A DNA stretch of 63,890 nt, filler included. It is 17 parts of 17 records of this genome, joined end to end, with 100 filler letters (N's around TTAATTAATTAA, not from the genome) between each part and the next. Parts side by side here need not be neighbours in the genome. Positions count along the whole stretch, not along the records: positions 59,192 to 61,213 come from SRR11831580_6541; 16 more parts are not named here. One strand, written 5' to 3'. The notes below the pieces were generated by a model that saw nothing but the letters and a program-made list of their open reading frames with translations, ran no database searches and was not told the origin of the DNA. Positions 1-63,890 of the stretch are shown here, one piece after another; position 1 is the stretch's first letter; each line of letters starts with the position of its first letter. Made by a program: the position numbers and the translations under genes.

Positions 1-1243
1 TTTGCCGAACAAAGCCTTGCTGATGGAGATGCTGGAGCAGGTTGTCGCGCGTAAACAAACCACCGCGCTGATGATCATCACCTGTGAAACCCTGCGTGAT
101 ACTGCGGGCGTGCTGAAAGAGGCGCAACGAGAAATTCTGCTGCTGACGCTGGTGGAAAAACTCAAATCGGTACTGTCGCCACGTATGATCCTCGCGCAGA
201 TTAGCGGTTATGACTTTGCTGTCATTGCCAACGGTGTACAGGAACCGTGGCACGCAATCACCTTAGGTCAGCAAGTGCTCACTATCATGAGCGAGCGCCT
301 GCCGATTGAACGTATTCAACTCCGTCCGCACTGTAGCATTGGCGTGGCGATGTTCTACGGCGATCTCACCGCCGAACAGCTTTACAGTCGCGCTATTTCT
401 GCGGCATTTACCGCTCGCCATAAAGGCAAAAATCAGATTCAGTTCTTTGATCCGCAGCAGATGGAAGCCGCCCAGAAGCGGTTGACGGAAGAGAGCGATA
501 TCCTTAATGCACTGGAAAATCATCAGTTTGCTATTTGGTTACAGCCACAGGTCGAGATGACCAGCGGTAAACTGGTCAGTGCGGAAGTGTTACTGCGTAT
601 CCAGCAACCGGATGGCAGTTGGGACCTGCCGGATGGCTTAATCGATCGCATTGAGTGCTGTGGGCTGATGGTTACCGTCGGTCACTGGGTGCTGGAAGAG
701 TCCTGTCGATTGCTTGCAGCCTGGCAAGAGCGCGGCATTATGCTGCCCTTGTCGGTAAACCTCTCTGCGCTGCAACTGATGCACCCGAATATGGTGGCGG
801 ATATGCTGGAACTGTTAACCCGCTATCGCATTCAGCCGGGAACACTGATTCTGGAAGTGACAGAAAGCCGACGTATTGACGACCCTCATGCTGCGGTGGC
901 AATCCTCCGTCCGCTGCGCAATGCCGGAGTTCGGGTGGCGCTGGATGATTTCGGCATGGGCTACGCAGGGCTGCGTCAGCTGCAGCATATGAAATCGTTG
1001 CCAATCGACGTACTGAAAATCGACAAAATGTTTGTTGAAGGCTTGCCGGGAGATAGCAGCATGATTGCTGCAATTATCATGCTGGCGCAGAGCCTGAACT
1101 TACAAATGATTGCCGAAGGCGTGGAGACTGAAGCACAACGCGACTGGCTGGCAAAAGCGGGCGTTGGTATTGCCCAGGGCTTCCTTTTTGCTCGCCCACT
1201 CCCTATTGAAATCTTCGAAGAGAGTTACCTGGAAGAAAAGTAG
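1..1243 (+). CDS. pdeK: c-di-GMP phosphodiesterase (degenerate GGDEF + EAL), 5'-truncated
   Basis: SGYDF degenerate [18 protein letters not shown] motifs; lies upstream of dctA as in E. coli (yhjK). Confidence 0.93.
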
Positions 1244-1285
1244 CTACCCCAAACTGATTACAAAACTTTAAAAAGTGCTGGTTTG

Positions 1286-1301
1286 TGCGAGCCAGCTCAA
1301 A
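1286..1301 (+). promoter_or_regulatory. probable CRP site upstream of dctA
   Basis: TGCGA-N6-TCAAA resembles TGTGA-N6-TCACA; dctA is CRP-activated. Confidence 0.55.
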
Positions 1302-1389
1302 CTTTTTAACCTTTTTGTTTCAATTATGATCCAGGTACATTTCTGTGATGTTGTCTGGGTGTTATTTTAAGGCCGCAGGTACCCCATAA

Positions 1390-2149
<760 letters not shown>

Positions 2150-2249
2150 NNNNNNNNNNNNNNNNNNNNNNNNNNNNNNNNNNNNNNNNNNNNTTAATTA
2201 ATTAANNNNNNNNNNNNNNNNNNNNNNNNNNNNNNNNNNNNNNNNNNNN
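2150..2249. other. artificial contig-joining spacer (first of 16)
   Basis: 44N+TTAATTAATTAA+44N; repeated at 5751, 17848, 21693, 24220, 26790, 29166, 34471, 37366, 42972, 45936, 49438, 53705, 55909, 59092, 61214 (each 100 nt). Confidence 0.99.
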
Positions 2250-2280
2250 GGATAAGATGCGTCAGCATCGCATCCGGCAG
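2250..2280. repeat. REP element (partial) downstream of lspA
   Basis: GGATAAGATGCGTCAGCATCGCATCCGGCA, REP-type palindrome. Confidence 0.8.
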
Positions 2281-2286
2281 GGTTTA

Positions 2287-2781
2287 TTATTGTTTTTTCG
2301 CTCTAGAAGGCAAAAAACCTTCCAGCACAATCAGTGCCGCACCGACACAGATGGCAGTATCGGCAAGGTTGAAGGTGGCGAAGTGCCAGTCGCCGACGTA
2401 GAAGTCGATCATATCGACAACGAAGCCGTGCCACAGGCGGTCGAACAGGTTGCCCAGCGCGCCGCCAATAATCAGCGCGTAAGCGATATTGTTTAGCTTC
2501 TGCGTGGCCTTCGAGCGATACATCATCACTGCCAGGATCACGCTAATACCAATCGCAATACCGGCAAAGAACCAACGCTGCCAGCCGCCGCTATCGGCAA
2601 GGAAACTAAACGCCGCGCCATAGTTACGCGCATAATGCAGATTAAGCGACGGGAACAGCGGGACCGTATCCCCCAGAGCAAAGTTCTGGAGGATCAGGTA
2701 TTTGCTGCCCAGATCGATAATCAGCACGACTACCACCAGCCACAGCCAGCGTAGCCCTGTTGAACAGATCGATTGACTCAT
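2287..2781 (-). CDS. lspA: lipoprotein signal peptidase II
   Basis: 164 aa; [21 protein letters not shown] motifs. Confidence 0.98.
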
Positions 2782-5598
2782 CAGGCAAACTTACGTTTTT
2801 CACCGTCACCGGCGACGTTGCTGACACAGCGGCCGCAGATTTCTGCGTGTTCCGCCACCTTGCCGACATCCTGGGTGTAGTGCCAGCAGCGTGGGCACTT
2901 CTCACCTTCGGCTTTACTCAACGCGACTTTCAGCCCTTTGAGTACTTCGCTCTGCTGAGCATCAGCAGGTGCGTCGTTATAGTCTGCAACGGTAGCGCCG
3001 GAGGTCAACAGGACAAATCGTAATTCATCGCCCAGCGCGGTCAGTTTCGCCGACAGTTCCGGTTCTGCATACAAGGTTACTGCCGCTTCCAGCGAGCCAC
3101 CCACTTTCTTGTCGGCACGCGCTTGCTCAATGACTTTGTTCACTTCGCCACGCACTTTCAACAGCTCGTCCCAGAACGCATCGTTCATCGCTTCACTGTC
3201 TGCCAGGCCAAACAGGCCTTCGTACCACTCACCGGTGAAGACGTATTTTTCACGTTCGCCCGGCAGGTAGCCCCACACTTCATCAGCGGTGAAGGAGAGG
3301 ATTGGTGCCATCCAGCGCACCAGCGCTTCTGCGATGTGATATAGCGCAGTCTGGCAGCTACGACGCGCCACACTGTCCGCTTTGGCGGTGTACTGACGGT
3401 CTTTGATGATGTCGAGGTAGAAGGAACCCATCTCAACGGAGCAGAAGCGCATCAGACGCTGTACCACTTCGTGGAAATCGTATGCTTCGTACGCCTTGAG
3501 GATGTCTTCCTGTGCCGCTTTCGCACAACCTACGGCCCAGCGATCCAGTACCACCATCTCTTCCGGTTTCACCATATCTTTTGCTGGATCAAAACCGTTC
3601 AGGTTTGCCAGCAGGAAGCGCGCGGTGTTACGGATACGACGATAGCTATCGGCAGCACGTTTCAGGATCTCGTCAGAAACGGCCATTTCACCGGTGTAGT
3701 CGGTTGATGCCACCCACAGACGCAGAATATCCGCGCCCAGTTTGTTCATCACATCCTGCGGCGAAACGGTATTGCCGATGGATTTAGACATCTTGCGGCC
3801 CTGACCATCCACGGTAAAGCCGTGGGTCAGTACCTGACGATACGGCGCTTTACCCTTCATCGCGGTGGAGATCATTAGGGAAGACATGAACCAGCCGCGG
3901 TGTTGGTCAGAACCTTCCAGATACATGTCCGCTGCGTGACCGGCAAATTCCGGACGCACGTCAACAACAGAAGAGTGGGTAGATCCGGAGTCAAACCATA
4001 CATCCAATGTGTCCGGCACTTTCACGTACTGATCAGCTTCGTCGCCGAGGATCTCTTTCGCATCGAGATCCCACCACGCCTGGATGCCATCGACTTCAAC
4101 GCGTTTTGCCACTTCTTCCATCAGTTCAAGGGTACGCGGATGCAGCTCTTCCGTGTCTTTGTGCACGAACAGTGACATCGGTACACCCCAGGTGCGCTGA
4201 CGGGAGATACACCAGTCAGGACGGTTAGCAACCATCGACTCGATACGCGCCTGGCCCCAGTCCGGGATCCACTGCACGCCTTTGATCTCTTTCAGTGACT
4301 GCGCACGCAGACCTTTCTGATCCATGCTGACGAACCACTGCGGCGTCGCGCGGAAGATGATCGGCGTTTTGTGACGCCAGCAGCACGGATAGCTGTGCTG
4401 CATTTTCTCAACGTGCAGCAGCGCGCCTTTTTCCTGCAGCAGCGCAACGACGATGTCGTTCGCTTTGAAGACGTTCACGCCATCCAACGTCGGATAAGTG
4501 CCCGGCAGATAAGTGCCGTCCGGGCCAACCGGGTTAGCGGTTTCCAGGCCGTATTTCTGACCGATCACATAGTCGTCCGGGCCGTGGCCAGGCGCGGTGT
4601 GAACGGCACCGGTACCGGCATCCAGGGTAACGTGATCGCCGAGGATTGCCGGAACGTCGAAGCCCATAAACGGATGGGTAAAGCGCAGCAGCTCAAGCTC
4701 CGCACCTTTTACCGTGCCGAGAATGGTGTAATCGGTCACGCCGATACGCTGCATTACGCTTTCAACCAGATCTTTCGCCAGAATCACGGCCTGACCGTCG
4801 ATCTGCACCAGCGCATAGTCGAAATCTGGTGCAATAGAGATTGCGCGGTTGGCAGGCAGAGTCCACGGCGTGGTGGTCCAGATTACCAGCGAGATTGGGC
4901 CGTTAACGTTGCTTACGGCAAATTTTGCTTTCAGTGCATCCTGATCGACTGCCTGGAAAGCAACGTCGATGGACGGAGAAGTTTTGTCGTAATACTCAAC
5001 TTCCGCTTCCGCCAGCGCAGAACGGCAGTCAACGCACCAGTGAACTGGCTTCGCGCCTTTGTGCAGGTGACCGTTGCCGATGATTTTGCCCAGCGCGCGG
5101 ATGATGTTGGCTTCAGTTTTGAAGTCCATGGTCAGGTACGGGTGCGACCAGTCGCCCAGCACGCCCAGACGGATAAAGTCTTTGCGTTGACCGTCAACCT
5201 GGGTCGCCGCGTATTCGCGGCACTTGGCGCGGAACTCGGCGGCGGTGAATTTCTCACCCGGCTTACCGTATTCTTGCTCGACTTTCAGCTCGATCGGCAG
5301 ACCGTGGCAGTCCCAGCCAGGCACATACGGCGAGTCATAACCGGAAAGCCCTTTGGACTTCACGATAATGTCTTTCAGAATCTTGTTAACCGAGTGACCA
5401 ATATGAATGCTGCCATTCGCATAAGGAGGGCCATCATGCAGAATGAAGGTTTTTTTGCCTTTTTTTAGCCGCACGGATGATGCCGTACAGATCATCATCA
5501 GTCCAACGCGCCAGCATTCCGGGTTCGCGCTTGGCGAGATCGCCACGCATCGGGAACCCTGTTTCCGGCAAATTCAGGGTTGATTTATAGTCACTCAT
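2781..5598 (-). CDS. ileS: isoleucyl-tRNA synthetase; +1 frameshift in an A-run at 5460-5466 (probable sequencing error)
   Basis: HIGH and KMSKS motifs; true start [15 protein letters not shown] at 5598 is out of frame with the long ORF. Confidence 0.97.
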
Positions 5599-5640
5599 CA
5601 GATTCTCGGTTCCGTATTTCGGTTTGATTACATAACAGGC

Positions 5641-5750
5641 TTAAGCCGGTTTTGTTAGCCCAAAAAATTCGCGGGCGGTTAATTCATCACGCGCAATCTG
5701 CGCTTTCAGTTCGTCCAGCGACGCAAATCGCTGCTCATTGCGTATTTTTT
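5641..5750 (-). CDS. ribF: riboflavin kinase/FAD synthetase, 3' end only
   Basis: C-terminus ...RNEQRFASLDELKAQIARDELTAREFFGLTKPA*; directly upstream of ileS. Confidence 0.9.
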
Positions 5751-5884
5751 NNNNNNNNNNNNNNNNNNNNNNNNNNNNNNNNNNNNNNNNNNNNTTAATT
5801 AATTAANNNNNNNNNNNNNNNNNNNNNNNNNNNNNNNNNNNNNNNNNNNNATGGTCGCGTTTTTACGTCTCGTTGAATAACGAA

Positions 5885-6346
<462 letters not shown>

Positions 6347-6375
6347 TCAAAGTCGTATTAATGGACCGTGACCGA

Positions 6376-6922
<547 letters not shown>

Positions 6923-6928
6923 CAGAAA

Positions 6929-7395
<467 letters not shown>

Positions 7396-7650
7396 TAAAG
7401 GTCGGCTGAAAAATGACGCGTTATAGTACTTGTATGCCTCGCTAAACTCAAGGGCAGAGCCGAAATAAATCTCCCCTTTCGCAATTAACCTCTAACACGC
7501 TGATTTGAAGTTCATCACACTTCATCATGGTGTTTTTTTGAACAACTGCATCAGAAATGGTCACCATCAACTTCTTTATCATTGATTAAAATTAAATCAG
7601 AAGATCATCACAGAGGAGAGCACACAAAGTCAGCCGTCGAGGAGGTATCT

Positions 7651-7926
7651 ATGTTCAGTCGTGTTTTAGCCCTTCTGGCTGTGCTTTTGCTAAGTGCAAA
7701 TACATGGGCAGCCATTGAAATTAATAACCACCAGGCCAGAAATATGGACGATGTGCAAAGCTTAGGCGTGATTTATATCAATCATAATTTCGCCACTGAA
7801 AGCGAAGCACGTCAGGCATTAAATGAAGAAACAGATGCGCAAGGCGCAACGTACTACCACGTAATTCTGATGCGGGAACCGGGGAGTAACGGCAATATGC
7901 ACGCCAGCGCGGATATTTATCGCTAG
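7651..7926 (+). CDS. yjfY: DUF1471 (YdgH/BhsA/McbA-like) periplasmic protein
   Basis: GGAGG SD, signal peptide, A-x-x-Y-H-V...A-x-I-Y C-terminus; synteny. Confidence 0.9.
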   Translation: MFSRVLALLAVLLLSANTWAAIEINNHQARNMDDVQSLGVIYINHNFATESEARQALNEETDAQGATYYHVILMREPGSNGNMHASADIYR

Positions 7927-7965
7927 CACCAGGTATAACCAACGAAACATTGCCATAGTTTGCTT

Positions 7966-7992
7966 TGCCCCCTTCGCAGGGGGCTTTTTTTT
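7966..7992 (+). terminator. intrinsic terminator after yjfY
   Basis: GCCCCC-TTCGCA-GGGGGC hairpin + T-tract. Confidence 0.8.
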
Positions 7993-8055
7993 GAAAAACG
8001 GCTGCGGAATTAGACCAGTTATCTCCCGAGGAAGGAAATTTCCGCAGCGCGTGTT

Positions 8056-8742
8056 CTACTTCTGCCCGTAATAAGCGTTAGGACCGTGTTTACGCATGAA
8101 GTGTTTATTCATCAGGAAGCTGTCGATGTGATTGAGTTGTGGGTTAATGCCGCGGGCAATCCACGCCATTTTCGCCACTTCTTCCATCACCACCGCGTTA
8201 TGCACCGCATCGTGAGCATCTTTCCCCCAGGCGAACGGCCCGTGCTGATACACCACAATTCCCGGCGTATGCAGCGGCTCGGCGTTGCCCAGCGTTTCGA
8301 TAATCACTTTGCCGGTGTTCAGTTCATACTCGCCCTGCACCTCTTCTTCGCTTAACCCGCGCGTACACGGAATGTCGCCAAAGAAGTAGTCGGCGTGCGT
8401 GGTGCCTAACGCCGGGATCGCCAGCCCCGCCTGCGCCCATGCGGTGGCATGAGTGGAGTGGGTATGGACAATGCCACCAAGCGACGGGTAACGACGGTAG
8501 AGTTCGAGATGCGTCGCAGTGTCGGAAGATGGGCGATACTCCCCTTCCACCACCTTGCCGCTCATATCAACCACCACCATATCGGCCGCTTTCATGGTTT
8601 CGTAGGCAACGCCGCTGGGCTTGATCACCACCAGCCCGCGTTCGCGGTCGATAGCGCTGACGTTGCCCCAGGTAAAGGTCACCAGCCCGTAGCGCGGCAG
8701 CTCCATGTTGGCTTCAAATACCTGCTGTTTTAGCTTTTGCAT
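8056..8742 (-). CDS. ulaF: L-ribulose-5-phosphate 4-epimerase
   Basis: AraD family: TWGNVS, PSSD, HTHS; 228 aa. Confidence 0.96.
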
Positions 8743-9596
8743 TATGCCGCCTCCACCATGCCCGCTTTCGCCATGCGCGCTTTCACCCAATCACGCGCTT
8801 TCGCCACTTCTGCCGCCGGGTCTTCCGCCGTTTCGCTCCACATCTCAATCAGGTACGGCCCGCAATAGCCACTCTGTTTGAGCGTTTCGAAACAACGTTC
8901 GAAATCCACTACACCTTCGCCAAACGGCACGTTTTTGAAGACGCCAGGTTTGGTGTCTTTCACATGTACCGCGACGATATGCCCGATTCCGGCCTGCAAC
9001 TCCATCTGCACATCGTTGTCCCACGCCGACAGGTTGCCGATATCCGGGTAGAGCTGGAACCACGGATTGTTGAGATAGTGCGCGTATCCCAGCGCCTTGC
9101 TGATGGAGCTCATCAACGGATAATCCATGATCTCCATCGCCAGCGTCACCTGCGCGCGGCTTGCCATCTCAACGCTCTCTTTCAGGCCGTCACGGAAACG
9201 ACGACGCGTTTCGTTATTGGCTTCCTGATAGTAAACGTCATAGCCCGCCAGCTGGATCACGCGAATACCGACATCCTGGGCGAACTGGATAGCTTTACGC
9301 ATAATCTCCAGCCCCTGCGCCCGCACCGCGTCATCTTCACTGCCCAGCGGGAAACGACGATGAGCAGAAAGGCACATGGACGGCACGCGCACGCCGGTTT
9401 CAACAATCGCATTGACCAGCGCCAGACGCTGCTCGCGGCTCCAGTTGAGGCGCGACAGGCGATCGTCAGTTTCATCTACCGACATTTCGACAAAATCGAA
9501 GCCTAACGTTTTTGCCAGTTGCAGGCGTTCCAGCCAGCACTCCCCGGCGGGGAGCGCTTTTTCATAGATGCCAAGCGGGATTTGTTTGGACAACAT
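8742..9596 (-). CDS. ulaE: L-ribulose-5-phosphate 3-epimerase
   Basis: [16 protein letters not shown] motifs. Confidence 0.96.
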
Positions 9597-9605
9597 ATCC
9601 GCTCC

Positions 9606-10256
9606 TTAGCCCCACAGTTCAGCGATGGAACGTTTGAACTGACGTGCGGCTTCCACCGGAGAAGCGGCATCACGGATACTACGGCCCGCGATAAAGACGT
9701 GAATCGGAATACCCTTGAACAGCGGCAGATCTTCCAGCGCCAGGCCTCCGGTGACGGTGACTTTGAAGCCCATATCGGAAAGACGTTTGATCGCGGTGAT
9801 GTCCGCTTCGCCCCACGCCACGCCTGCGGCCTGCGCGTCACGGCTGCGGTGATAAACCACCTGCCCAATGCCTGCATCGCGCCACTGTTGCGCCTGTTCC
9901 CAGGTCCAGTAACCGGTCAGTTCGATCTGCACGTCGCCGTTAAACTCTTTTGCCACGTCCAGCGCGCCTTTGGCGGTGTTGATATCCGCACAGCAAATTA
10001 CCGTCACCCAGTCAGCGTTGGCTTCGAAGCACATACGCGAAAGGATTTTGCCTGCATCGGCAATTTTGGCGTCTGCCAGTACGATTTTGTGCGGGTAGAG
10101 CGCTTTCAGGTCACGAACCGCACGCACGCCTTCGCCCACGCACAGAATGGTGCCCACTTCGATAATGTCGACTTCTTCGGCAATCAGGCGAGTGGTTTCG
10201 TAGGCGCTATCCATAGTCTGGTTGTCCAGCGCGACTTGCAACATCGGTAATGACAT
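9606..10256 (-). CDS. ulaD: 3-keto-L-gulonate-6-phosphate decarboxylase
   Basis: [21 protein letters not shown]; 216 aa. Confidence 0.96.
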
Positions 10257-10269
10257 GTTCAATTCCTTC

Positions 10270-10734
10270 TTAAGCTGCCGCGTTGGTGCGGTCAATGAGA
10301 TCCAGTACTTCCTGCTCGGTACGGCAGGCGCGTAAACGGTCAAAATTCTCTTCATCTTCAAACAGGTTGACGATCTGCATGATGCCCACTTCCTGGTGAG
10401 TATTGGCATCGACCGCCGCCATGGTGATGAGGATATCCACCGGATCGTTGTCATCGTGGTTGAACTCCAGCGGCTTTTTCAGCGTTACCAGAGAGAAACC
10501 GGTTTTCTTAACGCCCTCTTCCGGACGCCCGTGCGGCATTGCCAGGCCCGGAGCGATAACGAAATAAGGACCGAACTGTTCAACGCCATCCAGAATCGCC
10601 TGGTAGTAACGCGGCTCTACCACATCTGCCGCCACCAGCAGGTCAACGCCGATTTTCACCGCTTCCTGCCATGTCTCTGCTTCAGCCTGCAGGCGGATGG
10701 ATTTATTTTCCGCCAGCGAATCACGTAATTTCAT
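10270..10734 (-). CDS. ulaC: ascorbate PTS EIIA
   Basis: AMPHGRP phospho-His motif. Confidence 0.96.
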
Positions 10735-10743
10735 GGCGCGTCC

Positions 10744-11049
10744 TTACTTCACATCCTGCGGGAAATGCTCTTTGATCACTTCCAGCAGTTTCGGGCCAAA
10801 GTCGGCAGGAGAGAGCATGTTGCGCACGCCAACCACGTATTTGTTGCCGGTCACGGTGATTTCGCCCGCAATGTGCGTAGAAGCGATGATGATATCCGCG
10901 CCACTCAACTCGCTTTTGTACTCGCCAACCGCGCAGCTGTTTACCGTATGGTCAATGTTTGATTGGGTTAAAAACTGGTCCACTTTCATCTTCATGATCA
11001 TGGAACTGCCTTGTCCGTTGCCACACACAGCCAGAATACGTACGGTCAT
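10744..11049 (-). CDS. ulaB: ascorbate PTS EIIB
   Basis: VCGNGQGSS motif; 101 aa. Confidence 0.96.
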
Positions 11050-11064
11050 AATCAAAACTCCTTA

Positions 11065-12519
<1,455 letters not shown>

Positions 12520-12567
12520 TCACTCTAATTTTCAAAAGTAATCACAACAAGATTATTTATGATTAAA

Positions 12568-12583
12568 TGTGACGCGACCCGCA
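12568..12583. promoter_or_regulatory. probable CRP site in the divergent ulaA-ulaG promoter region
   Basis: TGTGA-N6-CCGCA in an AT-rich intergenic region. Confidence 0.5.
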
Positions 12584-12816
12584 AATAATTCCACATGGAT
12601 AGAGTGGGATTCACACAACGAAACAATTATCCATTTAAATTCATTTAGTTAATTGAATTACACATTCCATTAAATCTTTCCATACTCAAAATCAACAACA
12701 ACTTCCCTGGCAAAAAGTCAAAAAATGGTCATTGCCTTCCTGAAAAAATAGTGTCAGGATTAATCAAAACCAATCACATATTGATTCGAATTGAACTATC
12801 ATGAAGGTAAATGGCG

Positions 12817-13881
12817 ATGAGTAAAGTGAAAAGTATCACCCGTGAATCCTGGATCCTGAGCACTTTCCCGGAGTGGGGTAGCTGGTTGAATGAAGAAATT
12901 GAACAAGAACAGGTCGCTCCTGGCACATTTGCGATGTGGTGGCTTGGCTGCACCGGGATCTGGTTGAAATCGGAAGGTGGCACCAACGTTTGCGTTGATT
13001 TCTGGTGCGGCACTGGCAAACAAAGTCACGGTAACCCGTTAATGAAACAGGGTCACCAGATGCAGCGCATGGCTGGCGTGAAAAAACTGCAGCCAAACCT
13101 GCGTACCACCCCGTTTGTTCTTGATCCGTTTGCGATTCGCCAGATCGACGCGGTACTGGCGACTCACGATCACAACGATCATATCGACGTTAACGTCGCT
13201 GCTGCCGTGATGCAGAATTGTGCAGATGACGTACCGTTTATCGGACCGAAAACCTGTGTGGATTTGTGGATTGGCTGGGGCGTACCGAAAGAGCGTTGCA
13301 TCGTGGTCAAACCGGGCGATGTAGTAAAAGTGAAAGACATTGAAATTCATGCGCTTGATGCTTTCGACCGTACTGCACTGATCACCCTGCCTGCCGATCA
13401 AAAAGCGGCTGGCGTACTGCCAGATGGCATGGACGATCGCGCGGTGAACTACCTGTTCAAAACGCCTGGCGGCTCCCTGTATCACAGCGGCGACTCCCAC
13501 TACTCTAACTATTATGCGAAGCACGGTAACGAACATCAGATCGACGTGGCGTTAGGATCGTACGGCGAAAACCCGCGCGATATCACCGACAAAATGACCA
13601 GCGCCGATATGCTGCGTATGGGTGAAGCGCTGAATGCGAAAGTAGTGATCCCGTTCCACCACGATATCTGGTCAAACTTCCAGGCCGATCCGCAAGAGAT
13701 CCGCGTGCTGTGGGAGATGAAAAAAGATCGCCTGAAGTATGGCTTCAAGCCGTTTATCTGGCAGGTGGGTGGCAAATTTACCTGGCCGCTGGATAAAGAC
13801 AACTTCGAGTACCACTATCCGCGCGGTTTCGATGATTGCTTCACTATTGAACCGGATCTGCCGTTCAAGTCATTCCTGTAA
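12817..13881 (+). CDS. ulaG: L-ascorbate-6-phosphate lactonase
   Basis: metallo-beta-lactamase THDHNDH motif; 354 aa. Confidence 0.96.
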
Positions 13882-13988
13882 TCTGTCGTTTATACCGGGT
13901 AGCGTGGAGAAGTTCGCGCTATCCGGCGTAGTATTTCCTGGCTATTTCAAATATCATCTAAAAAAATCAAATTTTATCGGAATAGCTC

Positions 13989-14744
13989 ATGACTGAAGCA
14001 CAAAGACATCAAATCCTCCTGGAAATGCTCGCACAATTGGGCTTTGTGACCGTTGAGAAAGTCGTTGAGCGTCTGGGAATTTCGCCTGCCACTGCGCGAC
14101 GCGATATCAATAAACTTGACGAAAGCGGCAAACTGAAAAAAGTGCGCAATGGCGCAGAAGCTATTACCCAACAGCGCCCGCGCTGGACGCCGATGAATCT
14201 GCATCAGGCGCAGAATCACGATGAAAAAGTACGTATCGCTAAAGCGGCCTCGCAGCTGGTTAATCCGGGCGAAAGCGTAGTCATCAACTGCGGCTCCACC
14301 GCGTTTCTGCTTGGGCGGGAAATGTGTGGCAAGCCAGTGCAAATCATCACTAATTATCTACCGCTGGCAAATTACCTGATCGATCAAGAACATGACAGCG
14401 TGATCATTATGGGCGGACAGTACAACAAAAGTCAGTCCATCACTTTAAGCCCGCAGGGCAGCGAAAACAGTCTCTATGCCGGGCACTGGATGTTTACCAG
14501 CGGAAAAGGGCTGACCGCAGAAGGGTTGTATAAAACCGATATGCTGACAGCAATGGCAGAGCAGAAGATGCTGAGCGTGGTAGGGAAACTGGTGGTACTG
14601 GTTGATAGCAGTAAGATTGGCGAACGCGCGGGAATGCTTTTTAGCCGTGCCGATCAAATCGATATGCTTATCACCGGCAAAAATGCTAACCCGGAAATCC
14701 TGCAACAACTGGAAGCGCAAGGGGTCAGCATTCTGCGTGTTTAA
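13989..14744 (+). CDS. ulaR: DeoR-family repressor of the ula regulon
   Basis: SPATARRDI helix-turn-helix. Confidence 0.96.
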
Positions 14745-15490
14745 AGATGCTGGCGGAAAAATGTCACGGCAGCATCTAACGCCTCAGGCGTAATGCGGTG
14801 ACGCACGCCTGGCTGCCATGAACAGGTTAGCAGTTTATCCCGTCCCGTCTCGCTTAAGGCCTGCTGCAAACGTAGTGATTCGTCGGCAGGCACAACGTCA
14901 TCGTCGAGGCCATGCCACAGCAGTAGAGGTCTGTCACTAAGTTGTTCCAGGTGGTTTGTCGCTTCCCACTCTGCCAGTGGCGCGACAATGTTATTGAATT
15001 CATTCTGCTGTGCTGCCGTTTCAGGTATCAGCGGTGGAAACAGTGAACGGGCGAGTGATGTAAAATAGCCCGATCCCATCATGCTGGCGGTACATCTCAC
15101 CGTGGGGTGGCGAGCGGTAATCCCCAGTGCCGTCATCGCGCCCATCGACGCGCCACCGACTGCCAGACGGTCATCAAGCAGCCAGTTTTCTTCGGCTATT
15201 GCCGCACGTAAAGTAGTGAATTCCTGCATACTTTGTAGCAAGATTTGCCAGAATTGATTTAACCGCCGCGCTGCGTCACCACTAAAACGGCTACCGTGAT
15301 CGGGCGCATCCGGCATGATCACCCGCAAACCAGCCTGCGCCAGCGCAACGGCAAAATAGCTATACACCAGACTGGATGAAGTAAAGCCGTGATAAAAAAT
15401 TACGCACGGTAACGGGGTATCTTTTTGCCCGACAGGATAAGCATGAAGAACGGGAATATCTGCCAGCTCGCGTGATTCTATTTCAATCAT
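14741..15490 (-). CDS. yjfP: esterase (alpha/beta hydrolase)
   Basis: GASMG nucleophile elbow, HG-x-x-D-D-V-V. Confidence 0.93.
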
Positions 15491-15671
15491 CTGTCTCTCC
15501 TTTTTGTCTGGTATGACATGAAGAAATCCTTAGCACAAGTTTCTGCTGGCGGTATTAGTTCATAATGTTGAGATGTGGGTTACGCTTTCGTCACGTTTTC
15601 ATTCGAAAATCGCGTACCAGGTAACAATTCGGGAACATTCCCCCAAAGTTAAATTAATAAGGCACTACACT

Positions 15672-16001
15672 ATGGTTAGCAGGAAACGTAATAGCGTTAT
15701 TTACCGGTTTGCCAGTTTATTATTGGTGTTGATGTTAAGTGCCTGTAGCGCACTGCAAGGTACGCCACAGCCAGCACCGCCAGTAACGGACCATCCGCAA
15801 GAGATTCGCCGCGACCAGACGCAAGGGTTACAGCGAATAGGTAGCGTAAGCACGATGGTTCGGGGTTCTCCGGATGACGCATTAGCAGAAATCAAAGCGA
15901 AAGCTGTCGCTGCAAAAGCTGATTATTACGTTGTCGTCATGGTGGACGAAACCATCGTGACAGGACAGTGGTATTCACAAGCCATTTTGTACCGTAAATA
16001 A
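15672..16001 (+). CDS. bsmA: DUF1471 lipoprotein BsmA
   Basis: LSAC lipobox; 109 aa; synteny (yjfO). Confidence 0.9.
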   Translation: MVSRKRNSVIYRFASLLLVLMLSACSALQGTPQPAPPVTDHPQEIRRDQTQGLQRIGSVSTMVRGSPDDALAEIKAKAVAAKADYYVVVMVDETIVTGQWYSQAILYRK

Positions 16002-16149
16002 ATCAGACAACTTACATAGTCAGCTTTACATTGCTTTGCGTCCCTATGCGTTTACCTGTGCACAATAAATTACCGGCTGGAAGCCTGGGCGTTTATTACC
16101 GCGATGGAATGCCCTGCAACATGTGGGGAAACGAAAAATGGAGCTGACG

Positions 16150-16425
16150 ATGAAACAATTACTTGCCTCACCCTCGCTGCAATTAGTGACTTATCCTGCG
16201 AGCGCCACGGCACAGTCTGCAGAATTCGCCAGTGCTGACTGCGTGACGGGCCTGAATGAAATAGGTCAGATCTCAGTTAGCAATATTTCAGGGGATCCGC
16301 AGGACGTGGAACGTATCGTGGCGTTAAAGGCCGATGAACAAGGTGCGTCATGGTACCGCATTATTACCATGTACGAAGACCAGCAGCCTGATAACTGGCG
16401 CGTACAGGCGATACTGTATGCATGA
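16150..16425 (+). CDS. yjfN: DUF1471 protein
   Basis: KADEQGASWYRI...AILY; synteny. Confidence 0.88.
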   Translation: MKQLLASPSLQLVTYPASATAQSAEFASADCVTGLNEIGQISVSNISGDPQDVERIVALKADEQGASWYRIITMYEDQQPDNWRVQAILYA

Positions 16426-16449
16426 GTGTCATCTACAGCAAATGAACAA

Positions 16450-16485
16450 TGCCGGATGCGGCGCGAGCGCCTTGTCCGGCCTACA
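16450..16485. repeat. REP element
   Basis: TGCCGGATGCGGCGCGAGCGCCTTGTCCGGCCTACA. Confidence 0.9.
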
Positions 16486-16541
16486 ATTTTCACATATTTC
16501 ATTTAGTTAATCGAAACCAGCGTCGCATCAGTCGTATACGC

Positions 16542-17847
16542 TTACACACACACTCCCCCCGTCGCCCGCAGCAATAAATCATTCTGGATCTGCTCTGACA
16601 ACCGTACGCCGCCGCGCGTATCTAACATCACCTGACACCACGCCTGCGCCATTGGCGGAGAAGCATATTTCAACATTTGCGCACCGCAGCCCAGCAGGAA
16701 TAGCTGATGAGTAATCTCTCGCCCCAGTTCTTCAGCTGGCTTACGCAGCTGCTGCTGTAAACGACGAACCGCGCGATCAAAATAGCGATCCTGCCCTTTC
16801 ACTTCCACAAATGCTTCCGACAATAAGTCGTATACGCCCGCTTGCTTATTGAGAACGCGCAACACATCCAGGCACATAATATTGCCGGAACCTTCCCAAA
16901 TACTGTTTACCGGCATCTCCCGGTAAAGCCGCGGCAGCTCACTCTCCTCGCAATAACCAATGCCGCCCAGCACCTCCATCGCTTCGGCCACAAACGGCAT
17001 ACCTCTTTTGCAGATCACAAATTTTGCCGCAGGCGTAAATAAACGCGCCCACAGGGCTTCTTTGGCATCGGCACGCCGGTCCCACGCTCGCGCAAGACGA
17101 AACAGCAACGCCGTTTGCCCTTCAAGCTGAAGTGCCATGCGACTTAAGACATGACGCATAAGGGGCTGTTGGATCAATGGATTACCAAAAACATGGCGTT
17201 GATGTGCATGATAAATCGCCAGCGAAAATGCACGGCGCATCATGGCATGGCTACCCAGGGCGCAATCAAAACGCGTCATCCCACCCATTTTCAGGATCAG
17301 ACGAATTCCTTCCCCTTCCAGCCCCAACAACCAACCAATGGCATCCTGAAACTCCACTTCGCAACTGGCGTTAGAGCGATTACCCAGCTTATCTTTCAGC
17401 CGCTCGAGGCGAATCGCGTTGCGTTGCCCGTCAGGCAAAAAGCGCGGCACAAAAAAGCAGGACAGACCACCCGCGGTCTGCGCCAGCACCAGATGCGCAT
17501 CGCTTTGCGGAACCGAGAAAAACCATTTATGCCCCACCAGCCGATAAGAGCCATCTTCCAGACGCTCTGCACGGGTGGTGTTGCTCATAACATCGGAACC
17601 GCCCTGCTTTTCCGTCATTCCCATGCCAATCAACAAACCGCGTTTTTGCCCACCTGGCAATAAGTGAGAATCGTAGCGATCGCTCAATAGCGGCGTGGTC
17701 CAGTCCTGAAACGGCGCGGGTAACATCTGTAACAACAATGGCGTGGCGGCAAAGGTCATGGTTATCGGACATAACGACCCTGCCTCAACCTGCGCATGTA
17801 ACATAAAACGCGCCGCACGCGCCACAAATGCGCCGGAGCGAGCGTCT
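16542..17847 (-). CDS. aidB: acyl-CoA dehydrogenase-like adaptive response protein, 5'-truncated
   Basis: GMTEKQGGSD, IWEGSGN motifs. Confidence 0.95.
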
Positions 17848-17947
17848 NNNNNNNNNNNNNNNNNNNNNNNNNNNNNNNNNNNNNNNNNNNNTTAATTAAT
17901 TAANNNNNNNNNNNNNNNNNNNNNNNNNNNNNNNNNNNNNNNNNNNN

Positions 17948-18152
17948 CCGCACGCAGTCGCAGAGCTTCTTCGAGACGGGCTACGCCAAAGGCGTCAGCA
18001 TCGGGGAGCGTTCGCGCGGTCTCAAGAAGACCGTGACCATAAGCGTTCGCTTTCACCACCGCAACCATTTTACTGGCAGGGGCCAGTTCACGAAGACGTT
18101 GCAGGTTGTGTCGCAGAGCGCGGCGGTTAATCACAACAGTTGCCGCTTGCAT
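17948..18152 (-). CDS. alr: alanine racemase, 3'-truncated
   Basis: [13 protein letters not shown]-lysine motif; follows dnaB. Confidence 0.95.
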
Positions 18153-18204
18153 TTGTGTTCCTTGATAAGTGTTTGCTTTAATTACCTAATTCATAAAATA
18201 ATTA

Positions 18205-19620
18205 TTATTCGTCGTCGTACTGCGGCCCCGCATAGTTGTCGAAGCGCGACCATTGACCGTTAAAGATCAGGCGTACCGTCCCGATTGGGCCGTTACGTTG
18301 TTTACCGATAATAATTTCCGCGATGCCTTTTAAATCACTGTTTTCGTGATACACCTCATCACGATAGATAAACATGATCAAGTCCGCATCCTGCTCGATA
18401 GAGCCAGATTCACGCAGGTCGGAGTTGACCGGGCGTTTGTCGGCACGTTGTTCCAGAGAACGGTTCAACTGGGACAGCGCCACCACCGGCACGTTCAGTT
18501 CTTTCGCCAGTGCTTTCAGCGAGCGAGAGATTTCTGCAATTTCCAGCGTACGGTTATCGGAAAGCGCCGGTACGCGCATCAGTTGCAGGTAGTCGATCAT
18601 GATAAGCCCGATGCCGCCGTGTTCACGGGCAATACGGCGTGCGCGGGAACGCACTTCCGTTGGCGTCAGGCCGGAGGAGTCATCGATATAGATATTGCGT
18701 TTTTCGAGCAAAATACCCATGGTGCCGGAAATGCGCGCCCAGTCTTCGTCATCGAGCTGCCCGGTACGGATTTTAGTCTGGTCAACGCGCGACAGCGACG
18801 CCAGAGAACGCATCATGATCTGTTCTGATGGCATCTCCAGCGAGAAGATAAGTACCGGTTTATCCTGCAACATCGCCGCGTTTTCGACGAGGTTCATCGC
18901 AAATGTTGTTTTACCCATCGACGGACGCGCGGCGACGATGATCAAATCCGACGGCTGCAAGCCAGCGGTTTTTTTGTTGAGATCGTCATAACCGGTGTTT
19001 ACCCCGGTAACGCCATCGTGTGGCTGCTGAAACAACTGCTCAATACGCGCCACGGTTGCGTCGAGCACATCGGCGATGTTCTTCGGCCCTTCGTCTTTGT
19101 TCGCACGACTTTCGGCAATTTTAAAGACGCGGGATTCAGCCAGATCCAGCAGATCTTCGCTGGTACGCCCCTGCGGATCAAAACCAGCTTCGGCAATCTC
19201 ATTCGCAACCGAGATCATCTCACGGACAACGGCACGTTCACGCACGATGTCCGCATAGGCACTGATGTTAGCCGCACTTGGCGTATTTTTTGACAGCTCT
19301 GCCAGATAAGCAAAACCACCGACGCTATCGAGTTGCCCCTGGCGTTCCAGCGATTCCGCAAGAGTAATCAGATCGATAGGGCTACCGCTTTCCTGCAAAC
19401 GCGCCATTTCAGTAAAGATATGACGGTGTGGGCGGGTGTAAAAATCGTCTGCTACCACACGCTCGGCTACATCATCCCAGCGTTCGTTATCTAGCATTAA
19501 ACCGCCCAACACCGACTGCTCCGCTTCGATCGAGTGCGGAGGCACTTTCAGCCCGGCAACTTGTGGATCGCGTTCGCGGGGTTCAGCCTGCTGTTTGTTG
19601 AAGGGTTTATTTCCTGCCAT
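18205..19620 (-). CDS. dnaB: replicative DNA helicase
   Basis: ARPSMGKT Walker A, DYLQL, SGSIEQDAD. Confidence 0.99.
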   Translation of the reverse strand: MAGNKPFNKQQAEPRERDPQVAGLKVPPHSIEAEQSVLGGLMLDNERWDDVAERVVADDFYTRPHRHIFTEMARLQESGSPIDLITLAESLERQGQLDSVGGFAYLAELSKNTPSAANISAYADIVRERAVVREMISVANEIAEAGFDPQGRTSEDLLDLAESRVFKIAESRANKDEGPKNIADVLDATVARIEQLFQQPHDGVTGVNTGYDDLNKKTAGLQPSDLIIVAARPSMGKTTFAMNLVENAAMLQDKPVLIFSLEMPSEQIMMRSLASLSRVDQTKIRTGQLDDEDWARISGTMGILLEKRNIYIDDSSGLTPTEVRSRARRIAREHGGIGLIMIDYLQLMRVPALSDNRTLEIAEISRSLKALAKELNVPVVALSQLNRSLEQRADKRPVNSDLRESGSIEQDADLIMFIYRDEVYHENSDLKGIAEIIIGKQRNGPIGTVRLIFNGQWSRFDNYAGPQYDDE

Positions 19621-19702
19621 AGTGAATGGAGTTACCGAGATAAAGAATGGGTCGAAACTTTATCATATGAAGCAGACCCTGACGATACGTTCTGGAGGAC
19701 AC

Positions 19703-20686
19703 ATGGCAACACGAATTGAATTTCACAAGCACGGTGGCCCGGAAGTACTTCAAGCCGTAGAGTTCACTCCTGCCGATCCGGCGGAGAATGAAATCCAGGT
19801 CGAAAATAAAGCCATCGGCATCAATTTTATCGACACATATATCCGCAGCGGCCTTTACCCGCCGCCATCGCTACCCAGCGGATTAGGCACCGAAGCAGCA
19901 GGCATCGTGAGTAAAGTCGGCAGTGGTGTAAAGCATATTAAGGCAGGCGATCGTGTAGTCTATGCGCAGTCGGCGTTAGGCGCTTACAGCTCTGTGCATA
20001 ACATTATTGCGGATAAAGCGGCGATTCTGCCTGCGGCAATTTCTTTTGAGCAAGCTGCGGCATCCTTCCTGAAAGGCTTAACGGTTTATTATCTGCTGCG
20101 CAAAACCTATGAAATTAAACCCGATGAACAGTTCCTGTTCCACGCAGCGGCTGGCGGCGTTGGCTTAATTGCCTGCCAGTGGGCAAAAGCCCTGGGCGCG
20201 AAACTTATCGGCACCGTAGGAACCGCGCAAAAAGCGCAGAGCGCGCTAAAAGCGGGCGCGTGGCAGGTTATTAACTATCGTGAAGAGGATCTGGTCGAGC
20301 GGTTAAAAGAGATCACCGGCGGTAAGAAAGTGCGCGTGGTGTACGATTCCGTGGGCAGAGACACCTGGGAACGGTCGCTGGATTGCCTGCAACGCCGCGG
20401 CTTAATGGTCAGTTTTGGCAACTCATCAGGTGCGGTTACCGGTGTGAACTTAGGCATTCTCAATCAAAAAGGCTCGTTGTATGTGACACGCCCTTCCCTG
20501 CAAGGCTATATCACCACGCGGGAGGAATTAACCGAGGCCAGTAATGAACTGTTCTCTTTGATTGCCAGCGGTGTGATTAAGGTCGATGTCGCCGAGCAGC
20601 AGAAATATCCGCTGAAGGATGCGCAGCGTGCGCATGAGATTCTGGAAAGCCGGGCGACGCAAGGTTCCAGCCTGCTGATTCCATAA
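19703..20686 (+). CDS. qorA: quinone oxidoreductase (zeta-crystallin family)
   Basis: HAAAGGVG; 327 aa; GGAGG SD. Confidence 0.95.
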   Translation: MATRIEFHKHGGPEVLQAVEFTPADPAENEIQVENKAIGINFIDTYIRSGLYPPPSLPSGLGTEAAGIVSKVGSGVKHIKAGDRVVYAQSALGAYSSVHNIIADKAAILPAAISFEQAAASFLKGLTVYYLLRKTYEIKPDEQFLFHAAAGGVGLIACQWAKALGAKLIGTVGTAQKAQSALKAGAWQVINYREEDLVERLKEITGGKKVRVVYDSVGRDTWERSLDCLQRRGLMVSFGNSSGAVTGVNLGILNQKGSLYVTRPSLQGYITTREELTEASNELFSLIASGVIKVDVAEQQKYPLKDAQRAHEILESRATQGSSLLIP

Positions 20687-20724
20687 AAGAAATAGGGCTT
20701 CCACCTGGGAAGCCCTTTCTTTTT
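20687..20724. terminator. bidirectional terminator between qorA and pspG
   Basis: AGGGCTTCC-ACCT-GGGAAGCCCT flanked by A and T tracts. Confidence 0.75.
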
Positions 20725-20851
20725 ATAGTTCGGCTGTATGTAGGGTACAGCACGATGAATCTGTTAGAGGCGCAATAGTGACAGATTTGATTATCAATTC
20801 CTATTTTGTTCTAAGGATAAAACCTTAGGTTGTGATCATCCGCACAATCCC

Positions 20852-21094
20852 TTAGTAACGCCAGCGGTCATAACGCTGATATTTCGGCACTTTTGGTGCT
20901 TTAATCGCCTTAATAACCCACACCACCGCAATCGCCAGTAGTAACCACGGCAGCAACTTAATCATCAATGCCAGCATACCGCCGAGGAACATAATGGCCG
21001 TCGCCACAACCAGCGCGGCGATAATGCCCAGCAACGAAACGCCGGTGACCATCAGCATGACAAAAAAGCCAATCACAAAAAGTAGTTCCAGCAT
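20852..21094 (-). CDS. pspG: phage shock protein G
   Basis: MLELLFVIGFF..., 80 aa membrane protein. Confidence 0.93.
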   Translation of the reverse strand: MLELLFVIGFFVMLMVTGVSLLGIIAALVVATAIMFLGGMLALMIKLLPWLLLAIAVVWVIKAIKAPKVPKYQRYDRWRY

Positions 21095-21129
21095 GATGCT
21101 CTCCCAAATATGAAATCTCTTGCTGGCAT

Positions 21130-21146
21130 TACAAGAATCATGCCAA
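21130..21146 (-). promoter_or_regulatory. sigma-54 promoter of pspG
   Basis: minus strand TTGGCATGATTCTTGTA (-24/-12 like). Confidence 0.65.
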
Positions 21147-21227
21147 AAATAATCTATTGATTTAACAGCAAAACGCCCCGCGACGGTGCGCAGGGCGTGG
21201 TGAATTTGACTACTTTTTGGTGAAAAG

Positions 21228-21692
21228 TTAACGCTTATCCGCCACCAGTTTGAGCGCGTGTTCCAGCACATTAATGTCTGCACCCGCTTTATGGGCATTT
21301 TCACTTAAATAACGCCGCCACTGCCGCGCGCCAGGAATACCCTGGAACAAGCCCAACATATGCCGGGTAATATGGCCGAGATACGTCCCCTGGCTGAGTT
21401 CACGCTCAATGTACGGATACATGGCGCGCACTACCGCCACCGGATCGGCATCGGTATCCGAGGAACCAAAGATCTCCCGGTCTACCGCCGCCAGAATACC
21501 CGGATTCTGATACGCCTCGCGCCCGACCATCACGCCATCCATATGTTGCAGGTGTGCTTTGGCCTCTTCCAGCGACTTGATACCACCGTTAATCGACATT
21601 GTCAGATGCGGAAAGTCACGCTTCAGTTGATACACACGCGGATAATCGAGCGGCGGGATTTCACGGTTTTCTTTCGGGCTTAACCCCGAAAG
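21228..21692 (-). CDS. dusA: tRNA-dihydrouridine synthase A, 5'-truncated
   Basis: [14 protein letters not shown] motifs. Confidence 0.93.
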
Positions 21693-21792
21693 NNNNNNNN
21701 NNNNNNNNNNNNNNNNNNNNNNNNNNNNNNNNNNNNTTAATTAATTAANNNNNNNNNNNNNNNNNNNNNNNNNNNNNNNNNNNNNNNNNNNN

Positions 21793-22906
21793 GATGGATG
21801 ACAACGAAGGATCGCTGACGCTTGCAACCCGTTTCGACCTCGCCATCAAAGCCTTCGAACACACTGCCGCCTACGACAGCATGATTGCCAACTACTTCGG
21901 CAGCATGGTTCCGGCTTACCACGGTGAAAGCAAAGAAGCCGCCGGTCGCTTCCCACGCACGCTGAACCTGAACTTCATTAAGAAGCTGGATATGCGTTAC
22001 GGCGAGAACAGCCACCAGCAGGCTGCCTTCTATATAGAAGAGAATGTGAAAGAAGCCTCCGTTGCTACCGCAACCCAGGTTCAGGGTAAAGCCCTCTCTT
22101 ATAACAACATCGCCGATACCGATGCGGCGCTGGAGTGCGTGAAAGAGTTCGCCGAGCCGGCATGTGTGATTGTGAAGCACGCCAACCCTTGCGGCGTGGC
22201 TATCGGCAATTCCATTCTTGATGCTTACGATCGCGCGTACAAAACCGACCCAACCTCCGCATTCGGCGGCATCATTGCCTTTAACCGCGAGCTGGATGCG
22301 GAAACCGCACAGGCCATCATTTCTCGTCAGTTTGTCGAAGTGATTATTGCGCCGTCCGCCAGCGAAGAAGCCCTGAAAATCACCGCCGCCAAACAGAACG
22401 TACGCGTTCTGACCTGCGGTCAGTGGGGCGAGCGTGTTCCGGGCCTCGATTTCAAACGCGTGAACGGCGGTCTGCTGGTTCAGGATCGTGACCTGGGGAT
22501 GGTCGGTGCGGAAGAACTGCGCGTGGTGACCAAACGTCAGCCGAGCGAACAGGAACTGCGTGATGCGCTGTTCTGCTGGAAGGTGGCGAAGTTTGTGAAA
22601 TCCAACGCTATCGTCTATGCCAAAAACAATATGACTATCGGCATTGGCGCGGGCCAGATGAGCCGCGTGTACTCCGCAAAAATCGCCGGTATTAAAGCGG
22701 CCGATGAAGGCCTGGAAGTGAAAGGTTCCTCGATGGCTTCTGACGCGTTCTTCCCGTTCCGCGACGGTATTGATGCCGCCGCCGCTGCGGGCGTGACCTG
22801 CGTAATCCAGCCTGGCGGTTCTATCCGTGATGACGAAGTGATTGCCGCCGCCGACGAGCACGGTATTGCGATGCTCTTCACCGACATGCGCCACTTCCGC
22901 CATTAA
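21793..22906 (+). CDS. purH: AICAR transformylase/IMP cyclohydrolase, 5'-truncated
   Basis: [20 protein letters not shown]. Confidence 0.98.
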
Positions 22907-22917
22907 TGGAGCAATAG

Positions 22918-24207
22918 ATGAAAGTATTAGTGATTGGTAACGGCGGGCGCGAGCACGCGCTGGCCTGGAAAGCGGCCCAGTCGCCGCTGGTTGAGACTGT
23001 TTTTGTTGCTCCGGGTAATGCAGGCACTGCACTGGAACCCGCGCTGCAAAACGTTGCTATTGGCGTGACCGATATCCCGGCGCTGTTGGATTTCGCACAA
23101 AACGAAAAGATTGATCTGACCATCGTCGGCCCGGAAGCGCCGCTGGTGAAAGGCGTGGTCGATACCTTCCGCGCCGCCGGGCTGAAAATCTTCGGCCCAA
23201 CCGCAGGTGCGGCCCAACTGGAAGGCTCAAAAGCGTTTACCAAAGATTTCCTGGCCCGCCATAAGATCCCTACGGCGGAATACCAGAACTTCACCGAGGT
23301 AGAACCTGCGCTGGCGTATCTGCGTGAGAAAGGCGCGCCAATCGTCATTAAAGCGGACGGTCTGGCTGCCGGGAAAGGCGTTATCGTGGCGATGACGCTG
23401 GAAGAAGCGGAAGCGGCTGTTCACGATATGCTGGCGGGCAACGCTTTTGGCGACGCGGGTCATCGCATCGTTATCGAAGAGTTCCTCGATGGCGAAGAAG
23501 CGAGCTTTATCGTGATGGTGGACGGCGAGCATGTGCTGCCGATGGCTACCAGCCAGGATCACAAACGCGTAGGCGATAAAGATACCGGACCAAACACCGG
23601 CGGGATGGGCGCTTACTCCCCCGCGCCGGTAGTAACCGATGACGTTCATCAGCGCACCATGGAACGTATTATCTGGCCAACCGTGAAAGGCATGGCGGCG
23701 GAAGGCAACACCTACACCGGTTTTCTCTACGCGGGCCTGATGATCGACAAACAGGGCAATCCGAAGGTTATTGAATTTAACTGCCGCTTTGGCGATCCGG
23801 AAACCCAGCCGATTATGCTGCGCATGAAGTCCGATCTGGTTGAGCTCTGCCTGGCGGCCTGTGAAAGCAAACTGGACGAGAAAACGTCCGAGTGGGATGA
23901 ACGCGCTTCTCTCGGCGTGGTGATGGCTGCGGGTGGATATCCGGGTGATTACCGCACCGGTGACGTGATCCACGGCCTGCCGCTGGAAGAAGTGGCAGGC
24001 GGCAAAGTGTTCCACGCGGGCACAAAACTGGCGGATGACGAGCAGGTAGTGACCAACGGCGGGCGCGTACTGTGCGTCACCGCGCTGGGTCATACCGTGG
24101 CAGAAGCGCAGAAACGCGCCTATGCCTTAATGACCGATATCCACTGGGACGACTGCTTCTGCCGGAAAGATATCGGCTGGCGCGCTATCGAACGCGAGCA
24201 GAACTAA
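22918..24207 (+). CDS. purD: phosphoribosylamine-glycine ligase
   Basis: GNGGREHA, GPNTGGMG, RFGDPE. Confidence 0.98.
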   Translation: MKVLVIGNGGREHALAWKAAQSPLVETVFVAPGNAGTALEPALQNVAIGVTDIPALLDFAQNEKIDLTIVGPEAPLVKGVVDTFRAAGLKIFGPTAGAAQLEGSKAFTKDFLARHKIPTAEYQNFTEVEPALAYLREKGAPIVIKADGLAAGKGVIVAMTLEEAEAAVHDMLAGNAFGDAGHRIVIEEFLDGEEASFIVMVDGEHVLPMATSQDHKRVGDKDTGPNTGGMGAYSPAPVVTDDVHQRTMERIIWPTVKGMAAEGNTYTGFLYAGLMIDKQGNPKVIEFNCRFGDPETQPIMLRMKSDLVELCLAACESKLDEKTSEWDERASLGVVMAAGGYPGDYRTGDVIHGLPLEEVAGGKVFHAGTKLADDEQVVTNGGRVLCVTALGHTVAEAQKRAYALMTDIHWDDCFCRKDIGWRAIEREQN

Positions 24208-24319
24208 CGCGACAGTTTTNNNNNNNNNNNNNNNNNNNNNNNNNNNNNNNNNNNNNNNNNNNNTTAATTAATTAANNNNNNNNNNNNNNNNNNNNNNNNN
24301 NNNNNNNNNNNNNNNNNNN

Positions 24320-26605
24320 CCCTCTTTCATGACGCAGGCGACGCCAGCAACGCAACCACTGATCAATGCTGAGCCAGCTGTAGCCGCCCAGACGGAACAA
24401 AATCCGCAGGTGGGGCAAGTGATGCCGGGCGTGCAGGGCGCTGATGCGCCAGTCGTGGCGCAGAACGGTCCTTCGCGTGATGTGAAGCTGACCTTTGCGC
24501 AAATTGCACCGCCGCCGGGCAGCATGGTGCTACGTGGCATTAACCCGAACGGCAGCATTGAGTTTGGTATGCGCAGCGATGAAGTGGTGACGAAGGCGAT
24601 GCTCAACCTCGAATACACCCCATCGCCATCGTTACTGCCTGTCCAGTCGCAGTTAAAGGTTTATCTCAATGATGAACTGATGGGCGTGCTGCCAGTGACC
24701 AAAGAACAGTTGGGTAAAAAAACGCTGGCGCAAATGCCCATTAACCCACTGTTTATTAGCGACTTCAACCGTGTACGGCTGGAGTTTGTCGGCCATTATC
24801 AGGACGTGTGCGAAAAACCGGCCAGCACCACGCTTTGGCTGGATGTTGGGCGGAGCAGTGGACTGGATCTGACCTATCAGACCCTGAATGTGAAGAATGA
24901 CCTGTCACACTTCCCGGTGCCATTCTTTGACCCGAGCGATAACCGCACCAACACCTTGCCGATGGTCTTTGCGGGTGCGCCGGATGTTGGGCTGCAACAA
25001 GCCTCTGCCATTGTCGCCTCGTGGTTTGGTTCGCGTTCTGGCTGGCGTGGGCAGAACTTCCCGGTACTCTATAACCAACTGCCGGATCGCAATGCCATTG
25101 TCTTTGCAACCAACGACAAACGGCCGGACTTCCTGCGCGATCATCCGGCGGTAAAAGCCCCGGTGATTGAGATGATTAACCATCCGCAGAATCCTTACGT
25201 CAAACTGCTGGTGGTGTTTGGTCGTGACGACAAAGACCTGTTGCAGGCAGCGAAAGGTATCGCTCAGGGTAACATTCTGTTCCGTGGTGAAAGCGTGGTA
25301 GTGAATGAAGTGAAACCGCTGCTACCGCGTAAGCCGTACGATGCGCCGAACTGGGTACGTACCGATCGTCCGGTCACATTTGGCGAACTGAAAACCTATG
25401 AAGAACAGTTACAATCCAGCGGTCTTGAGCCAGCAGCGATTAACGTTTCGCTAAACCTGCCGCCGGATCTCTACCTGATGCGCAGTACCGGCATTGATAT
25501 GGATATTAATTACCGCTACACCATGCCGCCGGTGAAAGACAGTTCGCGGATGGATATCAGCCTGAATAACCAGTTCCTGCAATCCTTCAACCTGAGCAGC
25601 AAACAGGAGGCGAACCGCCTGCTGCTGCGGATTCCGGTATTACAAGGTTTGCTGGATGGCAAAACAGATGTCTCTATTCCGGCGCTGAAACTGGGCGCGA
25701 CCAACCAGCTGCGCTTCGACTTTGAGTATATGAACCCGATGCCGGGCGGTTCGGTGGATAACTGTATTACCTTCCAGCCGGTGCAGAATCATGTGGTGAT
25801 TGGTGACGACTCCACCATCGACTTCTCGAAGTATTACCACTTCATCCCGATGCCGGATCTACGCGCCTTTGCTAACGCGGGCTTCCCATTCAGCCGGATG
25901 GCGGATCTGTCGCAAACCATCACCGTGATGCCGAAAGCGCCTAACGAAGCACAGATGGAAACGTTGCTGAATACTGTTGGTTTTATCGGCGCACAGACGG
26001 GCTTCCCGGCGATTAATCTGACGGTGACCGATGATGGCAGCACCATTCAGGGCAAAGATGCCGACATCATGATCATCGGTGGTATCCCGGACAAACTGAA
26101 AGACGATAAGCAGATCGACCTATTGGTGCAGGCGACCGAAAGCTGGGTGAAAACACCGATGCGCCAGACCCCGTTCCCCGGCATTGTGCCGGACGAGAGC
26201 GATCGCGCGGCAGAAACCCGGTCAACGCTGACCTCTTCCGGTGCGATGGCGGCGGTGATTGGCTTCCAGTCGCCGTATAACGACCAGCGCAGCGTGATTG
26301 CGCTGTTGGCAGATAGCCCACGCGGTTATGAAATGCTTAACGATGCGGTGAACGATAGCGGCAAACGCGCCACCATGTTCGGTTCGGTCGCGGTGATCCG
26401 CGAGTCCGGTATCAACAGCCTACGTGTTGGCGACGTTTATTACGTAGGTCATCTGCCGTGGTTCGAGCGCGTGTGGTATGCGCTGGCAAACCATCCGATT
26501 CTGCTGGCGGTGCTGGCGGCTATCAGTGTGATATTGCTGGCATGGGTACTGTGGCGTCTGCTGCGAATTATTAGTCGTCGTCGTCTTAACCCGGATAACG
26601 AGTAA
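24320..26605 (+). CDS. bcsB: cellulose synthase periplasmic subunit, 5'-truncated
   Basis: BcsB-type sequence with C-terminal TM helix; followed by bcsZ. Confidence 0.95.
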   Translation, partial: PSFMTQATPATQPLINAEPAVAAQTEQNPQVGQVMPGVQGADAPVVAQNGPSRDVKLTFAQIAPPPGSMVLRGINPNGSIEFGMRSDEVVTKAMLNLEYTPSPSLLPVQSQLKVYLNDELMGVLPVTKEQLGKKTLAQMPINPLFISDFNRVRLEFVGHYQDVCEKPASTTLWLDVGRSSGLDLTYQTLNVKNDLSHFPVPFFDPSDNRTNTLPMVFAGAPDVGLQQASAIVASWFGSRSGWRGQNFPVLYNQLPDRNAIVFATNDKRPDFLRDHPAVKAPVIEMINHPQNPYVKLLVVFGRDDKDLLQAAKGIAQGNILFRGESVVVNEVKPLLPRKPYDAPNWVRTDRPVTFGELKTYEEQLQSSGLEPAAINVSLNLPPDLYLMRSTGIDMDINYRYTMPPVKDSSRMDISLNNQFLQSFNLSSKQEANRLLLRIPVLQGLLDGKTDVSIPALKLGATNQLRFDFEYMNPMPGGSVDNCITFQPVQNHVVIGDDSTIDFSKYYHFIPMPDLRAFANAGFPFSRMADLSQTITVMPKAPNEAQMETLLNTVGFIGAQTGFPAINLTVTDDGSTIQGKDADIMIIGGIPDKLKDDKQIDLLVQATESWVKTPMRQTPFPGIVPDESDRAAETRSTLTSSGAMAAVIGFQSPYNDQRSVIALLADSPRGYEMLNDAVNDSGKRATMFGSVAVIRESGINSLRVGDVYYVGHLPWFERVWYALANHPILLAVLAAISVILLAWVLWRLLRIISRRRLNPDNE

Positions 26606-26611
26606 TTGAAG

Positions 26612-26789
26612 ATGAATGTGTTGCGTAGTGGAATCGTGACGATGCTGCTGCTGGCTGCCTTTAGTGTTCAGGCAGCCTGTACCTGGCCTGCCTGGGAGCA
26701 GTTTAAAAAGGATTACATCAGTCAGGAAGGGCGCGTCATCGACCCCAGCGACGCGCGCAAAATCACCACCTCCGAAGGGCAAAGTTACG
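26612..26789 (+). CDS. bcsZ: endo-1,4-glucanase (GH8), 3'-truncated
   Basis: signal peptide, TTSEGQSY motif. Confidence 0.93.
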
Positions 26790-26889
26790 NNNNNNNNNNN
26801 NNNNNNNNNNNNNNNNNNNNNNNNNNNNNNNNNTTAATTAATTAANNNNNNNNNNNNNNNNNNNNNNNNNNNNNNNNNNNNNNNNNNNN

Positions 26890-27332
26890 CGCCTGGGGTG
26901 GCATGCCTGATGAGCGCGCAATGGGGGTAGAAAGGCAAGGACGTACCAACACAGCCAACAATGCGAGTATCCAAGGCAGACTCAACAACTACGGGCGCGT
27001 CCGCAGTGCCGAAAGGACCCTTGAGCGGCTCGCGATCAAACAGCTTGATGCCGGCCTTCAAGGCCTCCAACTCAATCTTCTCACGACCGGTGATCTGCTC
27101 TTCTCCGGGCAACCGAGACGCGGACGCTACAAACTCTACGTTAACAAACACGCGTACAATTTACGCGCCGACGGTCCAGACGTACATGCAGCGGGAGCCT
27201 CTATAAATTCATAAGAACAAGTACGCATTAATGAGGGACGTAAAACGTACGCGAAGCACTAGCGCGGAGAAAGAATTGATTCGATGATCCTCGCCGAAGA
27301 GCAGCACCGAACGAGCGAAGCAGTAGCGCCAT
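26890..27332 (-). CDS. COX5B: eukaryotic cytochrome c oxidase subunit 5B (spliced, 3'-truncated)
   Basis: manual exons 27332-27251, 27200-27186, 27126-26947, 26906-26890: MALLLRSFGAALRRGSSNQFFLRAS (mitochondrial presequence-like)...EQITGREKIEL...GPFGTADAPVVVES...RIVGCVG. Confidence 0.82.
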
Positions 27333-27620
27333 CTAGATGTCCTTGGCAACGCAGAAACTGACTCGGCAGGTGGCTCAGGGGTGGCTACGAAAACGCGCTG
27401 TATCGGGGCGTGAATGTGGGCTGCGCGATTTATGCTTGCATACTGCTGCGCGTTGGTGCATAGCGGCGTGTACCCTGATGTGGTGTGTTTTGCACAACCA
27501 TTCGTTCCGTTGACGAGAAAATGTTCACCCACGTTGCACGGCGCACGCTTTTGTCGTCGTTCCGTCTTTGCTCTATCTTGTGTCTGTCTTCTCTTGGAAG
27601 GCTCAGTAACTGTTGTATAA

Positions 27621-28201
27621 ATGATGGCAACTCCTCATGAAACGCATAGTTCATCAGAACCCAAACCGTGTACGAAAGGCTGCGGTTTCTTTGGGTACGT
27701 GCGAAATACATTATATGGCGATTATTAATCGATCCGCAGTAACCCTTCGCAAGAGGGAATGTGTTCCAAGTGCTGGAAAACAGAGCTCGCTGCAAGGGGC
27801 CCGGCGTCCACTCCAGATGTTTCGCAACCGGCTCCCGTAGCAAGTATGTGTAGCATCTCTCGTGCTATTTTTCAGGTCTGATGTGGGGTTTTCAGCCGCC
27901 GAACCTCCGAAACCTACACGTGCCGTTCAGGAAAACACCACAAAATGCTGGTATGGATCCTCTGTGGCGATATTGCATGGCGTTGTTATTGACCTTTCGC
28001 AGGAAATGTAATCGGTCTGTGGGTTTGACTGGCATCGAGTGCCGTTGTGGATATGTCTACTGCGGGAAGCATCGGTATGCGGAGAAACATGAGTGCGATT
28101 TCGATTATCGCAAGGCCGCTCAGACCGAAATTGAGAAGAACAATCCCCAATTCCGAGAAAAGCATCACTTTACGAGAATGGATTCCATGGAGAACCTGTA
28201 A
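27621..28201 (+). CDS. eukaryotic A20/AN1 zinc-finger protein (SAP/ZFAND5-like), complete, 4 exons
   Basis: exons 27621-27694, 27740-27843, 27896-27950, 28003-28201; A20 [17 protein letters not shown] and AN1 [28 protein letters not shown]; three GT-AG introns of 45, 52, 52 nt. Confidence 0.92.
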
Positions 28202-28894
28202 TCAAGCGGGGTGTGTTCAGCTTCTATCGTTTAGCCACAGCGCGCCCGTGTGTGTATATAGGAACTCGCAAGAACCCCGTATTGATATTCAGGGGAAGCA
28301 GCGGGGACATAGTGTCTGCGTACATGCATGCGACCGCGTGTGTCTGTGTGTTTGCTGTGTGTGTGAATATGTGTGAGTGTGGACAAGGAACACACGGAGC
28401 ACTGTCTCTCGCCAGCGTTTGTAAAGAGAAGTCGAGGGGACCAATAACCAATGAAGTCAATCGTTAGTTGTCACTGCGCCGATTATTGCGTGTGTTCGAT
28501 CCTCACGAGTTGTCAAGTTGTACATCCACAACACCGATAACACATCTTCGTGAGAAATTCATTTTATACAAACGAAACTGTACAACACTCCAAATCGAAT
28601 CCTAACACATACAACGGGGTTTCTCTCCCTACACCCACTCAACTAGCTAACACATAATAACTCAACCGCAAAATGGAATACATAACCTAATTCTAGTCTC
28701 GGATATGAATGAAACAGCAAATATGTACACACCTCCTACCAACTGACGGAACCGTCATCAACCTATACAAACGATTCCTAGCTTAGCAGACCACACCACA
28801 AACCACCATCGCACATAGACTAGTAGCACCCCCAAAGCTATCCTCATCGCTTTGATGCTGTGTGTGTCTTCGCGCCGTTCGCCTCTACGCAATC

Positions 28895-29165
28895 TTACAT
28901 GCCGCATGCACTCAGGCCGCAGCTGGTGCATGTGTAGCAGCCCTCACTGATACGAGTGGGGGCGCCGCAGTCCGGACACTCTGTCTTCACCTTGCGGAAC
29001 TGACCCTTCTTGGCGCCCGCTGAGCCGTAGGTAGACTTGGGAGGCGTTGTCTGAACAAAGAGCGCACAAAGACACAACATGAGTCCTCCGCGCAACGTAC
29101 GCATGAAACAGCATGACAACACGCCAGAGACACGCATAACGAGGGCGTACCTGCAGCGCAGGAAC
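28895..29165 (-). CDS. 3' end of a spliced eukaryotic gene; C-terminal Cys cluster resembling class II ribonucleotide reductase (NrdJ)
   Basis: exons 29165-29151 and 29050-28895, 100-nt GT-AG intron; ends CPDCGAPTRISEGCYTCTSCGLSACGM*. Confidence 0.55.
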
Positions 29166-29265
29166 NNNNNNNNNNNNNNNNNNNNNNNNNNNNNNNNNNN
29201 NNNNNNNNNTTAATTAATTAANNNNNNNNNNNNNNNNNNNNNNNNNNNNNNNNNNNNNNNNNNNN

Positions 29266-29843
29266 TAGTTTTTATGCTGTTTGAAGTGCGCCACGTCCCT
29301 TACAAAATGCGTTTTGCGCTGAATAATCCACAGATTCACATCGCGGGATTACACCGCGCACTTAAAGGCGTTTCGCACTATCTTGCATTGAAGACGCTAC
29401 TCAGTTTATGGACAGGTGTCATCGTCTGGCTGGGGCTGGAGCTGATGGGGGTGCAGTTTGCGCTGATGTGGGCAGTACTGGCGTTTTTGCTCAACTACGT
29501 GCCCAATATCGGCGCGGTAATTTCCGCCGTACCGCCAATGATTCAGGTGCTGCTGTTTAATGGTGTTTACGAATGTATTCTGGTCGGCGCATTGTTTTTA
29601 GTGGTCCATATGGTCATCGGCAATATTTTAGAACCACGGATGATGGGCCATCGCCTGGGGATGTCCACCATGGTGGTATTTCTTTCATTGTTAATTTGGG
29701 GATGGCTGCTCGGCCCGGTAGGGATGCTACTTTCGGTGCCATTAACCAGCGTGTGTAAAATCTGGATGGAAACCACCAAAGGCGGTAGCAAACTGGCGAT
29801 TTTACTGGGGCCGGGCAGACCGAAAAGTCGGTTACCGGGATGA
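29266..29843 (+). CDS. yhhT: AI-2E family transporter, 5'-truncated
   Basis: LNYVPNIG, GNILEP motifs; upstream of acpT. Confidence 0.9.
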
Positions 29844-29897
29844 GGCGACAAGTGATACGATACGCACTTTCATTTTCCATTAAACGTTGGCCCTGAT

Positions 29898-30485
29898 ATG
29901 TATCGGATAGTTCTGGGGAAAGTTTCGACCTTAAGCGCAGCTCCACTGCCACCGGGTTTACGCGAGCAAGCACCGCAAGGTCCACGACGCGAACGCTGGC
30001 TGGCGGGGCGTGCATTGCTTTCGCACACGCTTTCCCCGCTACCGGAGATCATCTATGGCGAACAAGGCAAACCTGCATTTGCGCCGGAAATGCCGCTATG
30101 GTTCAACTTAAGCCATAGCGGTGACGATATCGCCCTGCTGTTGAGTGATGAAGGCGAAGTCGGCTGCGATATCGAAGTGATTCGCCCGCGCGCCAACTGG
30201 CGCTGGCTGGCGAACGCCGTATTCAGCCTCGGGGAACACGCTGAGATGGACGCCGTGCATCCTGATCAGCAACTGGAAATGTTCTGGCGCATCTGGACGC
30301 GCAAAGAAGCCATCGTTAAACAGCGTGGCGGCAGCGCCTGGCAAATCGTCAGCGTAGACAGCACCTATCACTCCTCGCTGTCAGTCAGCCATTGTCAGCT
30401 TGAAAATTTAAGCCTTGCGATCTGCACCCCTACTCCCTTTACGCTCACCGCCGACAGTGTGCAATGGATCGATTCAGTTAACTGA
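29898..30485 (+). CDS. acpT: 4'-phosphopantetheinyl transferase
   Basis: GKP, FNLSHS, GCDIE, WTRKEA motifs. Confidence 0.95.
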   Translation: MYRIVLGKVSTLSAAPLPPGLREQAPQGPRRERWLAGRALLSHTLSPLPEIIYGEQGKPAFAPEMPLWFNLSHSGDDIALLLSDEGEVGCDIEVIRPRANWRWLANAVFSLGEHAEMDAVHPDQQLEMFWRIWTRKEAIVKQRGGSAWQIVSVDSTYHSSLSVSHCQLENLSLAICTPTPFTLTADSVQWIDSVN

Positions 30486-30509
30486 TCCGCCCACCCGACT
30501 GCCCATCTA

Positions 30510-30558
30510 TTGATCCAGAACAGGTAATCAGTATGACGAATACTTAAAATCGTCATAC
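30510..30558 (+). promoter_or_regulatory. nikA promoter: FNR-like site and NikR operator
   Basis: TTGAT-N4-AACAG at 30510; perfect GTATGA-N16-TCATAC at 30531-30558. Confidence 0.85.
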
Positions 30559-30595
30559 TTATTTCCGCCATCTATTTTAATCCATTGGGGTTACC

Positions 30596-32170
30596 ATGCT
30601 CTCCACACTCCGCCGCACTCTATTTGCGCTGCTGGCTTGTGCGTCTTTTATCGTCCATGCCGCTGCACCAGATGAAATCACCACCGCCTGGCCGGTGAAT
30701 GTCGGGCCACTAAACCCGCACCTTTACACGCCTAACCAGATGTTCGCCCAGAGCATGGTTTATGAACCATTGGTGAAATATCAGGCAGACGGTTCGGTGA
30801 TCCCGTGGCTGGCAAAAAGCTGGACTCATTCAGAAGATGGTAAAACCTGGACCTTCACCCTGCGTGATGACGTGAAATTCTCCAACGGTGAACCGTTCGA
30901 TGCCGAGGCGGCGGCAGAAAACTTCCGCGCAGTGCTCGATAACCGTCAACGTCACGCCTGGCTGGAGCTGGCAAACCAGATTGTTGATGTTAAAGCACTC
31001 AGTAAAACAGAGCTGCAAATTACCCTGAAAAGCGCCTACTATCCTTTCCTGCAAGAACTGGCCCTGCCCCGTCCTTTCCGTTTTATCGCTCCCTCGCAGT
31101 TTAAAAACCATGAAACCATGAACGGAATTAAAGCGCCGATTGGCACCGGACCGTGGATTTTGCAGGAATCGAAACTGAATCAGTACGATGTCTTCGTCCG
31201 TAACGAAAACTACTGGGGCGAAAAGCCAGCGATTAAAAAGATCACCTTTAACGTCATCCCGGACCCGACTACCCGCGCGGTGGCGTTTGAAACTGGCGAT
31301 ATCGACCTGCTGTACGGAAACGAAGGGTTATTACCGCTCGATACCTTCGCCCGCTTTAGCCAGAATCCGGCTTACCACACCCAACTGTCACAGCCGATCG
31401 AAACCGTGATGCTGGCGCTCAATACCGCCAAAGCCCCCACCAACGAGCTGGCAGTACGTGAAGCTCTTAATTACGCGGTAAACAAAAAATCGCTGATTGA
31501 TAACGCGTTGTATGGCACCCAGCAGGTCGCCGACACCCTGTTTGCCCCTTCTGTGCCCTACGCCAACCTCGGCCTGAAACCGAGCCAGTACGATCCGCAA
31601 AAAGCGAAAGCGTTGCTGGAAAAAGCCGGTTGGACGCTGCCTGCGGGCAAAGACATCCGCGAGAAAAATGGTCAGCCGCTGCGCATTGAACTTTCGTTCA
31701 TCGGCACCGATGCGTTAAGCAAATCGATGGCGGAAATCATTCAGGCTGATATGCGCCAGATTGGCGCAGATGTCTCGCTGATTGGCGAAGAAGAGAGCAG
31801 TATCTATGCTCGTCAGCGCGACGGTCGTTTTGGCATGATTTTCCACCGCACCTGGGGCGCGCCATATGATCCACACGCCTTCCTCAGTTCAATGCGCGTA
31901 CCGTCACACGCTGACTTCCAGGCACAGCAAGGATTAGCCGACAAACCGCTGATTGATAAAGAGATCGGCGAAGTGCTGGCGACCCATGACGAAACGCAAC
32001 GTCAGGCGCTGTATCGCGACATTCTGACCCGTCTGCATGACGAGGCGGTTTATCTGCCTATCAGTTACATCTCAATGATGGTGGTATCAAAACCGGAGCT
32101 GGGTAACATCCCCTACGCGCCGATCGCCACCGAAATTCCGTTCGAACAGATTAAACCGGTGAAACCTTAA
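30596..32170 (+). CDS. nikA: nickel ABC transporter periplasmic binding protein
   Basis: 524 aa family-5 solute-binding protein. Confidence 0.97.
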
Positions 32171-33110
32171 TGTTGCGTTACGTATTACGCCGCTTTCTGC
32201 TGCTGATCCCGATGGTGCTCGCCGCCTCGGTGATCATTTTTCTGATGCTGCGCCTCGGTACCGGCGACCCGGCGCTCGATTATTTGCGTCTGTCTAACCT
32301 GCCGCCGACGCCGGAGATGCTGGCCTCTACCCGCACCATGCTGGGACTGGATCAGCCGCTGTACGTCCAGTACGGCACCTGGTTGTGGAAGGCGCTGCAT
32401 CTTGACTTTGGTATCTCATTCGCCAGCCAACGCCCGGTACTGGACGATATGCTGAACTTCCTGCCCGCCACGCTGGAACTTGCAGGTGCGGCGCTGGTAT
32501 TAATTCTGCTCACTTCCGTACCGCTCGGTATCTGGGCGGCGCGCCATCGCGACCGTCTGCCGGATTTCGCCGTACGTTTCATCGCGTTTCTTGGCGTGTC
32601 GATGCCTAACTTCTGGCTGGCGTTTTTACTGGTGATGGCGTTTTCGGTGTATCTGCAATGGCTACCCGCGATGGGTTACGGCGGCTGGCAGCACATCATT
32701 TTGCCTGCGGTTTCCATTGCCTTTATGTCGCTGGCGATTAACGCGCGTTTACTGCGCGCCAGTATGCTGGACGTCGCCGGTCAGCGTCACGTCACCTGGG
32801 CGCGTCTGCGCGGCCTGAACGACAAACAGACCGAACGTCGCCACATCCTGCGCAATGCCTCGCTGCCGATGATCACCGCCGTGGGGATGCATATCGGCGA
32901 ACTGATTGGCGGGACGATGATTATCGAAAACATCTTTGCCTGGCCGGGCGTCGGGCGCTATGCGGTGTCGGCGATTTTTAACCGTGACTATCCGGTGATC
33001 CAGTGCTTTACGCTGATGATGGTGGTGGTTTTTGTGGTCTGTAATTTGATTGTCGATTTGCTCAACGCCGCGCTGGACCCGCGCATTCGTCGTCATGAAG
33101 GAGCGCACGC

Positions 33111-33114
<4 letters not shown>
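32170..33114 (+). CDS. nikB: nickel ABC transporter permease
   Basis: 314 aa OppB-like permease. Confidence 0.96.
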
Positions 33115-34470
<1,356 letters not shown>

Positions 34471-34604
34471 NNNNNNNNNNNNNNNNNNNNNNNNNNNNNN
34501 NNNNNNNNNNNNNNTTAATTAATTAANNNNNNNNNNNNNNNNNNNNNNNNNNNNNNNNNNNNNNNNNNNNTGTACAAGGGGACGACAACTCCCACCACCC
34601 GTAC

Positions 34605-37262
34605 CTCCAACACCGTGTCGCTGTTCACGTGCGAGGCAGACGCCATACGCTGCTGCTGCACCTGCTCATCCAGCTGCGACACACGGTCCCGCAAAAGCTG
34701 TTCCAGAGCTTTCGAGGACTCGAGCTCTGCCCCGAGCACCGCCATTTTATCGCGAACGGCCGTCGTATGGGAGGCGGTCTCGTGATGCATGGCGTCCATG
34801 TCCTGCACATGCTGAATGGTGGTCTCCAGAGCTCGGTCCACATGCTCAAGGCGGGCTTCGGCCTCACGAAGACGCCGCTGCAAAATCGAATCAACGTAAG
34901 ACGATAAGGTTCAGCATTACGGGCACCCAAACAGCATACATACCCACAAACACACCCCGACTCACGAATACAGACACACGCACACATGCAAACAACCTTC
35001 CCTCCCCCTCTCATGCTGGCACACATGCCTCGTACGGGTCTAGCTTGGACAGCACAATATTGGGCAGCTGCAGCTTGAGCTGGTTTTCAAAAACCTCCTC
35101 AATGCTGTCCTGCACCTCCGCCCGTATCGCGTCCTCATGCATGCTGCGTGATTTGTTGGCCTCTGCTTGAACGAACTCGATCAATGCGCGGCGCTCGCTG
35201 TCTCGACTTTCTGTTTGTTCTTCGACGTTCGCACGCAGATCGTAGATGACCGTCTCAAGCGCTGCGACTGCTTTTGTGCGTGCGCTTTCCTATGAAGAGC
35301 AAGATACAATAAGGAAGGGAAATATACGGAAATCCATTTGAAGACAACGAAGAAAGCAGAACGAACCAAGTAACAGAAAGAGAACGCAGAGCAAGCGAGA
35401 ATCAGGAAGGGAGGGATTATATTATGGTAAAGCTTTTGAAGATGGGAAACGGACAGGGAGGCAGGACGAACAAAGAGACAGAATGCGAACCAAACACGGC
35501 GATTTCATACTGTAAGACCAGCAGCGAGGCACACACAAACAAAATAACGAACATAAAGTTGGAACAAGTGTCCAACACAACACGGACTCCGCGCGTACTT
35601 CCTGTGATATCTTGGACATCAACTTCTCTGACAACAATGTGCGTTGGCGTGCGTTCTCGCGATCGGATTTGACGCGTTCCTTGCTCTCACTGTCCACCAG
35701 TTTCTATATACAGTACGGCAAGTGAGTACGGCGAAGAAGACAACAATTAATCACAACACAGGTAAAGAAAAGAAGGCCTCAACCACTGCGTTAATAATCA
35801 TAGGCACCGTAAGCCACTGCATTTACACACACACAAAACACCACACACCCATGCGTAAATGAATATCACCTTTTTCAACAACACACGCAGACCAATTGTC
35901 TACCTTGACACTATCGATGTCCGTGGCATAAACACTCAGCTTCGTGTCCATCTCTTTCAATCTGCGCGCCACCGCCAGCTGCTGCGCGGCAGTTTCCTTC
36001 GTTGTTTTCTCATCCAGTTTCAAGGAGGCCTGTACACGCATACACACAGCACACAAATTAGCAGCATTACCAACCTCAAAATACAGGGGTATCCTTTCGA
36101 AATAGTAGCACAAACACACAAGACTCTCTCGACACCATTGTTGATGATGTACATGTATACGGCTCAACGCAACACAGCGACGTACGGTATCCAGCATCCG
36201 TTGCTGTTCGTCCATGCGCTTGCTGAGTGAGTCCATCTGTGCGATAATCTCTGGGGGCACTTCCACTTTCTCCGCCCGACTCGCTAACCGCCCGTCCTGC
36301 ACAGCAAACCGCGTAAACGATCCTGATTACTGCACCCTTGCACCGAAACGCACCAACCACACTACAGGGTTCCATGACACACAACATCACCACTTGCGCA
36401 ACAAAACACGCATTACAACGCACACGAGCTGACGTACCGGTTTCTCATCTGCGTTGAGCTCCTTCAGCGCAAACACAAGACACCGCGTCACCTGCTCCTC
36501 CAGTTCATTGCATTTGAGCTGCAGCGGGTGGATGGTCTCCTCTTTCATGCGCCGCACTTCGGAACGCAACTCTTGCAACGCGTTCTATACGCAAACGACG
36601 TTACAACCAGAATCACAAAAGGCAGAGACACGAAACACGCATCTCTCTCCCTCTCTCTCTTGACATAACACAACAATCCAAGAAAAAACATACAGCTTGC
36701 TCGATGTCTTCAGCCGGTGACCCAATGCCCTTCTCCAACACAGCAGTACGCCGGGCCTGCGCCGTCGATAGACTCTTCTGAAGTCGTTCGAACCTGCACA
36801 GCCAAAAAAAACCCCTTAGAGAAATGAAGATACGTGAACTGGCATTGCGGCATCCATATGCAGATACATATACGCAGATAAGACACACAAGCAGAAAGCA
36901 CTTGTACCTCGAGTTCATCACAGAGATAGCGGCTTCCTTGATATCTGACAGTCGTTCATTCATGCGATCCGTTTTACCTTTCAACTGCGAGCAGCACACA
37001 AATACAATTTATCAAACACACAATCCCTCGCGTCCTACCCCGGAACACGCGCATGCAATGTACAAACATAGACGCGGAGCACACACTTGCATGCGTGCAC
37101 ACACATACCATACACAGATACACACACATAGACATACACACACATACACACAAACGCACCTGTTCTTCAAGCTGTCTTCGTGCGCGATGCTCATCTTGCA
37201 AAGCGTCTGCCAGAGACTGACAAGTACGTTCCAAACTGACAATACGCTCCTCCACGGACAGC
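34605..37262 (-). CDS. internal part of a eukaryotic multi-exon coiled-coil protein (both ends missing)
   Basis: manual exons 37262-37160, 36984-36908, 36793-36694, 36584-36438, 36296-36186, 36029-35904, 35703-35599, 35289-35029, 34877-34605 join into one open E/K/R/Q/L-rich frame. Confidence 0.8.
37080..37155. repeat. imperfect (CA)n/(TG)n microsatellite inside an intron
   Basis: ACACACATACCATACACAGATACACACACATAGACATACACACACATACACA. Confidence 0.75.
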
Positions 37263-37470
37263 CTACGCATACACACACACAGGTTAAATTACAAAAACAA
37301 CAGCAATGACGCCAACAGTAAGGCAGGCAACACTGCGAAATGCAAACACAGCAGCTGTAAATGATNNNNNNNNNNNNNNNNNNNNNNNNNNNNNNNNNNN
37401 NNNNNNNNNTTAATTAATTAANNNNNNNNNNNNNNNNNNNNNNNNNNNNNNNNNNNNNNNNNNNNCCCCC

Positions 37471-37635
37471 TCACTCCACATCCTCCCTGCGTAACCCGAT
37501 ATCCTTCAACCGCTCATCACTCATCTGCTGTAACACGCGTCGGGTCTGCATTTGCCGCCGCCAACGCCTCACCGCCTGCCAGAGTTGCACCAGGCCGATA
37601 AACGGCGCTTTAGCTCTGTTTTCGTGAAATTCCAT
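37471..37635 (-). CDS. yjiS: DUF1127 small protein
   Basis: 54 aa MEFHENRAK...MSDERLKDIGLRREDVE (below the ORF track cutoff). Confidence 0.9.
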   Translation of the reverse strand: MEFHENRAKAPFIGLVQLWQAVRRWRRQMQTRRVLQQMSDERLKDIGLRREDVE

Positions 37636-37811
37636 CTGCTACCTCCTCATCTTTCAGAGGCTTCATCATCCACCTTCTGGCAGTTCACAATACAGATTCA
37701 AATATTACTTTTATTTAACATACAGACAGGTTAAAACAGCATCTGCATCCGGTTTTTTAGCCTCATCTGTACCGGTTTTTCTCTCTGTATGGTCCACATA
37801 AGGAATACAGC

Positions 37812-39224
37812 ATGACGCGTTATCAACATCTGGCGACTCTGCTTGCCGAACGGATTGAGCAAGGGCTGTATCGTCACGGGGAGAAATTGCCGTCGGTGCG
37901 CAGCTTAAGTCAGGAGCACGGCGTCAGTATCAGCACCGTGCAGCAGGCGTATCAGACGCTGGAGACGATGAAGCTCATCACTCCGCAGCCGCGTTCGGGT
38001 TATTTTGTCGCACAACGTAAAGCCCAGCCGCCAGTACCGCCGATGACGCGTCCGGTGCAGCGCCCGGTGGAAATTACCCAGTGGGATCAGGTGCTGGATA
38101 TGCTGAAGGCGCATAGCGACAGTTCCATTGTTCCGTTAAGCAAAAGCACACCGGATGTCGAAGCGCCCAGCCTGAAACCGCTGTGGCGGGAGCTAAGCCG
38201 GGTGGTGCAGCATAATCTGCAAACCGTTCTCGGTTATGACTTGTTAGCCGGTCAGCGAGTATTGCGAGAGCAGATTGCCCGCCTGATGCTCGACAGCGGC
38301 TCGGTGGTCACCGCCGATGACATCATCATCACCAGCGGCTGCCATAACTCGATGTCGCTGGCGTTAATGGCAGTGTGTAAACCGGGCGATATTGTCGCGG
38401 TCGAATCCCCCTGTTATTACGGTTCGATGCAGATGCTGCGCGGCATGGGCGTGAAAGTGATTGAAATCCCAACCGATCCAGAAACTGGCATCAGCGTTGA
38501 AGCGCTGGAACTGGCGCTGGAACAGTGGCCGATTAAAGGCATCATTCTGGTGCCAAACTGTAATAATCCGCTGGGATTTATTATGCCGGACGCGCGCAAA
38601 CGGGCCGTTCTCTCTCTCGCTCAGCGTCATGATATTGTGATTTTTGAAGATGATGTCTATGGCGAACTGGCGACGGAGTATCCGCGCCCGCGGACCATTC
38701 ATTCCTGGGATATCGACGGGCGAGTGCTGTTGTGCAGCTCGTTCAGTAAAAGTATTGCACCAGGCCTGCGCGTGGGTTGGGTCGCACCGGGGCGTTATCA
38801 CGATAAACTGATGCATATGAAATACGCCATCAGCAACTTTAATGTGCCGTCCACGCAAATGGCGGCGGCAACGTTTGTGCTGGAAGGTCACTATCATCGC
38901 CATATCCGGCGGATGCGGCAGATCTATCAGCGCAATTTGGCGCTTTATACCTGCTGGATACGGGAATATTTTCCCTGCGAAATCTGTATTACGCGCCCGA
39001 AAGGCGGATTTTTACTGTGGATAGAATTGCCTGAACAGGTCGATATGGTCTGCGTCGCGCGGCAGCTGTGCCGCATGAAAATCCAGGTGGCGGCAGGCTC
39101 GATTTTCTCAGCTTCCGGCAAATACCGTAATTGTCTGCGCATCAACTGCGCTTTGCCGCTCAGCGAAACCTATCGCGAAGCACTGAAGCAAATTGGCGAG
39201 GCCGTGTATCGGGCAATGGAATAA
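37812..39224 (+). CDS. yjiR: MocR/GabR-family regulator (GntR HTH + aminotransferase-like domain)
   Basis: KLPSVR HTH, EDDVY, SFSK..APGLRVGW. Confidence 0.93.
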   Translation: MTRYQHLATLLAERIEQGLYRHGEKLPSVRSLSQEHGVSISTVQQAYQTLETMKLITPQPRSGYFVAQRKAQPPVPPMTRPVQRPVEITQWDQVLDMLKAHSDSSIVPLSKSTPDVEAPSLKPLWRELSRVVQHNLQTVLGYDLLAGQRVLREQIARLMLDSGSVVTADDIIITSGCHNSMSLALMAVCKPGDIVAVESPCYYGSMQMLRGMGVKVIEIPTDPETGISVEALELALEQWPIKGIILVPNCNNPLGFIMPDARKRAVLSLAQRHDIVIFEDDVYGELATEYPRPRTIHSWDIDGRVLLCSSFSKSIAPGLRVGWVAPGRYHDKLMHMKYAISNFNVPSTQMAAATFVLEGHYHRHIRRMRQIYQRNLALYTCWIREYFPCEICITRPKGGFLLWIELPEQVDMVCVARQLCRMKIQVAAGSIFSASGKYRNCLRINCALPLSETYREALKQIGEAVYRAME

Positions 39225-39340
39225 ATTCGAAATAGCGGCGAAGCGCCTGATTTCCTCTCATGCATAACCTGTGACTCGTTTTATCTTTGCTGGGTCATCG
39301 CCACGTTCCAGCCTGAATTAAGCAAAGTACGCTTTGTTCA

Positions 39341-39440
39341 TGCCGGATGCCATGTGAACGCCTGACCAGGTCTACAAAAATCTTTAAAGTTCAATATATT
39401 TAATGGGTTATGTAGACCTGATAAGCATAGCGCATCAGGC
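39341..39440. repeat. pair of degenerate inverted REP elements
   Basis: TGCCGGATGCC...CAGGTCTACA and TGTAGACCTGATAAG...CATCAGGC. Confidence 0.7.
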
Positions 39441-39467
39441 TGCTTTGCGTTTGTCATCCGTCTCTGA

Positions 39468-40388
39468 TTAGCTCTTGAGCCATGAATAGCGCTCACGCTC
39501 AGGCAAGGGCTGCCTTAATGCCTGCATTTGCTCTGCCGAAAGTCCGGTAATCTTTTGTATCCATTCAGGATCCGCCCCATTCTGCAACAACAATCGAAGA
39601 ATGCGCTGCTCCCCTTTTATATATCCATCATTATGAATTCGCTCTGCAATCGTCATTATTCGCTCCCTGTGTTGTGGCATTCGACGGGTAAGTTCACTGA
39701 TAAACTCATTAAAACGCGCTTCATCGCCAGTCAGTAAAATGTAATTTAACAGCGCAGTTATCTGGCTGTCATTAGCACACTCTGTAACCAGTAATACTAC
39801 CAGTTGATCGATAAGCCCCATCAGATCGCGCTGGCGAATATGCTTTTGGATCAACTCCAACAGGGCGACTCTGCGATGCTGCACAATCTCGTCGTCTGGC
39901 ACGACAGTAACATCCACCAGCGGGAACGCGGCGTTATAAAGCTTCCGTGCGGTAGTCGGGTCGGCAAATTCGTCCAGCCAGCACAGGGACCAGGGGTAAG
40001 GACTACGGCTACCGTGATAAAATAGCATCGGGATGACCAACGGTAGCGGCTGGCGTTTATCATGCTCTATATGGCGCTACATCACCGCCATGGAATAGCG
40101 CATCAGGCGAAAGGCCATATGAATGTCCTCGCGGCTCTGATGTTCAATCACCACATAGATATAGCCATCGCCTTCGCGGGTCTTTACCGACCATAAAATA
40201 TCGGAGTGTAGCGCCCGCAATTTTTCATCGACAAAGCTGGCGGATTCCAGTTTTAAGCTATCGAGATCGCACAGTTCACGTAAATCTTTAGGTAAGTGAA
40301 TCTCCATAAAATCCCGCGCAGTGTCAGGGTGCGTGAGAAAGGTTTTAAATAATGCATCATGCGGCGTGCTGGTCGTGAAGTTTGTCAT
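39468..40388 (-). pseudogene. rpnD: Rpn/YhgA-like (PD-(D/E)XK) nuclease interrupted by an in-frame amber stop at 40077-40079
   Basis: [18 protein letters not shown] motifs; ...MAVM*RHIEH... continues in frame (yjiP/yjiQ). Confidence 0.92.
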
Positions 40389-40866
40389 GGCGATCCATCA
40401 CCTGTTGAAAAAGATGGCCTGACTTTAGCGACTAACAAAACCATTCTCACCCGGCAATTTCCCATTCCCCGAGGCGCTTTCCAGGCTATTTTTATTCTTC
40501 TGCAAACGATACATTTTTCCGGAAACAAGCTCGCGTTTTACATGTCCTGTACCCGGCAGATATTCCCCTTTCCACCGCGCTCTTTTGATTAACCGCAAAT
40601 TTTAATTACACTTAAGGTGTATATTTTCTATGCAACCCATCAATTCAAGAGGTGTAATGTGCTGATGACTATTTGTAATCGTTATACATTCTGACCCGAA
40701 GTCAGAAAGTATTTCTCTGTCTGTGTGTTCACAGGCAGTGTGGTTGATTACATGAAATTCAGTACATTTGCAGTCTCGTTGCCCTTCTCACCTGCCTTTC
40801 GTCATTACCGACGGTATTGAATTTCGTTTTCCCCGTTGGGGTTCTCCGGACAAGGAGTTGTTTGTT

Positions 40867-59191: not shown

Positions 59192-61213
59192 AAGGAGCTG
59201 TTGAGGGGCGAACCAACCGGGGAGCCCGCCCGCGGGGGTACCTTGGTGCCTACCCAGACAAAGCATGTAAGACGCGGTACGTGACGCGATCACATTCATG
59301 CCGCGAGGAGGAAGAAGGAGAGGAGCGTACCGTATCGAATGCGCAGTTTGCTCTGAACGGCCTCTTTACAAAGCGGGCACTTTCCCACCACTCTTTGCTC
59401 CACGCACTCGCTGCAGAAGGCAAAGTGTCCGCACGGCACCAGCGCAAACTTGATTGGCAGCACGTGACACATCACACATGATATCTAGAAACAACAGGAC
59501 GTGTGAGTCATCACAATCTACACAGAAACCCCGTAGATCACGATTTCCGCTCACGTCATACGGTGTTGTCAGCATGTACGCGTAACTGCATACCCCTTCG
59601 TCCGCTCCGGCATCTTTATGGTAAATCCGCGATCCTTTGAACCATCGGCCCGAGCTGGACATAGGCGTTGTCTCTCGCTGTGTGAGTGATGCAGCAAACC
59701 GCAGTGTAGCTAGTGTGTCTGGCACAGCGCTCTGAATAGGGGAGATGGTTGCGACCAGCGAGATGTGCGAGGATGTCTGGAGGAATGATTTCGCCAGCCT
59801 GTGCATACAAATGTTCACTCGTCATACGCGCAGCCAACGGCAGGGGCAAGACTGTGCATACAACTAGATCATACGCAACGTTAAACCGTTCTGTGCGCAC
59901 AACATACCACAACAGAGTATCCGCATGCACGGGGAGCACGGCCTTCTTCGCATCTACCATCTGCACCACACCTCTCAGCACTTTCTCCACATGCGGCTCA
60001 TCCGCAGCGGAACTGGTTGTCGCGGCCGTTCGAGTTCGCTCGGGGGAGGGCAGCCTCTGTGAAGCGTACAACATGTTAGAAAACATCTGTACGCACACAG
60101 ATTACATGTAGAACCGAGCATGCTGATTCATTGTAAATGATCAAATATACAAACTCAGGCTCACGAAAGTGGTCTGTACGCACAAGGATGGCCGTACCGT
60201 TGGGGAAGGTGCTCTGACGCAGTCCGATGGCCGAGAAATATCGATGAAAGCAACCTGACACGTCTTGGTCCCCTGCAGACGTTAAGAAGGCACGCATTAG
60301 AACGCGACACATGCATAGCGGCTCTAAAACCACCTCCGCCTCCTTCAACGTACCGCTTTGCCCTCGTTCGCAGTGGAAAACGAGACAGTCATAATGTTGT
60401 TAACTCGCACGGCTGATGCCACCTTACGCGCTCGTGCAGCAATTTCGTCAAATTGAGTCACAGATTCCACTTGTATTCTGCAGACGTACGCGGATAATCA
60501 ATTACAGTGCGACGATCTCGACACTTCGGTAAAAATGATATAAGGAAGACAGATATCTATGCTGAACGTACTTGGTGACTTGCTCTATGACAGTGCCGCG
60601 GAAGGATTCTCTTACCAGCACCTGCGTCTACACACGCACGCATCACCATTAAGTTGTTGTGCTCAATGAAGAGTGAGCCTCCCCTGAAACAAGACGTACC
60701 CGCGGCTTGGGGTTCAGCAGGTCCAATACCATTTCACCATCTACACCCAGATGCGTCACCTCCGCTTTGAACTTTGTGTGCCCCGCAAAGACACAGAACA
60801 TTCCCTCAAATACGAGACTGGCCAACCCGCGACGCTGAGATGCGCAGGACTCAGAGCCCCACAGGCACACGTCCTGCCCAGAACCTGCACCTCCGTACGC
60901 TACAATTGCGTGGTTCACCCCTGCAAGCTCAAAGCTGAGCGACGTACTCACACAAACGAGGGGGCAGTTGCGTACCTTTGGTGAGATCATTCAACACGGA
61001 CGACACCAAAACACTCCGGTCACGCTCCATCAGCTGGAACGCCTCACCGATGCCGGTGAGATCGATCACACGCTCGAACTGAAAGTAGTCCTCCTTCCCT
61101 ACACATGTTGTTATGATGTGATTCATCGATTTGGAGCCGAAAGGCATACCGGTTGCGGCAGTTACTGTGAATACTCCATTCGCACATGTGTTCCAATCTT
61201 GTCCGCTTTCTCC
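59192..61213 (-). CDS. eukaryotic multi-exon gene: degenerate kinesin motor domain followed by a C3HC4 RING finger (both ends missing)
   Basis: manual exons 61213-61150, 61098-60976, 60920-60700, 60627-60572, 60477-60354, 60272-60198, 60086-59908, 59798-59594, 59484-59331, 59249-59192; nine GT-AG introns, one continuous open frame. Confidence 0.82.
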
Positions 61214-61313
61214 NNNNNNNNNNNNNNNNNNNNNNNNNNNNNNNNNNNNNNNNNNNNTTAATTAATTAANNNNNNNNNNNNNNNNNNNNNNNNNNNNNNN
61301 NNNNNNNNNNNNN

Positions 61314-62404
61314 AAAACTTTTTCAAAAAAGCGGCGGCGCACGGGGAGGAACCTCCTTTAACTCCTCAAAACGAACATCAGCGGTCCGGGCTGCGCTTCG
61401 CCCGTCGCGTCAGACTACCCCGTGCGGTTGGCCTGGCTGGCATGTTCTTACCGATTGCTTCAACGCTGGTTTCACACCCGCCGCCGGGCTGGTGGTGGCT
61501 GGTGTTGGTCGGCTGGGCGTTCGTCTGGCCGCATTTAGCCTGGCAGATAGCGAGCAGGGCCGTCGATCCGCTTAGCCGGGAAATTTACAACTTAAAAACC
61601 GATGCAGTATTAGCGGGAATGTGGGTAGGCGTAATGGGCGTAAACGTGCTGCCTTCCACCGCGATGTTGATGATTATGTGTCTGAATTTGATGGGGGCAG
61701 GCGGCCCCCGTCTGTTTGTCGCGGGTCTGGTGTTGATGGTGGTTTCCTGCCTTGTCACCCTCGAGCTGACGGGCATTACCGTGTCGTTCAATAGTGCGCC
61801 GCTGGAATGGTGGCTCTCCCTTCCCATTATTGTCATTTATCCTCTGCTGTTTGGCTGGGTCAGCTACCAGACGGCAACCAAACTGGCGGAACATAAACGC
61901 AGGTTGCAGGTCATGAGTACCCGCGACGGCATGACGGGCGTGTATAACCGACGTCATTGGGAAACTATGTTACGCAATGAATTTGATAACTGTCGGCGGC
62001 ATAATCGCGATGCAACGTTACTGATTATCGATATCGACCATTTCAAGAGCATCAACGATACCTGGGGCCATGATGTGGGCGATGAAGCGATTGTGGCGCT
62101 TACCCGACAGTTACAAATTACCCTGCGCGGTAGCGATGTGATTGGTCGGTTTGGCGGCGATGAGTTTGCAGTAATCATGTCCGGTACGCCAGCTGAGAGC
62201 GCCATTACCGCCATGTTACGGGTGCATGAAGGGCTAAATACATTACGTTTGCCGAATACGCCACAGGTAACTTTACGGATTAGTGTGGGGGTTGCGCCGC
62301 TGAACCCACAAATGAGTCACTATCGTGAGTGGTTGAAATCGGCAGATTTGGCGCTTTACAAAGCAAAGAAAGCCGGACGTAACCGCACCGAAGTGGCGGC
62401 CTGA
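61314..62404 (+). CDS. dgcC: diguanylate cyclase (MASE2-GGDEF), 5'-truncated
   Basis: GGDEF with RGSD I-site; convergent with proC (yaiC/adrA). Confidence 0.95.
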
Positions 62405-62420
62405 CGTCCGGCGAAAGTCA

Positions 62421-63230
62421 TCAGGATTTGCTGAGTTTTTCTGATTTTTCCATACACTTCGTCATCGCTTCGATCACTGCAGCACGGAAGCCTTTCTCTT
62501 CCAGTACGCGTACCGCTTCAATGGTGGTGCCTCCCGGTGAGCAGACCATATCTTTCAGTGCCCCCGGATGTTCTCCCGTTTCCAGCACCATTTTTGCGGA
62601 ACCCATTACCGCCTGAGCGGCAAATTTATACGCCTGGGCGCGTGGCATCCCGCCCAGCACGGCGGCGTCGGCCATCGCTTCGATAAACATAAATACGTAG
62701 GCTGGCGAAGAACCGCTCACACCGACCACCGGGTGGATCATCGGCTCAGCAATTACTTCCGCTTCGCCAAAGCAGCGGAAAATATTCAGCACATCAGCGG
62801 TATCTTCTGGGGTTACCAGCGCGTTTGGCGTTACGGAGGTCATCCCGGCATTAACCAGTGCGGGAGTGTTCGGCATGGCGCGGATAATTTTCCGGTCATG
62901 GCCCAGCGCGCGGGCAAGCTGGTCGAGCGTGACACCTGCAGCAATAGAAACGACCAGAGAGTCTTTATTCAGGCTGGAGGTGATTTCGCTAAGCACTTTA
63001 ATCATGATGCCAGGTTTAACGGCAGCAAAAATGATGTCGGCGATTTGCGCCACTTCTTGCGCCGATTCTGCGGCGTTGATGCCGAACTGGTCATGCAGGG
63101 CGGCGACTTTATCCGGGGAGGGGGTGTATACCCAGATTTGCCCTGGAAGCACCTGACCGCTGGCAATCAGACCGCCGAGAATGGCTTTTCCCATATTGCC
63201 GCAGCCAATAAAACCGATTTTCTTTTCCAT
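62421..63230 (-). CDS. proC: pyrroline-5-carboxylate reductase
   Basis: GCGNMG, RAMPNTP, SPGGTT; 269 aa. Confidence 0.98.
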
Positions 63231-63349
63231 TGCCTCACTCCTGCCGTGAAATTCATTGTTTTGATAATCGCTGGCAGAAGCATAAACAGAACTATGCCGG
63301 AAGGCAAAAGCGCGACACAATAGAGGATTACCCAACAAAGGATGACTTT

Positions 63350-63808
63350 ATGACAATTTGGGTGGATGCCGACGCGTGTCCCAATGTAATTAAAGAGATT
63401 TTGTATCGCGCGGCGGAACGTATGCAGATGCCGCTGGTACTGGTAGCAAACCAGAGTTTACGCGTGCCGCCATCGCGATTTATTCGTACGCTGCGCGTCG
63501 CGGCAGGTTTCGACGTTGCCGATAACGAAATTGTCCGGCAGTGTGAAGCGGGCGATTTGGTGATCACCGCAGATATACCTTTGGCTGCTGAAGCCATCGA
63601 GAAAGGCGCTGCGGCGCTTAATCCGCGCGGCGAACGTTACACGCCAGCGACCATTCGTGAGCGCCTGACGATGCGCGATTTTATGGATACCTTACGTGCC
63701 AGTGGGATCCAGACCGGCGGACCAGATAGCCTTTCACAACGTGACCGCCAGGCCTTTGCCGCGGAGCTGGAGAAGTGGTGGCTGGAAGTGCAACGTAGTC
63801 GTGGCTAA
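63350..63808 (+). CDS. yaiI: YaiI/YqxD (DUF188) family protein
   Basis: [11 protein letters not shown]; 152 aa. Confidence 0.94.
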
Positions 63809-63809
63809 A

Positions 63810-63827
63810 TGTAATTTATTATTTACA
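63810..63827. promoter_or_regulatory. TyrR box of the downstream aroL promoter
   Basis: TGTAAT-N6-TTTACA versus consensus TGTAAA-N6-TTTACA; aroL follows yaiI in E. coli. Confidence 0.75.
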
Positions 63828-63890
63828 CTTCATTCTTGAATATTTATTGGTATAGTAAGGGGTGTATTGAGATTTTCACTTTAAGTGGAA

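Follow-up and report, generated by a model that had tools for sequence, protein, structure and literature searches.

A gene fragment that probably joins a non-catalytic kinesin-like domain to a RING finger

Active kinesins carry a Walker-A P-loop that typically reads GQTGSGKT, a switch I SSRSH and a switch II DLAGSE, and hydrolysis by P-loop NTPases needs Lys and Ser/Thr in the Walker-A motif, Ser/Arg in switch I and Gly/Glu in switch II. KIF26 (kinesin-11) and Costal2 are long, ATPase-deficient kinesin-family scaffolds that have given up motility and carry no RING. In Vik1 and Cik1, which lack a RING, the kinesin-like domain lies C-terminal to a coiled coil and is paired with the catalytic head of Kar3; its likeness to kinesins is visible mainly in structure. 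As these yeast Kar3 heterodimers are described in the cited portions of two papers, a kinesin fold whose nucleotide site does not work serves in them as a binding module (PMC4338441, PMC3384419). Kinesins with a RING are published as well, as the original prediction had stated: the part of a wheat survey dealing with plant kinesin-7 group B gives these proteins a RING region, a typical KISc motor domain and, in most members, coiled coils (PMC11660758), and the corresponding part of a wheat RING-E3 survey contains a group of three proteins with a coiled coil and KISc (PMC8169666).

Here we describe a locus at positions 59192-61213 of a 63,890-nt stretch of DNA (the window), which is probably a fragment of one intron-rich gene encoding a degenerate kinesin domain, a linker of ~32 residues and a RING finger, that is, a RING E3 targeted by a non-catalytic kinesin. 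Like plant kinesin-7 group B in the survey's account, the locus places a kinesin-superfamily domain N-terminal to a RING in one (here predicted) polypeptide. Unlike that group, whose typical KISc motor is taken from the same description, it has no nucleotide-site motifs, and the ~32 residues before its RING hold no coiled coil, whereas most of the plant proteins are described with coiled coils. The predicted product resembles Vik1/Cik1, as outlined in the cited portions, in having, as a possible binding module, a predicted kinesin fold with no functional nucleotide site, and differs from them in that the domain is recognisable from sequence and leads, through a 32-residue linker, into a ligase domain. 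With KIF26 and Costal2 it would share a kinesin-derived domain that we propose to be non-motile, and unlike them it carries a RING. The RING itself matches the C-terminal RINGs of the IAP, MEX3C and CGRRF1 type in ligand pattern and spacing, with a PCGH core common to the MEX3C and XIAP chains; unlike these proteins, its N-terminal partner is a predicted kinesin fold and not BIR or KH domains. Solved MEX3C/XIAP-type chains end 2-3 residues past the aligned region, whereas the frame here runs on, either reaching a stop after 11 further codons or passing through another intron off the contig.

Kinesin-RING proteins and non-catalytic kinesin domains are each known, as far as the cited parts of these sources go, and a fusion of a motif-less kinesin-like domain to a RING was not found described. 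A full-text literature search returned no description of such a fusion, and in the main text of Wickstead et al. 2010 (PMC2867816) the words "RING" and "ubiquitin" occur 0 times, the 105 kinesin architectures of that study sitting in its additional files, which may affect novelty.

Contig and gene model

The window consists of 17 contigs spaced by N44-TTAATTAATTAA-N44. The contig of interest and its borders are as follows.

59192-61213: entire eukaryotic contig, 2022 nt, nuclear-type, GC 53%, lying between two N44-TTAATTAATTAA-N44 spacers
59092-59191: artificial spacer, 100 nt (N44 + TTAATTAATTAA + N44), bordering an E. coli pheST contig
61214-61313: artificial spacer, 100 nt, bordering an E. 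coli adrA/proC contig

The left flank (56009-59091) matches E. coli K-12 derivatives at 100% identity and the right flank (61314-63890) matches E. coli, likewise at 100%; the two E. coli loci are not adjacent to each other. A search of 59192-61213 against 5426 E. coli genomes gave 0 matches. Because of the artificial spacers and the non-adjacent E. coli flanks, a gene embedded in a bacterial genome was rejected. As one element of the reading that we consider probable as a whole, 59192-61213 is a eukaryotic nuclear contig, and its E. coli neighbourhood is a product of artificial concatenation only. The original prediction spoke of a hidden eukaryotic gene; its eukaryotic, intron-bearing nature stands, whereas "hidden" is misleading for a separate contig joined to E. 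coli only via spacers.

For annotators, it is relevant that this record combines E. coli K-12-type and eukaryotic contigs, separated by artificial spacers.

ORFs in the contig are all ≤161 aa, and the two longest on the plus strand match 0 Pfam families, so no rival gene was seen on that strand. On the minus strand, rebuilding the model recovered the ten exons, nine GT-AG introns and single open frame first proposed, with a spliced frame free of stops over 407 codons and introns of 51-141 nt (9/9 GT-AG). The features, in the order of transcription, are listed below.

61150-61213, minus strand: exon 0, cut on its 5′ side by the contig end; donor CCG/GTATGC
60976-61098, minus strand: exon 1b; YFQFERVI at 61064-61087 corresponds to the beta3 stretch FxFDxVF of kinesins
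60700-60920, minus strand: exon 2, from the P-loop region to beta4; GGAGSGQD at 60871-60894
60572-60621, minus strand: exon 3; could also begin at 60627, where a second acceptor 6 nt upstream keeps the frame
60354-60477, minus strand: exon 4, alpha3 to beta6; ASAVRVNN (60396-60419) at the expected switch I SSRSH site
60198-60272, minus strand: exon 5, 75 nt long and of phase 0-0; a hydrophobic run resembling beta7, then DISRPS (60225-60242)
59908-60056, minus strand: exon 6, a loop rich in Pro, Ser and Thr ahead of an alpha4/L12-like stretch; RLPSPE at 60039-60056
59594-59797 (59798 in the rebuilt model), minus strand: exon 7, the alpha5-beta8-alpha6 end of the motor and a ~30-residue linker
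59485-59593, minus strand: predicted intron 8, 109 nt (GTATGC...TTTCTAG), linking the motor to the RING exon
59331-59484, minus strand: exon 8, a complete C3HC4 RING, C1 to C8 at 59368-59478
59192-59249, minus strand: putative exon 9, 58 nt, cut on its 3′ side by the contig end

The four short motifs named in the original prediction (YFQFERVI, GGAGSGQD, ASAVRVNN and DISRPS) and the RING were all found where it had placed them. Some parts of the model admit alternatives: intron 1, which follows exon 0, is 51 nt long and in frame, and its retention is possible; exon 5 is backed by its splice sites and frame only, and skipping it would preserve the frame; and in place of exon 9, read-through beyond 59331 would lead to a stop at 59296-59298. 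The model is incomplete at both contig ends, with the 5′ and 3′ ends of the gene beyond 59192-61213 and beta1 within the missing N-terminal part. The full gene thus has 407 codons or more, the part on the contig comprising 9-10 exons; it may encode additional domains, and the RING need not be at its C-terminus.

The open frame by itself is no evidence, since an end-to-end open GT..AG path was present in 100/100 dinucleotide shuffles, and as a bare path of this kind is reached by chance, homology provides the real, independent evidence. The GTAYG donor consensus is more telling than the open frame. All nine donors read GTAYG and all acceptors YAG; the minus strand of the contig has 18 GTAYG copies, an enriched density of 8.9 per kb, of which a single one is exonic, and the plus strand has 6. 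A GTAYG..YAG path was found in 0/100 shuffles, for a motif defined post hoc, after the model was known. Exons and introns also differ in GC content (56% vs 48%).

Kinesin homology and the nucleotide-site motifs

The kinesin signal is centred on exons 2 and 7, which match the Pfam Kinesin profile (PF00225) in colinear order at 24.5 bits (profile positions 75-145) and 19.6 bits (positions 289-324), each below the 29.3-bit gathering score. Exons 1b, 4, 5 and 6, searched singly, gave no kinesin match in Pfam, and exon 4 alone gave none in the PDB. We also used a local profile of 23 giant-virus kinesin motors, 4/4 of which, when checked, matched Pfam Kinesin at 101-207 bits. With this viral profile the spliced product reaches 31.0 bits, and the best of 200 shuffles 0.4. 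The alignment spans the junctions between exons 1b, 2, 3 and 4 and between exons 6 and 7. None of 200 shuffles reached the real score for exon 2, for exons 3 and 4 together (which contribute ~7.5 bits) or for exon 7. The contributions of exon 1b (real score reached by 11/200 shuffles) and exon 6 (4/200) are marginal, and exon 5 makes no measurable one (106/200). The original prediction is to be corrected in that exon 5, with its DISRPS, has no measurable kinesin similarity of its own. Model residues 175-246 are unaligned to the viral profile, and the fold of this mid-domain is consequently assumed. Among 2219 ORF pieces in the window, only the two with exons 2 and 7 stood at E <0.1.

Comparison with solved structures agrees with this assignment. 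A profile of exon 2 and two relatives described below (A1) reaches E 1.5e-7 against solved kinesins, and every one of the 60 matches listed is a kinesin. The best solved matches to exon 2 are kinesin-3 proteins (KIF13B, KIF1A), with CENP-E far lower, in a signal too short for phylogeny. By its atlas features, exon 2 scores 0.95 for kinesin, with 27 of 30 matches within the kinesin set. Exon 7, which contains SHISLVATISP...TLATLRFAA at 59690-59770, has 14 PDB matches at E<=10, every one a kinesin (best E 0.07). We regard the kinesin homology of the predicted domain as established at the level of sequence, and infer that the domain adopts a kinesin fold.

A HMMER search with exon 2 against 1.84 billion representatives gave three matches at E<=0.001 (P0001, P0002 and P0003). 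P0002, a repetitive protein of 1015 aa that matches only exon 2 residues 2-30, was set aside as unrelated. P0001 and P0003, whose sources are given as jgi and ena, are environmental single-exon fragments with 40% and 38% identity to exon 2 in the alignment (39% and 41% over the stretches matched by phmmer); both end at the exon 2 boundary and are silent on the RING. Against longer proteins, exon 2 had 24 candidates, 0 of them at E<=0.01, and exon 7 had 0 candidates among proteins of near length. Among near-length proteins, profile A1 recovered P0001 and P0003 alone, from contigs of 1098 and 747 nt, and its 597 pattern matches in metagenome contigs, 150 in genome contigs and 61 in viral contigs yielded 0 confirmed cases.

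The nucleotide-site motifs GxxxxGK[ST], SSRSH and DxxGxE are absent from the spliced product and from the contig in each of its six frames, which bears out the reported loss of all three catalytic motifs. The P-loop GGAGSGQD aligns residue for residue with that of KIF13B, with Q replacing K and D replacing S, and retains the glycine-rich shape (G.xGSG). At switch I, the sequence after the aligned RKVAS has 6-7 residues fewer than in viral kinesins and reads AVRVNN. Where the switch II remnant lies is ambiguous: a spacing argument favours DISRPS, as originally proposed, and that sequence is present, but hmmalign places RLPSPE there instead, and both are without Gly. With the Walker-A Lys/Thr, switch I and switch II lost, kinesin-type ATP hydrolysis would not be possible, and the kinesin-like domain is accordingly predicted to be non-catalytic, a domain that cannot hydrolyse ATP as kinesins do. 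That it is instead a working motor whose nucleotide site is unusual seems very improbable: such a motor would fit the preserved glycine-rich P-loop shape, but not a site that lacks Lys and Ser/Thr in Walker-A, Ser/Arg in switch I and Gly/Glu in switch II all at once, nor P-loop residues that differ across the three orthologues.

The P-loop Lys/Thr are likewise missing from P0001 and P0003, and among these two fragments and exon 2 the P-loop residues vary and the flanking positions AYG, LWG and FK.E..H...GE.V.D.L are invariant. Conservation of exon 2 with loss of the P-loop is the pattern that would be expected of a maintained pseudoenzyme, and a loss common to two environmental fragments suggests a maintained family over a one-off. 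We also weighed a decaying pseudogene, once an active kinesin-RING protein, from which selection has gone. Decay would account for the loss of three catalytic motifs, for a mid-domain that is unrecognisable and for the lack of a close annotated relative among the 1.84 billion representatives. It is hard to reconcile with 407 codons over ten exons without a stop or frameshift, nine intact pairs of consensus splice sites, a RING with all of its ligands and a score well above threshold, and two fragments at ~40% identity that retain the exon boundary, the open frame and the structural positions. With these features retained and the P-loop residues different in each of the three sequences, the loss appears to be old and to have been followed by maintenance, and we regard a pseudogene as decidedly unlikely.

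The RING finger and its join to the kinesin-like domain

Exon 8 matches Pfam zf-C3HC4_3 (PF13920) at 42.8 bits (cut-off 27) over profile positions 4-48 of 49, and the translation of 59368-59478 supplies 8/8 RING ligands at spacings of 2, 11, 1, 3, 2, 8 and 2, in agreement with the C3HC4 RING originally read in this exon. The RING-HC consensus is C-x2-C-x(9-39)-C-x-H-x(2-3)-C-x2-C-x(4-48)-C-x2-C. In exon 8 a basic residue comes after the CP.C box. The nearest solved RINGs are those of MEX3C (E 7.5e-7, 32.2 bits), XIAP, cIAP and CGRRF1, which are active C-terminal RING E3s, and the predicted RING looks competent to recruit an E2. It was said to occupy the neck position of the motor, which is borne out in part: it does follow the last motor helix after the linker of ~32 residues, but the contig stops 58 nt into putative exon 9.

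The frame of the RING begins exactly at the acceptor of intron 8, the preceding stop TAG including the acceptor AG, and holds no ATG upstream of C1. Splicing to an upstream exon is therefore needed, and the RING would have no gene start of its own. Two neighbouring genes, or a chimeric contig, in which the in-frame join of 59594 to 59484 is coincidental, would be a rival to a single product. Frame-keeping GT..AG joins are easily had by chance, as the 100/100 shuffles indicate, the orthologue fragments P0001 and P0003 stop short of the RING, and small contigs of low-coverage assemblies can be chimeric. Against this, the gap is just 109 nt and is bounded by a GTAYG donor and a pyrimidine-rich YAG acceptor, like the other eight introns; without an ATG before C1, the RING requires a coding exon upstream on the same strand; and the closest phase-compatible donor is that of exon 7. 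We consider two genes or a chimera unlikely, and infer that motor and RING lie within one polypeptide.

Proposed function

The product of such a joined gene would be a RING E3 ubiquitin ligase, in which the non-catalytic kinesin-like domain may serve as a nucleotide-independent docking module. Its docking target could be microtubules or tubulin, or a kinesin-binding partner, and docking would deliver the RING to substrates. Several residues that we take, from a by-eye comparison, to be tubulin contacts in the L12/alpha5 region of kinesins are changed here, which makes microtubule binding uncertain.

A broader reading, tentative and unlikely, is that the locus represents a conserved and unannotated protist family of "pseudokinesin E3 ligases". 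Its ATP-independent kinesin fold would read the microtubule lattice or tubulin, or capture a kinesin partner, and the RING ~30 residues away would ubiquitinate tubulin, motors or microtubule-bound proteins. If true, this would amount to a cytoskeletal track reader fused directly to a ubiquitin writer.

For the single-gene reading that we favour, practical value is limited at present, the gene being incomplete. If the join is real, the locus would encode a non-catalytic kinesin fold fused compactly to a ubiquitin-ligase domain and would offer a natural handle on directing ubiquitination to microtubule-associated substrates, and the kinesin superfamily would gain a pseudoenzyme used for targeting, not movement.

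Make-up of the record

The window (1-63890) was put together artificially from 17 contigs of 2.0-12.0 kb, with 16 identical 100-nt spacers between them, and gene adjacency across these spacers is without biological meaning.

2150-2249, 5751-5850, ... 61214-61313: spacers, each 44 N + TTAATTAATTAA + 44 N

The kinesin-like gene occupies exactly one entire contig of 2022 nt (59192-61213), which has no match among 5426 complete E. coli genomes. Its left neighbour (56009-59091) carries pheS/pheT at 100% identity to E. coli K-12 derivatives and its right neighbour (61314-63890) carries adrA/proC/yaiI at 100% identity to E. coli K-12-type strains, two distant parts of the E. coli chromosome. The E. 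coli portion of the record resembles a laboratory K-12 strain. The "hidden gene" of the original prediction is indeed eukaryotic and intron-bearing, but it is foreign to its neighbours and meets them only through spacers.

Two further contigs (26890-29165 and 34571-37365) have no E. coli match and no long ORFs. The former is eukaryote-like, with a longest ORF not over 144 aa, and holds two recognizable coding segments:

26890-29165, minus strand: COX5B exon, 44.1 bits (Pfam)
26890-29165, plus strand: AN1 zinc-finger ORF, 41.2 bits (Pfam)

The COX5B exon ends in G before GTACGT, a donor of the type used by the kinesin-like gene. This contig and that of the kinesin-like gene probably share one source organism. 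Taken together, the E. coli-identical flanks and the eukaryote-like contigs, one with a COX5B exon, indicate that the record is a mixture of E. coli and an aerobic eukaryote. The third eukaryote-like contig (34571-37365; minus-strand GTAYG 5.7 per kb) contains TG/CA-rich stretches and exon-sized ORFs with coiled-coil character, none of which matches a Pfam family at threshold. Another contig (43072-45935) has a low GC content of 43% and a single 865-aa ORF, by its profile matches (Usher, 527 bits; PapC_N; PapC_C) an ordinary bacterial fimbrial usher.

Gene model and RING exon

The model was rebuilt as originally proposed, with ten minus-strand exons, the last beginning at 59249, and nine GT-AG introns (51-141 nt) between them, and gives a stop-free frame of 407 codons. 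As a control, end-to-end open paths with at most nine introns were sought by dynamic programming in 100 dinucleotide shuffles. Such a GT..AG path exists in 100/100 shuffles, and likewise on the real plus strand, so an open frame alone proves nothing. The splice signals are more informative. Introns begin with GTAYG in 9/9 cases and always end in YAG; the minus strand of the contig has 18 copies of GTAYG (nine donors, eight within introns, one in an exon) and the plus strand six. An end-to-end GTAYG..YAG path, a motif defined post hoc from the model, was found in 0/100 shuffles and is absent from the plus strand. GC content is 56% in exons, whose first codon positions are rich in G, and 48% in the T-rich introns. 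Intron 1 has no stop and preserves the frame, so that it may be retained, exon 3 has an alternative in-frame acceptor 6 nt upstream, and skipping of exon 5 (75 nt, phase 0-0) would leave the frame unbroken. In several introns a stretch containing TACG/TAAC also lies 8-10 nt ahead of the YAG, possibly a branch-point signal set very close to the acceptor in the source organism:

60478-60489, minus strand: TACG/TAAC stretch, e.g. GTACGTCTGCAG
60273-60284, minus strand: TACG/TAAC stretch, e.g. TAACGTCTGCAG
60057-60068, minus strand: TACG/TAAC stretch, e.g. TACGCTTCACAG

The RING is encoded by a single exon:

59484-59331, minus strand: exon 8, zf-C3HC4_3 42.8 bits, cut-off 27

All eight ligands are present (spacings 2-11-1-3-2-8-2), and judged by profile and ligands exon 8 is a bona fide RING-HC finger, its nearest solved counterparts being MEX3C (E 7.5e-7), XIAP, cIAP1/2 and CGRRF1. 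It keeps the E2-contacting residue classes: C1 is followed by an aliphatic residue, C7 by Pro and C8 by a basic residue. Unlike these solved relatives, in which the chain ends 2-3 residues past the aligned part, exon 8 leaves the frame open further: it either reads on for 11 codons, stopping at 59296-59298, or is spliced by way of a consensus intron to a last exon cut by the contig end.

Derivation of motor and RING from separate genes, or a chimeric contig, is an unlikely origin for this arrangement. The exon 8 frame opens at its acceptor, the preceding stop TAG containing the acceptor AG, and there is no ATG before C1; exon 8 is therefore ruled out as a first exon and has to be spliced to one upstream. 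Exon 7, which encodes the motor end, has a phase-compatible donor at a distance of 109 nt that shares the consensus of the other eight donors. Between the last motor helix (...TLATLRFAA) and C1 lie about 32 residues with no coiled-coil character, in agreement with the roughly 30 predicted.

Kinesin homology and the nucleotide site

Exon 2 (the P-loop region; 24.5 bits, profile 75-145) and exon 7 (19.6 bits, profile 289-324) give colinear matches to Pfam Kinesin, both under the 29.3-bit gathering score; the ~133 residues between the matched blocks are consistent with the 142 intervening profile positions. Singly, exons 1b, 4, 5 and 6 have no kinesin match in Pfam, nor exon 4 in the PDB. Exon 2 can be aligned to KIF13B across the P-loop, and its language-model features yield a kinesin score of 0.95 (kinesin set, 27/30 matches). 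Exon 7 against the PDB (E<=10) retrieves kinesins in 14/14 cases, weakly (best E 0.07).

An exon 2 HMMER scan of 1.84 billion representatives returned three matches at E<=0.001. Two are short environmental ORF fragments, P0001 (87 aa) and P0003 (127 aa), with aligned identities of 40% and 38% (39% and 41% over the phmmer matched stretches), and both enter an intron at exactly the end of exon 2; P0002, a repetitive protein matching over only 29 residues, was set aside. The profile of exon 2 and these two fragments (A1) matches solved kinesins at E 1.5e-7; the best 60 of 99 sequences at E<=1 are all kinesins, with KIF13B and KIF1A of kinesin-3 at the top.

For reference, giant-virus kinesin ORFs were gathered from IMG/VR by P-loop pattern. 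P-loop, SRSH and DxxGxE are all intact in 24, the 4/4 tested match Pfam Kinesin at 101-207 bits, and 23 distinct motor domains were used to build a profile. Against it the spliced product scores 31.0 bits (best of 200 shuffles, 0.4), aligning over model residues 54-174 (three splice junctions) and 247-314 (one). When exons were shuffled singly, the real score was equalled in 0/200 cases each for exon 2, exon 7 and exons 3+4, in 4/200 for exon 6 and in 11/200 for exon 1b; exon 5 makes no contribution (106/200). Among 2219 ORF pieces of the window, only those holding exons 2 and 7 fall below E 0.1 against the kinesin profile. These comparisons bear out a kinesin-homologous domain at the level of sequence, its two ends well supported and its middle assumed.

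Within the 24 viral ORFs, switch II reads DLAGCE for DLAGSE in 15 and DLGGNE or DLCGNE in 3, with P-loop and SRSH intact throughout, these variants included. In this set, switch I and switch II lie ~10 residues closer together than in cellular kinesins.

IMG/VR loci concerned: L007, L009, L017, L020, L028, L038, L072, L076, L079, L097, L098, L100, L103, L106, L115

The P-loop of the kinesin-like domain reads GGAGSGQD (60871-60894, minus strand), in which, by the KIF13B alignment, Q replaces the Walker-A Lys and D the Ser/Thr. Past the aligned RKVAS, the switch I loop reads AVRVNN and is 6-7 residues shorter than in viral kinesins. Switch II has two candidate remnants, neither of which keeps the Gly. 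DISRPS, the original choice, comes in exon 5 after a hydrophobic run resembling beta7 and fits the kinesin-1 spacing of roughly 25 residues, but hmmalign, against the shorter viral spacing, places RLPSPE (start of exon 6) there. GxxxxGK[ST], SSRSH-like and DxxGxE motifs are absent from the spliced product and all six frames of the contig, so the contig holds no alternative exon with an intact motif. The domain thus lacks 3/3 catalytic motifs tested (P-loop, switch I and switch II), which were rightly described as lost together, and an active motor with an unorthodox nucleotide site is very improbable.

The P-loop counterparts in P0001 and P0003 are GGPNGGHE and GAVNSGQG, leaving 2/8 positions invariant across the three sequences; on its flanks, AYG, LWG and FK.E..H...GE.V.D.L do not vary. 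A variable P-loop between invariant flanks is the mark of catalysis lost long ago in a fold that was maintained. Decay of a pseudogene would also remove catalytic motifs, but the frame, splice sites and RING are intact and orthologues are conserved, and we regard it as quite unlikely.

A putative RING ligase with a kinesin-like domain

Kinesins with a RING are known from plant kinesin-7 group B, for which a typical motor domain is described (PMC11660758; PMC8169666), unlike the motif-less domain found here. Vik1 and Cik1 have non-catalytic motor-homology domains (PMC4338441; PMC3384419), a non-catalytic kinesin fold that our domain appears to share. Full-text literature searches turned up no paper in which a kinesin-like domain lacking these motifs is joined to a RING over so short a distance, and RING goes unmentioned in the main text of the most extensive architecture survey (PMC2867816), whose architecture tables are supplementary. 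RING kinesins and non-catalytic kinesin folds are each known, their short-range fusion being absent from the literature searched.

Most likely, the contig holds part of a genuine gene that encodes a putative RING E3 ligase with a non-catalytic kinesin fold; the architecture is neat and apparently conserved, in a gene incomplete at both ends, which run off the contig. By eye, several L12/alpha5 positions that we presume to contact tubulin are changed. ATPase-deficient kinesins exist, and by analogy with these and with the Vik1/Cik1 domains, the kinesin-like domain would probably serve as a nucleotide-independent docking module of the ligase, whose target may be microtubules or tubulin.
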